From NCBI GenBank assembly GCA_019749945.1, contig JAIEPF010000024.1:14436-78435 (forward strand): a stretch of DNA of 64,000 nucleotides, read 5' to 3'. Shown one piece after another: positions 1 to 64,000 of this stretch. Within the stretch, counting starts at the first letter, position 1, and each line of letters begins with the position of its first letter. This DNA is from Burkholderiales bacterium (lineage in GTDB: Bacteria > Pseudomonadota > Gammaproteobacteria > Burkholderiales > SG8-41). The notes under the pieces were generated by a model. It worked only from the letters and a program-made list of their open reading frames with translations, ran no database searches and had not been told where the DNA came from. Both the position numbers and the translations under genes were made by a program.

Positions 1-545
1 GCGCTGATCCAGAACAGGCGGTGCTGCTGGTCGAACAGCGCGATCAGCGCCGCGCCCAGCGCCGGACCCAGCACCTGGCCGATCAGACCGCCGGTCTGCG
101 CCAGGGCCACCACACCGCCGATACGCTGTGGTGGTGTATTGGCCACCAGCAGCGAAACCCCGGCCGGCGTAAACCCGTTGAACACCGCGACCAGCATCAG
201 CAGCGCGGCAAAAGTCAGCGGCGTTTCGGCAAACGGCATCAGCAGCATCGCAACACCGATGCCCAGCATCGCGCGCAGCACCATCAGCTTGCGCCCGTAA
301 TGGTCGGCAATGCCACCCCAGATCGGGCTCACCGCAAAACTGACCAGGTAAAATACCATCAGCATGTAACCGACCCAGGTCTCGAGGTTCTCGCGCACAC
401 CGAGCCCGCGCACCATCAGCGGCACGAACGGCCACACCAGGTTGAAACCCAGGCCGCAGATCAGGTTGGCGAGCGGCATCACCAGCCGGTTGCGACGCCA
501 GTACGGATACCGCTTCGATTCGTCGTCGGAAATATGGATGCTCAT
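1..545 (-). CDS. MFS transporter, N-terminal part (gene continues beyond window start)
   Basis: Reverse translation from ATG (rc of cat 543-545) gives MSIHISDDESKRYPYWRRNRLVMPLANLICGLGFNLVWPFVPLMVRGLG..., hydrophobic MFS-like helices. The + ORF 21..563 is its antisense shadow. Confidence 0.7.
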   Translation of the reverse strand, partial: MSIHISDDESKRYPYWRRNRLVMPLANLICGLGFNLVWPFVPLMVRGLGVRENLETWVGYMLMVFYLVSFAVSPIWGGIADHYGRKLMVLRAMLGIGVAMLLMPFAETPLTFAALLMLVAVFNGFTPAGVSLLVANTPPQRIGGVVALAQTGGLIGQVLGPALGAALIALFDQQHRLFWIS

Positions 546-588
546 GAAAACAGCAAACGGTGATTACGGGAGCGCCTGCCCGGCTCCG

Positions 589-614
589 TGGAGTTCTCAG
601 GATTCAGTGGACAC
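589..614. repeat. IS3-type terminal inverted repeat (left in window)
   Basis: tggagttctcaggattcagtggacac pairs with the reverse complement of 1550..1575 (tggagttcccaagatttagtggacac). Confidence 0.75.
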
Positions 615-1512
615 GCTTGCGATCCCGTTTGGCCGCCGTTTCGAACTCCTCCGGGCTGACTCCACCCAAGTAGCTGTGGCGACGCGTTCGATTGTAAAAC
701 GATTCGATATAGTCAGAGATATCCACCCGTGCAATCTCCCGGCTCTTGTAGATTCGTTTCTTGATACGCTCTTTCTTCAAGCTACTGAAGAAAGACTCTG
801 CAACCGCATTGTCCCAGCAATTGCCCCGTCGACTCATGCTGGGCTCCAAGTGATTGGTTCGACAAAAGCGTCGCCAGTCGTCGCTGCCGTACTGCGAACC
901 TTGGTCGGAGTGAATAATGGCTTGAACTGGATGCCTTTGCCGCACAGCCATCAGGACAGCATCAAGAACAAGTTCGCGACCTATCGTCGGCTTCGTAGAC
1001 CATCCAATGTTCTTACGGGAGAAAAGATCCATCACAACGGCAAGATAGAGCCATCCCTTCCACGTTCGGATATAGGTAATGTCCGTAACCCAAGACTTAT
1101 TTGGGCTGGAAACATTGACATTTCTCTCTAGGACATTTGGCGTTAGCGCAGAAGGTTTCTTTGTCGAGGAGTATCTGGTGCGATAGCCGTACCGTGCGCG
1201 GATGTTATTGACGCGCATGATTCGTGCGACGCGATGCTTACTGCAAGTCTCGCCGGCTTCACGCAAATCGAGGAACACGCGCGGTGCGCCGTAAACCCCG
1301 TGACTTGCCACAAATGACGCACGGATCAAGCGAAGGAGTCGTGCATCCTCCTGCGCACGACGGGAAACTGGTGCCCGCAGCCATTCGTAATAGCCGCTGC
1401 GGGCCACCCCAAGCAATCGGCTCATCGACTCAATGCTATTGAGATGTTGGTTCTCTTTGATGAACTCATAAATGCGACGAACCTTCCTGGAATTTACCTG
1501 CGTAGTGACCAT
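604..1512 (-). CDS. IS3 family transposase OrfB (HTH_21 + rve/DDE integrase core)
   Basis: 302 aa. Contains SGYYEWLRAP, WVTDITYI, HSDQGSQY and NCWDNAVAESFF motifs typical of IS3 OrfB. AAGGA lies upstream of the ATG. Confidence 0.9.
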   Translation of the reverse strand: MVTTQVNSRKVRRIYEFIKENQHLNSIESMSRLLGVARSGYYEWLRAPVSRRAQEDARLLRLIRASFVASHGVYGAPRVFLDLREAGETCSKHRVARIMRVNNIRARYGYRTRYSSTKKPSALTPNVLERNVNVSSPNKSWVTDITYIRTWKGWLYLAVVMDLFSRKNIGWSTKPTIGRELVLDAVLMAVRQRHPVQAIIHSDQGSQYGSDDWRRFCRTNHLEPSMSRRGNCWDNAVAESFFSSLKKERIKKRIYKSREIARVDISDYIESFYNRTRRHSYLGGVSPEEFETAAKRDRKRVH

Positions 1513-1549
1513 TGACGTTCCTTATGAATTGCTCAATTCATGTTAACGT

Positions 1550-1575
1550 GTGTCCACTAAATCTTGGGAACTCCA
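1550..1575. repeat. IS3-type terminal inverted repeat (right in window)
   Basis: gtgtccactaaatcttgggaactcca, partner of 589..614. Confidence 0.75.
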
Positions 1576-1739
1576 ATAAGCGGGTAATGCGTGACCGTTT
1601 TCAAGACATAGCCGAACTACAGTGATTGAGACTCGACGTCTAAAAGCAGACGTTCGCTATCGCTTGCCGAGTGTGCTGGCGACCGACTGTATTGCAGCGA
1701 CTATGCTCAATCAAACATGCAGGCCGGTTAGCTGGCCAG

Positions 1740-2669
1740 TCAGGGCGTGCGTGGCGCATGCCGTGCCATCAGCTCCACGATCCAGTCGATGAACACCCGA
1801 AGCGACTTGCGGGCGTAGCGGTTGGACGGATACGCCACGTAGAGCGGCATCGGGTCAATCCGCCAGTCCGTGAAGAGCTGCACCAGTGCGCCGTTTGCAG
1901 CGTGTTCCTTGGCCATGTATGTGGGCAGCCACAGCACGCCCAGCCCTGAAAGTCCGGCGGTCAGGTAGGCGTTTCCGTCGTCGATCGCCAGCAGGTAGCG
2001 CCCTCCCATCTTCACGCGCTCCTCGCCCTTGGTCATCACATAGGGCAGCTTACCGGCCCAGCGGTAGCGAACGATGCGATGGCGGGGATCGTGCAGTTCA
2101 TCCGGGTGCGAGGGCGTGCCCGCCTCTGCCAGATAGGACGGCGCGGCATACACGCCCAGCTGCAGGTCGCCGACGTGGCGCGCCACCAGCGAACCGTTCT
2201 TGACCTCGCCTCCGCGCACCACGCAATCGACGCTCTCGCCGATCAGGTCGACATTGCGGTCGCTCACGCCCATCTCCAGCTGGATGTCGGGAAAGCGGTC
2301 GTGGAATGCGGGCAGCGCGGGCACCAGGATGATGTTTGCCAAGGGGCTTGGCACATCCACGCGCAGCAGGCCGCGCGGCGCCGAGGGGGCGCCGGGGAGA
2401 TTGGCCTCGATGTCGTCGAGCTCCGCCAGCAGGCGCACCACCCGCTTGTAGTAGGCAGCGCCGTCGGTGGTGATACTGACCCGGCGGGTCGTGCGGTGCA
2501 GCAGCTTGAGTTGCAGGCGCGCCTCCAACTGTTGTACCAGCTGGGTCACCGTGGTCCTGCTCAGGCCCAGGTTGTCGGCCGCCTTCGTGAAGCTGCCCGA
2601 CTCAACCACACGCACAAAAGCCCGCATGCCGTCAAACCTGTCCACTGAAAAGCTCCTTGGATTGTGCAT
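1740..2669 (-). CDS. LysR family transcriptional regulator
   Basis: 309 aa. N-terminal FDGMRAFVRVVESGSFTKAADNLGLSRTTVTQLVQQLEARL HTH followed by a LysR substrate domain. Divergent from the RidA gene. Confidence 0.9.
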   Translation of the reverse strand: MHNPRSFSVDRFDGMRAFVRVVESGSFTKAADNLGLSRTTVTQLVQQLEARLQLKLLHRTTRRVSITTDGAAYYKRVVRLLAELDDIEANLPGAPSAPRGLLRVDVPSPLANIILVPALPAFHDRFPDIQLEMGVSDRNVDLIGESVDCVVRGGEVKNGSLVARHVGDLQLGVYAAPSYLAEAGTPSHPDELHDPRHRIVRYRWAGKLPYVMTKGEERVKMGGRYLLAIDDGNAYLTAGLSGLGVLWLPTYMAKEHAANGALVQLFTDWRIDPMPLYVAYPSNRYARKSLRVFIDWIVELMARHAPRTP

Positions 2670-2748
2670 ATTTTACAAATAATGATGCAGGCGATAGTGG
2701 CTTTATTCAAGCAATCACCAGGGCTACAGTGACTGCACCAACCAACCC

Positions 2749-3153
2749 ATGGAGCCCAAAATGAGCAAGCGCAACGCAGTTTTCCCCGCCGGTCGGCAAG
2801 ACCTCTACACATCGCAGACCTATTCCGCGGCGATCCGATCGGGCGATCTTCTGTTCGTGTCGGGTCAGGTCGGCAGCCGCAGCGACGGCTCGCCCGAGCC
2901 TGAGTTCGAGGCGCAGGTTCGTCTGGCATTCGCTAATCTGGTCGCAACGTTGAAAGCGGGTGGATGTGAGCTCGACGACATCGTCGACGTGACGACCTTC
3001 CATACCGATCCACAGAACCAGTTTGGTACGGTCATGACTGTCAAGGGCGAGGTCTTCCCCAAGGCGCCGTATCCGAACTGGACGGCGGTCGGCGTCAACT
3101 GGCTCGCGGGATTCGACTTTGAGATCAAGGTCATTGCCCGCATTCCCGGCTGA
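2749..3153 (+). CDS. RidA/YjgF family protein
   Basis: 134 aa. AAIRSGDLLFVSGQVG ... DIVDVTTFH ... pattern of the RidA family. The start could be the internal ATG at 2761. Confidence 0.85.
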   Translation: MEPKMSKRNAVFPAGRQDLYTSQTYSAAIRSGDLLFVSGQVGSRSDGSPEPEFEAQVRLAFANLVATLKAGGCELDDIVDVTTFHTDPQNQFGTVMTVKGEVFPKAPYPNWTAVGVNWLAGFDFEIKVIARIPG

Positions 3154-3459
3154 ACGCCGAACAACCGGTATCGGGGCCCGATCGATACAGACCTGTACCA
3201 GGCTCAGGTCGGCCCGGGGCCTCGGTTCAGGATTTGTCGCCAGCGCCGCGTCCATCGCCAGGATGGTGTCGCTGAAGCCGCACTGGGGCGCGCGCATCCG
3301 TCCTGGGACTAGCCGTTACGCGCGGCACCACGCTTCAGGCGGTGCGCATGCTAGCGGCCTGTAAGGCTAACTATTAACCACCTCCAGTTCTATCGACTAT
3401 GGTTTCCTGATGGCAGAACGCCCCACCGTTTACAAGTTGATTTAAGTCCGTTGGTCTAA

Positions 3460-3492
3460 AAACAAAAAAGGGCGGAATCTCCGCCCTTTTTC
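3460..3492. terminator. bidirectional rho-independent terminator
   Basis: A-run, then GGGCGGA-atc-TCCGCCC, then T-run, immediately downstream of the minus-strand hydrolase gene. Confidence 0.6.
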
Positions 3493-3512
3493 TTCGCCCG
3501 CCCCTCTGACGA

Positions 3513-4397
3513 TTAGTCCTTGAAAAAAGTGCTGATCTCTTCGTAAACCATATCCGGCACCTGCTCCGCCGGGTAATGGCCGCAGGGCAAGGGCTTGATG
3601 CGCACGATGTTCGCGGCATATTGCGGCCAGGCCTTGCGCGGGTCGAAATGTTTTTCGGTGTGGCTTTTTTCGCCCCAGTACACCGCCGTCGGGCACTGGA
3701 TCTTGCGTCCGGCATTGAAGTCCTCGGTATCCATCGCCATGTCCACCGACACCGCGGCGCGGTAATCCTCGCACACGCCGTGGATGTTCTCGGCGGTGCA
3801 GACGCGGGCGTATTCCTTCAGCGTCTCCTCGGAGAAACCGCCCTTGCCGATGCCGAGTTTGGTCAGCTTCTGCTTGATGTAGTAATCGTATTTGCCTTCG
3901 ATCAGCTTTTCCGGAATGTCATAGGGCTGCGCCATGAAAAACCAGTGCGAGGAATTGAGCGCCCATTGCCAGGTGGCGTTGCTCAGCATGTGGTGCGTGG
4001 GCAGGATGTCGAAGCTGGCGAATTTTTTGATCTTGTCCGGATGGTCGAGCGCCATGCGGAAGGCGGTGCGCGCGCCACGGTCGTGTCCGGCGACGCAGAA
4101 ATTGTCAAAACCCAGATGCGCCATGACATCGATCTGGTCCTGCCCCATGCGGCGGAAGGAATAATTGCTGTGGTCGGGCAGACCGCGCGGCTTGCCGCTG
4201 TCGCCGTAACCGCGGAGGTCGGTGACCACGACGGTAAAGTCTTTCGCCAGCCGCGGCGCGACCAGGTGCCAGTGCACATGGGTCAGCGGATTGCCATGGA
4301 TCAGCAGGATGGGCGGGCCATTGCCGCCGTAACGCAGATTGATTTTGACTTCGGGATCGGTGGTCTGGACCTGGACATGTTTAAAACCCTCGAACAC
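3513..4397 (-). CDS. alpha/beta hydrolase, haloacetate (fluoroacetate) dehalogenase-like
   Basis: ILLIHGNPLTHVHW, GHDRGARTAFR and a C-terminal HY motif. I prefer the GTG at 4397 (AAGGAG 7 nt upstream, 294 aa) over the ORF-track start at 4493. Confidence 0.8.
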   Translation of the reverse strand: MFEGFKHVQVQTTDPEVKINLRYGGNGPPILLIHGNPLTHVHWHLVAPRLAKDFTVVVTDLRGYGDSGKPRGLPDHSNYSFRRMGQDQIDVMAHLGFDNFCVAGHDRGARTAFRMALDHPDKIKKFASFDILPTHHMLSNATWQWALNSSHWFFMAQPYDIPEKLIEGKYDYYIKQKLTKLGIGKGGFSEETLKEYARVCTAENIHGVCEDYRAAVSVDMAMDTEDFNAGRKIQCPTAVYWGEKSHTEKHFDPRKAWPQYAANIVRIKPLPCGHYPAEQVPDMVYEEISTFFKD

Positions 4398-4598
4398 GGC
4401 ATTACTCCTTGATGAACAAGCCCCGATGCTACCGCACCACTGCCATTCGCGTTTGCCGCATGCCGCGATATGGACAGACGCGTTGCAAGTCACCGGTAAA
4501 TCATCACATCTTGCGTGCTAACATCGGCGCGTTTTCCGCCGCAATACGGCAGCAAGCGGCGGCATCGTGACTGCGAATTGCAGTGCAGCAGAAGCAGT

Positions 4599-4636
4599 CA
4601 TAAAAATATCAATAAAATCAATTATTTATAATAATT
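4599..4636 (+). repeat. AT-rich dispersed element, copy E1
   Basis: cataaaaatatcaataaaatcaattatttataataatt (3 G/C in 38 nt). Matches rc of copy E7 at 34/40 positions. Ends 20 nt before the SMP-30 gene ATG. Confidence 0.8.
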
Positions 4637-4656
4637 CCTAGAGGGATCATCGCGTC

Positions 4657-5586
4657 ATGTTCAATCCGTTCAAACCGCTGGAACACATCCACGCCGAAGT
4701 CTTCACCTCCATGCCCGGAAAATTCCGCAAAAAAAGCCGCAGCAGCTGGTCGGATCCGAATCGCCAGAATGCGGAAGTGGAATGTTTCCTTGAGGCCCCC
4801 GCTTTCGACCGCGCCGGCAACCTGTTTGTCTGCGACATCCCCTTCGGCCGCATTTTCCGCATCACACCCAAGGGCGACTGGGATCTGGTGATCCAGTATG
4901 ACGGCTGGCCCAACGGCATGAAGTTCCACAAGGACGGCCGCCTGTTCATCTGCGATTACAAGGAAGGCCTGCTCACGCTGGACGTGAAGACCGGCAAGCT
5001 GGAAAACCTGCTGCGCACCGCGTACAGCGAAAGTTTCAAGGGCCTGAACGACCTGCATTTCGCATCGAACGGCGACCTCTATTTCACCGACCAGGGCCAG
5101 ACCGGCATCGCCGACCCGACCGGTCGCGTGTTCCGCCTCAAAGCCAACGGTGAGCTGCGCCGCCTGCTCGAGAACGGCCCCAGCCCCAACGGCATCACGC
5201 TGTCGACCACGGAAAAACATGTCTATGTCGGTATGACGCGTTCGAACTCGGTGTGGCGCCTGCCGCTGATGGCTGACGGCTCGGTGTCCAAAACCGGCCT
5301 CGCGATCCAGCTCTCCGGCGGCGTTGCCGGACCCGACGGCATCGAGATGGACGGTGAAAACGGTTTGCTGGTGTGCCAGCTCGGCGTGGGCATCTGGCGT
5401 TTCGATGCCAACATGCTGCCGACGCACCTCATTTCGTCGAAAAGCCACGACAAGCATCACCACCTCGACAACGTCGCCTTCGGCGGCCCCGACCACAAAC
5501 AGATTTTCATCACCGAAGCGCTGTCCGGCGATGTGCTGACGGCGAAGGTGCCCTTCGCCGGCAAAAAAATGTACGGCCACCAGTAA
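4657..5586 (+). CDS. SMP-30/gluconolactonase/LRE family lactonase
   Basis: 309 aa. Beta-propeller lactonase pattern (EAPAFDRAGNLFVCD, PNGM, NDLHF, PNGI, PDGIEMD). Confidence 0.9.
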   Translation: MFNPFKPLEHIHAEVFTSMPGKFRKKSRSSWSDPNRQNAEVECFLEAPAFDRAGNLFVCDIPFGRIFRITPKGDWDLVIQYDGWPNGMKFHKDGRLFICDYKEGLLTLDVKTGKLENLLRTAYSESFKGLNDLHFASNGDLYFTDQGQTGIADPTGRVFRLKANGELRRLLENGPSPNGITLSTTEKHVYVGMTRSNSVWRLPLMADGSVSKTGLAIQLSGGVAGPDGIEMDGENGLLVCQLGVGIWRFDANMLPTHLISSKSHDKHHHLDNVAFGGPDHKQIFITEALSGDVLTAKVPFAGKKMYGHQ

Positions 5587-5597
5587 GCCGGCTGTGC

Positions 5598-5634
5598 AAA
5601 AAAAACGGCGCACTCCCGGAGTGCGCCGTTTTGT
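5598..5634. terminator. bidirectional rho-independent terminator
   Basis: A-run, 11-bp stem ACGGCGCACTC / GAGTGCGCCGT with a 3-nt loop, then T-run, between convergent genes. Confidence 0.75.
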
Positions 5635-5651
5635 TGTGCCGGGTCTACAGC

Positions 5652-6770
5652 TCAGTGCGCCATCGTCAGGCTGTAGCGCGCAAGCTTCTCTTCGTCGAGA
5701 TCAATGCCCAGCCCGGGGCCTGATGGCAGGTCTATGCTGCCGCGGCTGATATCGAGCCGGGTCGTGGCCACGGTATCGACCACTTTCAGCGGCCCCACGC
5801 ATTCCAGTCCAGCCAGGACATTGCGCGAGGTGGCGGCGAGCATGATCTCCGCCGTCGTGCTGAGATCGAGTCCGAAACCGTGGCCCAGTACAACGGGCAG
5901 ACCTGCCGCCTCCGCGGTGGCCAGCATGCGCGAGGCCTGTAAAAAACCGCCGGCCTGCTTGATGCCGAACTTCACGTAGTCGGCGCAGTCCGCCTTGATC
6001 ACCCGGATCAGGCTTTGGTGATCGCTGATGGATTCGTCGGCCATGACGGGAATGCCGCCTTCCCGCCGAACCCGCGCCAGGCCCGCAAGATCGTCCCTGG
6101 GCGTCGGCTGCTCGAACAATTGCATATCGCAGGATTTGACGGCGCGGCACAAGGCCAGCGCCTGCTCCACGGTGCATTGCATGTTGGCGTCCATGCGCAG
6201 CTTCATGCCTTTGCCGACAGCATCCCGCACCGCCATCACCCGGGCGCTGTCCTTGCCGACATCGTTGCCGACCTTGATTTTCAGCGACTGGAATCCGGCG
6301 TCCTGCCAGCGCTTCGCTTCGGCCGCCGCCGCATCCGGCGGCAGCTCCCCGACCCAGCCGTTGAACAGCAGCCGGTCATGGACAGCGCCGCCGATGTAAT
6401 CGTACAGGGCGATGCCCCCGCGCCGGCAGACGAGCTCAATGCAAGCCAGTTCCACGCCCACCACAGCACCGGGCTGCAATGGCGTCAGCTTCGAGGCGAT
6501 CTCGACGATGCGGTTGACCTGACCCGGATCCTTCCCGATCAGGGCCGGAGCAATACGCTCACGAATGGCTGCGGCCAGCTCCGGACCGGTGTGCGGCGAC
6601 TTGGCGGTGGACGAGGGATCGATGCTGCTGATGCCGATCGCACCGTCAGCAGCCGTGACCCGCACCACAACACATTTGGTGACATTCTTGGAGACACCGC
6701 CGCTGGTAAAGGTGCCCACCAGAGGCATGCCGATGCTGAACACCTCGATTTTGCTGATCGTTGCAGTCAT
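5652..6770 (-). CDS. enolase-superfamily enzyme (mandelate racemase / muconate lactonizing / dipeptide-epimerase-like)
   Basis: 372 aa. KIKVG, LRMDAN, LFEQP and ADES motifs of the MR/MLE fold. Confidence 0.9.
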   Translation of the reverse strand: MTATISKIEVFSIGMPLVGTFTSGGVSKNVTKCVVVRVTAADGAIGISSIDPSSTAKSPHTGPELAAAIRERIAPALIGKDPGQVNRIVEIASKLTPLQPGAVVGVELACIELVCRRGGIALYDYIGGAVHDRLLFNGWVGELPPDAAAAEAKRWQDAGFQSLKIKVGNDVGKDSARVMAVRDAVGKGMKLRMDANMQCTVEQALALCRAVKSCDMQLFEQPTPRDDLAGLARVRREGGIPVMADESISDHQSLIRVIKADCADYVKFGIKQAGGFLQASRMLATAEAAGLPVVLGHGFGLDLSTTAEIMLAATSRNVLAGLECVGPLKVVDTVATTRLDISRGSIDLPSGPGLGIDLDEEKLARYSLTMAH

Positions 6771-6832
6771 TGCGGATCTGTTCCGTTATCTGATTGAAGA
6801 ATAATATGCAAATTCAGCGCGGCCTGAATGCC

Positions 6833-7795
6833 TCAACTGCCGCCAAGCCCGGTCTCCCGGATCAGCTTGCCCCACATCCGGACTTCATTCTGGATATGGA
6901 TACCGAATTCCTGCGGTGTGTTGCCGACCAGTTCGGAACCTTCCTTTTCCATGCGCGCGCGCACTTCCGGGTCGGCGACTACGGCTTTGACCTGCTGGTG
7001 GAGAAACTGCACCACCGGCTGCGGCGTCCTTAGTGGCGCCACGAGGCCGTACCAGTTGCCGACATCGAAGCCCGGCAAGGTCTCCGCAATCGCCGGCAGA
7101 TTGGGAAAAGCCTCCGCACGTTTGAGCGTGGTCACTGCAATACCCCTGATGCGGCCGGAAGTCATGTGCGGACGAGCACCCAGGGGATTCAGGAACGCAA
7201 GCTGCACCTGCCCGGCAGCCAGTTCGACCATGACCTGCCCGCCGCCCTTGTACGGCACATGGACCATGGAAATGCCGGCGCGCTGGGACAGCAGCGTTCC
7301 CGCGAGATGCTGCATGCCGCCGGTGGCCGAAGAACCATAGTTCAGGACGCCGGGCTTGGCCTTTGCCAGCGCGATCAGCTCGGGTATCGATTTCACGGGC
7401 ACGGCATTGGCCACCAGCACCACATAAGGCTGCTGAGTCACCTGCGAAATGGGTGCAAAGTCACGCGCCATGTCGTACGGCAGATCCTTGTGCATCGTAC
7501 TGCTTGCGGTGGTGCTGCCCGAAATCATCGTCAGGGTATATCCGTCGGGCGCAGCCTGCTTGGTGGTCTCCATCGCGATCCGGCCTCCGGCGCCCGGCCG
7601 GTTGTCGACCACAAACTGCTGCCCTGTGCGTTCCGACAGCTTCTGTGCCACGGCCCGGGCCACAAGATCTGTCCCTCCGCCGGCCACAAACGGCACCAGC
7701 ATGCGCACCGGCCTGGCGGGATACTGCTGCGCCGCTGCGGGCAGCGTGCAGGCGAGCCCCGCGCAAAGCATCAGAACCGTATATGCCGTCCTCAA
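6833..7795 (-). CDS. Bug family (TctC-like) tripartite tricarboxylate transporter substrate-binding protein
   Basis: 320 aa. Signal peptide plus YPARPVRMLVPF.AGGGTD and VVDNRPGAGG signature. Confidence 0.9.
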   Translation of the reverse strand: MRTAYTVLMLCAGLACTLPAAAQQYPARPVRMLVPFVAGGGTDLVARAVAQKLSERTGQQFVVDNRPGAGGRIAMETTKQAAPDGYTLTMISGSTTASSTMHKDLPYDMARDFAPISQVTQQPYVVLVANAVPVKSIPELIALAKAKPGVLNYGSSATGGMQHLAGTLLSQRAGISMVHVPYKGGGQVMVELAAGQVQLAFLNPLGARPHMTSGRIRGIAVTTLKRAEAFPNLPAIAETLPGFDVGNWYGLVAPLRTPQPVVQFLHQQVKAVVADPEVRARMEKEGSELVGNTPQEFGIHIQNEVRMWGKLIRETGLGGS

Positions 7796-7856
7796 AACAT
7801 CCTCCTCGAACTTTCTGCTTGCAGGAACATGAACATGTGCCGACGCCGGCGCCGGC

Positions 7857-8618
7857 TTAAGACTGCGGATTCAGTGTTGATTTAAGTTCATTCCCCTTTA
7901 TCCGCGCCAGCCTGCACTCCAGGGAGTGGCTGACATGCGACCGGGCAAGCAACTCCGCGCCTGCGTCATCCCGCGCCTCGATCGCCTCAAGGATGGCGAG
8001 ATGCTGCAGATGCGCAGCACGGGCATGCGGCTCATCGAGCAGATTGGAATCCCCGAGCAGCGGAATCAGCGAGTACACCGCCGCGATCGCCTTTTTCAGA
8101 AACTGGTTGCGCGCGGCCTCAAGAATGAGGTCGTGGAACTGCCGGTTCAGCGGGATCAGCGCGGCAGGGTTGCCCAGCACCTCCGCTTCCCGCCCGAGCA
8201 CTTCGCGCAGGGCGGCGATTTCGGACCCGGTGGCGCGTAATGCGCAAGCCGCCGCTGCGGCGGGCTCCAGCAGTTCCCGCACCGCGAACATCTGCTGCAT
8301 GTCCTCGGCATCGAGCCGCATCACCAGCGCGCCGCGGAAGGGCTGATTCAGCAGCAGGCCCTCGCTTTCCAGCCTGCGCATCGCTTCGCGCACGGGGGTG
8401 CGGCTCATGCCCAGCCAGCCGGCAAGCTCCATTTCGGTGAGGTGCGCGCCGGTGGGTACCCGCCCTTCGCGGATGGCGCGGCGGATTTCATCGCAGGCCA
8501 CTTCGGCCAGAGAACGCCCGTCACCCGCCGCCGGCATGCGCCGCGCGGCAATGCGCTCCAGGGCGCCCTCGTCCGGCGCAGTCCTCGAAGGCTTCCTGGT
8601 TCTGGCGCGCGTAGCCAT
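7857..8618 (-). CDS. GntR family (FCD-type) transcriptional regulator
   Basis: 253 aa. wHTH LTEMELAGWLGMSRTPVREAMRRLESEGLL followed by an FCD-like helical domain. Confidence 0.9.
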   Translation of the reverse strand: MATRARTRKPSRTAPDEGALERIAARRMPAAGDGRSLAEVACDEIRRAIREGRVPTGAHLTEMELAGWLGMSRTPVREAMRRLESEGLLLNQPFRGALVMRLDAEDMQQMFAVRELLEPAAAAACALRATGSEIAALREVLGREAEVLGNPAALIPLNRQFHDLILEAARNQFLKKAIAAVYSLIPLLGDSNLLDEPHARAAHLQHLAILEAIEARDDAGAELLARSHVSHSLECRLARIKGNELKSTLNPQS

Positions 8619-8621
8619 CGC

Positions 8622-9569
8622 TTATGCCGGGATAACGGCTTCGCCGTTGATCACGGTGCGGTGCATGACACGGGCTTGCGTCGAGTCGACCTCCGAACGG
8701 TAATGCATCGCACAGCGGTTGTCCCAGAGGATGACGTCGCCGACCTGCCACACGTGTTTCCAGGCATATTTTTCCTGGGTTGCGTGCGCCCACAGCTTGT
8801 CGAGCAGCGCCTCGCTGTCTGCGTTGGACATGCCGATGATGTAGTTCGACGGCCAGTCGCGCCGCCGCCCCAGGTACAGGGCAGGTTTGCCGGTCGCCGG
8901 ATGGATGCGCACCAGCGGATGCGCCGGCCCCGGCACTTCCTCGGGCGTCGTCGGCATTTTCACCGTCGGGCGCAACACGCCGGCGCTGTTGCGGCTGGCG
9001 TCATGGATCTGCATGCGGCCCTTGATCGCCGCCTTCAGGTCGGCGGGCAGGTCTTCATAGGCTTTGTACTGGTTGTTGAACCAGGTATCACCGCCGCCGT
9101 TGGTCGGGATCACGATTGAATACAGCATGCTGCCGGCCGGCGGCACCGCGACATAGGAATTGTCGCTGTGCCAGACCACTTCGTAGCTGCCCAGCCCGCC
9201 ATTATCCCTGACCGGGTTGCCGCCCTCATCGAGATTGCTGATCAGCGACAGATGCGGATGCAAGGGCACCATCCTGCCGCCGATCCTGTAACCGCCGGCC
9301 ACCTGGTACTTGCGCGCAGCCGGTTCCTTGGTGATGCCGAAAATACCCGCCGCTGCCAGAAACGCCTCGTCGGGCAGCGTTTGTTTGCGCCAGAACAAGA
9401 CCAGATGATCGTACCAGGCCCGGCGCAGCAGCTCGCGTGTCGCATCCGGAATTGGCTGCGCCAGATCGACACCGCGAATTTCCGCGCCGAGCGCGGCTCC
9501 GCTGGGTATGACCTGCACCTGCTCCGGGCTGTTCACGGCATTTTTCGCCATGCGTTGCGCTGCTTCCAT
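8622..9569 (-). CDS. TauD/TfdA family Fe(II)/2-oxoglutarate dioxygenase
   Basis: WHSDNSY (HxD), HDAS and the WDNRCAMH tail. Start chosen at the ATG preceded by GGGAGAG (315 aa). The ORF track extends to 9647. Confidence 0.85.
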   Translation of the reverse strand: MEAAQRMAKNAVNSPEQVQVIPSGAALGAEIRGVDLAQPIPDATRELLRRAWYDHLVLFWRKQTLPDEAFLAAAGIFGITKEPAARKYQVAGGYRIGGRMVPLHPHLSLISNLDEGGNPVRDNGGLGSYEVVWHSDNSYVAVPPAGSMLYSIVIPTNGGGDTWFNNQYKAYEDLPADLKAAIKGRMQIHDASRNSAGVLRPTVKMPTTPEEVPGPAHPLVRIHPATGKPALYLGRRRDWPSNYIIGMSNADSEALLDKLWAHATQEKYAWKHVWQVGDVILWDNRCAMHYRSEVDSTQARVMHRTVINGEAVIPA

Positions 9570-9699
9570 AGTGCTCTCCCTGGTATCCGGTGTTTTTTGT
9601 GCCTGCTGCATTCGTCGAGGATTGTATACAAGGTATACAATCCTCACAAGACCAAGTCATGCTCCTGTGCCCAGTGCAACTGGGTCGATTGTGGAACAG

Positions 9700-10974
9700 T
9701 CAGGCCCGCGGCTGACCCGGCATGCCGACAAAGGCAAAATCCACCTCCGGCGCCTTGCCGGAAACGATGTCGGCAATCGCTTTTCCTGAACCGCAGGCGT
9801 GGGTCCAGCCCAAGGTGCCGTGCCCGGTATCGAGATAAAGCTTGGGATATTTTGTTTTGCCGATATACGGCACGTTGGACGGCGTCGCCGGCCGCAGCCC
9901 CGTCCAGTAGCCGGCCTGCCGGACATCGCCCGCGCCCGGGAACAACTCCTGCGTGCGGCGGATGATGGCCTGGCAACGCACCTCATTCAGCGCGAGGTCG
10001 TAACCGTTCAGCTCGCAGGTGCCGGCGATGCGCAGGCGGTCGCCGAGCCGTGAATACACCAGTTTGTATTCGTCATCGGTCAGGCTGACCTGATAGGCAC
10101 GCGTCGCATCGGCAACGGGCATGGTCACTGAATAACCCTTGGCCGGATAAATCGACAGCCGGATGCCCAGCGGCGCCAGCAGCTGCGGACTGTAACTGCC
10201 CAGCGCGACCACATAGGCATCACCGATGATGGTCGAAGCGCGACCATCCGGTCCGGTGACAGCCACTCCGCTGACCTCGCCCCCGGCCAGCGCAATATGG
10301 GTAATGTTGTGGCCATACAAAAACCGCACGCCGGATTTTTCGCACAAGGCTGCCAGCCGCTGCGTAAACAGGTGCGCGTCGCCGGATTCATCCGACGGCG
10401 TCAGGCTGCCGCCGGCAATTTTGTGGCGTGCCTGCGCCAGCGCCGGCTCGATCGCCACGCATTCATCCGGCGTTTTCATCTCGAGTTCGCAACCGAACTC
10501 GCGCATGATGCGTGCCGGCTCCTGCGCCGCGTCAAAGGCCTCCTGGCTGGTGTAAAAATGCAGGATGCCGCGTTCAAGATGGTCATACTCGATGCCGGTT
10601 CCGGCGCGCAGTTCACGCAGCAGGCCGCGGCTGTAGAGTCCGAGATTGACCAACTGGATGATGTTGTGCCGCGTGCGTGCCGGTGTGCATTCGCGCAGGA
10701 ATTGCAGGCACCACCGCCATTGCCGCAGATCGGCGCGCGGCCGGAACAGCAGCGGCGCGTCTTCTCTGAACATCCATTGCAGCACCTTCAGCGGCGCGCC
10801 GGGATTGGCCCAGGGCTCGGCATGGCTGACGGAAATCTGTCCGCCGTTGGCGAAACTGGTTTCGAGCCCTGCCGCCGGTTGACGTTCGATCACGGTGACT
10901 TGATGTCCCGCCCCGGCCAGAAACCACGCGGCCGCAGTGCCGACGACGCCGGCACCGAGTACGATGACCCTCAT
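9700..10974 (-). CDS. dadA: FAD-dependent D-amino-acid dehydrogenase (DadA-like)
   Basis: 424 aa. MRVIVLGAGVVGTAAAWFLAGAGHQVTVIERQ dinucleotide fold and GHGTLGWT near the C-terminus. Confidence 0.85.
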   Translation of the reverse strand: MRVIVLGAGVVGTAAAWFLAGAGHQVTVIERQPAAGLETSFANGGQISVSHAEPWANPGAPLKVLQWMFREDAPLLFRPRADLRQWRWCLQFLRECTPARTRHNIIQLVNLGLYSRGLLRELRAGTGIEYDHLERGILHFYTSQEAFDAAQEPARIMREFGCELEMKTPDECVAIEPALAQARHKIAGGSLTPSDESGDAHLFTQRLAALCEKSGVRFLYGHNITHIALAGGEVSGVAVTGPDGRASTIIGDAYVVALGSYSPQLLAPLGIRLSIYPAKGYSVTMPVADATRAYQVSLTDDEYKLVYSRLGDRLRIAGTCELNGYDLALNEVRCQAIIRRTQELFPGAGDVRQAGYWTGLRPATPSNVPYIGKTKYPKLYLDTGHGTLGWTHACGSGKAIADIVSGKAPEVDFAFVGMPGQPRA

Positions 10975-10990
10975 TTGAACCTCTCAGTTT

Positions 10991-11215
10991 GCAAAAAGAC
11001 TCAGGACGGAGCTGTTCAGCTCCGCGCCGCCCTCGCTGTCCTTTTACCTGAGAGTTTTGCGAACCAGGGTTCGCGTGCCCCTTCGGTGGACCTTGCCGGT
11101 TTCCCGGTGGTCACTCTCCAGATCGGCTGCTGCTGTCTGCAGTAAATGAGCCTGAGCGATCATGAGGGTTTACGCCTTCGGCGGGGATTACGGGAATCCC
11201 GCTCTCCTGCAGACC
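10991..11215 (-). promoter_or_regulatory. tandem glycine riboswitch with terminator-type expression platform
   Basis: Minus-strand read. Aptamer 1 is CTGCAGGAGAG...GCCGAAGGCGTAA...CTCAGGCTCATTTACTGCAG. Aptamer 2 is CTGGAGAG...CACCGAAGGGGCA...CTCTCAGGTAAAAGGACAG. These are followed by ...CGTCCTGAGTCTTTTTGC, then 16 nt to the dadA ATG. Confidence 0.85.
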
Positions 11216-11221
11216 ATTGAT

Positions 11222-11250
11222 ATTCTAGACGCCGCGATGCAGCACGACAA
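11222..11250 (-). promoter_or_regulatory. putative sigma70 promoter of the riboswitch transcript
   Basis: Minus strand reads TTGTCG, 17 nt, TAGAAT. The -10 ends about 7 nt before the first aptamer. Confidence 0.45.
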
Positions 11251-11266
11251 GACGATCGTGCCGGTT

Positions 11267-12058
11267 TTACGGGATCAGGGTCACCTCGTCACCGACCCGG
11301 ATCTCGCCGCCGGCGCCGCGCGTCAGCATGCCGACGCCGAGCACGGGTTCCTTCTGCGCAAACGAACGCATCAACTGCTGCATCACCTGCAGGTCGCGCT
11401 CGCCGCTCACCGGGTTGGCGTGTGTGGCCAGGCAGCGCACCTTGGACTTCACCACATCGAATTCGACTGCGCCGATACGCAGGCTGCGCCCGACCCAGGA
11501 CTGCTCCGCCCAGGCTTCAATGCCTTCGATCGCAATGTTGGAACGGAAACGGTGTTCGCTCAATTTCGGATCGCGCAGCGCCGCTGCGGCCGATGCGATG
11601 GTCTCCCGGCTGTGCAGCGTCACCTGCCCCGCTTCGTTGTCCTGGTAACGCGGGGTTACGCCGTCGCCGATCAGTTTCAGCGGCAGGCGGTCGGGATGGT
11701 TGCGCAGCGGATGTTCCTTGAGGCTCAGCACATAAGCCGTCAGTGCATCGACCAGGCGCCCGCGTCCGGCGGCATCGAGTTTTTCATCAGCAAGGACCTG
11801 GCTGCCCAGCGCAATCTTCAGGCGCAGCTCTCGGTGATCAAACTGCGTGGTCAGCCGCGCCAGCCCCGGCGTGTTGGCGAGCACGATGCCTTCGTATTTG
11901 CGGCACCACTGGTCATCGGCGACCGGCGCGTTGGCAAAACGGAAGGCGAGCACGCGGTCGCCCGCGACCCGGCCTTCGGGCAGCACGGTCAGCGTGCTGC
12001 AATGTTCGGGGGTAAAACCCTTGAGTGGATAACGGTAGAGGGCGACGACGCGCGGCAT
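11267..12058 (-). CDS. MOSC domain-containing protein (YcbX-like)
   Basis: 263 aa. N-terminal beta-barrel LYRYPLKG plus a C-terminal MOSC-like RFRSNI...VRC pattern. Confidence 0.8.
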   Translation of the reverse strand: MPRVVALYRYPLKGFTPEHCSTLTVLPEGRVAGDRVLAFRFANAPVADDQWCRKYEGIVLANTPGLARLTTQFDHRELRLKIALGSQVLADEKLDAAGRGRLVDALTAYVLSLKEHPLRNHPDRLPLKLIGDGVTPRYQDNEAGQVTLHSRETIASAAAALRDPKLSEHRFRSNIAIEGIEAWAEQSWVGRSLRIGAVEFDVVKSKVRCLATHANPVSGERDLQVMQQLMRSFAQKEPVLGVGMLTRGAGGEIRVGDEVTLIP

Positions 12059-12152
12059 GTGGTGGACTTTGGTGGTTGATACGGGCCGGAAGGCATGCCG
12101 GAAGTTCCGGCGACACTGCTACAATTCGCGACTCACAATAACAGGTATCGCA

Positions 12153-13208
12153 ATGAAAATCCTCGTATTGCCCGGCGACGGCATCGGCCCTGAAATTACC
12201 GCGGCCACGCTCGCCGTCCTCGACCGCGCCAGCGCAAAGTTCAAACTCGGCCTCGAATGGGATACCCGCGAAATCGGTTTTGGCGCGCTGAAAAAACACG
12301 GTTCGACCTTTCCCGTCGATATCCAGGAAGCCGCGCGCAAAGCCCCCGGCATCATCCTCGGCCCGGTGTCGCACCTCGACTACCCGGCCAAGGAACAGGG
12401 CGGCATCAATCCTTCGGGCTGGTTGCGCGTCCAGCTCGACCTCTTTGCCAACATCCGTCCGGCAAAATCACGCATGGGCCTGGGCCTCACCGGCAAACCG
12501 ATCGACCTGGTGATTTTCCGCGAATGCACCGAGGGTTTTTACGGCGACCGCAATATGTTCATGGGCCGCGGCGAATTCATGCCGACGGAAGATGTCGCCA
12601 TCGCCATCCGCAAGGTCACCGCCAAACAATCGCGGCGTATTGCCGAGGTGGCCTTTGAATGGGCGCGCAAGCGGCGCAAAAAAGTCACCGCCGTGCACAA
12701 GGCCAACGTGCTGCACATGTCCGACGGCCTGTTCCTGCGCGAGGTGCGCGCGGTGGCGAAAAATTATCCCGACGTCCAGCTCGATGAAAAAATCGTCGAC
12801 GCCATGGCGGCACTGCTGGTGCGCATCCCCGACCAGTTCGACTGCATCGTCACCGGCAATATGTTCGGCGACATCCTGTCGGACGAAGCCTCGGAACTCT
12901 CCGGCGGCCTGGGCATTGCCGGCTCGACCATGACCGGCGACAGCGCCTGCTGCGCCCAGGCCCAGCACGGCTCGGCGCCCGACATCGCCGGCCAGGACAA
13001 GGCCAATCCGGTGTCGTTGCTGCTGTCGGCCGCGATGCTGCTGGAATGGCTGGCGGCCAGACACCAGCGTGCGGAGTTCGCTACCGCGGCCCAGGCCATC
13101 GAAGCCGCGATCGACGCCGCTTTGCAAGCGCCGGAGACACGCACCGTCGATCTCGGCGGCAAACTCGGTACCAAGGCGTTTACGGCAAAACTCGTCGCCG
13201 CGATCTGA
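12153..13208 (+). CDS. isocitrate/isopropylmalate dehydrogenase family oxidoreductase (tartrate-dehydrogenase-like)
   Basis: MKILVLPGDGIGPEI..., NLFANIRP, KANVL and NMFGDILSDEAS motifs. True start at ATG 12153 (351 aa), not the ORF-track start at 12057. Confidence 0.9.
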   Translation: MKILVLPGDGIGPEITAATLAVLDRASAKFKLGLEWDTREIGFGALKKHGSTFPVDIQEAARKAPGIILGPVSHLDYPAKEQGGINPSGWLRVQLDLFANIRPAKSRMGLGLTGKPIDLVIFRECTEGFYGDRNMFMGRGEFMPTEDVAIAIRKVTAKQSRRIAEVAFEWARKRRKKVTAVHKANVLHMSDGLFLREVRAVAKNYPDVQLDEKIVDAMAALLVRIPDQFDCIVTGNMFGDILSDEASELSGGLGIAGSTMTGDSACCAQAQHGSAPDIAGQDKANPVSLLLSAAMLLEWLAARHQRAEFATAAQAIEAAIDAALQAPETRTVDLGGKLGTKAFTAKLVAAI

Positions 13209-13244
13209 GTAATTGGCACCGCCGTTCATGATTCGATACTTCGT

Positions 13245-13298
13245 CAGGCTCAGCATCACCACGAACGGCTCCAGAAATAACCGTTCGCCCTGAGCCTG
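13245..13298. repeat. REP-like nested hairpin (GCCCTGAG family)
   Basis: CAGGCTCAG...CGAACGG...CCGTTCG..CTGAGCCTG nested inverted repeats between convergent genes. Confidence 0.5.
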
Positions 13299-13313
13299 TC
13301 GAAGGGTGGACGG

Positions 13314-13742
13314 TTATTTTTTACCTGCCGCCGGACGCGATTCCGGCGGCCCCTTCAGCTCCACCACATTGCCTTCCGGATCGCTGATATACAGCGACGG
13401 TCCGTGGCCATCGGCGCCGTAGCGTGATTTGATTTCGCCCGGCACCACGCCGTGGCGGATCAGCTGCGCAGTCAGCGCGCCCGGATCAAAAGGTTCGATG
13501 CGCAGACAGAAGTGATCCATGTTGCGCCCTTCGCTGCCGGGCGCTGCACCACCCTTGCGACCGATGGCACCATCGACTGCAACCAGGTCGATCAGTGAAT
13601 TGCCGGCGCGCAATTGCGTCAGGCCGAGATCCGGCCGCTCGCGCTCCAGCGTGCAGCCCAGCACCTTGCAGTAAAACTGCACCATGCGCGGCACGTTCAC
13701 CGCGCGCAGCACAATATGGTCAAGGCCGAGGATGCTGAACAT
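13314..13742 (-). CDS. VOC (glyoxalase/bleomycin-resistance/dioxygenase) family protein
   Basis: 142 aa. LDHIVLRAVNV ... DHFCLRIE ... LYISDPEGNVVEL pattern. Confidence 0.85.
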   Translation of the reverse strand: MFSILGLDHIVLRAVNVPRMVQFYCKVLGCTLERERPDLGLTQLRAGNSLIDLVAVDGAIGRKGGAAPGSEGRNMDHFCLRIEPFDPGALTAQLIRHGVVPGEIKSRYGADGHGPSLYISDPEGNVVELKGPPESRPAAGKK

Positions 13743-13755
13743 GATCCGGTTTCAC

Positions 13756-13787
13756 CAATAAAACCGCCGCAGCAGAGGCTGCGGCGG
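13756..13787 (-). terminator. rho-independent terminator downstream of gabD
   Basis: Minus strand: CCGCCGCAGC-ctct-GCTGCGGCGG followed by TTTTATT. Confidence 0.6.
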
Positions 13788-13822
13788 TGTGGTCGTAGTA
13801 CAGATAGGCAAAATATTGCGAA

Positions 13823-13899
13823 AGTATATAAACTATTGATTTTAAAAGAAATTTTTATTAATTACCTGGTTACCTAATAACTTAGTTACTTATTAATAT
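13823..13899. repeat. AT-rich dispersed element, composite copy E2
   Basis: tatataaactattgattttaaaagaaatttttattaat plus oppositely oriented partial units (aataacttag, ttacttattaatat). Overlaps the last four codons and stop of gabD. Confidence 0.7.
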
Positions 13900-15367
13900 C
13901 GCCCATGCACAGATACTTCACCTCGACGAATTCCTCGATGCCGTATTTCGACCCTTCGCGGCCGATGCCCGACTCCTTGATGCCGCCAAAGGGCGCGATT
14001 TCGTTGGAAATGATGCCGACGTTGATGCCGACGATGCCGGACTCCAGGCCTTCCGCGACGCGCCAGATGCGGCCGATGTCGCGGCTGTAGAAGTACGAGG
14101 CCAGGCCGTATTCGGTGTTGTTGGCCAGTTTCAGCAGTTCCTCTTCGGTCTTGAAGCGATACAGCGGCGCCACCGGGCCGAAGGTTTCTTCGTGGGTGAC
14201 TTTCATGTCGGTATTCACATTGGCCAGCACGGTGGGCTGGAAAAACTGACCGCCCTTTTCATGGCGCTTGCCGCCAGTGAGGATTTTGGCGCCCTTCGCC
14301 AGTGCGTCGGCGATATGTTCCTCAACCTTCTCCACGGCCTTCATGTCGATCAGCGGGCCCTGCAGATTGCCGTCCTCGAGGCCATTGCCGACCTTCATCG
14401 CACTGACTTTGTCGGACAGCATCTTGGCGAATTGGTCGTACACACCATCCTGCACAAAAATGCGGTTGGCGCAGACACAGGTCTGGCCGGTGTTGCGGAA
14501 CTTGGAAGCCATCGCGCCTTCCACCGCCGAAGCCAGATCCGCGTCGTCGAACACGATAAACGGCGCATTGCCGCCGAGTTCCAGCGAGACTTTTTTCACC
14601 GTGGTCGCGCATTGCTGCATCAGCAGCTTGCCGATTTCAGTGGAACCGGTGAAAGTGAACTTGCGCACCAGCGGATTGGTCGTCAGTTCCTTGCCGATGG
14701 GACCGGCGGAGCCGGTCACCACCGACAGCACACCTTTCGGAATGCCGGCGCGTTCGGCCAGTTCACACAGCGCCAGCGCCGAATACGGCGTCTGCGATGC
14801 GGGTTTGATCACCATGGTGCAGCCGGCAGCCAGTGCCGGGCCGGCCTTGCGCGTAATCATCGCGTTGGGGAAATTCCACGGCGTCACCGCGGCGCAGACG
14901 CCGATCGGCTGCTTGATGACGACAATGCGCTTGTCCGGCGCATGGGTCGGTATGGTGTCGCCGTAAATGCGCTTGCCTTCCTCGGCAAACCATTCGATGA
15001 ACGACGCGCCATAGGCGATTTCGCCGCGCGACTCGGCAATCGGCTTGCCCTGCTCGACCGTCATCAGTTTCGCCAGGTCTTCCTGGTTGGCCATCATCAG
15101 CTCGAACCATTTGCGCAGGATGATCGAGCGTTCCTTGGCGGTTTTCGCGCGCCACGCCGGCCAGGCGGCATTCGCGGCTTCAATCGCGCGGCGGGTTTCG
15201 GCGACACCCATTTTCGGCACCGTGCCGATCTGCGCGCCGGTGGCGGGGTTGTGCACGGCCAGCGTCGACTTGTCATCGGCATCCACCCAGGCACCGTCGA
15301 CATAACATTGCTGGCGGAACAGGCTCGGGTCTTTTAATTCAACCGCCGGTTTGGCTTTTTGCAGCAT
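13886..15367 (-). CDS. gabD: NAD(P)+-dependent succinate-semialdehyde dehydrogenase
   Basis: 493 aa from the ATG at 15367 (AAGGAG upstream). Contains VTPWNFP, LELGGNAP and FRNTGQTCVCANR motifs. The ORF-track start at 15550 is too far upstream. Confidence 0.9.
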   Translation of the reverse strand: MLQKAKPAVELKDPSLFRQQCYVDGAWVDADDKSTLAVHNPATGAQIGTVPKMGVAETRRAIEAANAAWPAWRAKTAKERSIILRKWFELMMANQEDLAKLMTVEQGKPIAESRGEIAYGASFIEWFAEEGKRIYGDTIPTHAPDKRIVVIKQPIGVCAAVTPWNFPNAMITRKAGPALAAGCTMVIKPASQTPYSALALCELAERAGIPKGVLSVVTGSAGPIGKELTTNPLVRKFTFTGSTEIGKLLMQQCATTVKKVSLELGGNAPFIVFDDADLASAVEGAMASKFRNTGQTCVCANRIFVQDGVYDQFAKMLSDKVSAMKVGNGLEDGNLQGPLIDMKAVEKVEEHIADALAKGAKILTGGKRHEKGGQFFQPTVLANVNTDMKVTHEETFGPVAPLYRFKTEEELLKLANNTEYGLASYFYSRDIGRIWRVAEGLESGIVGINVGIISNEIAPFGGIKESGIGREGSKYGIEEFVEVKYLCMGDINK

Positions 15368-15629
15368 GACTTCCACTCCTTGAGCTTGAAAATTAGACCG
15401 GAAAATGCACCGTTTTGGACGCCCGTTTTCCTCCCGGACCGAGGCCGCGAAGTATAACAAAGGGCATCCGACCAATCCCCGACCAATGCCCGCGCCCCAA
15501 ATCCGGGCATTCCCGGGTGCAGAATTGCACTGGACGAACCCGCTCCGCATTTGAGCCTGCAGCGAACCGGTAAACGGTTGTATATAATGCTTAAACCTAT
15601 TGCTGCACTACACCAATAAGGAACTGAAA

Positions 15630-16550
15630 ATGTTTCACACCGCCTCCCGTTTGCGATTGACCGCAGTCTGCGCTGTGATCAGCCTCGGCGTGCTCGGCGG
15701 ATGCGCCACCGCCAACGACCCCCGCGACCCGCTGGAGCCGATCAACCGCGGCGTTTACCAGTTCAACGAGGGTGTGGACACCATCCTGCTGAAACCCGCA
15801 GCCGAGGTTTATCAGGCGGTGATCCCGCCGGTTGCGCGTACGGGTGTAAGCAACGTGTTTTCCAATATCAATGATGTTGTTGTGGCGCTGAACAACCTGT
15901 TGCAGGGCAAGATCAACGAGGCACTGTCGGATGTCGGCCGCGTGCTGATCAATACCACCGCCGGCCTGTTTGGTATTTTTGATGTCGCAACACCCGTCGG
16001 GCTGGAAAAACACGAAGAGGATTTCGGCCAGACCCTCGGTTACTGGGGCGTCGGCGACGGCCCCTATCTGGTGCTGCCCATACTCGGTCCGCGCACCACG
16101 CGTGATACCGGAGGCCTGGTCGTTGATTTCCTGACCGATCCGGTAAGCCATATCGATCCGTCGCGCGACCGCAACCAGGTGCTGGGCCTGCGCCTGGTCT
16201 CACGCCGCGCCGAGTTGCTGGGTGCCAGCCAGCTGCTGTCGGTGGCGGCGCTCGACGAATATGAATTTGTGCGCGACGCCTACCTGCAGCGCCGCCGCAA
16301 CCTGATCCATGACGGTAACCCGCCGCGCGAAAAAGAAGCCGGCATTGACGTCAAACCGCTGCTGGCGGCGGAACCGGCGGGCGGCGGGGCAGCAGCAACA
16401 GAGGCCGTCTCCGGCACCTCAAGCGAGGCGCCCGCGGAAGCGGAAACCGGCAATGACCAGCAGCAAAATGAGCTGTCGCAGTCAAACACCCCCGCCGTTC
16501 CCGCACTCGTTGCCGCGCAACCCCGGCCGGTCCGCGTCTGGCTGCCCTAG
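15630..16550 (+). CDS. mlaA: MlaA/VacJ family outer-membrane lipoprotein
   Basis: Lipobox LGGC, DPLEPINRGVYQFN and GPYLVLPILGP. TATAAT lies about 45 nt upstream. Confidence 0.85.
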   Translation: MFHTASRLRLTAVCAVISLGVLGGCATANDPRDPLEPINRGVYQFNEGVDTILLKPAAEVYQAVIPPVARTGVSNVFSNINDVVVALNNLLQGKINEALSDVGRVLINTTAGLFGIFDVATPVGLEKHEEDFGQTLGYWGVGDGPYLVLPILGPRTTRDTGGLVVDFLTDPVSHIDPSRDRNQVLGLRLVSRRAELLGASQLLSVAALDEYEFVRDAYLQRRRNLIHDGNPPREKEAGIDVKPLLAAEPAGGGAAATEAVSGTSSEAPAEAETGNDQQQNELSQSNTPAVPALVAAQPRPVRVWLP

Positions 16551-16568
16551 AACCGGAAACATCGCCGG

Positions 16569-17579
16569 TCAGGCTGCCGGTGGCGCGCTGCCCGTGGCCG
16601 GCATCGTCTTTTTCACATTGTCCATCACGGCCATGGCCGAACTGACCAGCGTCGCCACATCGGCAACGTTGGCCGGAACGATCAGCGTATTGTTGGTGCG
16701 CGCGAGATGCGCGAAGGCATTGACGTACTGCTTCGCCACCTCCAGGTTCGCCGCCTGATTGCCGCCCGGCGCATTCAAGGCGCCGGCCACCGAACTGATC
16801 GCCGTTGCCGTCGCCTCGGCAATCAGCTGGATGCGCGCCGCCTCACCCTGAGCCCGGTTGATTGCCGCGGTCTTGTCACCCTCTGATTTCAACACCGCCG
16901 CCTGTTTCTCGCCGTCGGCCAGGTTGATTTCCTCCTGGCGCTGGCCTTCCGACTTGGCAATCAGCGCGCGTTTCTCGCGCTCCGAAGTGATCTGCGCCTG
17001 CATCGCGCGCAGAATCGCTTCCGGCGGCGTCAGGTTCTTGATTTCATAACGCAGCACCTTCACACCCCAGGTGCGCCCCGCCTCGTCGAGCACCGCCACC
17101 ACCTGACGGTTGATTTCATCGCGGCTTTCGAAGGTCTTGTCGAGTTCCATCTTGCCGATTTCGGAACGCAGCGTGGTCTGCGCCAGCTGGGTCACCGCCG
17201 ACACGTAATCGGCGGAGCCATAGGACGCGAGCTTGGGATCGGTGACCTGGTAATAAATGATGCCGTCGACACCCAGCTGCGTGTTGTCGCGCGTGATGCA
17301 TACCTGCTCCTGCACATCGAGCGAGGTTTCCTTCAGTGAATGCCGGTAGGCGACGCGGTCGAGAAAGGGCACGATCACGTTCAGCCCCGGCTCGAGCACG
17401 GAATGGTACTTGCCCATGCGCTCCACCACCCAGGCCATCTGCTGCGGCACCTGGCGGATCGATTCGATGGCGACCACCACGCCCAGCGCCACCACGAAAA
17501 ACGGCACCGCCAGCGAGCGCTGGTCAAACATCACCAGCAAGCCGGTGAGAAAAATGACAACGATCAGTTTCGGAAACAT
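16569..17579 (-). CDS. SPFH/Band-7 (stomatin-like, QmcA-type) protein
   Basis: 336 aa from the ATG at 17579. N-terminal TM helix plus an SPFH core (VVERMGKY..., ITRDN, RYEIKN). Confidence 0.9.
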   Translation of the reverse strand: MFPKLIVVIFLTGLLVMFDQRSLAVPFFVVALGVVVAIESIRQVPQQMAWVVERMGKYHSVLEPGLNVIVPFLDRVAYRHSLKETSLDVQEQVCITRDNTQLGVDGIIYYQVTDPKLASYGSADYVSAVTQLAQTTLRSEIGKMELDKTFESRDEINRQVVAVLDEAGRTWGVKVLRYEIKNLTPPEAILRAMQAQITSEREKRALIAKSEGQRQEEINLADGEKQAAVLKSEGDKTAAINRAQGEAARIQLIAEATATAISSVAGALNAPGGNQAANLEVAKQYVNAFAHLARTNNTLIVPANVADVATLVSSAMAVMDNVKKTMPATGSAPPAA

Positions 17580-17601
17580 GGCAGCCCCCCCTGTTATCGG
17601 T

Positions 17602-18024
17602 TTATTGCGGTCTGGCCGCGGATACACGCAGCGTGTTGCCGTCGACCGCATGGATGTAGAACACCTTGCCGCCGGGCACCCGTTCCCCGGTGACCTGCGC
17701 CTCCCATTGCGCGTTGCGGTATTTGACGCGGGCGAGGCCGTCGGCCTCGCTGATCCAGGCATCGAGCATCACGGTCTGGCCGATGTCGAGCCCCTGGCCC
17801 GATGCCGGCTGTGCCGCACCGCGAAACCGCTTGATCAGGATCACGCCCGCCACCGCCACCGCGGCGGTGATCACCGCCTGCACCCAGAATGTATATCCCA
17901 GGTACGCTGCGGCAGCCGCAGCCAGCGCCGCAATCCCCAGCACCAGCAGGTAAAACGTGCCGGTCAGCATCTCGACGATGACCAGCACGATGCCGGTGAT
18001 CACCCACAGCAAATACGCTTCCAT
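17602..18024 (-). CDS. NfeD family membrane protein
   Basis: About 140 aa. Two to three TM helices plus a C-terminal OB-like tail (ARVKYRNAQWEA). Classic partner upstream of the SPFH gene. Confidence 0.8.
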   Translation of the reverse strand: MEAYLLWVITGIVLVIVEMLTGTFYLLVLGIAALAAAAAAYLGYTFWVQAVITAAVAVAGVILIKRFRGAAQPASGQGLDIGQTVMLDAWISEADGLARVKYRNAQWEAQVTGERVPGGKVFYIHAVDGNTLRVSAARPQ

Positions 18025-18091
18025 TACGGCCCCCCCCCAGTGCGTGATGACGGGAACTAGCATAACAAACCCTGAACCGGGCCTGCCGCCC

Positions 18092-18955
18092 TCAATTCAG
18101 CCGGGCCACCTTCGCCGCAAGATCGGCAATCTGCGCGCGCACGGCTTCGGCGTCAGGCGCACCGGGGCATTGCTTCAAGTAGGTGCCGAAATCACCGAGC
18201 GCCGCGCGAAAACATTCCAGTTTCAGGTAAATGCCGCCGCGGTCGCGGTATTCCTCGCCGGCATCCTCCGGCGTCAGCGCAATCAGTCGCTCACTCGCAG
18301 ACAGCGCCCGCAACCAATCATCCTGCTGGCCATACACACCTTTCAGGTTGCGCAGCATGCGCGCCAGTACTTCCTTGTTGGAGGCTGCGCTCAACAGATG
18401 CGACAGGATGGCCTCATCGACATCCGCGGCGCTGCCCGCCGCGCGCAGCCGCTGCTGCAGTTCATCGATGCCGAGGGACACACCGCCGCTGTACGGATCC
18501 AGCACCACGACGCCATCGCGCAGCGCACATTTCACCAGGAAATGTCCGGGGAAGGACACGCCGTGCAGGCCGAGTCCGATGCGGCGGCCGATTTCGATAT
18601 AAACCACGCCCAGCGTGATCGGTATGCCGAGCCGGCGCTCCAGCACCTCGTTGAGGAAGCTGTTGCGCGGATCGTAATAATCATCGGTGTTGCCGCTGAA
18701 ACCCAGCTCGGAAAACAGGAAATGATTCAGCGCCAGCAGTTTTTCGGCAGTCGCCACATCGGCGCGCAGGCGGCTGCGCAGCTTGTTCGCCATGTCGTCC
18801 AGCCGCGCCAGGTAATCATCAACGGCAAGGCCCGGGTATTCGCTCGCGGCGATCCACAACGCACCTTCCGCAAGCGACACATCCTCGTCGGGCATGCGCG
18901 TGATGCGCCGCCATTGCTCGGCGGCCAGTGCTTCCGGAGACATTTCGCCGCTCAT
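18092..18955 (-). CDS. SirB1/transglutaminase-like + TPR family protein
   Basis: 287 aa. NFLFSELGF.GN...YYDP.NSFLNEVLERRLGIPITL pattern of the SirB1 N-terminal domain. Confidence 0.65.
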   Translation of the reverse strand: MSGEMSPEALAAEQWRRITRMPDEDVSLAEGALWIAASEYPGLAVDDYLARLDDMANKLRSRLRADVATAEKLLALNHFLFSELGFSGNTDDYYDPRNSFLNEVLERRLGIPITLGVVYIEIGRRIGLGLHGVSFPGHFLVKCALRDGVVVLDPYSGGVSLGIDELQQRLRAAGSAADVDEAILSHLLSAASNKEVLARMLRNLKGVYGQQDDWLRALSASERLIALTPEDAGEEYRDRGGIYLKLECFRAALGDFGTYLKQCPGAPDAEAVRAQIADLAAKVARLN

Positions 18956-19959
18956 GCGCGCCTCGCCAGCGGCAGGTTCATCAGCAGGTTCTGCGGTTTG
19001 AGGCGCAGATTGCCCTCTGCGGTCATCGCCATGCCGAGGAATACCGGTGCCCCGCGCATCTCTGCCTGCAGCGCGCCGGCATCGGCAAAATCCATGCGAA
19101 ACAGGCCGACCACGCGCCGCATGCGCTCTTCATCGACTTCGCCGCCGGCATAAATGTCATTGAGCATCGAACTGGCTTCAACATCAAGCCCGACATGCCA
19201 CAGCCATTCCTCATCGGGAATCTCGCGGATCGGCGTGACTTTCACCTTCGTGCCGTGGAAATGCTCGACCCAGCGCGCCAGCAGTTCGCACAGCGCCAGC
19301 GAGCCGGGCAGCCCGGGGTTGACCTGCAGCACGGTGTCGCGGCGTTCGTCGCGGCTGAAATATTCAGCGTGGTTCCTGTCATCCAGCACGCCCAGATCCA
19401 TGGAGCGCAGCGGTGCGTTGACTTCCTTCAGCATGCGGCCGAGATTGCCGAGCCCGCCGCTTTCGGCATGCAGGTTGACGGTCTCGGCATCGGCCAGCAT
19501 CACCGCGCCGTCCTTGACGCTGACTTTCTGCTGCCGGAAAAAGGTTTCCGCCGCACGCACCAGCAGGCCATTGTCGCTGCCCTCGAGCATGCCGCGCAGG
19601 ATGACTTCAGCGGTGTGATAAATGAACGGCGGCGGCACCGCGACATCCTGGCGGAACAGGCTGAAATAAAAGGTTTCCAGGGTCGGCGCCGCCAGCAACT
19701 GGTCGCGGAAGCGCAGCATCACCCGGTAATTTTCCCGGGCATCGGGATCTGCCAGCGCGGCAATTTCAGTTTCGCTGACCGCGCGGCGAGGTGACTCGAG
19801 CAGGGCGGCATGCAGGTGCTGTTCCGCGGCACAGGATTCCGCCACCGGGGCCAGCTCGGGCCGTGCGTAATAAAGTCTCAGGTAATCGTCAGTGACGAGC
19901 AGATGCCCGTCGGCAGCCCGCTCGAGCAATTGATAACCGCTGTGCTGCCAAAAATCCAT
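18952..19959 (-). CDS. conserved hypothetical protein
   Basis: 335 aa with good GC3 bias. ATGA overlap with the downstream SirB1-like gene. No motif I can name. Confidence 0.6.
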   Translation of the reverse strand: MDFWQHSGYQLLERAADGHLLVTDDYLRLYYARPELAPVAESCAAEQHLHAALLESPRRAVSETEIAALADPDARENYRVMLRFRDQLLAAPTLETFYFSLFRQDVAVPPPFIYHTAEVILRGMLEGSDNGLLVRAAETFFRQQKVSVKDGAVMLADAETVNLHAESGGLGNLGRMLKEVNAPLRSMDLGVLDDRNHAEYFSRDERRDTVLQVNPGLPGSLALCELLARWVEHFHGTKVKVTPIREIPDEEWLWHVGLDVEASSMLNDIYAGGEVDEERMRRVVGLFRMDFADAGALQAEMRGAPVFLGMAMTAEGNLRLKPQNLLMNLPLARRA

Positions 19960-20064
19960 AATGAATACGATCCCGAGGCCATTATGCCACGGTGTTTACA
20001 GCTGCTCACGACAGGATCTGCGCAGAAAACCGAACGTATAATCCCCGCCAAAGCCGGTGACCTG

Positions 20065-20331
20065 ATGACTACACTATCGTTCTCCCCGACCTGGATCGGC
20101 ATGGCTGCGGCCCTGCTGACCACCGCCGCGTTCGCACCGCAGGCGATCCAGGCCTGGCGCTCCCGCTCAACCAAGGATGTTTCGCTGGCCATGTTTGCCA
20201 TGATGGTGACCGGCATCACGCTGTGGCTGATTTACGGCATTCTGATCAATGACATTCCGCTGATCCTCGCCAACGCGGTCACGCTGGTATTGGCCGGCGC
20301 CATTCTGGTCGCCAAAATCCGCTTTCGCTAG
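20065..20331 (+). CDS. SemiSWEET / PQ-loop family small transporter
   Basis: 88 aa with three TM helices and a PQ motif (FAPQAIQAWRSRSTKDVSL). Confidence 0.7.
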   Translation: MTTLSFSPTWIGMAAALLTTAAFAPQAIQAWRSRSTKDVSLAMFAMMVTGITLWLIYGILINDIPLILANAVTLVLAGAILVAKIRFR

Positions 20332-20369
20332 ATCCATAATCGATCTTTCCTTTTACTGGAGATGCCACG

Positions 20370-20621
20370 GTGGCTAAAAAGAAAAACAAGCAGCCCGCTG
20401 GACAACCGGCCCTCGGTTTTGGCAACAAGGTGGAAAAGCTGGTGGTTTCCCTGGATCCGGCGATTCTTGCAGAACTGAAGCGTCGCCACGAGGAAACCGG
20501 CGCCACGATGGCCGAACTGGTGCGCAGGGCCGTCAAATTCTGGATTGCGGGCACCAAGGCGGCAGCGCTTGAAGCGGATGACGCAAGATCCCTGCATTTG
20601 AAAGGGCGACGGGGCAATTAG
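20370..20621 (+). CDS. small ribbon-helix-helix (CopG-like) protein, hypothetical
   Basis: 83 aa, GTG start with GGAG upstream. KLVVSLDPAILAELKRRHEETGATMAELVRRAV resembles an RHH fold. Confidence 0.45.
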   Translation: MAKKKNKQPAGQPALGFGNKVEKLVVSLDPAILAELKRRHEETGATMAELVRRAVKFWIAGTKAAALEADDARSLHLKGRRGN

Positions 20622-20684
20622 CAGATGGCGGCATCGCGCCCCAGCGGGCAATCGGACAAGGCACGGGCGTTATAATCCGCGCTG

Positions 20685-20760
20685 GCCCTGGTAGCTCAGT
20701 GGATAGAGCAGTCCCCTCCTAAGGGACAGGTCGGACGTTCGATTCGTCTCCAGGGCGCCA
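20685..20760 (+). tRNA. tRNA-Arg (anticodon CCT)
   Basis: Manual cloverleaf. Acceptor GCCCTGG/CCAGGGC, D-arm GCTC..GAGC, anticodon stem GTCCC/GGGAC with loop CTCCTAA, T-arm GGACG TTCGATT CGTCT, and encoded CCA. TATAAT at 20671-20676. Confidence 0.95.
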
Positions 20761-20786
20761 CTCTCACCCCGGCCCTGGACTTGAAC

Positions 20787-22043
20787 ATGCTGCTCGGCTG
20801 CATCGCGGATGACTTTACCGGCGGAACCGACTTGGCCAGCATGCTGGCGACCGGCGGCATGCGCACGGTGCAGACCATCGGTGTGCCCGAAGGCGGGATC
20901 GACAGCGCGGATGCCGTGGTCGTCGCACTCAAATCGCGCACCGTGCCGCCGGCCCAGGCTGTTGCCGAATCCCTCGCCGCGCTGCGCTGGCTGCAGGCCC
21001 AGGGTTGCCGCCAGTTCTTTTTTAAATACTGTTCGACTTTCGACTCCACGCCGGCCGGCAACATCGGCCCGGTGATCGATGCGTTGATGGATGCGCTGGG
21101 CCTTTCCTTCACCATCGCCTGCCCCGCCTATCCGGAAAACGGACGCACGGTGTATCGCGGGCACCTGTTCGTCGGCAACCAGTTGCTGTCGGACTCCGGC
21201 ATGAAAGACCATCCGCTGACCCCCATGACCGATGCCAACCTGGTGCGCGTGCTGCAGGCGCAGACCAAACAGCGCGTTGGGCTGATCGGCCATGACACCG
21301 TGGTCACTGGCGCTGCCGGCATCCTTGAAGCGTGCAAAGCCACATCTGCCGCAGGTCACAACATTGCCATCGTCGATGCCGTATCCACAGCCAACCTGCA
21401 CGCCATCGGCGAAGCTGCTGCGGAACTGCCGCTGCTGACCGGCGGCTCCGGCATTGCCCTCGGCCTGCCCGACAATTTCCGCCGCAGCGGTGAGTTGCCC
21501 GATCGAGCCGCTGCCGGCGCATTGCCACGCATCGACGGCGCCGCCGCGATCATCGCCGGCAGTTGTTCGACTGCCACCAACGCCCAGGTCGCGCGCTGGC
21601 TGGAAACACGACCCGGATTTCGCGTCGATGTGCGCCGCCTGCTCGCTGGTGCGGACATTGTCGGCGAAGCACTCGACTGGCAAAGCCGGCAGGCGCGGCG
21701 CGATCCGGTGCTGGTCTACGCCACCAGCACACCGGAGGAAGTACGTGCGGTGCAGTCAGAAGCCGGCGCTGAACAGGCCGGACAGCAGGTCGAAACCGCG
21801 CTCGCTGAAATCGCCGCCGGCCTGGCCAGGACCGGCACGCGCAAATTTGTCGTCGCGGGCGGTGAAACCTCCGGTGCAGTCGTCAAACGACTGGGCATCC
21901 GCGCCTTGCGCATCGGCCCGGCCATCGATCCAGGAGTGCCCTGGACCTGCAGTGTCGCGGCACAGCCGCTGGCCCTGGCGCTGAAGTCCGGCAATTTCGG
22001 CAGCGTCGATTTTTTTGAAAAAGCACTGAATAGACTGCAATAA
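20787..22043 (+). CDS. otnK: four-carbon acid sugar kinase family protein (3-oxo-tetronate kinase-like)
   Basis: MLLGCIADDFTGGTDLA N-terminus and a C-terminal GGETSGAV nucleotide-binding motif (YgbK/DUF1537 type). Confidence 0.75.
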   Translation: MLLGCIADDFTGGTDLASMLATGGMRTVQTIGVPEGGIDSADAVVVALKSRTVPPAQAVAESLAALRWLQAQGCRQFFFKYCSTFDSTPAGNIGPVIDALMDALGLSFTIACPAYPENGRTVYRGHLFVGNQLLSDSGMKDHPLTPMTDANLVRVLQAQTKQRVGLIGHDTVVTGAAGILEACKATSAAGHNIAIVDAVSTANLHAIGEAAAELPLLTGGSGIALGLPDNFRRSGELPDRAAAGALPRIDGAAAIIAGSCSTATNAQVARWLETRPGFRVDVRRLLAGADIVGEALDWQSRQARRDPVLVYATSTPEEVRAVQSEAGAEQAGQQVETALAEIAAGLARTGTRKFVVAGGETSGAVVKRLGIRALRIGPAIDPGVPWTCSVAAQPLALALKSGNFGSVDFFEKALNRLQ

Positions 22044-22067
22044 ACCGGCTGCAATAGGGAAACCAGA

Positions 22068-22706
22068 ATGAACGAAAACCAGTTGCGCGAAGAAATTGCC
22101 ACACTCGGCCGCTCGATCTACGAGCGCGGCCTGACCCATGGCAGCACCGGCAACATCAGCGCGCGCTGCAGCGACGGCTGGCTGCTGACACCCACCGGCT
22201 CCAGCCTCGGCCGCCTCGATCCGGGACGCATTTCCAAACTCGACTGGAACGGCAGGCTGGTATCCGGCGATGCACCGTCCAAGGAAAATTTCCTGCATCT
22301 CGCGATGTACCAGGAGCGCCGGCAAAACGCTGCGGTGGTGCATCTGCACAGCACCCATTCGGTGGCGGTGTCGGTGCTGGCCGATACCAATACCGAAGAC
22401 GCCCTGCCGCCGCTGACCGCCTATTACGTGATGCGCATCGGCTCGCTGCCGATGGTGCCCTATTACGCACCCGGCGACATGGCACTGGCCGGCGCCGTGC
22501 GCAGACTCGCCTCCAGACACCATGCGCTGCTGCTGGCCAACCACGGCCCGGTCGTCGGTGGCAGCACGCTGGCCGCTGCGGCTGACGCCATCGAGGAACT
22601 GGAAGCGACGGCCCGGCTGCACCTGCTGTTGCGCGGCGAAAAAATCCGCCCGCTGGATGCAAGCCAGGTGGCCGAACTGAAACGGCGTTATCCGGCCCAG
22701 TCATGA
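22068..22706 (+). CDS. otnC: class II aldolase/adducin family protein (3-oxo-tetronate 4-phosphate decarboxylase-like)
   Basis: 212 aa. GSTGNISAR, VVHLHSTHS and LLANHGPVV metal-binding His pattern. Adjacent to the kinase as in ygbK-ygbL. Confidence 0.75.
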   Translation: MNENQLREEIATLGRSIYERGLTHGSTGNISARCSDGWLLTPTGSSLGRLDPGRISKLDWNGRLVSGDAPSKENFLHLAMYQERRQNAAVVHLHSTHSVAVSVLADTNTEDALPPLTAYYVMRIGSLPMVPYYAPGDMALAGAVRRLASRHHALLLANHGPVVGGSTLAAAADAIEELEATARLHLLLRGEKIRPLDASQVAELKRRYPAQS

Positions 22707-22875
22707 CCAGGTCTCTGACAACTGCGCCTTAATGGCGGGGAATATCCTGGCTGCGGCAGTGTTTGCGTGATTGAAGCGGATGGACAAGGCGTCCGATACC
22801 GTTCATCACGAACCGCCGCGTCGTGCATCATCACCTGTCGTAAAGCCAGGCCATCCGTCAACAGGAGTAGACACC

Positions 22876-23370
22876 ATGCAGGTCATTTCCCGACTCATCG
22901 CCACAGGGCTGGTTATCGGAACGCTTGCCGGTTGCGCGCTGCCGTCCTCGATAAAACCCGGAACCACCAGCGCCGACCAATTGCAGCAACAGCTGGGCAA
23001 ACCGACGGAGATTCATCCGGATCCCCAGGGCGGCGAGTCCTGGGATTATGTGTATGGCCCCGAAGGCGTCCAGACCTGGCGTTTCGGCATCGACCGTGCA
23101 CGCATGGTGGGCAGCGCGACGCAATTATTGACGCAGGAGCGTCTGTTCAGTGTGCGGCCCGGCCAGACCACCACGGCGCAGGTGCGGGCATTGCTGGGCA
23201 AACCGCGGGATATCGTCGTACTGCGCGGCGAAACGGTATGGGAATGGCGCGTCGCCCTGGCGCCGGAGTACGGCGTATTCATCGTGCGTTTCGGGCCCGA
23301 CGGCATTGCCACCGGCATCAACGTGCTGCGCGACCTCACGTCGAGCGACGACAAGGACAGCGGCCCGTAA
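22876..23370 (+). CDS. lipoprotein (BamE/SmpA_OmlA-like)
   Basis: 164 aa from the ATG at 22876 (CAGGAG upstream). Lipobox LAGC. Repeated ...QVRALLGKP... motif. Confidence 0.65.
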   Translation: MQVISRLIATGLVIGTLAGCALPSSIKPGTTSADQLQQQLGKPTEIHPDPQGGESWDYVYGPEGVQTWRFGIDRARMVGSATQLLTQERLFSVRPGQTTTAQVRALLGKPRDIVVLRGETVWEWRVALAPEYGVFIVRFGPDGIATGINVLRDLTSSDDKDSGP

Positions 23371-23400
23371 CCCTGCGCCGGCGCAGTGATGCAATGATGC

Positions 23401-24687
23401 TCAGATGCCGGCCAGCTTGGAATTCGCGGCAGCGAGGCGTTCGACGAGGATGCGCAGGTAGGTGCGATCAAAATTGAGCCGGCAGATTTCCGAGGCGTGC
23501 TGCAGCGCCTTGATGCTGATCTTGATCATGCGCACGTCGGTTGCCGCCACGACGTCGGCGGAGCGCGTACCGCCCGCCTCGCCTAGATAAGCCATCTCGC
23601 CGATCGATTCTCCGGCCTTGAGCAAACTCAGCAACAGCCGGCGCTTGCGCAGCACCCGCGCCTCGCCTGAGACCAGGATGCAGAAAAAGTCGCCCGGATC
23701 GCCTTCGTTCATGATGACTTCATCCTTCGCAACATCCACCCACTCGGAAAAACGCAGCACCTCCCACAGTTCGACGTCGCCGAAGGACTTGAAAAAAGAC
23801 AGGGTGCGCAGAATGTTGAATTTCTCGGTATCAAGCACGCCGTGTTTGGGCAGCGGCGCACCGGAAGCAATGGCAGCCAGGTCATTGGCAAACTGCTCCC
23901 AGCCCATGTAACGCACGGCCTGGTCGCGCGCCATGGCGCGGCTCACCACCAGATCAAGCTCGGTGGGCACGTCCTGGCGGAATTCAGAAGGCAGCGGCGG
24001 ATCGTCATTGAGCACCTGATTCGCCAGGCCGGCGATGTTGGTGGCGCTGAACGGCAGGCGGCCGGTGAGCAGCTGGAACATCACCACCCCCAGCGCGTAA
24101 ATGTCGGTCTGCAGGTTGACCGGTTTGTTCATGTGCTGCTCCGGCGACATGTAGGCCGGTGTGCCGATGCCGTCAACCACCGTGCGTTCGGTCAGCAGCA
24201 GCGCCGCGGAGCCGAAATCCGTGACCTTGATGTCGGTGTTGTCCTTGACCAGGATGTTGGCGGGTTTGATGTCGCGGTGGATCACGCCCAGCCGTGACGC
24301 AAAATCCAGCGCCTTGGCGCATTTGAACACCACTTCGATGACATCACCCAGCGCCAGCAGGTTGTCGCCGCGGGTGAAACGCTGCAGCGTGCCGCCCGAC
24401 ACATATTCCATCACGATATAGGCGTTGTCCTCGTCGGCCACCGCGTCGTAGATTTCGACGATATGCGGATGGGTCAGCTTGCCGGCCAGCGAGGCTTCGG
24501 TGAGGAACAGGTGGTGCAGCAGCTGGCCGCGGGTTTCGTCCTTCAGCGCGCCCTGCGACACCAGCTTGATCGCCACTTCGCGGGAATTGAAGGCGTCGCG
24601 TGCCAGGAACACGGTGCTGGTCGCGCCATCGCCGAGTTTCTTGACGATTTCGTACTTGCCGATCTTGTTGACGACCGATTCCGCCAT
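23401..24687 (-). CDS. Hanks-type Ser/Thr protein kinase fused to a C-terminal cyclic-nucleotide-binding domain
   Basis: 428 aa. GDGATSTV, VAIK, HRDIKPANILV, DFG and GTPAYMSPE, followed by a CAP-like FFCILVSGEARV...GEMAYL...RSADVVA. Confidence 0.9.
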   Translation of the reverse strand: MAESVVNKIGKYEIVKKLGDGATSTVFLARDAFNSREVAIKLVSQGALKDETRGQLLHHLFLTEASLAGKLTHPHIVEIYDAVADEDNAYIVMEYVSGGTLQRFTRGDNLLALGDVIEVVFKCAKALDFASRLGVIHRDIKPANILVKDNTDIKVTDFGSAALLLTERTVVDGIGTPAYMSPEQHMNKPVNLQTDIYALGVVMFQLLTGRLPFSATNIAGLANQVLNDDPPLPSEFRQDVPTELDLVVSRAMARDQAVRYMGWEQFANDLAAIASGAPLPKHGVLDTEKFNILRTLSFFKSFGDVELWEVLRFSEWVDVAKDEVIMNEGDPGDFFCILVSGEARVLRKRRLLLSLLKAGESIGEMAYLGEAGGTRSADVVAATDVRMIKISIKALQHASEICRLNFDRTYLRILVERLAAANSKLAGI

Positions 24688-24829
24688 GAACTGCCGCCTT
24701 TTTGATTATTTTAGTGCATCGGATGCAGTCCGGCACAAATGCATGCCCTTGCACACAAGCTGCGATTAAAACCCGCCACCTGCCGAGCGTCAACCTGCCA
24801 ATGCGCTAACATGGAAACAACCCACCGAC

Positions 24830-27800
24830 ATGGCCCGCATGACTGCAGCAGACACGATCAACCGGCGCTGGCAATTCTGGATCGACCGCGGCGGCACCTT
24901 CACTGACATCGTCGCCCGCCGCCCCGACGGCGGCTTGGTCACGCACAAGCTGCTCTCGGAAGACCCCGCGCGTTATCGTGATGCTGCGCTGGCCGGCATC
25001 CGCGACCTGCTGGGCCTGGCCCGCGACGCCGCCATTCCGGCCGGACAGATCGATGCCGTGCGCATGGGCACCACGGTGGCGACCAATGCCCTGCTCGAAC
25101 GCCGCGGCGAAGGCACCGCGCTGTTCATCACCCGCGGTTTCGGTGATGCGCTGCGCATCGCCTGGCAGAACCGCCCGCATATCTTCGACCGCCATATCGT
25201 GCTGCCGGACCTGCTCTACGAGACTGTCCGGGAAGTCGATGAACGCGTCGGCGCGCATGGCGATATCATCCGCGCGCCGGATGCCGCGGTGCTGCGCCAC
25301 GACCTCGCCGCTGCAAAGGCGCAGGGTTATCGCTCGGTCGCCATTGTGTTCATGCACGGCTACCGTTATCCGGTGCATGAACAACTCGCCGCCGCCCTCG
25401 CCCGGGAATGCGGCTTCGAACAGATTTCGGTATCCCACGAAGTCAGCCCGCTGATGAAACTGGTGGCCCGCGGTGACACCACCGTGGTCGATGCCTATCT
25501 GACGCCGGTGCTGCGGCGATATGTCGAACAGCTCGGAAACGAATTGCCGGGCACCCGCCTGCTGTTCATGCAGTCGAGCGGCGGCCTGACCGACGCGGGA
25601 CATTTCCGCGGCAAGGACAGCATCCTATCCGGCCCGGCGGGCGGCATCGTCGGCGCAGTGCGCACGGCCCTGAACGCCGGCTGTGAACACATCATCGGTT
25701 TCGACATGGGCGGCACCTCCACCGATGTCGCGCATTTTGCCGGGCACGACCTCGCTGCGCTGGAACGCACCTTCGATGCGCAGGTCGCCGGCGTACGCGT
25801 GCGCGCGCCGATGCTGGCCATCCACACCGTTGCCGCCGGCGGCGGATCGATCCCGCATTTTGACGGCGCACGCATGCGCGTCGGCCCTGATTCCGCGGGC
25901 GCCGATCCCGGCCCGGCCTGTTACGGCAAGGGCGGCCCGCTGACCATCACCGACTGCAATGTGCTGCTTGGCAAAATCCAGCCGGCGTTTTTTCCAAGGG
26001 TGTTCGGCGCCAGTGGCGACCAGCCGTTGGATGCGACCGCAGCCGAAAACCTATTTGCTGCACTGCACGATAAAATTATCAATAAAAACAATAACTTAGT
26101 GTCAATCGCTGCCATGGCCGAGGGTTATGTGCAAATCGCCGTCGAAAACATGGCCAACGCGATCAAAAAAATCTCGGTGCAGCGCGGCCACGACGTCACG
26201 GGATACACGCTGGCCTGTTTTGGCGGTGCCGCGGGCCAGCATGCCTGCCGTGTCGCCGATGCACTGGGCATGCCGCATATCTTCATCCATCCGCTGGCGG
26301 GTGTGCTGTCAGCGTACGGCATGGGCCTTGCCGACATCACGGCGATGCGCGAAGCCGCGGTCGAAGCGCCGCTGGATGCTGCAGCCATTGCGGCGCTTGA
26401 TGTGCAGGTCACAGCGCTCGGCACTGCTGCGCGCGAAGACGTCATCGCACAGGGGGTTGCGAGTGCAGCCATCCAGTTACACACAAGGGCGCACATCAAA
26501 TACGCCGGAACCGACAGTACGCTGACCGTGCCCTATGGTTCCGCAGCATCCATGCAGCAGGCCTTCATAGAACTGTATCTGCAGCGTTACAGTTTCCTGA
26601 TGCCGGAACGCGCGCTGGTCATTGAAGCGATCTCGGCGGAAGCCGTGGGCCATGGCGCCGGCGACACCGAAACCATAACGGCCGCATCCGCAACCCGGGC
26701 CCCCGCTTCTGTCGCCCGAACGAAGATGTACAGCAATGGCGCATGGCACGACGTGTCGGTCTATAAACGCGAAACACTGGCGCCCGGCCACAACATCACC
26801 GGCCCCGCCATCATCGCCGAAGCCAATGCCACCACGGTGATCGAACCCGGCTGGCAGGCTGAAGTCACGCCGCGCAATGACCTGCTGCTGAGCCGTCGCG
26901 AACCGCGCCGCGCGGCACAGGCCGGTACCACCGCGGATCCGGTGATGCTCGAGGTTTTCAACAATCTCTACATGTCGATCGCCGAACAGATGGGTGCAAC
27001 GCTGGCCAACACGGCTTATTCGGTCAACATCAAGGAGCGGCTGGATTTTTCCTGCGCGCTGTTCGATGCCCAGGGCAATCTGATCGCCAATGCGCCGCAC
27101 ATGCCCGTGCATCTGGGCTCGATGGGCGAAAGTGTCAAAGCCGTGATCAATGCCAACCGCGGCCGCATGGCGCCGGGTGATGCGTGGATGCTGAATGATC
27201 CCTATGCGGGAGGCACCCACCTGCCCGACATCACGGTGATCACGCCGGTGTTCGATGCCGGGGGCCGCGACGTGCTGTTCTATACCGGGTCGCGCGGCCA
27301 CCATGCCGACGTCGGCGGCATCACGCCCGGTTCGATGCCGCCCGACAGCCGCCACATCGACGATGAAGGCGTGCTGATTTCGAATTTTCTGCTGGTGCAG
27401 CAGGGCCGGCTGCGCGAGACCGAAACCCGCATGCTGTTTGCCTCGGCACGCCATCCGGCGCGCAACATCGACCAGAACATCGCCGACCTGCGCGCAATGA
27501 TCGCCGCCAACCACAAGGGCGCGCAGGAACTGGAACGCATGGTCGGGCACTTCGGTCTCGACGTGGTCACCGCCTACATGCGCCATGTGCAGGACAACGC
27601 CGAGGAAGCCGTGCGCCGCGTCATCGGCAAACTGCGCGACGGCAGCTTCAGTTACGAAATGGACCACGGCGCAATCATCAAGGTTGCGATCCGCGTCGAT
27701 GCCCAGGCGCGCAGCGCGGTCATCGATTTCACCGGCACATCAAAACAGGGCGAGGACAATTTCAACGCACCCTTTGCCGTGACCATGGCGGCGGTGCTGT

Positions 27801-28465
27801 ATGTTTTCCGCACCCTGGTCGATGACGACATCCCGCTCAATGCCGGCTGCCTGAAACCGCTGACGGTGATCGTGCCCGAAGGCTCCCTGCTCAACCCGCG
27901 CCATCCTGCCGCGGTGGTCGCCGGCAACGTCGAGACTTCGCAATGCGTCACCGATGCGCTCTACGGCGCGCTGGGCGCGATGGGGGCGTCGCAGGGCACG
28001 ATGAACAATTTCACCTTCGGCAACGAACGCCACCAGTATTACGAAACCATCGCCGGTGGTTCCGGCGCCGGTGAAGGCTTCAATGGCACCGCCTGCGTGC
28101 AGACTCACATGACCAATTCGCGGCTGACCGATCCCGAGGTGCTGGAATGGCGTTACCCGGTGCGCCTCGACAGCTTCGCCATACGCCGCGGCAGCGGCGG
28201 CGCCGGGCGCTGGCGCGGCGGTGACGGCGCCGTACGTCGTCTGCAGTTTCTTGAACCGATGACCGCCGCCATCCTGTCCGGACACCGCCGCGTGCCGCCG
28301 TACGGCATGGCCGGCGGAGAGCCGGGACAGCCCGGGCGCAACAGTGTGCTGCGCGCCGACGGCCCGGTTGTCGCCCTCGACGCCTGCGCCAGTGTCGCCA
28401 TGCAGCCGGGCGATATCTTCATCATTGAAACGCCCGGCGGCGGCGGCTACGGAACGGTAGAATGA
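24830..28465 (+). CDS. 5-oxoprolinase / hydantoinase A-B fusion (ATP-hydrolysing)
   Basis: 1211 aa. [14 protein letters not shown]-terminus, HyuA-like first half and HyuB-like second half ([12 protein letters not shown]). Confidence 0.9.
26069..26106 (+). repeat. AT-rich dispersed element, copy E3 (inside the oxoprolinase ORF, in frame)
   Basis: gataaaattatcaataaaaacaataacttagtgtcaat carries the exact 12-mer aataaaaacaat shared with E5 and E7. Translated as [12 protein letters not shown]. Confidence 0.75.
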
Positions 28466-28511
28466 CCAAAATCGCAAATCACCAAAAACAAAATCCCATA
28501 ACAGGTTACCC

Positions 28512-29045
28512 ATGGCCCGTGTCCCGCTGATCGGCGAGGAGCGCAGCGACCTCGCCCCCTTCATAACACGCGTCAAAAAAGAGCGCGGCAAGCTGATCAA
28601 TCTCTACCGCGTACTGATGAACAGCCCGGCCATCGCCGCGGGCTGGCTCGATTTCAACAGCATCGTGCGTTACAAAACCACGCTGGATCCGGCGCTGCGC
28701 GAAATGATCATCCTGCGCGTCTCCATCCTCAACGGCGCCGAATACCAGGCGCGCATCCACGGCGCGAGCCATGCGCTAGAGGCGGGATTGAGCGCGGAGC
28801 AGATCGAAGCCCTGGGCGACTGGGTGAACAGCAAATTGTTCAGCACGGCACAACGCGCCGCCCTTGCCTGGACCGATGCAATGACCCAGCAGATCAATGT
28901 GCCCGACACGCTGCACAACGAACTGCAGCGCCACTTCGACGATCAGGCCGTGGTCGAAATCACCGTGCTCGCCGGCGCCTACAACATGCATACCCGGGTC
29001 GCACGCGCGCTGCGCATCGAATCCGAAACCCCGGGCAAGGCCTGA
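28512..29045 (+). CDS. carboxymuconolactone decarboxylase (AhpD-like) family protein
   Basis: 177 aa. REMIILRVSILNGAEYQ pattern. Confidence 0.8.
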   Translation: MARVPLIGEERSDLAPFITRVKKERGKLINLYRVLMNSPAIAAGWLDFNSIVRYKTTLDPALREMIILRVSILNGAEYQARIHGASHALEAGLSAEQIEALGDWVNSKLFSTAQRAALAWTDAMTQQINVPDTLHNELQRHFDDQAVVEITVLAGAYNMHTRVARALRIESETPGKA

Positions 29046-29047
29046 TC

Positions 29048-30127
29048 ATGGGCAAAGCCGTCCTGGTTGTAGAAGAAGACCCCTTCCTGCGCCTGATCGG
29101 CGTCACGCTGGACCCCGCCACCAGCGCGGAACGCATCGCCGCCTTTGCCGATTTTTTTGCCCATGATCTGCCGGACTTCGACGGCTGGCTGCGCCGGCTG
29201 CGCGGCCGCCTGCCAAAGTTGTTTCCGGCGGAAGTCCGACTGGTCGACAGCAGCGAAGCGCTGCGCAGTGCACTGGCGGACGCCGATTTTGCCGTCGTGG
29301 AATCGCTGCCCTTTGGCGCCGCGGAACTGGCTGCCGCACCGCGCCTGCGGGCGGTGCAGAAATACGGGGCCATCCCCAACAACATCGACGCCGCCGCCTG
29401 TGCCGCACGCAACGTTCCCGTACTGACCATACGCCGCCGTGCCAACATCGCCTGCGCCGAACACAGCATCGCGCTGATGCTCGGCCTGTCACGACAGTTG
29501 CAGAGGACCATCAACCGTATCAGCACACAATCACTGCAAGCCGCAGGATTTTCACCGCGCACCTACGACCGCCGGCATACGGCGAACTCCAACTGGGCGC
29601 GTGTGCCGAACATCCGCCTGCTGCACGAAACCACGCTGGGCATTGTCGGTCTCGGTGAAATCGGCCGCGAGGTCGCGACCCGCGCCGCGGCCTTCGGCAT
29701 GAACATCCTCTACCATCAGCGCAGGCGCCAGCCCGCCAGTGTAGAAACGGCGCACCACGCACACTATGCCGACTTCGACACGCTGCTCGAAAGCAGCGAC
29801 TGGGTGGTGATCTGCCTGCCCGGCAATGCCAATACGCGCCACTTGTTCGACGGCCTGCGCCTGGCGCGGATGAAACCGGGCGCACGGCTGATCAACATCT
29901 CGCGTCCGGAAATCGTCGACCGCGATGCGCTGATCGCCGCATTGCGCTCCGGCCATCTCGGCGGCTTCGCGCTCGATCCCTTGTATGAAGCGCCGGGCCG
30001 CGACGACGACGAGCTGCTGCAATTCAACAACGTGCTGATCACCCCGCACATCGCCGCCCAGCCGCGTTTCAACGCACTGGACGACATCACCGACCTGATC
30101 ACCGGGCTGGAGAAAAAATGGTCATGA
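29048..30127 (+). CDS. D-isomer-specific 2-hydroxyacid dehydrogenase family protein
   Basis: 359 aa. GIVGLGEIGREVA NAD fold, INISRPEIVD and TPHIAA. Confidence 0.85.
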   Translation: MGKAVLVVEEDPFLRLIGVTLDPATSAERIAAFADFFAHDLPDFDGWLRRLRGRLPKLFPAEVRLVDSSEALRSALADADFAVVESLPFGAAELAAAPRLRAVQKYGAIPNNIDAAACAARNVPVLTIRRRANIACAEHSIALMLGLSRQLQRTINRISTQSLQAAGFSPRTYDRRHTANSNWARVPNIRLLHETTLGIVGLGEIGREVATRAAAFGMNILYHQRRRQPASVETAHHAHYADFDTLLESSDWVVICLPGNANTRHLFDGLRLARMKPGARLINISRPEIVDRDALIAALRSGHLGGFALDPLYEAPGRDDDELLQFNNVLITPHIAAQPRFNALDDITDLITGLEKKWS

Positions 30128-31095
30128 ATAAAACCTCACTCATAGTCGCCGCTGCCCTGCTCGCCGGTCATTCATTTTCAGTGCCGGCCGCCGACACCTG
30201 GCCCAGCCGCCCGATCCGCCTGGTTGCGCCCTTCCCCGCGGGCAGCTCCGTCGATGCCGCCGTGCGCGTGATCACGCCGCGAATGACCGAATCGCTGGGT
30301 CAGCCCATTGTCATCGACAACCGCGCCGGCGCCGGCGGCACCATCGGCGCGGAAGTCGGCGCACGCGCCGCACCCGACGGCTACACGCTGGCCGGCGGCA
30401 CCACCAGCACCCATGCGCTGGCCAAAGTGCTTAACCCGAAACTGGCTTATGACCCGCAGCGCGATTTTGTGCCGATCACGCTGATCGGCCACCTGCCGTA
30501 CATCCTCGCCGTGCATCCGGGCGTCGCCGCCAACAACATGCAGGAACTGATCGCGCTCGCGCGCACAAAACCGGGCGAGATCCGCTACACGACCGTTGGC
30601 GACACCAGCATGGCGCGCTTGGGCGGCGAACTGCTGTCCAATCTGGCCGGCATCAGGATCACGCCGATTGCCTACAAGAGTTCGGCGCAATCCGTGGTCG
30701 ACACCATCTCCGGCCGTATCGAACTGCAGTTCGGCACCATGGCGCCGGTGCTGCCGCATGTGCGTTCCGGCAAATTGCGCGCGCTGGCGGTGACCGGCGC
30801 GAAACGCGCGCCGGCGCTGCCCGAGGTGCCCACGGTGCAGGAATCCGGCATCAAAAATTTCGAGGTCACGCTGTGGCTGGCCGTATTCGCGCCGGCAAAA
30901 ACCCCGCGCACGATGGTCGAGCGCCTGAACCGGGAATTCACCGCGGCCATCAATACGCCCCAGGTACGCGATGCCCTGTTGCTCCAGGGGCTGCAGCCGG
31001 AAACCACGACTTCGGCGGCATTCGCCAAATACCTGGATAGCGAAATCAGCAAATGGCGCGAGGTTGCACAGAAGGCGAATCTGAAGCCGGAATGA
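30118..31095 (+). CDS. Bug family (TctC-like) substrate-binding protein
   Basis: 325 aa. Signal peptide, PIRLVAPFPAGSSVD and IDNRAGAGG. Confidence 0.9.
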   Translation: MVMNKTSLIVAAALLAGHSFSVPAADTWPSRPIRLVAPFPAGSSVDAAVRVITPRMTESLGQPIVIDNRAGAGGTIGAEVGARAAPDGYTLAGGTTSTHALAKVLNPKLAYDPQRDFVPITLIGHLPYILAVHPGVAANNMQELIALARTKPGEIRYTTVGDTSMARLGGELLSNLAGIRITPIAYKSSAQSVVDTISGRIELQFGTMAPVLPHVRSGKLRALAVTGAKRAPALPEVPTVQESGIKNFEVTLWLAVFAPAKTPRTMVERLNREFTAAINTPQVRDALLLQGLQPETTTSAAFAKYLDSEISKWREVAQKANLKPE

Positions 31096-31138
31096 GGATG
31101 CAAGCACCGGCGGTCGGTGCGTCGCCGCCCTGCGCGGC

Positions 31139-32107
31139 TTAAAAAACGAGTTGCATCACTGCCGCAAGTTTTGCGCCGCTCAGCCACGCGCCTTCGATCC
31201 TGCCATCGGCGCACCAGTCGCCGCAGGTGCCAATGCGACGACCGGCATTCCACAGGCATCCCGTGCCGGTGCCGGGGGTGAGTGCATAACGCCAGCGGTG
31301 CGCGATCATCTCCACGGGCGCCGGGACATCCCCGATCAGCGCCCGGAAGGCATTGGCCAGTTGTGTTGCGATGTCGGATGCCGCAGCCTCCAGATGAAGC
31401 TGCGACCATTCAGCATTGGCCTGCAGAACCCAGCGCTCTCCGGCTGCCCGTCCCGGCCGCGAAGCATCACGCATCACCCAGCCGAGCACCGGATGCTCGA
31501 CAAACGCCGCATCGAAGGCAACACCGGGCGCTTCCGCAAAACGGATCATTGCGGTCCAGCACGGCCGGTATTTCACGGCGCCGGCCTGCGCCGCGAGGTC
31601 GGGGGCCGCGGCACAAAGCGGCACCGCCTGCACCGCAGGTATTGCAAGAGCAACGGCATCAAATCCGGACTCGCCGCCTTCGTCCCAGGACAGCCGCCAG
31701 CCGTATTCCCCGGGGGTGACCGCCGTCACCCGGCATTCCGGTTCGACGTTGATGTCGGCGCCAAGCGCGCGGCAGACCGCATTCATGGCGGGTGTCGCAA
31801 CAAACCGTGGCTCTGCCGGTGCAAGCAGGCGGACTGCGCCGGCCTTGATCTGCGCAATGCGCCCGGCATAAGGCGCGGCCAGGCCGGCGGCCAGCCATGT
31901 TTTCACCTGCGCCTGGAATGCCGGGCTGCGCGCAGTGAAATACTGCGCGCCGTGGTCGTAACTGCCGCCGGCTGTGCGCCGGGTGGCCATGCGCCCGCCC
32001 GGCCCGCGGCTTTTTTCGAATACCCGCACCCGGTGTCCGGCATCCATCAACAGCCTTGCGCACGACAGCCCGGCAATGCCGGCGCCCACCACCGCAACCT
32101 TAGCCAT
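31139..32107 (-). CDS. NAD(P)/FAD-dependent oxidoreductase (renalase-like)
   Basis: 322 aa. VAVVGAGIAGLSCA...VFEKSRGPGGRM. Confidence 0.8.
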   Translation of the reverse strand: MAKVAVVGAGIAGLSCARLLMDAGHRVRVFEKSRGPGGRMATRRTAGGSYDHGAQYFTARSPAFQAQVKTWLAAGLAAPYAGRIAQIKAGAVRLLAPAEPRFVATPAMNAVCRALGADINVEPECRVTAVTPGEYGWRLSWDEGGESGFDAVALAIPAVQAVPLCAAAPDLAAQAGAVKYRPCWTAMIRFAEAPGVAFDAAFVEHPVLGWVMRDASRPGRAAGERWVLQANAEWSQLHLEAAASDIATQLANAFRALIGDVPAPVEMIAHRWRYALTPGTGTGCLWNAGRRIGTCGDWCADGRIEGAWLSGAKLAAVMQLVF

Positions 32108-32390
32108 CTTTTTCCTTGGTTGAAACCGCCTTCAGCGGCAGCCGGTCATGTTTTTTATCCGCATCGCTCTGCGCTCCCGGATCCAGCCCCATCAGGCGCA
32201 GCGACCAGGCGGACAAAAACCCGATCACCAGCGGCCACCAGGTATCAAGCAACAGGGCCAGCGCAGCCGCCATGGCGTAAGTCGCCGCGAGCAACAGCGC
32301 GCCGGGATGGCGGCGCTGCCACCAGGTAAACAGCAACGCAGCAGCGAGCAGGAAAAAAACGGCGCAGAACAGATAAATGACGATACTCAT
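32100..32390 (-). CDS. small membrane protein, hypothetical
   Basis: 96 aa from the ATG at 32390 with three hydrophobic segments. 8-nt overlap with the downstream oxidoreductase start. Confidence 0.4.
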   Translation of the reverse strand: MSIVIYLFCAVFFLLAAALLFTWWQRRHPGALLLAATYAMAAALALLLDTWWPLVIGFLSAWSLRLMGLDPGAQSDADKKHDRLPLKAVSTKEKDG

Positions 32391-32514
32391 GATCGATGCG
32401 GGATGCAAAAGGCCGATTTTATTGCAATAAACAATTGACGTCGCTGCCACAATCGGCACCCCGCGCCGGTTGTGGCATGCTAGACAGAATAATCATTAAA
32501 AAATATACCCGGCC

Positions 32515-33723
32515 TTGAGCACATCCAGCCCCAAACGCGCATTGACCGCCTGCTGTGCGGCGCACTCGCTGCACGACGGTTTGTCCGATCTCACCTACGT
32601 GCTGCTGCCGCTGCTGGCGCAGACTTTCGGCCTGTCGCTGGCGCAGGTCGGCATGATACGCGCGGCGCACCGCACCGCGATGGCGGCATTCCAGATCCCG
32701 GCGGGACTGGTCGCCGAACGTTTTGGTGAACGCAATCTGCTGGCCGCCGGCACCTTTATCGCCGGCGCGGCCTTTGTCGGACTGGCGTTTATTGACGTCA
32801 ATCATGCCTCCGCGTTCTGGATGCTCCTGGTCGCGCTGTTTTTCGCCGGACTCGGCTCGGCGGTACAACACCCGCTGTGTTCGACCATCATTTCCAACGC
32901 GTTCCCGGATGCCGGTCGCCGCACCGCGCTGGGCACCTACAACCTGTTCGGTGATGTCGGCAAGTTTGCCTTCGGCGGACTGCTGAGCCTGCTCTTGCTG
33001 GGCGGCCTGTCGTGGCAGGGCCCCGTGGTGTTCTACGGTCTCGCCGGCATGGCAACCGCCGCCGCAGTGCTGTTCTGGGTCGCCGGCAACAGCTCAGCAG
33101 CCACGGCAACCGCGAAGCACGCCGACACCAAGCCATCAAGCGGCGGCTGGGGCATCCGCAGCAAACGCGGCTTCGGCGCGTTATGCCTGATCGAAATCAT
33201 CGACAGCAGCACCCGCACCGGTTTCCTGACGCTGATCGCCTTCCTGATGATCGACAAGGGTCTGTCTGCCGGCTGGGCTGCGCTGTCGGTGCCGCTGATC
33301 CTTGTCGGCGGCATGGCCGGCAAATACGCCTGCGGCCTGTTCGCCGAACGCGTCGGCATCATCCGCACCATCATCCTCACCGAAATCGCCACCGGCGTCG
33401 GCATACTCTGCGCCGTGGCGCTGCCCGGCATGGCAGCATTCCTGCTGCTGCCGCTGATCGGCATCGCGCTGCAGGGCACCTCATCGGTGCTCTATGCCAC
33501 CATCGGCGATCTGGTCGAGCAACCGCGCCTGCCCCGCGCCTTCGGCCTGTTTTACACGCTGGGCTCCATCTGCGGCATTGCCGCGCCGCTGGCTTACGGG
33601 CTGGCCGGCGACCATATCGGCGTCGCCAACGCCGTGGCGCTGATGGGCATCGCGATATTATTTGTGCTGCCGCTGTGCGCGGTGCTGAAACCGGCGATCG
33701 GCGCAGACCCGGTGCGTATCTGA
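32515..33723 (+). CDS. MFS transporter
   Basis: 402 aa (TTG start) with about 12 predicted hydrophobic helices. Confidence 0.85.
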   Translation: MSTSSPKRALTACCAAHSLHDGLSDLTYVLLPLLAQTFGLSLAQVGMIRAAHRTAMAAFQIPAGLVAERFGERNLLAAGTFIAGAAFVGLAFIDVNHASAFWMLLVALFFAGLGSAVQHPLCSTIISNAFPDAGRRTALGTYNLFGDVGKFAFGGLLSLLLLGGLSWQGPVVFYGLAGMATAAAVLFWVAGNSSAATATAKHADTKPSSGGWGIRSKRGFGALCLIEIIDSSTRTGFLTLIAFLMIDKGLSAGWAALSVPLILVGGMAGKYACGLFAERVGIIRTIILTEIATGVGILCAVALPGMAAFLLLPLIGIALQGTSSVLYATIGDLVEQPRLPRAFGLFYTLGSICGIAAPLAYGLAGDHIGVANAVALMGIAILFVLPLCAVLKPAIGADPVRI

Positions 33724-33782
33724 TCCACGCATTTATTCCACATTACCATCGGCCTGCAACACCACCATTGGAGGCGCCACAC

Positions 33783-34430
33783 ATGAGCAAACAACGCATC
33801 AGTTACATCCCGCTCGACCAGATGACCCCGGAAATGCGCGCCGAGATGGAGCGCTGCGCGCGCGAAGGCACGCCGCGACCGGAGAGCACGGCGGTGCGTG
33901 CCCATGTGCCGGCCTGCTTCTGGTTTTTCGCCAATTCCTGGAACGACGTGTTCCGCAACGGCATCCTCGATCACGCGATCAAGGAGGTGTGCCGCATTTA
34001 TGTGTCGCGCTCGGTGGTCTGCGAATTCTGCGGCAACCAGCGTTCGATCAAAGGCCAGCAGGCAGGGATCAACGAAGGCCAGGTCGATGACCTGATGAAT
34101 TTCGAGAAATCCGCCAACTACGATGAACGGCAGAAAGCCGCGCTGGCCTATGCCGAAGCCATTGTCTGGCGCAGCGACACCGACGATGCGTTCTGGGAAC
34201 GCATGTACCAACATTTCACCGAGCCGGAACTGGTCGAACTGGGCTGCGCCATCGGCCTGACGCTGGGGCAGCAGAGCTGGTTGCGCCTACTCAACATCGA
34301 CCATCACCAGGTCATGGCCGGCACCACGGCCTCGATGGCCCCGGGGTTTGAAACCGCCGAAGCCCTGGCCAAAACCAAGGCTGCACCGGATTACTGGGCA
34401 AAAAAGGCGCCGCTCAAAAACACCGCCTGA
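33783..34430 (+). CDS. carboxymuconolactone decarboxylase (AhpD-like) family protein
   Basis: 215 aa from ATG 33783 (GGAGG upstream). CRIYVSRSVVCEFC motif. The upstream part of the 472-aa track ORF is out-of-frame overlap with the MFS gene. Confidence 0.8.
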   Translation: MSKQRISYIPLDQMTPEMRAEMERCAREGTPRPESTAVRAHVPACFWFFANSWNDVFRNGILDHAIKEVCRIYVSRSVVCEFCGNQRSIKGQQAGINEGQVDDLMNFEKSANYDERQKAALAYAEAIVWRSDTDDAFWERMYQHFTEPELVELGCAIGLTLGQQSWLRLLNIDHHQVMAGTTASMAPGFETAEALAKTKAAPDYWAKKAPLKNTA

Positions 34431-34448
34431 ACAGGCCCCCCTCACCCA

Positions 34449-34472
34449 AGCGCCCCTCCGGGCGCTTTTTTT
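34449..34472 (+). terminator. rho-independent terminator
   Basis: AGCGCCC-ctcc-GGGCGCT followed by TTTTTTT. Confidence 0.75.
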
Positions 34473-34489
34473 ATGCCCGCAGATGGTTG

Positions 34490-34518
34490 TTGACAGTGCT
34501 GGAATACATGCTTATATT
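34490..34518 (+). promoter_or_regulatory. sigma70 promoter of hemP
   Basis: TTGACA, 17 nt, TATATT. Confidence 0.6.
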
Positions 34519-34531
34519 GATAATCATTCTC
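34513..34531. promoter_or_regulatory. Fur box overlapping the -10 element
   Basis: TATATTGATAATCATTCTC matches GATAATGATAATCATTATC at 16/19 positions. Confidence 0.7.
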
Positions 34532-34555
34532 ATTTAATAAAGGGGCCCTGCCGCC

Positions 34556-34738
34556 ATGTCCCACACCGATACCAGCACCATCACACCGCCGCCCGCGACA
34601 CCTCCGGTCAGCGGCGCAGCCCCGGAAATCAACAGCCTGCGCCTGCTCGGCGAACAAGGCCTGCTGCGCATCGCACACAAGGGCGCGGTCTACACCCTGC
34701 GCACCACCAGCAAAGGTGGATTGATCCTGACCAAATAG
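34556..34738 (+). CDS. hemP: hemin uptake protein HemP/HmuP
   Basis: 60 aa. C-terminal ...LLGEQGLLRIAHKGAVYTLRTTSKGGLILTK matches the HemP family signature (Y.LR.T..GKLILTK). Confidence 0.8.
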   Translation: MSHTDTSTITPPPATPPVSGAAPEINSLRLLGEQGLLRIAHKGAVYTLRTTSKGGLILTK

Positions 34739-34856
34739 TACGCACCCCACCTGCTGCGCACCGAATCTGACGCATCCAAAACCCGCTCCTCCGCCAGCCC
34801 AAGGGCCCTCCTGCCCGGTCGCCAGCCTCCACCCACACGAAATCCGGAGACTGTGC

Positions 34857-35096
34857 ATGAATACCGCCCCGCCCAAACCTGTAGACGACGCCCGCATCCC
34901 CGTCGCGGCGACGCTCTACCTGATGTCGCACTATGCCCACCGCCCCTGCCCCCTGATCGCCCACGCCATTGCCGAACAACTGCTTCATGTGTCGCAGTCC
35001 TGCACCGGCAGTTCATCGCTGGTGCTGCAAAAACTGGCGGATACGCTGCTGCCGCAGTGGCGGCGCATCGCATGCGGCAACGTCGTACGCCACTGA
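34857..35096 (+). CDS. hypothetical small protein
   Basis: 79 aa with GGAG 8 nt upstream and strong GC3 bias. No recognisable family. Confidence 0.45.
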   Translation: MNTAPPKPVDDARIPVAATLYLMSHYAHRPCPLIAHAIAEQLLHVSQSCTGSSSLVLQKLADTLLPQWRRIACGNVVRH

Positions 35097-35103
35097 AAAC
35101 ACC

Positions 35104-35346
35104 ATGCACAACTCTGCCAAACGAAGAATATTGTCCAGCGGACTGGTCGCCGAAGTCGAACACTGCGCGGGCTGCGAAATCATGCACCTGCACATCGGCG
35201 CCTTCACGCTGCGCATGAAAGCCGCGGCGCTGCACGACCTGCGCGACACGCTGAGCCACGCGCTTGCCGCCTTGCCCGGACACGACTGCGAAACCGCAAT
35301 GCATGCAGGCGCAGATCTGCGCTCATCCGGCGGATCCTGCCACTGA
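35104..35346 (+). CDS. hypothetical small Cys/His-rich protein
   Basis: 80 aa from ATG 35104, 7 nt after the previous stop. CAGC plus several His and good GC3 bias. No recognisable family. Confidence 0.4.
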   Translation: MHNSAKRRILSSGLVAEVEHCAGCEIMHLHIGAFTLRMKAAALHDLRDTLSHALAALPGHDCETAMHAGADLRSSGGSCH

Positions 35347-35354
35347 CACCGGCC

Positions 35355-35498
35355 ATGCACCGGGTATCACCACGACCGGCCGGTTTTGCGCTGACCGCGA
35401 CGGGAATATCCGCTGTCGGCCTGCTCTCGGCGCTCATCGACGGCACGCTGGGCTGGGAGTACCTGGCGCAGGAACTGCTGCTCCGGCTCGCGCACTAG
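35355..35498 (+). CDS. possible 47-aa hydrophobic peptide
   Basis: ATG 8 nt after the previous stop. ...ALTATGISAVGLLSALIDGTLGW... shows GC3 bias, but there is no clear SD. Confidence 0.2.
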   Translation: MHRVSPRPAGFALTATGISAVGLLSALIDGTLGWEYLAQELLLRLAH

Positions 35499-35609
35499 GC
35501 GCAACTCCCACCGCCGGCCTTCCCCGTTCCACAACGTGACGGCTTATGTTACAGACTTACCTGCTGCACAAATGCAGGTAATCTACTACAAAACCAAAAA
35601 GGAATAAGC

Positions 35610-36416
35610 ATGCTGGATCTCAAAGGCAAGGTTGCGTTCGTCACCGGCGCGGGCAGCATCGGCGCGGGCTGGGGCAACGGCAAGGCCGCCGCCGTGCTGC
35701 TGGCGCGTCAGGGTGCGCAGGTCTTCGGCACCGACCTCAACGCAGCAGCGGTGGAAGCGACACGCGCGATCATCGCCAAGGAAGGCGGCGACTGCAGCAC
35801 GCATATTTGCAACATGACGGATTCGGGCTCAGTCAAAACTGCGGTCGATGCCTGCATCAAAAAATACGGCCGCATCGACATCCTGATCAACAACGTCGGC
35901 GGCTCGGCCCCCGGTGATCCGGTGAGCATGAGCGAGGAAGTCTGGGACAGCCAGGTCGACCACAACCTGAAGACCGCCTTCCTCGGCTGCAAACACGTGC
36001 TGCCGGTGATGGAAAAACAGCGCAGCGGCGCCATCGTCAATGTGTCGTCAGTCGCCGGCTTCGCCCATCAGGTCGACGGTCGCGTACACATCGCCTACAG
36101 CGCGACCAAATCCGGACTGTTTGGTTTCACCCGCGCCACCGCCATTGCCTATGTCAAAAAAGGCATCCGCTGCAATATGGTGGTGCTCGGCACCATGCAC
36201 ACGCCGCTGGTCGAAGAGCGGCTGATGAAACAGCTCGGACCCGAAGCCGCCAGGGATCTGGTGGCGAAACGCCATGCCGCGGTGCCGATCGGCCGCATGG
36301 GCGACGCCTGGGATAGCGCCCACGCCATATTGTTCCTCGCTTCCGATGAAGCGCGTTACATCACCGCGACCCAGCTCGTGGTGGATGGCGGACTCACTGC
36401 GGCCCGGCCCGGCTGA
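35610..36416 (+). CDS. SDR family oxidoreductase
   Basis: 268 aa. VTGAGSIGAGWG, NNVG and YSATK catalytic motif. Confidence 0.9.
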   Translation: MLDLKGKVAFVTGAGSIGAGWGNGKAAAVLLARQGAQVFGTDLNAAAVEATRAIIAKEGGDCSTHICNMTDSGSVKTAVDACIKKYGRIDILINNVGGSAPGDPVSMSEEVWDSQVDHNLKTAFLGCKHVLPVMEKQRSGAIVNVSSVAGFAHQVDGRVHIAYSATKSGLFGFTRATAIAYVKKGIRCNMVVLGTMHTPLVEERLMKQLGPEAARDLVAKRHAAVPIGRMGDAWDSAHAILFLASDEARYITATQLVVDGGLTAARPG

Positions 36417-36489
36417 GCGGATTTCGCGGCGCGGAACTTGTCGCGCTGCGCATTGCCCAACCGGCGTTCCAAAAAACAGGAAATCCACC

Positions 36490-37422
36490 ATGAACGAATC
36501 GCAGCAGAAAGCCGTGCTGACCGTGTGCCTGATGGCCGCATTCGCCGACGGCGGCAAACACGAGCGCGAACGCACTGAAATCAAAAACATTGCCGAGTCT
36601 CTGGCCGGTCAGGCCACCATCAACATCTCCGCACTTGTCCAGGACGTGCTGCTCCAGCGCGCTTCGCTGCCGGCCATTGCCGCTGCGCTGAACACGCCGG
36701 AGTCCCGTCAGCTCGCGTTCGAGATGGCGGTCTGTGTCTGCGACGCCGACGGCGCACAATCGCCTGCAGAACGGGATTTCCTCGATACGCTGCGCGGCGC
36801 GCTGGGGCTGGACGCGCGCCAGGCAGACACCTTCAGCGCACAGGCGGAAGCCATCGCCAGCGCGCCCGTCGCACCCGCAGCAGCGGCCGCTGCCGCCTCG
36901 ACGATGACCCGCGAGGACATGGACAAGGCCATACTCGACGCGGCCATCCTCAACGGCGCGATCGAACTGCTGCCCGAATCACTGGCGACGATGGCCATTA
37001 TCCCGCTGCAGATGAAACTGGTTTACCGCATCGGCAAGTCATATGGTTATGAACTCGATCGTGGCCACATCAAGGATTTCCTCGCCACTGCCGGCGTCGG
37101 CCTGACTTCGCAGTACCTGGAACAGGCGGGACGCAAACTGCTCGGCGGACTGTTGCGCAGCGTCGGCGGCGGATTGCTTGGCGGCCTCGGCAAACAGGCG
37201 GTCAGTTCGGGCATGAGTTTCGCCAGTACCTATGCGCTGGGCCATGTCGCGCGTCGTTACTACAGCGGCGGGCGCACGCTGAATACACAGATGCTGCGCG
37301 ACGCCTTCAATGACATGCTGGGTGAAGCCAAAAACCTGCAGGCGCGTTACCTGCCGCAGATGCAGGCGCAGGCGCGCACACTGGATGCAGGGCACCTCGT
37401 CACCCTCGTACGGCAGACCTGA
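36490..37422 (+). CDS. TerB-like N-terminal domain protein with DUF697/YcjF-like C-terminal region
   Basis: 310 aa from ATG 36490. LMAAFADGGKHERERTEI (TerB-like) and a C-terminal IIPLQMKLVYRIGKSYGY pattern. The family assignment is tentative. Confidence 0.65.
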   Translation: MNESQQKAVLTVCLMAAFADGGKHERERTEIKNIAESLAGQATINISALVQDVLLQRASLPAIAAALNTPESRQLAFEMAVCVCDADGAQSPAERDFLDTLRGALGLDARQADTFSAQAEAIASAPVAPAAAAAAASTMTREDMDKAILDAAILNGAIELLPESLATMAIIPLQMKLVYRIGKSYGYELDRGHIKDFLATAGVGLTSQYLEQAGRKLLGGLLRSVGGGLLGGLGKQAVSSGMSFASTYALGHVARRYYSGGRTLNTQMLRDAFNDMLGEAKNLQARYLPQMQAQARTLDAGHLVTLVRQT

Positions 37423-37435
37423 GGCATCCCGCGGG

Positions 37436-37478
37436 AAATATTATAAGCTATTGATTATAATAACTTTTATTCGAATTT
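37436..37478 (-). repeat. AT-rich dispersed element, copy E4
   Basis: aaatattataagctattgattataataacttttattcgaattt. Shares attataag..attg with E7 and caatag.ttata with E2. Contains the stop codon of the PrpF-like gene. Confidence 0.7.
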
Positions 37479-38657
37479 GCGTGTACCGGCGCCAACCAAT
37501 GCCGGCACTTGTGACGCACGCACCAGCACCTGTCCCTCGAACATGCGCCGCTGCGTGCGATAAAACGCGCCCTGCTCCGCGTGCCATAAACCGTCTTTTT
37601 GTTTGACCGTGGCCGCCACGGTCAGGATGCCGGAAGGCATGCCGATGCGGATCGGCGCTTCGGTACCCGCCCCCTTGCGCAGCACCTCGTTGACCACACT
37701 GCCTTCGATACGCGCCGCCACCGCCATACACAGCGAAACCGTCAGCGGCAGCGCACGATGCGGCTGACCGTTGGAAATCACGCGGCCGGTGAGATCGATG
37801 TCGCCGGCGGCAATCGCTGCGCCGGACAGCATTTTTGCGTCCTGTGCAACAGACACAAAACCGATGAAAGGCACGGATTTGTTTTTCGCCGCATCTGCGG
37901 CATTCTTCGTAATGCCCATCGCCACTGACGCCGCCCTGCGGATCGCTTCGAGTTTGGCCATCACTGCGACATTGACTTCCAGCGCTTCCGGCAGTTCAAT
38001 GCCGGTCAGGCCGAGATCCTTCGCGTTGACCCACACCGTGGCATTCGCCGCATCGACCATCGAGGCGCGGATGTTGCCGACGCCCGGCACGTCGAGCGTA
38101 TCGACCACATTGCCGGTGGGCAGCAGCTTGCCGGTGGTGGCGCCGCCCGGATCGCGGAACTCGAGCTTCACCGGCGAGCCGGTGCCGGACACGCCGGGGA
38201 TCGCCAGATCGCCGTCGACTGCGGCCAGTCCGTCGTCGAGGCTGAACAGCGCATGGATGATTTTTTTGGTGTTGGTGTTGTGGATGCGCACCAGCGCCTC
38301 GCGCCCCGACACCTTGACGATGCCCTCGTCCACCGCGAACGGCCCCATCGCCGAGGACATGTTGCCACAGTTCGCGCCGTAATCCACCCTGGCTTCCTTC
38401 ACCTGCACCTGAGCAAAGGTGTAATCGATGTCGGCATCGGGACGCGTCGGCGGACCGACCACGCAGACCTTGGACAGCGAGGACACGCCGCCGCCCATGC
38501 CGTCGAGCTGGCGGCCGTTGGGGTCGGGGCTGCCGATCGCGGCGAGGAAAATTTCATCCCACAGGGCCCTGTCCTGCGGCAGGTCGCGCTGATTGAACAC
38601 CACCGCATTGCTGGTGCCGCCGCGCATGAACACCGCCGGCAGTTTGAACTGTTTCAT
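37467..38657 (-). CDS. PrpF family isomerase (2-methylaconitate isomerase / 4-oxalomesaconate tautomerase-like)
   Basis: 396 aa from the ATG at 38657 (AGGAGG upstream). MRGGTSNAVVF and ANCGNMS motifs. Confidence 0.85.
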   Translation of the reverse strand: MKQFKLPAVFMRGGTSNAVVFNQRDLPQDRALWDEIFLAAIGSPDPNGRQLDGMGGGVSSLSKVCVVGPPTRPDADIDYTFAQVQVKEARVDYGANCGNMSSAMGPFAVDEGIVKVSGREALVRIHNTNTKKIIHALFSLDDGLAAVDGDLAIPGVSGTGSPVKLEFRDPGGATTGKLLPTGNVVDTLDVPGVGNIRASMVDAANATVWVNAKDLGLTGIELPEALEVNVAVMAKLEAIRRAASVAMGITKNAADAAKNKSVPFIGFVSVAQDAKMLSGAAIAAGDIDLTGRVISNGQPHRALPLTVSLCMAVAARIEGSVVNEVLRKGAGTEAPIRIGMPSGILTVAATVKQKDGLWHAEQGAFYRTQRRMFEGQVLVRASQVPALVGAGTRKFE

Positions 38658-38971
38658 GATTGCCTCCTGTGCCTCTGATCTAAGCGTGATTATACGAACA
38701 AAGTTTACAAACCAAGGCTGTTGCAAATCACGGCACAGCACGAGTTGGCACAAGTCTTCAGTGTTGCAGGCGCTGTCATGGTGCATGCGGAATGGTGGCC
38801 TGCAGGCATGTTCACCATATGGATGCTTGCTAATCAACAGCGCGCTGAAACACTTGCTGTAGTTCGTCTTCAGTGCCGGACTGCGGTATTCTAATGGTAA
38901 TTGCACACTACAGCCGGGCGGCTGCAGCGCAGATCCGGATCGCGTCGCCCCTTACTCCAGGAATCCATCAT

Positions 38972-39835
38972 ATGAAAAGACGTGCCGCCACCACCGCAAA
39001 ACACCGCCCCGCCGCCCGCAAGCGTCCCGCACGCGCCGCGAAGCAAGTGCTCCTGGGGGGCGCCGCAAAGCAAGTCCCCTTGAGGGGCGATATCAGTGCC
39101 GCGGAATGGCAGGCCCGAGTCGAACTCGCCGCCGCCTACCGGCTGACCGCGATGATGGGCTGGACCGACATGCTGGGCACGCATATCTCCTGTCGCGTGC
39201 CGGGCACCCGCGACCAGTTCCTGATCAATCCCTACGGCCTGCTGTTCGAGGAGATGACGGCATCCGACCTGATCAAATGCGACATCGAAGGCCGCAAGCT
39301 GTCGGACTCGCCTTACGAAGTGAACTCCGCCGGATTCACCATCCACAGCGCGGTCCACATGGGCAACCATGATGCCGAAGCCGTGATGCATTGCCATACC
39401 CAGTACGGCGTCGCGGTCGCTTCGCAGAAACAGGGGTTGCTGCCGCTGACGCAGATGGCGCTCACCGCGATGTCGCAGGTGCGCTACCACGACTTCGAAG
39501 GCGTGGCCGAAGACCACAACGAACGCGAACGCCTGGTCCGCGACCTCGGCGACGGCAGCATGCTGATCCTGCGCAATCACGGCACGCTGACGGTTGGCTC
39601 GTCCGTCGGCGAAATGTTCGCGCGCATGTTCCGGCTTGAACGCGCCTGCAAGTTCCAGATCACGGCGATGAGCGGCGGCGCCGAACTGAACCGCATCCCG
39701 GAAGAAGTCATCAACCACACCGTGGAACAGGGCGGGATGATTTACGGCAAGGGCGGTCGCGGCGCAGGCGGCAAACTGATGTGGGAAGCCCTGAAGCGCA
39801 AACTCGACAAGGAATCCCCCGGTTACGCCTCCTGA
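38972..39835 (+). CDS. class II aldolase/adducin family protein
   Basis: 287 aa. GWTDMLGTHISCRVPG, IHSAVH, VMHCHT and LRNHG motifs. Confidence 0.8.
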   Translation: MKRRAATTAKHRPAARKRPARAAKQVLLGGAAKQVPLRGDISAAEWQARVELAAAYRLTAMMGWTDMLGTHISCRVPGTRDQFLINPYGLLFEEMTASDLIKCDIEGRKLSDSPYEVNSAGFTIHSAVHMGNHDAEAVMHCHTQYGVAVASQKQGLLPLTQMALTAMSQVRYHDFEGVAEDHNERERLVRDLGDGSMLILRNHGTLTVGSSVGEMFARMFRLERACKFQITAMSGGAELNRIPEEVINHTVEQGGMIYGKGGRGAGGKLMWEALKRKLDKESPGYAS

Positions 39836-39908
39836 AACAGCAAACGCGCAAATTCCTGCGGCACCGGCCTGACCGCCGGCAACCCCGTCTTTTGCAGCAC
39901 GCATCGCC

Positions 39909-41036
39909 TTGAACCCGATTATCGTCGTCACGCTGCTGACCCTCGCCATGCAGGGCGGCCACATGGGCAGCCGCGTCGTGGCCTCCCTGCTCGCCCTGAA
40001 CCTGGGTGCCGGCCCGCTGCTGATCGGCGTCCTGATCGCCTCCTACTCGATATTCCAGCTGGGATTCGCGCTGATTGTCGGACGCATCTCCGATCGTCAC
40101 GGTTCACGCTGGCCGATGCTCGGCGGCACCATGGCGTTCGGCGCCGGGCTCATCATCCCTGCCGTGTGGCCGACATTGCCGGCGCTGTTCATCTCGGCAC
40201 CGCTGATCGGCGTCGGTTTCGTATTTTTCAACGTTGCCGTGCAAAGTCTGGCCGGCACCCTCGGCTCCGCAGCGGAACGCACTCGCAACTTTTCGACGCT
40301 GAGCCTGGGTTATTCCAGCGGCCACATGATCGGCCCGGTCATCGCCGGCGTGATGATCGATCGTTTTGGCTTCGGTTCCGCCTACATCGCCTTTGCCGTC
40401 CTCACGCTGTGTCCGATTCTCACTCTGGCATTGTCGCCGCGACTGGGTGCCAACGGCAACCGCAGCGAGCCGCAAAAGAGCAGCGCTTTCGAATTGATGC
40501 GCCTGCCTTCGCTGCGCCGGATGATCATTGTCAGCGGGCTGGTCACCACCGGCTGGGACCTCTACACGTTTTATGTGCCGATTTACGGCCATTCCATCGG
40601 CCTTTCGGCATCCACCATCGGCGCCATCCTCGGCGCTTTCGCCGCAGCGAGTTTTATTGTCCGGGTGGCGCTGCCGATGCTGACGCGTCGCTACAGCGTG
40701 GAAAGCGTGCTCGCCGCGGCCATGGGCATCGCCGCACTGCTGTTCATCCCGTTCGCCTTCATTGAATATGTGCCGGTGCTGATGGCGCTGTCCTTCGGCA
40801 TCGGCCTGACCCTCGGCGTCAGCCAGCCGCTGACCCTGAATCTGACCTACAACCGCTCCCCTGCGGGGCGTTCCGGGGAGGTCACCGGCCTCCGGCTGAC
40901 CATCAACAACATCACCCATATCGGTGTGCCGCTGGCCGCCGGCTCGGTCGGCGCGTTGCTCGGCATTGCCCCGGTGTTCTGGGCCAGCGCCGCAATCCTG
41001 CTGGTCAGCGGCTGGATGTCCCGCAACGACAAATAA
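39909..41036 (+). CDS. MFS transporter
   Basis: 375 aa (TTG start). GRISDRHGSR loop motif and multiple TM helices. Confidence 0.85.
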   Translation: MNPIIVVTLLTLAMQGGHMGSRVVASLLALNLGAGPLLIGVLIASYSIFQLGFALIVGRISDRHGSRWPMLGGTMAFGAGLIIPAVWPTLPALFISAPLIGVGFVFFNVAVQSLAGTLGSAAERTRNFSTLSLGYSSGHMIGPVIAGVMIDRFGFGSAYIAFAVLTLCPILTLALSPRLGANGNRSEPQKSSAFELMRLPSLRRMIIVSGLVTTGWDLYTFYVPIYGHSIGLSASTIGAILGAFAAASFIVRVALPMLTRRYSVESVLAAAMGIAALLFIPFAFIEYVPVLMALSFGIGLTLGVSQPLTLNLTYNRSPAGRSGEVTGLRLTINNITHIGVPLAAGSVGALLGIAPVFWASAAILLVSGWMSRNDK

Positions 41037-41066
41037 AAACGCCGCCGCGGTCAGCCGCGGCGGCGT
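41030..41066 (-). terminator. rho-independent terminator of the Bug gene (hairpin shared by convergent genes)
   Basis: 12-bp stem ACGCCGCCGCGG / CCGCGGCGGCGT. On the minus strand it is followed by TTTTTATTT. Confidence 0.6.
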
Positions 41067-41105
41067 AATGCCTGATGATGACGGCAAATATCGCCGCCGG
41101 ACTGC

Positions 41106-42089
41106 TTATTTCAACTGGATACCCGCGGCCTTGATGACCTTGCCGTACTTGTCGAGCTCGGTTTTCATCAGTGCCGTCATTTCCGCCGGGGTGTTGGTCA
41201 CCGCGCTGGCGCCGTTTTTCTCGAATTGCGCAGCCATGTCCGGTGAATTGGCGATGGCCACCAGTTCTTTTTGCAGGCGCGACAATACCGCCTTGGGCGT
41301 GCCTTTGGGCGCAAAAAATCCCAGCCACAGCGATACCTCGAATCCCGGATAACCCGACTCCGCGACTGTCGGCACATTGGGCAGCGCCGGCGAACGTTTG
41401 GAAGTCCCCACGGCGATCGGCCGCAAACGTCCGGCCTGGGCATGCGGCAATACCGCCGGCATGCTGCCGAACAGCGCCTGCACCTGTCCGCCAAGTGCGG
41501 CGGCACCCGCCGGGCCGTTGCCGCTGTAGGGGATGTGTACGATGTCCATGCCGGCGGCGCGGTTGAGCATTTCCATCGCCAGTTGCGTGGTCGAGCCGGT
41601 GCCCGCCGAGGCATAGTTCAGCTTGCCTGGCTGCGATTTGGCCAGCGCGACGAACTCCTTGAGGTTGTTGGCCTTGACGCCGGGATGCAGCACCAGCAGG
41701 TACGGCGTGGACGCCACCAGCGTGATGGGCTCGAAATCCTTGACCGGATCGTAATTCACCTTCGCATAGGCGGCGGGCGCGATGACGTGGGTGCTGGTTG
41801 TGCCCATGGTCAGCGTATGGCCATCGGGTGTCGCCTTAGCCGCGATTTCGGTGCCGATGGTGCCGCCGGCGCCGCCGCGGTTGTCAACGATGACCTGCTG
41901 CCCGAGTTTTTCGCCCAGCCGCTGCGCCACCAGACGGGCAATGATGTCGGTGGAGCCGCCCGCCGGGAAGGCCACGATCAAGCGCACGGGTTTTGTCGGG
42001 TACTGGGCAAGTCCGGATGCCGGCATCAAACCGGCGGCAACCAGCAGCGCCCCTGCCACCACGCCTGCAATTTTATTGTTCATGCTCAT
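41106..42089 (-). CDS. Bug family (TctC-like) substrate-binding protein
   Basis: 327 aa. Signal peptide, YPTKPVRLIVAFPAGGSTD and VDNRGGAGG. Confidence 0.9.
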   Translation of the reverse strand: MSMNNKIAGVVAGALLVAAGLMPASGLAQYPTKPVRLIVAFPAGGSTDIIARLVAQRLGEKLGQQVIVDNRGGAGGTIGTEIAAKATPDGHTLTMGTTSTHVIAPAAYAKVNYDPVKDFEPITLVASTPYLLVLHPGVKANNLKEFVALAKSQPGKLNYASAGTGSTTQLAMEMLNRAAGMDIVHIPYSGNGPAGAAALGGQVQALFGSMPAVLPHAQAGRLRPIAVGTSKRSPALPNVPTVAESGYPGFEVSLWLGFFAPKGTPKAVLSRLQKELVAIANSPDMAAQFEKNGASAVTNTPAEMTALMKTELDKYGKVIKAAGIQLK

Positions 42090-42102
42090 TATGGTCTCCT
42101 CA

Positions 42103-42134
42103 CAAAAAAAGCACGCGGCAAAACGCCGCGTGCT
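42103..42134 (-). terminator. rho-independent terminator after tctA
   Basis: Minus strand: AGCACGCGGC-gttt-GCCGCGTGCT followed by TTTTTTT. Confidence 0.65.
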
Positions 42135-42170
42135 TGGTTGTTACGACACAAAGGCCGCTGTTATTGACGA

Positions 42171-43697
42171 CTACAGCGTGGCCGATTCGGCCACCGCCTC
42201 TTCGCGTTTTTTGCGGAAGGACGGCACGATCATGAACGCCAGCAACAGCGCAGTGGCGACCAGGAAGGCCGCACTGATGGGCCGGGTAATGAACACCGTC
42301 GGATCGCCACGCGAGATCAGCAGCGCACGGCGCAGGTTTTCCTCCATCAGCGGGCCAAGCACGAACGCCAGGATCAGCGGCGCCGGTTCACATTTGAGCT
42401 TCATGAAGATGTAACCCAGGATGCCGAACAGGATCGTCATGTAGATGTCGAGATCCAGGTTGTTCACGCTGTACACGCCGATCGCCATGAATACCATGAT
42501 CGCCGGATACAGGAAACGGTACGGCACCTTCAGCAACTTGATCCACAAACCGACCAGCGGCAGATTCAGAATCACCAGCATCGCATTGCCGATCCACATG
42601 CTCGCGATCAGGCCCCAGAACAGGTCGGGGCGCTGGGTCATCACCTGCGGGCCCGGCGCGATCCCCTGGATGGTCAAGGCGCCCAGCAGCAGGGCCATCG
42701 TCGCGCCATGGGGAATACCCAGGGTCAGCGTGGTGATGAAGGCGCACTGCACGGCCGCATTGTTGGCCGATTCAGGGGCCGCAACACCGCGAATGTCGCC
42801 CTTGCCGAAGTTCTCCGGATTTTTGGCCATTTTCTTCTCGACAGCATAGGCCGAAAATGCGCTGATCGTCGGTCCGCCGCCGGGCAGCGTGCCGAAGAAC
42901 GCACCGATCGCCGTGCCGCGCAGGATCGCACCAAAGGAATCCTTCATGTCCTTGGCCGTGGGCATCAGGCCGGTGATTTTCTGGTTCAGGATGTCCCGGC
43001 TCGCAGTATCGGCCTTGTCCTGCAGATTGCTCAGGATTTCAGCAAAACCGAACAGACCCATCGCCACCACCACGAAACTCAAGCCGTCAGCCAGGCCGGA
43101 TGCGCCGAAGGTAAAGCGCGACATGCCGGAATTGACGTCGGTGCCGACAATGCCGACCAGCAGGCCGAGCACGATCATGCAGATCGTTTTCAGCATGCCG
43201 CCGTGTGCCAGCACGGCCGCGGCGATCAGCGCCATGACCATCAGCGAGAAATATTCGGGGGCACCGAATTTCAGCGCAATTTCAGCGAGCGGCGGTCCGA
43301 CCAGCGCCACCAGGATGGTGCCGACGGTGCCTGCGAAAAACGAGCCGATCGCGGCAATGGCCAGCGCCGGGCCGGCCCGGCCGATACGCGCCATCGCATA
43401 ACCGTCCATGCAGGTGACCACTGAAGCCGATTCACCCGGCAGGTTCACCAGGATGGCCGTCGTTGAACCGCCATACTGCGTGCCGTAATAAATGCCCGAC
43501 AGCATGATGATGGCGCCGACCGCGTCCAGGTTGAAGGTCAGAGGCAGCAGCATCGCCACCGCAGCCACCGGGCCGATGCCCGGCAATACACCGATCAGCG
43601 TGCCGACCAGCACACCGATGAAGCAATAGAACAGGTTGATTGGTGAAACCGCTGTAGAGAACCCCAGCGCGAGGTTTTGGATGATGTCGGTTTCCAT
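42171..43697 (-). CDS. tctA: tripartite tricarboxylate transporter large permease TctA
   Basis: 508 aa from the ATG at 43697 (GGAG upstream, 1 nt after the tctB stop). Typical TctA N-terminus LGFSTA...GVLVGTLIGVLPGIGP. Confidence 0.9.
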   Translation of the reverse strand: METDIIQNLALGFSTAVSPINLFYCFIGVLVGTLIGVLPGIGPVAAVAMLLPLTFNLDAVGAIIMLSGIYYGTQYGGSTTAILVNLPGESASVVTCMDGYAMARIGRAGPALAIAAIGSFFAGTVGTILVALVGPPLAEIALKFGAPEYFSLMVMALIAAAVLAHGGMLKTICMIVLGLLVGIVGTDVNSGMSRFTFGASGLADGLSFVVVAMGLFGFAEILSNLQDKADTASRDILNQKITGLMPTAKDMKDSFGAILRGTAIGAFFGTLPGGGPTISAFSAYAVEKKMAKNPENFGKGDIRGVAAPESANNAAVQCAFITTLTLGIPHGATMALLLGALTIQGIAPGPQVMTQRPDLFWGLIASMWIGNAMLVILNLPLVGLWIKLLKVPYRFLYPAIMVFMAIGVYSVNNLDLDIYMTILFGILGYIFMKLKCEPAPLILAFVLGPLMEENLRRALLISRGDPTVFITRPISAAFLVATALLLAFMIVPSFRKKREEAVAESATL

Positions 43698-43698
43698 G

Positions 43699-44145
43699 TT
43701 ATCTCCACCAGAACAGCGGGAACGGCAGTTCGATGCCGTAGATGAAAATGCCGACCGCACCTGCGATCAGCACAACGGTCATGATCAGCACTTCGACGAC
43801 CTTGAAGGTCTGGCCGGCGGCCGCGGTAATCACCGAGAGCAGGAACAGCGCCGGAATGAATCCGATGTGATCCACGCCCCAGCCGAAGGCCAGGAAGCCC
43901 GCGCTGAGCAAGATCATCGGTTTCCATGCGAACGGTGTGACCTTCGGGCCTTCCGTCTTCAGTGCCATCACTGCCACGATGGTGCCGAGCAGCAGCATGA
44001 TCGCGCCCAGCCAGGTGGGGAAATATCCCGGTCCCATGCGGCTCGCCGTACCCATCGGGTAATCGGTCGACAGCCATATGGCCAAGGCTCCGAAGCCGGC
44101 GAACATCATGCCGGCCCAGAAATCTTCCTGATTCTTGATCTTCAA
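43699..44145 (-). CDS. tctB: tripartite tricarboxylate transporter small subunit TctB
   Basis: 148 aa with four TM helices and a GPGYFP motif. Confidence 0.85.
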   Translation of the reverse strand: MKIKNQEDFWAGMMFAGFGALAIWLSTDYPMGTASRMGPGYFPTWLGAIMLLLGTIVAVMALKTEGPKVTPFAWKPMILLSAGFLAFGWGVDHIGFIPALFLLSVITAAAGQTFKVVEVLIMTVVLIAGAVGIFIYGIELPFPLFWWR

Positions 44146-44728
44146 CTGAACTCCCTCCTGATTTCAAAAACAAGACACTGGAACGAGCCACACTTCCAGT
44201 CCGGTGTGCGGTACACCTGCTTCCACGCAATTAATTAAGGACTGGACTGCAGCAGCAGCCGGGTGCTGCTTTTCCCCCTCTGCTTATACGAATTACATTC
44301 AAGTAGTTATTAAGTATTAGCGCTTACGTATGTGTACTTACACATTACGGAACCGGACTTTACACGAAGCCCTTACTCAAACAAAGCTTTTTTGCCCCTG
44401 TCATGGTGCGGCGCACAACGTATTCCCGGGTGCAGATCGACACCGTTGCACGACGCAGAATTTGATTGCGGAAGCCGCAAATGCGGAGGCATTTATAGGG
44501 CGCAGTACTTGCGCAAGACTTACGCAAGCTTGCACATAACTGAATACAAACACTGCATACAAAATTGCACGTATGCAGTGCATCGGATGCAGCGTCCCAC
44601 CCCGAAAATCGCGGGACCATCCTTGAATGCTCGATTTGAAGGAGGGCGACGCGCCCTAATGGTGCACCCGCAAACGGTCTGCGTAACAATTCATCAGGCT
44701 GTCAGGAGCATCCTGAACCAGGGCGAGC

Positions 44729-45733
44729 TTACTCCATCATCTCCACACGTCTGGTCTTGATCAACATGCTCAGTTTATCGGCTTCATTCTTGATGAAGGC
44801 GCCAAACTCTTCAGGAGTGCCGCCGGCCTTGACCAGACCCAGCTGGTCCAGGCGCGCCTGCACATCAGGCATTTGCAGAACCCGGTTCATCTCGGCATTC
44901 AGTTTGTTGATGATGGGACGCGGCGTTTTCGCCGACACCTGGACGCCGAACCAGACTGTCGCCTCGGCATTCTTGATGCCCTCCTCCAGCAATGTCGGTA
45001 CGTTGGGCAACACTGCCTGGCGAGTGGGGGCCGCCACGGCCAGCACCTTGACCCGGCCGGACTTGATCTGCGCATCGGCGCTGACCACGGTTGTATGCAT
45101 CACATCGACGCGACCGCTCATGACATCGGTCAATGCAGCTGCCGACCCTTTATACGGTACATGCACGATATCGAGGCCGGTGGCCGCCGCAAACAAGGCG
45201 AGGCCGATGTGCAGGCTGCTGCCGTTACCCGAGGAGGCCCAGGTCAGCTTGCCGGGATTGGCCTTGGCATAGGCGACCAGCTCCCGCCCGTTGTTGGCGA
45301 CGAATTTGGGATTGGCCAGGATCAGCAGCGGCGAGTAACCGATGAACATGACCGGTGCAAAATCGTTGAGCTGGTACGGTGACTTGCGCCGCATGATGAT
45401 GTTGTTGACGCTGGGGCCCGGATTGGCGTGCAGCAGGGTATGGCCGTCGGGCGAAGCCTCCGCGGCGAGTTGCGCGCCGATCGAACCGCCCGCACCGGGC
45501 CGGTTGTCTATGACAAACTGCTGGCCCATGGACTCGGACATCTTGTGTGCAAACAGGCGCGCGGTGATGTCGTTGGATGCGCCCGGCGGAAAGGGCACGA
45601 TCCAGCGCACCGGCTTGCTCGGGTAGGTCGCCGCCGTATTTTGCGTCAGCTCTTTTTTTTGCGCGACCGCTGCCGGGGCATGCACGGCTGCCAGACCGGC
45701 TGCCATGGCAAGCAGGGTCAAGGTTGTTTTCAT
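44729..45733 (-). CDS. tctC: Bug family / TctC substrate-binding protein
   Basis: 334 aa. Signal peptide, YPSKPVRWIVPFPPGASND and IDNRPGAGG. Sits upstream of tctBA. Confidence 0.85.
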   Translation of the reverse strand: MKTTLTLLAMAAGLAAVHAPAAVAQKKELTQNTAATYPSKPVRWIVPFPPGASNDITARLFAHKMSESMGQQFVIDNRPGAGGSIGAQLAAEASPDGHTLLHANPGPSVNNIIMRRKSPYQLNDFAPVMFIGYSPLLILANPKFVANNGRELVAYAKANPGKLTWASSGNGSSLHIGLALFAAATGLDIVHVPYKGSAAALTDVMSGRVDVMHTTVVSADAQIKSGRVKVLAVAAPTRQAVLPNVPTLLEEGIKNAEATVWFGVQVSAKTPRPIINKLNAEMNRVLQMPDVQARLDQLGLVKAGGTPEEFGAFIKNEADKLSMLIKTRRVEMME

Positions 45734-45801
45734 GACATCTCCTCCTTCTTTGTTGTAATCAAACCAATCCTACAGCAACCGCCTTGTTCCCGGACGTCCC
45801 C

Positions 45802-46782
45802 TCAGGACCGCCCGCCCAGCACCTCCGGATTGATCATATTGACCGGCTTGCCGGCGGCGTAGGCCAGGATCTGGTCAAAAATGCTGCTGAAAATGCGCTC
45901 GTAACCCCCGCGCTCGACATAACCGATATGCGGTGTGCACACCGCATTGTCCAGCGCCAGCAGCGGGTGGCTCGCGCCGAGAACGGGTTCATCCTCGAAG
46001 ACATCGACCGCGGCCATGCCCGGCCGGCCGAGTTTGAGCGCTTTTTCCAGCGCGCCTGCCTCGATCAGGCCGGCACGGCTGGTATTGACCATCAGCGCCG
46101 TCGGTTTCATCCGCGCCAGATCCGCCGCCGAGACGATGCCGCGGGTGGCATCGATCAGGCGCAGGTGCAGCGTGATGACATCACTCTCCTCAAAAAACGC
46201 TTCCTTGCTGCGCGCTGCCGCGTAACCATCGGCTCGCGCCCGCTCCAGCGACGCTTCGCGCGCCCACACCAGCACCTTCATGCCGAAGGCCTTGCCGTAG
46301 CCTGCCACCACCGCACCGATGCGGCCGTAGCCGTAGATGCCCAGCGTCTTGCCGCGCAGACCGTAACCCACCGTCGACTGCCAGCGCCCCGCTTTGAGTG
46401 CTGCGACTTCCTGCGGAATGTTGCGCATCGCCGCGATGATCAGTCCCCAGGTCAGTTCCGCCGTCGCGTGCGAGGGCTGGCCCGGATGCAGGTTGCTGCA
46501 AAGCAGGATGCCCTGTCTGGTCAGCGCATCGACATCGACATGCGGGTACACGCTGTGGTGGCTCAGCAGTTTCAGTTTGGGCAGGCGCGCGATCAGCGGC
46601 GCGCGGATCGGCGTGCGTTCGCGGATCATCACCAGTGCTTCGGTGTCCTGCAGGCGTTGGGCCAGCGTATCGACATCCTTGGTGTGGTCGTTCCACACCG
46701 TCACCTCATGGCCCTGCAGTTTCTTGAAGCAGTCGAGCGTGCGCACGACATCCTGATAGTCATCGAGTATTGCGATTTTCAT
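45802..46782 (-). CDS. D-2-hydroxyacid dehydrogenase family protein
   Basis: MKIAILDDY..., [17 protein letters not shown] and TPHIGY. Confidence 0.85.
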
Positions 46783-46796
46783 GCTTCCCATTCCCG

Positions 46797-46834
46797 TATA
46801 TTATGTAACGTATTGTTTTTATTAATTATTTTAA
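46797..46834 (-). repeat. AT-rich dispersed element, copy E5
   Basis: tatattatgtaacgtattgtttttattaattattttaa carries the exact core attgtttttatt. Overlaps the last two codons and stop of the lyase gene and ends 6-15 nt before the next ATG. Confidence 0.8.
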
Positions 46835-48190
46835 CCAGCCGCTGGCGCGCTGCGCGTGCACGACTTCATCGACGATCTCCGGCGCGCGGCCGACATAGGT
46901 GGTCGGGTCGAGCGCCGCCTTCAATTCATCCGAAGTCAGCGCCGCCTTGACCTGCGCGTTCTGCATCAGCGCGCTCTCGAACGACACACCGTTCTCGATG
47001 CCGTGCATCGAGGCTTCGTAAACAAGGTCATGCGCCGTTTGTTTGCCGACCTTGTCCGACAGCACGAACATCACGCGCTCCGACAGCAGGAAACCGCCGA
47101 GACGGTCGAGATTCAGGCGCATCTGCTTCACATCGACATGCAGATCGCTCAGCACGTATTTCATCATCGCCAGCAGGCCGCCGGCCATCAGGCAGGATTC
47201 CGGAATCGCCTTCCATTCACCGCGCCAGCCCGAGCCGTCACGCTCGTGTTCGGTGACCATGCACTCCAGCATGAATGACGCGTTGTAACGCAAGGCGCGG
47301 CTGACGCCGACCACCGCCTCGCAGGTAGAGGGATTGCGTTTGTGCGGCATGGTCGATGAACCGACCTTGCCGGCGCTGAAGGGTTCAAACAATTCGCCGA
47401 TTTCGGTGTGTTCTAGATTGACGATCTCGTTGGCGATCTTGCCCAGTGTCGCGCTGATCAGGCCCAGCACATTGACGTATTCGGCAAAACGGTCGCGCGC
47501 CGGCTGCCAGTTGATGTCGGCCACACCCAGCCCCAGCCGCTTCATCAGACGTTTTTCCAGCTCCCTGGCCTGAGGACCGAACGAGGCCTGGGTGCCGACC
47601 GCCCCGACCATGCCGCCGACGAACATCCGCGGCTCGAGCTGGCGCAGCCGCTCGTAGTGCCGCCCCATTTCCGACAGCCAGATCGCGGCCTTGTGGCCGA
47701 AGGTGATCGGCAAGGCCTGAACGCCATGCGAGCGCCCCACCATCGGTGTCGCACGGTGCTCTTCGGCGAGTCTGGCCAGCGCATTGCCGATGGCCTTCAT
47801 GTCGCGCAGGTAAATCGCATGTGCATCCCTGATCTGCAGCATGGTGGCGGTGTCGAGCACGTCCTGCGTGGTCGGCCCGAAATGGATGTACTCGCCGTGT
47901 TCGGGTTTGCACAGCTTCTGCACCGCCTTCACCGCGGGCACCAGCGGATGCTTGATGCGACGGATCTCGGCGGCCACGGCGTTGATGTCGATTTTCGAGA
48001 TTTTGCAGTTGGCGGCGATTTCCTCGGCTGCCGCCTTGGGGATGATGCCCAGCGCCGCCTGTTCCAGCGCCAGCGCCGCCTCGAAATCCAGCCATTTCTG
48101 CACGCGGTTGTGCTCGTTGAATATGCCGCGCAGCTCCTCGGTGCTCCACAGGTGCTGAATCAGTGCGTCGTCAAATACTCCGGATGCCAT
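46826..48190 (-). CDS. class II fumarase/aspartase superfamily lyase (adenylosuccinate lyase / carboxymuconate cycloisomerase-like)
   Basis: 454 aa. HFGPTTQD and GSSTMPHKRNP signature. Confidence 0.85.
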   Translation of the reverse strand: MASGVFDDALIQHLWSTEELRGIFNEHNRVQKWLDFEAALALEQAALGIIPKAAAEEIAANCKISKIDINAVAAEIRRIKHPLVPAVKAVQKLCKPEHGEYIHFGPTTQDVLDTATMLQIRDAHAIYLRDMKAIGNALARLAEEHRATPMVGRSHGVQALPITFGHKAAIWLSEMGRHYERLRQLEPRMFVGGMVGAVGTQASFGPQARELEKRLMKRLGLGVADINWQPARDRFAEYVNVLGLISATLGKIANEIVNLEHTEIGELFEPFSAGKVGSSTMPHKRNPSTCEAVVGVSRALRYNASFMLECMVTEHERDGSGWRGEWKAIPESCLMAGGLLAMMKYVLSDLHVDVKQMRLNLDRLGGFLLSERVMFVLSDKVGKQTAHDLVYEASMHGIENGVSFESALMQNAQVKAALTSDELKAALDPTTYVGRAPEIVDEVVHAQRASGWLK

Positions 48191-48217
48191 TGCAGACTCC
48201 TCCAGTGAATTATTCAG

Positions 48218-49150
48218 TCAGGCGGCCAGCGCGCGGTTTTCAGGCATGTTCATGAACGATTCCATCGCATGCCAGAACTTGTGGCGGTTGATGCCCAGCG
48301 TCGCCGCATGGGCCAACCCCGATACGAACACGAACTGCTTGTCCTTGCACGGGAGCCTGCCGAAGAAGTTCAGCAGATCCGGCTCGGCAGCAATGCCGTC
48401 GAATTCGCCACGGATGATGCACACCGGACAGGTGATTTTTGCCGGATCGATCACCGGCAGGTTGGCACACATGTCAAGGTAAGTCCCGGTCGGCACCGAA
48501 TCACCCAGCGGCAATTCGGCGTCGGCCAATGCATCAGCGGCGATCATTTCCGAAGTGCCGGGCTTGTCGCGGGTGAACATGCTGTGGATGAATGCGCGAT
48601 CGACCTTGCGCCGCGGGCTGGCGCGGTATTCTTCAACCTTCTCGCGGCGCTTGGCCAGTGTCGGCGAACCCTCACCGGTGTAGACCAGTGCCGACACCAT
48701 CAGTCGTTTGACGCGACCCGGATTCTGCTGCGCATACAGGGCCGCGCGCAGCGCGCCCGACGAACCGCCGTACATGTACACCTCGCGCGCGCCGGTTTCA
48801 CGTTCAACGATCTGCATCGCCGCGGCCAGATCCTGGGCGCCGGACGCAATATTGGAATTGCTGTCGGTGCGGTCGGAGCGGCCGTAGCCTTCATGGTCCA
48901 CCGTCCATACGTCGTAACCCAGGCCGGCAAAGTGGTCCATCAGCGAATAATCATCGCGTCCCGGCACATGGAGATCGAAACTCGAGCGCCCCGATGCCGA
49001 TGAGCCGTGCACCAGGAACAGCACCGGTGCACCTTTTGCCGCAGTCGCAGCACGTTTGCGATACACATACAGTTTGACGCTGCTCCGTTTTTCGGTACCT
49101 TTGTGTGCCTGATATTCCGCGCTGGTGATTTTTGCCTGTGTTGCGGCCAT
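48218..49150 (-). CDS. alpha/beta hydrolase
   Basis: 310 aa from the ATG at 49150 (GGAG upstream). LVHGSSASG and the nucleophile elbow YGGSSGA. Confidence 0.8.
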   Translation of the reverse strand: MAATQAKITSAEYQAHKGTEKRSSVKLYVYRKRAATAAKGAPVLFLVHGSSASGRSSFDLHVPGRDDYSLMDHFAGLGYDVWTVDHEGYGRSDRTDSNSNIASGAQDLAAAMQIVERETGAREVYMYGGSSGALRAALYAQQNPGRVKRLMVSALVYTGEGSPTLAKRREKVEEYRASPRRKVDRAFIHSMFTRDKPGTSEMIAADALADAELPLGDSVPTGTYLDMCANLPVIDPAKITCPVCIIRGEFDGIAAEPDLLNFFGRLPCKDKQFVFVSGLAHAATLGINRHKFWHAMESFMNMPENRALAA

Positions 49151-49295
49151 GCCCTGCTCCACGAATTGAAATGAGTCGCGATTATCGCACCGCGGGCCGA
49201 CAGGGCCCATGGCAGTCCGAATACTGGTCACAGTGCAGTTCGGCCGGCAAAAATCAGGGTGTAAACTTTCGCCACACCCCGCTCCGGAGCGCCAC

Positions 49296-50117
49296 ATGGC
49301 CGCTACTGCATCCAAAATCATCAGCCTCGCCGAACTCGCGCAGCGCATCCCTGAAGGGGCGGCACTGGGCCTCGGTGGCGTGTTCCTGCATCGCGGACCA
49401 TTCGCACTGGTGCGCGAGCTGGTACGCCAGCAACGCAAGAACCTTGAAATCATCAAACCCTCGCCCGGTTACGACCTCGACCTCCTGTGCCGTGCCGGCG
49501 CCGTCGCCAAAGTGCGTGCCGGCATTGTCGCCATGGAAGGCAATTTCGGCATGGCGCGCTGGTACCGCAAAACCATCGAGCGCAAGGAAGCCCGTCTCGA
49601 AGAACACGCCTGAATGACCCTGGTCGCAGGGCTGCGTGCAGCCTCCTACGGAATCCCCTTCCAGCCGGTTGCCGGTGTACACGGCAGCGAACTCGCAGGC
49701 GTCAACAACTGGCAGACCCTGCGCGATCCGTACGGCTCCGGCAAGGATGTGTATGTCATTCCGGCAGTGCAGCCTGATATCGCAGTGATCCACGCCGCCG
49801 AGGTCGATACCGACGGCAATGCGCGCATTTACGGCTCGCCGTTCTGGGACCACCCGCTGACCCGCGCCGCTAAACGTGTGCTGGTCACTGCGGAAAAACT
49901 GGTGCCCACCGACCGGCTGCGCGAACAACCGGAACTGACCCTGGTGCCGGGCTTCATGGTCGAAGCCGTCGCCATCACGCCCAGGGGCGCATGGCCCGGC
50001 TCGATGCATCCCTATTACGACATCGATTATGCGGCGGTGGAATACTACATGCAGGATGCCGAGGGCGTGCTCGAAAACCATCTCGCCGCCGCGCCTGAAG
50101 CCGTCGCAGTCGGCTGA
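49296..50117 (+). pseudogene. CoA-transferase subunit A (glutaconate-CoA-transferase-like) interrupted by an in-frame TGA at 49611-49613
   Basis: Two track ORFs (…LEEHA* and MTLVAGLRAASYGIPFQPV…) are in the same frame and separated only by TGA. Together they form one gap-free 273-codon subunit-A-like sequence. Confidence 0.6.
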
Positions 50118-50121
50118 ACGC

Positions 50122-50640
50122 ATGCCCGTCGTCCGCAGCTTTGCGCCGATTGCCGATGTATCGGCGCGTTTGCTGATCCTCGGCAGCATGCCCGGCATCG
50201 AATCGCTGCGCACAGGGCAGTATTACGCACATCCGCGCAACGCGTTCTGGCGCATCATGGGTGATCTTGTCGGCGCATCGCCCGAGATGCCCTATGCCGC
50301 ACGCACCCGCCGCCTGAAAAAAGCGGGAATCGCAGTGTGGGACGTGCTCGCGGCCTGCGCGCGTGAAGGCAGCCTTGATGCCGCTATCGACCGGCGTTCG
50401 ATCATCGCCAACGACCTGGTATCGTTTCTGGCGCGGCGGCCGGACATCCGCCATGTATTTTTCAACGGCGCCACGGCCGAGCGCTGCTTCCGGGTGCATG
50501 TGCAGCCCGCCCTGGAAGCCGGCGCCCTGAAACTTGTGCGCCTGCCCTCGACCAGTCCGGCCCATGCGGCGCGCGCCTACGCCGACAAACTGCAAGCCTG
50601 GCGGGTGATCCTGGAACCACTCGCAGAAAAACAAAAATAA
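50122..50640 (+). CDS. DNA-deoxyinosine (hypoxanthine) glycosylase, UDG superfamily
   Basis: 172 aa. LLILGSMPG..S......YYAHPRNAFW and LPSTSPA motifs. Confidence 0.7.
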   Translation: MPVVRSFAPIADVSARLLILGSMPGIESLRTGQYYAHPRNAFWRIMGDLVGASPEMPYAARTRRLKKAGIAVWDVLAACAREGSLDAAIDRRSIIANDLVSFLARRPDIRHVFFNGATAERCFRVHVQPALEAGALKLVRLPSTSPAHAARAYADKLQAWRVILEPLAEKQK

Positions 50641-50663
50641 TAAATAAAACAATAACTTACGAA
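50625..50663 (+). repeat. AT-rich dispersed element, copy E6
   Basis: agaaaaacaaaaataataaataaaacaataacttacgaa has a core one A shorter. Overlaps the last codons and stop of the glycosylase gene and abuts the EamA ATG. Confidence 0.7.
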
Positions 50664-51530
50664 ATGAACGCCCTGATTCTCGCCATGCTGGCCGCGCTGT
50701 GTTTCGGCGCCGGCATGATCACCTCGCGCGTCGGTTTGCGCCATGTCGATGCGCGCAGCGGCGCTGCGATCAGCATTCCCGTCGCGACGCTGCTGTTCGT
50801 CATCGCCGCACCGTTCACCGTCGAACTGTCCGCGTTCAACCTCACCGCCGCCCTGATTTTCGCGCTGGTCGGTCTGTTCTATCCCGCGCTGGTCACGCTG
50901 CTGACTTTCCGCGCCAATGAAGAACTCGGCCCCACCGTCACCAGCGCAATCTCGGGCACCGCACCGCTGTTCGCGATGCTCGCCGCAGCGTTGCTGCTGG
51001 GCGAGCAAATCCCGCCACAGGCGGCCATAGCGGCGCTGGGCGTCGCTGCCGGTGTTGCCCTGCTGTCCTGGCGCCCCGGCGCAACCCGGGGCCGGATGCC
51101 CGGCCGCGCGCTGGTGTGGCCCGTTGCCGGCGCCGTTGTGCGCGGCGTGGCGCAGGCCGGCGCCAAGGCCGGGCTGCTGCTGTGGGGCAATCCGTTTGCC
51201 GCCAGCGTGATCGGCTACCTGGTATCGTCCACCGCGGTGCTCGGCGCGGAAGGCCTGCGTCGCGGCGGGCGCAAGGCGGTCAGCCGCGACGGCCTGCTGT
51301 GGTTTGCCGCGACCGGCACCGTCAACGGGGCCGCAATGGTGCTGATGTATTCGGCACTCGCAATGGCGCCGGTATCAACGGTCGCACCGGTGATTGCCGC
51401 CTATCCGCTGGTCACCGCGCTGGCCAGCGCGCTGTTCCTGCGCGGTGAAAAAATCAGTGTGCAGATCATCTGCGGTGCCGTCATCACGGTCACAGCCATC
51501 ATTTACCTCGCCGCCTTCCGCACATCCTGA
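50664..51530 (+). CDS. EamA/DMT family transporter
   Basis: 288 aa with ten hydrophobic segments arranged as two EamA-like halves. Confidence 0.85.
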   Translation: MNALILAMLAALCFGAGMITSRVGLRHVDARSGAAISIPVATLLFVIAAPFTVELSAFNLTAALIFALVGLFYPALVTLLTFRANEELGPTVTSAISGTAPLFAMLAAALLLGEQIPPQAAIAALGVAAGVALLSWRPGATRGRMPGRALVWPVAGAVVRGVAQAGAKAGLLLWGNPFAASVIGYLVSSTAVLGAEGLRRGGRKAVSRDGLLWFAATGTVNGAAMVLMYSALAMAPVSTVAPVIAAYPLVTALASALFLRGEKISVQIICGAVITVTAIIYLAAFRTS

Positions 51531-51559
51531 AACAACACGCGGGTCGTTATACTTCCCCC

Positions 51560-52288
51560 ATGAACTGGACACCCTTTTCCTTCATCGTCGTCAATCTCGC
51601 GCGCCAGATCCGCGCCGGTGAAATCACCTTCAGCGGCGTCAACTCGACGCTGCCGATGCTCGCCTGCCTGCTCGCCAAGCGCGCCTACGATTTCCCGTTC
51701 ACCTGGATCAATGTCGCCGGTGGCGTCGAGCCGCAACCGGTCACCGTGCCGCAGTCGAGCAGTGACCCGGCGATCGTTCATGGTTCACCGGCGATATTCG
51801 CCAATCAGGATTTTTACGACCTGTGTGCACGCGGCGGACTCGATCTGGTCTATCTCGGCTGCGCCCAGATCGATGCCGAAGGCCGCACCAATGTATCGGC
51901 CATCGGCACCTGGGAAAATCCAAAGGTGCGGCTGCCTGGCGGCGGCGGCGCTGCCGTGATGCTGCCGACGGCGAAACGCGTCGTGACCTGGCGCACCGAC
52001 CACAGCACACGCGCCCTCGTCGACAAACTCGATTTTGTCACCGCTTCCGGCAACATGACTGCGCTGGTCACGCCGCTGGCGGTATTTACACGCGAACCCC
52101 GCGCAGGCTCACGTTTCATTCTCGAGTCCCATCATCCGGAAACCACCATTGCCCACATCGCAGCGCATACCGGATTTCAATTTGATGCCGCGCAGGCACA
52201 GCCGGCAGCATCAATGACCAAGCGCGAATACGACGCATTGAATGCGCTCGATGCCGGAGAACAATTCTCCGCTGCGGTGAATCGCTGA
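51560..52288 (+). CDS. CoA-transferase subunit B (glutaconate-CoA-transferase-like)
   Basis: 242 aa. ...GCAQIDAEGRTNVS...LPGGGGAAVM... pattern of family-I beta subunits. Confidence 0.75.
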   Translation: MNWTPFSFIVVNLARQIRAGEITFSGVNSTLPMLACLLAKRAYDFPFTWINVAGGVEPQPVTVPQSSSDPAIVHGSPAIFANQDFYDLCARGGLDLVYLGCAQIDAEGRTNVSAIGTWENPKVRLPGGGGAAVMLPTAKRVVTWRTDHSTRALVDKLDFVTASGNMTALVTPLAVFTREPRAGSRFILESHHPETTIAHIAAHTGFQFDAAQAQPAASMTKREYDALNALDAGEQFSAAVNR

Positions 52289-52346
52289 AGGTGCCGTGCT
52301 AGCATAAGGCTGCTTTTTTACGCCACACCGCATCACAAAATCCCAC

Positions 52347-53516
52347 ATGCTCCCGTTACAAGGTATCCGCGTCGTCGAGTTCTGCCAGGTTCTGGCCGGT
52401 CCCTTTGCGGGTTGTCTGCTCGCCGACATGGGTGCTGACGTGATCAAGGTCGAATCGCCTGAAGGCGACCTGATGCGGCAATGGCCGCCGATCCTCGACG
52501 GTTACAGCCAGTATTTTGCATCAGTGAACCGAAACAAACGTTCGGTGGTGCTGGATCTGAAAACGGATAACGATCGTGCCGCGGCACGCAAGCTGGCCTT
52601 GAGCGCCGACATCGTGCTCGAAAATTTCCGCCCCGGCGTGATGGCGAAGTTCGGTCTCGATTACGCATCACTCGCAAAAGATCACCCCGCCCTTGTTTAC
52701 TGTTCGGTATCCGCCTTCGGCCAGACCGGACCGCGCGCTGGCGAAGGCGGTTTTGACATGACCGTGCAGGCGATGAGCGGCGTGATGAGCGTCACCGGCG
52801 ACCGCGACGGCCGTCCCGCGAAATGCGGCATCCCGATCGCTGATTTCTCCGCAGGCCTTTACGCCGCATTCAGCGCAGCAGCGACACTGCACAAGGCGCG
52901 CGCCACCGGCCAAGGCGACCATGTCGATGTGTCCATGCTCGGCGCCATGCTCGGTATCGCCAACCTGCAGACCAGCGAACTGTTCGGCACCGGTCGCGAT
53001 CCGGTGCGCCTCGGTTCGGCACATCCGATGAACGCGCCGTACGCCGCGTTCTGCTGCCGCGATGGTTATTTCGCATTGGCCGCCGGCACCAACAAACTGT
53101 GGGAAGCCGCCTGCGAAGTCATCAGCCGCAGCGATCTGCCCAAAGATCCGCGCTTCGCAACGCCGACCTTGCGCGCGCAACATCAGGATGCGCTGCGCGA
53201 AGTGCTGGAAACGGAATTCGCCAAATTCGATGCAAACGACCTGTTGAGCCGCATGAACGCAAGCGGCGTACCCTGCGCTCCGCTGTACAATTATTCGCAG
53301 GTACTGGCCGACCCGCAGGTCAAACACATGGAATGGGTGCAGGACATGGCGCTGCCCAACGGCGTCGCCAGCAAAACCGTGATTTCACCGCAACGTGTTT
53401 CCGGTCAGCGGCTGGATGTGCGCAATGGCCCGCCGGCACTGGGCGCACACACCGCGGAAATTCTCGCCGAACTGAAGAATGTGAAAGCAGCAAATTCAGC
53501 AGGAGATTCATCATGA
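52347..53516 (+). CDS. CaiB/BaiF family (class III) CoA-transferase
   Basis: 389 aa. LQGIRVVEFCQVLAGPFAG..LADMGADVIKVE and NKRS motifs. Confidence 0.9.
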   Translation: MLPLQGIRVVEFCQVLAGPFAGCLLADMGADVIKVESPEGDLMRQWPPILDGYSQYFASVNRNKRSVVLDLKTDNDRAAARKLALSADIVLENFRPGVMAKFGLDYASLAKDHPALVYCSVSAFGQTGPRAGEGGFDMTVQAMSGVMSVTGDRDGRPAKCGIPIADFSAGLYAAFSAAATLHKARATGQGDHVDVSMLGAMLGIANLQTSELFGTGRDPVRLGSAHPMNAPYAAFCCRDGYFALAAGTNKLWEAACEVISRSDLPKDPRFATPTLRAQHQDALREVLETEFAKFDANDLLSRMNASGVPCAPLYNYSQVLADPQVKHMEWVQDMALPNGVASKTVISPQRVSGQRLDVRNGPPALGAHTAEILAELKNVKAANSAGDSS

Positions 53517-54127
53517 AAAACACCGCCCGCTTCCGCCATTTCGTCGCCGAGTTCACGCGCCTCGCCGAAAAAAACGCAAAGGACGAAAAAATCATGCTCG
53601 ACGCCGGCGGCAAGCTGCTCGGCGAGCTGATCAAACACGACGACTGGCTGCCCGATGAATGCGCACAGCCGCATCCGCAGTTTTATCAACAGTATTTGCT
53701 CTACTGCGATCCGCTGGAACGTTTCTCGGTGGTCAGCTTTGTCTGGGGTCCGGGACAGAAAACACCGGTGCATGACCACATGACCTGGGGCATGGTCGGC
53801 ATGATGCGCGGCGCCGAATCCTGCCGCCGCTTCGAACAGAGCACCGCCGGGAAACCAATGATTGCCAGTGAAACAGGCCGCCTGCTGCCGGGGGAAGTGG
53901 ACAAAGTTTCGCCCACCTTCGGTGACATCCATGAAGTGGCCAATGCCTTTGACGACCGGGTATCGATCAGCATTCACGTCTATGGGGCCAACATCGGCGC
54001 GGTCAAACGCCATGTCTTCGATGCCGCCACCGGCATCGAAAAACCGTTTGTGTCCGGCTACTCCAGCACCCGGATGCCGAACTTCTGGGACCGCTCTGCC
54101 GAAGTCCGCGCAAGCCTGCAAAGCTGA
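53513..54127 (+). CDS. cysteine dioxygenase type I-like cupin (thiol dioxygenase family)
   Basis: 204 aa from ATG 53513 (ATGA overlap with the caiB-like stop). TPVHDH...W and IHVYG cupin motifs. Confidence 0.7.
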   Translation: MKNTARFRHFVAEFTRLAEKNAKDEKIMLDAGGKLLGELIKHDDWLPDECAQPHPQFYQQYLLYCDPLERFSVVSFVWGPGQKTPVHDHMTWGMVGMMRGAESCRRFEQSTAGKPMIASETGRLLPGEVDKVSPTFGDIHEVANAFDDRVSISIHVYGANIGAVKRHVFDAATGIEKPFVSGYSSTRMPNFWDRSAEVRASLQS

Positions 54128-54140
54128 AAAAAACAATGCA

Positions 54141-54246
54141 GCCACAGAGGACACAGAGTTCACAGAGTTCACAGAGAAACCCCGAACCCCATGCAAAAGC
54201 ATCCCTTCGCCCTGAATTCCTCTGTGTCCTCTGTGTCCTCTGTGGC
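54141..54246. repeat. palindromic element built from tandem 9-mers (CACAGAGNN)
   Basis: Left arm gccacagaggacacagagttcacagagttcacagag. Right arm ttcctctgtgtcctctgtgtcctctgtggc. The outer 18 nt are perfect reverse complements and the spacer is about 40 bp. Confidence 0.8.
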
Positions 54247-54267
54247 TAAGTTTTTAAAGACCTCCCC

Positions 54268-54993
54268 ATGAGCGACGAACTGCTGCGCAAGCACGAGAAC
54301 CATGTCACGCGGCTGACACTGAACCGGCCGCAGAAGGCCAATGCGCTGTCGGCACCGCTGGTCGAAGCGCTGATCGATGCCGTCGAATATGCCGCCACCG
54401 ACGGCACGCGGCTGCTGATCATCGACGGCACCGGCTCGCATTTCTGCGCCGGTTTTGATTTCACCGACGCGCAGGCACAAAGCGACGGCGACCTCGCGCT
54501 GCGCTTCATCCGCATCGAAACCCTGCTGCAGGCGCTGTATCACGCCCCCTGCGCGACACTGGCGCTGGCCCACGGCCGTGTGTTCGGCGCCGGTGCCGAC
54601 CTCGTCGCCAGCTGCGGCCTGCGCATTGCCGCCGCCGGCACCACCTTCCGCATGCCCGGCCTGCGCTTCGGCGTGGTACTCGGTACCCGCCGGCTGATGC
54701 ATCGCGTCGGCGCCGACAAGGCGCGCGAAATCCTGTCGACCTCGCGCAGCTTCGATGCAGCCGAAGCACTGGCCGCAGGATTTTTGACCGGGATCGCTGC
54801 GGCTGACGAATGGCCGGCCCTGATCCATGGCGCGCAAGGCGCAGCCGAAGCGCTGACCCCTGCGGCAGCCGCGGCCCTGCATCGCCGCACCGTGATCGAC
54901 AGTCGCGCCGAAGACATGGCCGAACTGGCGCGTTCGGTCAGCACGCCGGGACTCAAAGAACGCATCCGCAAATACCGCGAAGCCGGCAAATAA
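54268..54993 (+). CDS. enoyl-CoA hydratase/isomerase (crotonase) family protein
   Basis: 241 aa. LNRPQKANAL, FCAGFD and GAGADL motifs. Confidence 0.85.
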   Translation: MSDELLRKHENHVTRLTLNRPQKANALSAPLVEALIDAVEYAATDGTRLLIIDGTGSHFCAGFDFTDAQAQSDGDLALRFIRIETLLQALYHAPCATLALAHGRVFGAGADLVASCGLRIAAAGTTFRMPGLRFGVVLGTRRLMHRVGADKAREILSTSRSFDAAEALAAGFLTGIAAADEWPALIHGAQGAAEALTPAAAAALHRRTVIDSRAEDMAELARSVSTPGLKERIRKYREAGK

Positions 54994-55018
54994 CGACAGT
55001 GACAAAACGAGGATTACC

Positions 55019-56014
55019 ATGAGCAATACCCTGCCCGCCACCATGAACGCCGTGGAAATTTCCGCCCCCGGCGGCCCTGAAGTATTAAAGCCGACAGAAC
55101 GTCCACTGCCGGTGATCAAAGCCCATGAAGTGCTGATCAAGGTTGTCGCTGCCGGCATCAACGGCCCCGACATCATGCAGCGCAAGGGTTTGTATCCGGC
55201 GCCCAAGGGCGCCTCCGACCTGCCAGGCCTGGAAGTCTCGGGGGAGATCGTCGCCCAAGGCGCGGACGTGCAGCGCTGGGCCATCGGTGACAAGGTCGTC
55301 GCACTGACCAACGGCGGCGGTTATGCCGAGTATGTCGCAGTCGATGCCGGGCACTGCCTGAGCGTGCCCCAGGGCATCAGCATGGTCGATGCCGCGGGGC
55401 TGCCTGAAACCTTTTTCACGGTGTGGAGCAATGTGTTCATCGGCGCCGGCCTCAAGGCCGGGGAAACCTTCCTGGTGCATGGCGGCGCCGGCGGCATCGG
55501 CACCACCTGCATCCAGCTCGGCAAGGTTTTCGGCGCCAAGGTCATCGCCACCGACAGCCCCGAATCACGTTGCAAGGTATGCAAGGACCTGGGCGCCGAC
55601 CGGGTGATCGATTATCGCGCTGAGGATTTTGTTGAAGTGGTCCGCGCTGAAGGCGGTGCCAACGTGATCCTCGACATCGTCGGCGGTCCGAACATCGAAA
55701 AAAACCTCAAGGCCGCGAGCCACGACGCGCGCATCATCCAGCTTGCCTTCGCTGCAGGATCAAAAGTTGAAATCAACCTGATGCCGGTGATGCTGAAACG
55801 GCTGACCTATACCGGCTCCACGCTGCGCACCCGCCCGGATGCCTTCAAGGCGCGCATCGCACGCGAACTGGAGGCCCAGGTGTGGCCGCATATCGCCAGC
55901 GGAAAAATCCGGGTGGTCACGCACAGTGCGCTACCGCTGCAGGACGCGGCCAAGGCGCATGCGCTGATGGAAGCCAGCCAGCACACGGGAAAAATACTGC
56001 TGAAAGTGGCCTAG
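55019..56014 (+). CDS. NAD(P)H:quinone oxidoreductase (zeta-crystallin/MDR family)
   Basis: 331 aa. GINGPDIMQRKGLYP, LVHGGAGGIGT and the HTGKILL tail. Confidence 0.9.
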   Translation: MSNTLPATMNAVEISAPGGPEVLKPTERPLPVIKAHEVLIKVVAAGINGPDIMQRKGLYPAPKGASDLPGLEVSGEIVAQGADVQRWAIGDKVVALTNGGGYAEYVAVDAGHCLSVPQGISMVDAAGLPETFFTVWSNVFIGAGLKAGETFLVHGGAGGIGTTCIQLGKVFGAKVIATDSPESRCKVCKDLGADRVIDYRAEDFVEVVRAEGGANVILDIVGGPNIEKNLKAASHDARIIQLAFAAGSKVEINLMPVMLKRLTYTGSTLRTRPDAFKARIARELEAQVWPHIASGKIRVVTHSALPLQDAAKAHALMEASQHTGKILLKVA

Positions 56015-56056
56015 GGCCTGTTAACCATTACTTCATGAGTGCGACGGCGACGATTT

Positions 56057-56131
56057 GGCCTCAGGGCTAGGGGCGTCGAGCGCGGTTTGCCCGTCGGCAA
56101 ATGAGCGAAGGCGCGACAACGCCCTGAGGCC
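56057..56131. repeat. REP-like hairpin (GCCCTGAG family)
   Basis: GGCCTCAGGGC ... TTTGCCCGTCGGCAAA ... GCCCTGAGGCC between convergent genes. Confidence 0.5.
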
Positions 56132-56158
56132 CGGTCCTGACCCGCCGGCAGCGCGCGG

Positions 56159-57136
56159 TTACGCCGCCTCAGGGAGACTGCTGTCGGGCAGCCTGCGACG
56201 CAGCATTGAGACGTCCTGCGTTTCGGCAATGGTGCGCGCGTAATCAATGTTCCGGCGCACCACCGAGTAATAGAGATTCTCGCCCTTGAAGTGGCTGTCG
56301 GCGTAACGGTAGACCCCGCCCAAGTCCTGTTCCAGGCGTTTGTGCGCACCCGCAAAAAAACCGGGGGTCTTGAAAATAAGATCCGCGGGAGAGGAGAAAA
56401 TGACTTTCTCCTGTCCTTTGTCATCAACCTGGCGAGCAATGCCGCCGAGCACGAACTCCGGATACAGGCGATCGCGGCATTTCTCCAGATAATAACGATC
56501 CGCCATCTGCGCGAGAATGTCGGCGCTGCCGAGCAGGTTGCCGACCATGCGGTATTGCGGTTCGATCTGGATATTGCCCACCGGCACTTCGTAGCCGGTG
56601 AAATGCACGATGCGTGCAGCAGGATCAGCCAGTTCCTCCAGGCCGACTTCCGGCAGATACCAGGACATGAATTCGGCGCCACGACCGACATGGGTGCGGG
56701 TGTACTCCGCGCCATGTTTCTTTTCGTTGTCGTCCAGGCGGCGCAGATAACCTACATCGTGGAACAGCGCGCTGACGGTGCCCAGTTGAAACAGGCGTTC
56801 ATCCATGATCCGCGTGTTGGTCGCCTGTGCGCAGCCGTCCATCAGCCGCGACATGGCCAGCGTCACCTCGAGGATGTGCTGGATGTCGTGATAGTCGGTT
56901 TCGCAGGCATGAAAGCCGGGAAATTCGCCGCGGTACAGCCGGCCGACATCGGCAAACACCCGCAACAGGCTGGAAGGAAATTCGCGCCGGTAAAGACGTT
57001 CGTAAATTTGCGCGACTTCGAAGGACACTGACACCGGATCCATGGTGTCGACCTGATTCGTGACATCCAGCGTCGAACGGCGGCTATCCGAATAATCCGG
57101 TGATTCTGATGATAATTGCGGATCCATATGCATCAT
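56159..57136 (-). CDS. HD-domain phosphohydrolase-like protein
   Basis: About 325 aa. HDIQH...HDVGY HD motif. The start is ambiguous (ATGs at 57136, 57133 and 57127). Confidence 0.7.
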   Translation of the reverse strand: MMHMDPQLSSESPDYSDSRRSTLDVTNQVDTMDPVSVSFEVAQIYERLYRREFPSSLLRVFADVGRLYRGEFPGFHACETDYHDIQHILEVTLAMSRLMDGCAQATNTRIMDERLFQLGTVSALFHDVGYLRRLDDNEKKHGAEYTRTHVGRGAEFMSWYLPEVGLEELADPAARIVHFTGYEVPVGNIQIEPQYRMVGNLLGSADILAQMADRYYLEKCRDRLYPEFVLGGIARQVDDKGQEKVIFSSPADLIFKTPGFFAGAHKRLEQDLGGVYRYADSHFKGENLYYSVVRRNIDYARTIAETQDVSMLRRRLPDSSLPEAA

Positions 57137-57287
57137 TTTGTTGTATCCGGCTATAGTAACTATAATGCCCCTGCACATGCAATGCCGGCACTTCGGGTAT
57201 GCAGCGCAGGAAACCGGCGGGGAGCGCAGTGTCGGGCCGCCGGCCGGCCCGCGGCAAAACTGTCCAATAAATCACGGTGTTAATGCC

Positions 57288-60200
57288 ATGCACCCGCAAA
57301 CTGTCTACGCCAAGACCTCCAAGGGCGTTCTTGATTTCAAGAACAAAACCATCAAGCTCGATCGCAATGCCGGCAATATTTTTCTTTCGGTGGATGGCAA
57401 ATCGACCTTTGCCGAACTGGTGGCGAAAAGCAAAATCGCCCCCAAGGATGTCGAAGGCATACTGGATGAACTGACCAAGGCGGGTTACGTCAAGGTTTTC
57501 TCGTCCCCGGCTGCTGCTCCTGCCGCAAAACCCGCCGCCCCGGCGACACCTGCAGGGCGCGCCGCCGCCCCGGCCGCACCGGCAGCCGATGACGGCGAGA
57601 TGGATCTCGACTTCACTTCCCCCGAGGCTGTAGCCAAGGTCAATGCCGAGGCAGAAGCCCGTAAAGAGAAGGAAGCGCAGGCCAAGGCCCGCGCGCAGGC
57701 CGCGGCCAAGGCCGCAATGGAGGCCAAAGCGCGGCAGCAGGCTGAAGCCCAGGCCCGCGCCGCCGCCGAAGCCCGCGCCAAAACGGAGGCGGAAGCCAAG
57801 GCCAAGGCTGACGCTGCCGCCCGAGCCGCCGCCGAAGCCCGTGCCAAGGCGGAAGCCGAGTCCAAAGTCGCGGCAGATGCGCAGGCGAAAGCCGCGGCGG
57901 AAATCCGCCTGAAGGCGGCGCAGGAAGCCTCCGCCAGGGCAGAGGCCGAAGCCCGTGCGAGAGCGCAGTCCGAAGCCCGCGCCAAGGCCGAGGCCATTGC
58001 CAAAGCCACCTCGGAAGCCAAGGCCCGCGTCGAAGCCGAAGCGCAGGCCAAGGCCGAAGTCGAAGCCAATGCCCACGCCGCCGCCGAAACCAAGGCGCGC
58101 GAAGCGCTGGAAGCACAGATGAAAGCGATGGCTGAAGCCCTCGCCCGTGCCCAGGATTCCGCGAAACGCGAGGCCGAAGCCCGCGTCCGCATGGAAGCCG
58201 ACATCAAGGCCCGCCTCGAAGCGGAGCGCAAGGCCCTGGAAGAAGCCGAAGCCCGCGCCAAAGCCGCCGAGGAAGCGGTGGCGCAGGCGCGCCAGATGGC
58301 GGAGGAAGCGGCGCGCGCCAAAGCGGCCGCCGAAGCACGGGCGGCAACGCAAGGTTCGGATCCCGAATCCATGGCCAGGGCCACAGCAGCGATGCAGGCG
58401 CTGGAAGAAGCCAAAGCCCGGGCGCGGGCGGAAGCCGAAGCCCGCGTCGCCGCCGAAGCCCGTGCCAAAGCCGAAGCCGAAGCCCGCGCACGCGAGGAAG
58501 AGCAGCGAAGAATCGCCGCCGAAGCCGAGCAAAAAGCGCGCGCTGAAATCGAGGCCAAGGCCAATGCCGAACTGAAAGCACTGCGCGAACAGGCACGGCA
58601 GGCCTCGGCTGAAGCGGAAACCCGCGCTGCGGAAGAAAAACGCGCCCGCGAAGAAATGGAAAACCGGATCGCCGCCGAGCGCCGCGCCCGCGAGGACGCC
58701 GAAGCCAAGGTTGCCGCAGAACGTGAACTGCGCGAAGAGGCCATCCGCAAAGTACAGGCCGAGGCCGAGGCCAAGGCCCGCGCTGAAGTCGAGGCGGTGA
58801 TGGAGGTCGAACGGCGCAAACGCGAGGAAGCCGAGAAAAAAGCCCAGGCCGAGATCGCCGCGCGCACGGTGGCCGAGCGCAAGGCGCGCGAGGAAGCCGA
58901 CCGTCAGCTCGAAATCGCCCATAAAGCGCGGGAGGATGCGGAACGGCTGGCCCGCAGCGCCGGGGCCGGCGAAAGCGCGGAAAGCAAAAAAGCACGGGAG
59001 GATGCGGAATATCGCGCCCAGATGGCCGAAGCCGCGGTGGCAAAAGCCAAGGCGCAGATGGAAGTCGAGCGCCAGGCCCGCGCCCAGGCTGAAGAACGCG
59101 CCAAGGCCGAGGCCGTGGCCCGCGTGGTGCGCGAACAGGAACTGCGCGAAAGCGCTGAAAAAAGCGTCAAGTCGCGGGTGGACGAAGAATTGCGTGCCCG
59201 CGCCCGCGCCGAAATTGAAGCCGACGCGCGTTACCGTGCCGAAGCCGAGGAACGCGCCAAGGCGGCCGCCGCCGACCGCAAGCTGCGCATGGAGTCCGAG
59301 GCGCGTGATGCCGCCTCGTCTTTCCGCTCCGACAAAAAACCGCGCAGCAAGCTGGTGATGGCCGGCATCGGCCTGTTGGTGCTGGTCGCCGGCGGGCTGG
59401 GCGCCCTCCAATTCATGCCGCTCGGCAGCCATGTGCCGGCAGTGCAGGAACTGGTGTCACAGCGGTTCAAGCAGCCGGTGCGCATCAGCAACATGCGCTA
59501 CACGGTTTATCCGGAACAGGTGCTCCGCCTCGAGCAGGTCAGCGTGGGCGGCACGCAGCAGATCAAGGCCGATACCGTCAGCATCCCGATGATGCCGTGG
59601 AGCCTGCTGCTCGGCGCGCGCGAGTTCGACATCATCGCCGCCAACGCCGTCACCATTGAACCCGCGGGCATCGACCTGCTGCCGGTTATGGCAAAAGGCG
59701 CCGAAGGCGCCGCGCTGCAGATCAGCCAGTTGCGCCTGACCAACGTCAAAATCAACGGTCTTGCCATCGATGTACCGCAATTCGAGGCCCTGATCAGCTT
59801 CAGCCGCAGCGGCGCCATGCAGAAAATGCGCCTGAGCGACGGCAAAATGACCGTCAATGCCACGCCGAAGGACAACGGGCTTGCGCTGGCCATCTCGGCC
59901 AGCGAATGGCAGTTGCCGGTGGGACCGGCGCTGAACTTCAGCGACCTTTCAGTCACCGCGCAGGTGGATCAGCGGCAGGCGACGGTGAGCGCGTTCGAAG
60001 GCCGCGTCGGCGGCGGTCGCGTCAAGGGCGCGCTGAAAGCGGCATGGGCCGGCGTCATCAGTGTCGAAGGCGAATTCAATCTTGAAAACGGCCGGCTGCA
60101 GGAACTGATGCCCGCCTACACCCGCGATTTTTCAGCCAACGGCTCGATCAGTGCGAACGGCAGTTATGCGCTGCAGGGGAAAACCCTGAAAACGCTGTTC

Positions 60201-60542
60201 GATGCCAGCGCCGCGGAAGCTTCGTTCACCATCAGCACCGGTGAACTGATGAATATCGACGTGGTGCGTGCGATCCAGGCGCCTTCAGCCAGCGGTACCC
60301 GTGGCGGCAAAACCCGGTTTGACACGCTGAGCGGCGCGCTCAGCATCAGCGGCGGCCGCTACAACTACAAACAGCTGCAACTGAATTCCGGCCCGCTCAA
60401 TGCCAGCGGCGCGATTGCCGTCGGTGACGGCGGAGCGCTTTCGGGCCGCATCAATGCGGAACTCGGCTCCAAGGGCCTGGTGGTGGCCCGCGGCGGCCTG
60501 TCGGTTGCCGGCGCGGTCCGCGATCCGCTGCTGCGGCCCTGA
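57288..60542 (+). CDS. large membrane-anchored protein: N-terminal ~70-aa module, Ala/Pro linker, ~570-aa A/E/R/K-rich coiled coil, one TM helix, C-terminal AsmA-like domain
   Basis: 1084 aa from ATG 57288. The repeat region runs about 57615-59330 (AEARAKAEAE...). The TM helix LVMAGIGLLVLVAGGLGALQF lies at about 59350-59415. The C-terminal G-rich beta-type domain resembles AsmA-family tails (tentative). Confidence 0.8.
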   Translation: MHPQTVYAKTSKGVLDFKNKTIKLDRNAGNIFLSVDGKSTFAELVAKSKIAPKDVEGILDELTKAGYVKVFSSPAAAPAAKPAAPATPAGRAAAPAAPAADDGEMDLDFTSPEAVAKVNAEAEARKEKEAQAKARAQAAAKAAMEAKARQQAEAQARAAAEARAKTEAEAKAKADAAARAAAEARAKAEAESKVAADAQAKAAAEIRLKAAQEASARAEAEARARAQSEARAKAEAIAKATSEAKARVEAEAQAKAEVEANAHAAAETKAREALEAQMKAMAEALARAQDSAKREAEARVRMEADIKARLEAERKALEEAEARAKAAEEAVAQARQMAEEAARAKAAAEARAATQGSDPESMARATAAMQALEEAKARARAEAEARVAAEARAKAEAEARAREEEQRRIAAEAEQKARAEIEAKANAELKALREQARQASAEAETRAAEEKRAREEMENRIAAERRAREDAEAKVAAERELREEAIRKVQAEAEAKARAEVEAVMEVERRKREEAEKKAQAEIAARTVAERKAREEADRQLEIAHKAREDAERLARSAGAGESAESKKAREDAEYRAQMAEAAVAKAKAQMEVERQARAQAEERAKAEAVARVVREQELRESAEKSVKSRVDEELRARARAEIEADARYRAEAEERAKAAAADRKLRMESEARDAASSFRSDKKPRSKLVMAGIGLLVLVAGGLGALQFMPLGSHVPAVQELVSQRFKQPVRISNMRYTVYPEQVLRLEQVSVGGTQQIKADTVSIPMMPWSLLLGAREFDIIAANAVTIEPAGIDLLPVMAKGAEGAALQISQLRLTNVKINGLAIDVPQFEALISFSRSGAMQKMRLSDGKMTVNATPKDNGLALAISASEWQLPVGPALNFSDLSVTAQVDQRQATVSAFEGRVGGGRVKGALKAAWAGVISVEGEFNLENGRLQELMPAYTRDFSANGSISANGSYALQGKTLKTLFDASAAEASFTISTGELMNIDVVRAIQAPSASGTRGGKTRFDTLSGALSISGGRYNYKQLQLNSGPLNASGAIAVGDGGALSGRINAELGSKGLVVARGGLSVAGAVRDPLLRP

Positions 60543-60560
60543 GCCGCTGTCGCCACAAAC

Positions 60561-60593
60561 AAAAGCCCGCGCCGTACAGCGCGGGCTTTTTTG
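60561..60593. terminator. bidirectional rho-independent terminator
   Basis: AAAA-AGCCCGCGC-cgtaca-GCGCGGGCT-TTTTT between convergent genes. Confidence 0.8.
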
Positions 60594-60627
60594 TTGCTGA
60601 ACGAACCGCTGCCGCTTGTCCTGCCGC

Positions 60628-61515
60628 TTATTGCGCCCCGGACTGCGCGGCGCGCAGCGCGGCGATGCGCACATCCAGCGGCGGATGCGACATGAACAGC
60701 GCCATCATTCCGCCGCCGCCCGAAATGCCGAAGGCCGACATCTGCGCGGGCAAGGACGTCTGGTCATGGTTCATTTTCAGGCGCTCCAGCGCGGCGATCA
60801 TCTTCTGCCGGCCGGCCAGTTCGGCGCCGCCGGCATCGGCACGGAATTCTCGCTGGCGGCTGACCCAAGCCACCACCATGCTCGCCAGCACGCCGAGCAC
60901 CATTTGCGCAACAAAGGTGGCGACAAAAAATCCTATGCCCTGACCGCGCTCATTTTTCAGCAGCACGCGGTCGACGAAGAAACCGATCACGCGCGAGAAG
61001 AAGAGCACGAAGGTGTTCACCACGCCCTGCACCAGCGTCAGCGTCACCATGTCGCCGTTGGCGACATGGCTGATTTCATGTCCGAGCACGGCCTCCGCCT
61101 CGTCCTGCGACATGTTGTTGAGCAGGCCGGTGCTGACCGCCACCAGCGCGTCGTTGCGGTTCCAGCCGGTGGCGAAGGCGTTGATGTCCGGGGCGTCGTA
61201 AATCGCCACTTCCGGCATGCCGATGCCGGCGCGTTCCGCCTGACGCTTGACGGTATCCACCAGCCAGCGCTCGGTGGTATTGGCGGGCACTTCGATCACC
61301 CGGGCGCCCGTCGCACTTTTGGCCATCCACTTCGAGATCAGCAGCGAAATGAACGCGCCGCCGAAGCCGAAGAGCGCCGCGAAGACCAGCAGGCCCTGCA
61401 GATTGAGACCGGTCTCGTTTTCCAGCGCAGCGTCGATGCCCAGCAACTGCATGGTCACACTGAGTACCGCGAGTATCGCGAAGTTGGTGACGATCAGCAG
61501 AAAGACACGTTTCAT
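60628..61515 (-). CDS. htpX: zinc metalloprotease HtpX
   Basis: 295 aa. [10 protein letters not shown] (HExxH), four TM segments and typical HtpX N- and C-termini. Confidence 0.95.
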
Positions 61516-61598
61516 GGCTTTTCAAACCCCCGGATGGTTGAACACGCAGCATTAGATAGGGGCGAAGTACACAAGTTCAAGATGCCCCTGGCCCCCGA

Positions 61599-61638
61599 GT
61601 ATTAATTATAAGTAATTGTTTTTATTCATATTTTTATG
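61599..61638 (-). repeat. AT-rich dispersed element, copy E7
   Basis: gtattaattataagtaattgtttttattcatatttttatg (5 G/C in 40 nt). Its rc matches E1 at 34/40. Overlaps the stop of the dtd remnant and lies about 84 nt upstream of the htpX ATG. Confidence 0.8.
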
Positions 61639-61893
61639 GCTGCCAGCGCCTCAACAAACGCCGCGATGCCGCCTCCGCCACCGGCGCGCAACTGCAGCCA
61701 GAATGTCACAGGGCCGTCATTGGTCAGCGTGACCTGCATGTCCGCGCCGAAACGGGCCCGCAGCCACCTGCGCATGGACACGCCGCGCCTGGACCACGAC
61801 ATGCTCAAACAGCTTCCGGCCCGGCTCCGGTGGCGCCCACGTTTACGCCTTCAATCACGACCTGCGCCAGGCTGACCCGTTGCAGCAGGGCGA
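61626..61893 (-). pseudogene. dtd: D-aminoacyl-tRNA deacylase (dtd) remnant with an internal deletion and frameshifts
   Basis: Three frames carry Dtd pieces. They are [26 protein letters not shown] (N-terminus), [19 protein letters not shown], and [22 protein letters not shown] (C-terminal signature). Only about 270 bp are present, whereas about 450 bp are expected. Confidence 0.7.
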
Positions 61894-62739
61894 TCAGCGG
61901 ATTTCCCTGAGCATCGCATTGCCATCGGCAACCGTCGAAGATCCGCGCCCCATCCGGCCCGGCCGGAAATGATCGAGATCATCGTAATAGTCCGGCCGTT
62001 CATTATCGGCACACCAACCGGGCACGCCCAGCACCGGCAACGGTGCAAGTTCATGCGTGTGCCGCAAGGACTGCGGGTCGGCAATCAGCAGCGCCAGGCG
62101 GCGGTCGATTTGCGTCAACCGCTCCGCCGGCGCAAGCGCAAGGAAATCCCGATCCGCACCGAACAACAGTGCGCGTCCGGTAATACCCTTGTAGGGCGCG
62201 AGTGCTTTTTCGCAAAGTGCGTGACCAAAAGGCAGGAATTCCATGCCGGTGATCACCGCGTCGCGGCGCTCCCGGAACAGCGGTTTCCAGCGGAACTCGC
62301 GGATCATGGTCAACAGCCCGATATCCGAAGACAGCACGATGACGCCGCTTTCATCAAACAATGTCAGCGCATCGCGCACCGGTCCACGCCCGCCCGCCTT
62401 GCCTGCGGGCAATGCCGCATGGTGCCGCGCATTCAATGCCGCCTTGGCGCGCGGAAACGTCAGCCAAACCAGTACATTGAACAGGTCGTGCCAGTTGCGC
62501 TCCCGGAATTCCAGTTCACCGCGCGCATAAAGACGCTGCTCGTACGATGCGCCCGCGCCGGCCACCGGCGACACCAGCCGCAGCGGCAGACCGGACGCTG
62601 TGCCGATGCCGGCGCGCGTGATGATTTCCTGCAGCCGCGACAGCGCCGGCCAGTCGTCTCCGGCAAGCTGCCGTGCGGCAGTGCGCAGCACCGCCAGCAG
62701 TGGCGACTGCTCAATAAAATCCGCACTCCATTGATTCAT
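61894..62739 (-). CDS. conserved hypothetical protein (possibly DUF3025-like)
   Basis: 281 aa with good GC3 bias. The family name is recalled from memory only. Confidence 0.55.
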   Translation of the reverse strand: MNQWSADFIEQSPLLAVLRTAARQLAGDDWPALSRLQEIITRAGIGTASGLPLRLVSPVAGAGASYEQRLYARGELEFRERNWHDLFNVLVWLTFPRAKAALNARHHAALPAGKAGGRGPVRDALTLFDESGVIVLSSDIGLLTMIREFRWKPLFRERRDAVITGMEFLPFGHALCEKALAPYKGITGRALLFGADRDFLALAPAERLTQIDRRLALLIADPQSLRHTHELAPLPVLGVPGWCADNERPDYYDDLDHFRPGRMGRGSSTVADGNAMLREIR

Positions 62740-62917
62740 GCGCCCAGTGTACGACGCACCGGCGTTTTAAAGTAAACTTGCGGCTTCTCCGAACCTGGCA
62801 GCCGTTTTTCAGCGGCTTGCCATGAATAAAAAAGTGACTAACGCCGCCATCGGCTCCGAAGCAGCCGGACTGAGCATTGCCGGCCACGTTGCCGATATGC
62901 TGGGATAATGACCAATC

Positions 62918-63695
62918 ATGACCGATAACAACACTTACCGCACCACCGCCAAGGGTCGCGCCGAAGTTGCAGCGAAACCGGGTGTGCTGAAACCGGGTAT
63001 CAAGGGACTGCTGGCCGCGGTCGGTGAGCGGGCCACGGCGAAAAATCTGCGTGACCGGTTTCCGCGTGCCGGCGACATCGGCGCGGCGCTCGAGGCGCTG
63101 ACGAACGAGGGTTATATCGAAATCGCGCCGGCAACGGCTCCGCAATCCAAATCCACGGTCGACGACCTGGAGAGTTTTCTCAGCGAACGCCCGAAAGAGC
63201 CGACGCTGCAGCAGCGCCGCCAGGCCGAGGGTACGATTTCCGGCGCGCGCAAACTGAAAGCCGGTTACCAGATCAATATCCTAAACCGCCCGGGCAAACC
63301 GATCCCGCCGCGCGGCGGCGGCAAACATGCCATTCTGCTTATCGACAGCCACGAAGCGGAAGCGCTGGCCGCCGCACGCGGGCTGATGCAGGGCGGATTC
63401 GACATCCGCGGCGCAGCCAGCCGCAGCGAAATCGCCGCCGCTCTGGCCAAGCCCCCCCCTGCCCGACCTGATCATCATCGATGTCGAACTGCGCGATGCC
63501 GTCGGTCTGGATGTGCTCGGCAAACTGCATGAACACCCGGAATTCAAATCGACGCCGATCATCGTCGTGACTGCCCGCGCCGAACGCGACGACATCGTCG
63601 CGGCACTGGCCTACGGCGCTTCGGGTTACCTCAACAAACCCGTCAAGCCGGATGTCCTGCTGCGCCATGCCAAAGACGCGCTCGGCCTGCCCTGA
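62918..63695 (+). pseudogene. response regulator (N-terminal ~70-aa module + receiver domain) frameshifted at a C8 tract
   Basis: Frame 1 gives ...KHAILLIDSHEAEALAAARGLMQGGFDIRGAASRSEIAAALAKPP. Frame +1 continues LPDLIIIDVELRDAVGLDVLGKLHEHPEFKSTPIIVVTARAERDDIVAALAYGASGYLNKPV. The total length of 778 nt equals 3n+1. Confidence 0.75.
63452..63459. repeat. poly-C homopolymer (C8) at the frameshift site
   Basis: The block gcccccccct was counted directly. Deleting one C restores a single 258-aa ORF. Confidence 0.9.
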
Positions 63696-63712
63696 GCCCC
63701 CGTACTATTGAC

Positions 63713-64000
63713 TCATTCGCCCAGCAACTGCTGGATCAGCGGCAACATCAATTCGGCAGCCGCACGCCCCTCTTTGACCGACTCCGCGGCACGGTGGTAA
63801 TCAAGGGCCCCCACGTTTCCCAGCCGGGGCGCAATCACCACATCGGCGGGTTCACCGGCAAGCCGGCTGCGGGTGATGCGCACCTGCATGATGCTGATGC
63901 TTTCCGCGACCACCTCGATCATGTTCGGCTGGCGATCGCTGGGTCGGCCGCGCACATGACGACCGGCGATGCCTGAACCAAGATCGACGCCGATGACAAA
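63713..64000 (-). CDS. patatin-like phospholipase, C-terminal part (gene continues beyond window end)
   Basis: The minus-strand frame is open to the window edge (...FVIGVDLGSGIAGRHVRGRPSD...VVIAPRLGNVGALDYHRAAESVKEGRAAAE...). This resembles the RssA-type C-terminus and the assignment is tentative. Confidence 0.55.
   Translation of the reverse strand, partial: FVIGVDLGSGIAGRHVRGRPSDRQPNMIEVVAESISIMQVRITRSRLAGEPADVVIAPRLGNVGALDYHRAAESVKEGRAAAELMLPLIQQLLGE

Follow-up and report, generated by a model that had tools for sequence, protein, structure and literature searches.

A single extra cytosine in a newly formed poly-C tract splits, and probably inactivates, a response-regulator gene of an uncultured Burkholderiales bacterium

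When a response-regulator gene is divided exactly at a run of eight cytosines, does the run serve as a reversible genetic switch, does it mark a plain loss of function, or does the extra base exist only in the assembled sequence? This question is raised by a locus in an uncultured Burkholderiales bacterium that lies near the end of a 64,000 nt stretch of DNA (termed the window; G000:C25:14436-78435). The window comes from a 3.59 Mb assembly of 40 contigs with 62% GC and 95.8% completeness. An earlier inspection of the letters (the sequence-only reading) had proposed a candidate phase-variable switch and had named a fixed pseudogene and a sequencing error as alternatives. We favor a recent, near-fixed loss-of-function allele that arose by slippage from C7 to C8 in a newly formed tract, and we assign this explanation a probability of roughly 0.7. 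The features of the locus, in window coordinates, are as follows.

62918..63695, + strand: whole response-regulator gene, 258 codons at C7, interrupted here by a +1 frameshift (11 same-genus orthologues, Pfam, simulation)
62918..63532, + strand: ORF as encoded, 204 aa (exact product on 5 Logan contigs; no Pfam family)
63452..63459, + strand: C8 homopolymer, the site of a single-base insertion (probable ancestral state of the clade C7, AAG CCC CCC CTG = K-P-P-L)
63459..63695, + strand: remainder of the receiver in the +1 frame, 78 codons plus stop (residues 100% identical to the intact sister protein)
63480..63482, + strand: GAT codon of the predicted phospho-acceptor Asp188 (IIIDV), in the wrong frame (8 codons past the last in-frame Pro codon)
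63513..63695, + strand: 60 aa GTG-started ORF, the gene callers' substitute for the C-terminal half (8 Logan contigs)

Exactly eight C residues occupy the tract (window positions 63446-63467 read gcc aag CCCCCCCC tg ccc gac), and the sequence then continues TG CCC GAC CTG ATC ATC ATC GAT. The 258-codon gene is thus split 8 codons ahead of its phospho-acceptor Asp. Specifically, the ORF that begins with the ATG at 62918 crosses the tract and stops at the TGA at 63530-63532. Its 204 aa product comprises residues 1-180 of the regulator followed by a 24 aa out-of-frame tail that ends in AKPPPARPDHHRCRTARCRRSGCARQTA, and it is without D188, T218 and K240. The remainder of the protein is encoded in the +1 frame up to the TGA at 63693-63695 (LPDLIIIDVELRDAVGLDVLGKLHEHPEFKSTPIIVVTARAERDD...NKPVKPD...), and the longer start of this same frame reads LPDLIIIDVELRDAVGLDVLGKLHEHPEFKSTPIIVVTARAERDDIVAALAYGASGYLNKPVKPD. 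The peptide that spans the C8 junction in the full-length, frame-corrected product is KPPLPDLIIIDVELR.

When the tract length was varied in a simulation, a single ORF was obtained with C7 (258 aa) or C10 (259 aa), and truncation resulted from C5, C6, C8, C9 and C11. Tract length therefore determines the reading frame, and the frame switch maps exactly onto the tract. This coincidence is exact and not due to chance. A sister lineage with identical flanks differs here only by one C fewer. The sequence-only reading had reported a response-regulator gene divided exactly at C8 whose frame would be restored by C7 or C10, and this description proved accurate in all its details.

The domain content of the gene becomes apparent only when the two pieces are joined. 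The read-through product matches Response_reg (PF00072) from position 1 to 109 with a score of 68.8 bits against a cut-off of 30.2, and the REC domain corresponds to residues 139-250, preceded by an N-terminal module of about 135 aa. In contrast, no Pfam family is hit by the 204 aa piece, and the hit of the downstream piece to Response_reg covers positions 43-109 of 111 (59.8 bits). The receiver domain is therefore not carried by one uninterrupted frame but is split after profile position ~42. The key residues of a receiver are all found in the read-through product (D143 in LLIDS, D188 in IIIDV, T218 in VVTA and K240 in NKP), as had been noticed from the sequence alone, and PDLIIIDVEL pairs with PDLILTDINM in an alignment to a CheY-like chain. 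The intact protein of the sister lineage (P0125) aligns to the receivers of CheY, PleD, PhoB and NarL, all generic receiver matches, and no NCBIfam model reaches its cut-off for this protein. No Pfam family was found over the N-terminal 138 residues. The N-terminal module is winged-helix-like, and the gene encodes a stand-alone response regulator composed of this winged-helix-like module and a REC domain.

Compared by eye, residues 1 to ~70 of the regulator (62918-63130) resemble the N-terminus of an AsmA-like protein of 1134 aa with coiled coil that is encoded 2.4 kb upstream (57138-60542, + strand). The shared pattern is Y-x-T-x-K-G ... LL-x-V-x-G ... L-x-x-L-x-x-x-G-Y-I.

The regulator is a common gene of the genus, and homologues carry the database label 'MAG: response regulator [Burkholderiales bacterium]'. 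It is present in 23 of 24 same-genus genomes searched, and all 11 same-genus orthologues fetched encode it in a single frame of 256-261 aa. Among the best 120 of 172 homologue clusters, the truncated product belongs to this genome only, those listed at close to full length read as one intact frame, and gene callers report the 60 aa ORF only in sequences that carry the frameshift. The gene forms its own transcription unit between a DUF3025 gene, from which it diverges, and a patatin gene, with which it converges, and the frameshift is therefore without polar effect on other genes. A scan for promoters and terminators around the gene yielded nothing informative. We also considered whether a paralogue compensates for the broken copy and rejected this idea, as the other matches in the genome are generic REC domains with 28-37% identity.

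Homopolymers are a classic site of indel miscalls, and the organism might truly carry C7 and an intact gene, with the extra C contributed by sequencing or assembly. To this point we examined Logan contigs, which are run-by-run assemblies produced by a different assembler from that of the window. The 60 aa ORF and the exact 204 aa product occur on the eight and five such contigs listed above, and all contigs fetched (L013-L015 and L019-L024) agree with the window at 100.000% identity across 1.0-3.2 kb. The C8 tract is present in 8 of 8 separately assembled runs (SRR15085116, 118, 119, 121, 122, 126, 128 and one more), although these may be replicates of one sample, and, given that assemblers drop minority variants, they would not reveal cells with C7 or C10 at a level of a few percent. 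Contigs that agree this cleanly imply that the reads are accurate and that the population is essentially clonal across the runs. We found no paper describing these sequencing runs; a clonal population in SRR15085116-128 may stem from a reactor, an enrichment or repeated sampling of one site.

Homopolymers across the genome were also examined for signs of systematic error. Frame switches occur at 55 of 3551 homopolymers of at least 6 nt (1.5%) and at 71 of 5000 random positions (1.4%). These figures come from a census that combines GC3 phase with an open-frame filter; at 62% GC it is noisy and missed this very gene on the + strand, and its value is limited to comparing the rate with that of random positions and to supplying a shortlist. 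The genome has 144 runs of at least 8 nt, and a recognizable gene is broken at only two of them (this regulator and a formate/nitrite transporter gene, FNT), as judged from peptides read by eye, an approach that together with the GC3-phase filter may miss some broken genes. Intact genes carry 8 nt runs in frame, including a C8 in infB (G000:C38:237470-237477), a T8 in aroA and an A8 in a Ser/Thr kinase gene, and runs of eight C, G or T within essential genes (infB, aroA) stay in frame. A systematic homopolymer error is not evident.

The FNT gene (G000:C23:39949-40614, - strand) is split at a T8 of its coding strand (run 39968-39975), and T9 would restore ANMFFFPLALLLK (...GFEHSVANMFFFPLALLLK...). 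Its truncated product of 221 aa is found on 5 Logan contigs, and an intact relative has 276 aa. The window also contains a lesion of another kind. Adjacent to the regulator gene, at 61616-61893 (- strand), lies a remnant of dtd (D-aminoacyl-tRNA deacylase) whose N-terminal, middle and C-terminal segments are in three frames. Relative to the intact 149 aa gene of the sister lineage, it has an internal deletion of ~220 nt and a 1 nt indel. This decayed pseudogene is contained in the independently assembled Logan contig L013, and a search of the genome (95.8% complete) for PF02580 gave no further match.

A miscalled base could still be argued from the second gene broken at a homopolymer, and from the chance that all of the assemblies depend on the reads of one platform. 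Nevertheless, C8 recurs in eight runs assembled singly, on contigs without a single mismatch for as much as 3.2 kb, homopolymers show no surplus of frame switches relative to random positions, the C7 of the sister lineage is cleanly called in three runs, and the dtd deletion on the same contig is genuine decay at a non-homopolymer site. We therefore consider an artefactual C highly improbable, and the sequencing error that the sequence-only reading had held out as an alternative no longer has much to recommend it.

A further gene in the window was examined as possible evidence of decay. A gene resembling CoA-transferase subunit A (49209-50117, + strand) encodes 134 aa up to a TGA at 49611-49613, which is followed by an ATG-started 167 aa piece in the same frame. 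A relative has this piece as a protein of its own (NCBI, JGI and ENA records; contig of up to 385 kb), which weakens the in-frame TGA as a proof of decay. Instead of a fresh nonsense mutation, the split may be a natural arrangement or one shared with the relative.

How a tract of this kind came to lie in the gene can be read from the genus. In all 11 relatives the corresponding residues are K-(Q/T/A/F/K/P)-P-L-P, encoded by mixed codons that form no homopolymer, and the other lineages with KPP use AAG CCG CCG CTG. Only the sister lineage reads AAG CCC CCC CTG, an uninterrupted C7 in an intact gene (P0125; 95% amino acid and 91.9% nucleotide identity; runs SRR15164348-50). The phylogenetic tree groups this lineage with the sister with a support of 1.0. 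These data suggest that the mutable C7 tract arose in the common ancestor of the two lineages and that one C was gained in the lineage studied here. A difference of C7 versus C8 between sister lineages is what slipped-strand mutation would be expected to leave.

The part of the gene that has been thrown out of frame shows little sign of age. Downstream of the tract, outgroup-polarized comparison assigns 3 synonymous and 0 non-synonymous changes to this branch, and no stop codons are present. The 78 downstream residues are identical to those of the sister, with pairwise dN/dS values there of 0.006/0.234. Upstream of the tract, we observe ordinary purifying selection and nothing more. The frameshift is the sole lesion, so that the gene does not have the multiple defects of a decayed pseudogene. 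The absence of non-synonymous changes and of stops downstream indicates that the frameshift is probably recent, and in all likelihood very recent relative to the ~8% divergence from the sister. Similarly, because no further lesions are found, the loss is likely to be very young. The gene thus appears to be a null allele or a very young pseudogene, unlike the adjacent dtd.

The comparison of sister strains suggested by the sequence-only reading gave a single difference, at 91.9% nucleotide identity, with C7 and an intact gene in the sister and C8 and a broken gene here; no closer strains turned up in exact-flank scans of JGI metagenome contigs and GTDB genomes. Its picture of a plain pseudogene, with uniform C8 and additional disabling mutations, was borne out in its first half at the level of assemblies and not in its second.

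The explanation that we favor can be laid out as a series of steps. The homopolymer would have formed in the common ancestor, and a slipped-strand insertion in this lineage would have extended it from C7 to C8. This would have shifted the frame of a single-copy, stand-alone response regulator 8 codons before its phospho-acceptor Asp. The resulting 204 aa product could not be phosphorylated, and its receiver most likely cannot fold, which would make the allele effectively null. As the consensus form in at least eight runs, the C8 allele is presumably at or near fixation in an essentially clonal population, and its origin would be one among several gene inactivations in the genome. Because C8 can slip to C7 or C10, reversion is chemically possible. 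However, with MutS and MutL intact, it would be expected to proceed at the ordinary mutation rates of homopolymers, and therefore slowly, rather than as an evolved switch.

Full-length regulator might still be made from the C8 gene by +1 slippage of tRNA-Pro on CCC-C or by slippage during transcription, which would leave the gene functional or turned down in output. Where CCC codons are followed by a further C, tRNA-Pro can shift by +1 and still pair perfectly. The shift required here is indeed +1, and the downstream frame is undecayed. A programmed site, however, would be expected to be conserved, and the two-frame layout is found in 0 of 11 orthologues and in 0 of the best 120 of 172 homologue clusters. 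Furthermore, no stimulator is apparent: the run is followed in the 0 frame by CCU GCC CGA, none of which is a stop codon, and nothing resembling a Shine-Dalgarno sequence is located upstream. Programmed +1 frameshifting of the prfB type likewise relies on a +1 shift to give the full-length protein, but the site examined here is unconserved in homologues and has neither an in-frame stop nor an internal Shine-Dalgarno stimulator. In cells that have EF-P and m1G37, spontaneous +1 slippage at such sites is on the order of one percent or lower. Slippage at this level would be a leak and not a mechanism, and recoding is accordingly a very improbable way for this gene to have kept its function.

The truncation itself might instead have been selected, if the 204 aa product acts as a constitutive or dominant-negative N-terminal module that is free of phospho-control. 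Its N-terminal 138 residues are intact, including the conserved linker, and every run has the allele as its consensus. But half of a receiver (beta1-alpha2) that ends in 24 nonsense residues would probably not fold, no such form occurs in other lineages among the best 120 of 172 homologue clusters, and the upstream part is under ordinary purifying selection only. A new function for the truncated protein thus strikes us as very doubtful.

The remaining alternative is that the poly-C run is a true contingency locus, in which selection maintains a reversible switch between ON (C7/C10) and OFF (C8) and both types of cell coexist. The frame is set by tract length, the two sister lineages are one C apart with one ON and the other OFF, and tracts of 6-7 C in signalling or metabolic genes (bvgS, glpK) provide precedents. 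The undecayed downstream half, with its 0 non-synonymous changes, fits a selected switch and a very recent loss equally well. Against these points stands the uniform C8 consensus of the eight runs. In addition, a public collection of ~15 billion proteins contains no product of a C4, C5, C6, C7, C9, C10 or C11 allele, and exact-flank pattern scans for C6-C11 alleles found none in JGI metagenome contigs or GTDB genomes.

The history of the tract also speaks against a dedicated switch. Only this lineage and its sister have the uninterrupted run, relatives have interrupted codons, and the tract is not maintained evolutionarily. Long G/C tracts are not over-represented in the genome; rather, G/C runs of at least 8 nt are ~10-fold rarer than base composition predicts (29 observed versus ~400 expected) and are mostly non-coding or in frame. 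The neighboring gene and others are plain pseudogenes. Mismatch repair appears to be in place, with both MutS (874 aa frame) and MutL (632 aa frame) intact, in contrast to Mycobacterium tuberculosis. The same observation led us to reject the hypothesis that a mutator state caused by loss of mismatch repair explains the homopolymer indels. On balance, a selected contingency locus is unlikely. Of the switch proposed by the sequence-only reading, what survives is that tract length sets the frame and varies between sisters; its dedicated, reversible nature finds no backing in a tract of one length in eight runs that is unmaintained, in a genome depleted of G/C runs and with intact mismatch repair. 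Somewhat less probable still is a working reversible C7/C8 switch of an orphan winged-helix and receiver regulator in a free-living, uncultured Burkholderiales bacterium. If true, it would represent bet-hedging on a signalling protein in the manner of bvgS and glpK outside pathogens, with a switch born de novo by two synonymous CCG-to-CCC changes.

The distribution of run lengths in this genome has a distinctive shape. G/C runs of 5-9 nt number 2280, 322, 63, 27 and 2, with a shoulder at 8 followed by a cliff, and A/T runs of 7-10 nt number 732, 109, 5 and 1, with an abrupt drop past 8. Selection against longer runs, or an effect of the assembler, could produce this cliff. One of the two longest G/C runs of the genome, a G9 at 18030-18038 (coding minus strand), is located in the window together with a G7 at 17585-17591. 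Each is positioned 5 nt upstream of an ATG, in front of an NfeD-like gene and a stomatin/SPFH-like gene of one operon, and they look like poly-G elements of the Shine-Dalgarno type rather than coding tracts.

One close precedent among known systems is bvgS of Bordetella pertussis, where a poly-C tract of C6 is found in the virulent and C7 in the avirulent state (Stibitz et al., 1989, as cited in PMC1891110), and where mixed C6/C7 populations and reversible switching are seen in cultures (PMC1891110). Both loci are short coding poly-C tracts (6-8 bases) in a two-component signalling gene of a GC-rich betaproteobacterium of the order Burkholderiales, and in both an extra C truncates the protein, abolishing signalling in bvgS. 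However, bvgS encodes a sensor kinase rather than an orphan response regulator, its reversible mixtures contrast with the exclusive C8 of the eight runs at assembly level, and its host is cultured, whereas the organism described here is known from sequencing-run assemblies alone. The glpK gene of M. tuberculosis has the same 7C/8C/10C arithmetic as the regulator, being intact with 7C, frameshifted with 8C and restored by reversion to 7C or 10C (bioRxiv 10.1101/717272). M. tuberculosis is without mismatch repair, glpK reverts at ~1e-2 and variants are found within single colonies (bioRxiv 10.1101/717272). In contrast to this metabolic enzyme of a repair-lacking organism, the tract examined here lies in a regulator gene alongside intact MutS and MutL.

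A further counterpart is found in the same genome. The break in FNT is likewise a single-base indel in an 8 nt run, with no other lesion, present in several independent run assemblies and set in a genome with other decayed genes such as dtd. There is no substantive difference between the two cases, and the regulator break is classed with ordinary young homopolymer-indel pseudogenes.

For annotation, these results mean that two called CDSs (204 aa plus a piece of 60 or 78 aa) represent one response-regulator gene, probably inactivated by a single extra C, and that the break reflects the organism and not the assembler. The event is of an ordinary kind and affects an uncharacterised regulator. 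It adds to the evidence of gene loss in a clonal population, in which the only copy of dtd found is a decayed remnant. If the reads were to hold mixed tract lengths, the locus would become an instance of contingency regulation in an environmental bacterium. As it stands, the locus offers a small, clean example of how a mutable tract may be born, wherein synonymous CCG-to-CCC changes create a C7 run that subsequently slips.
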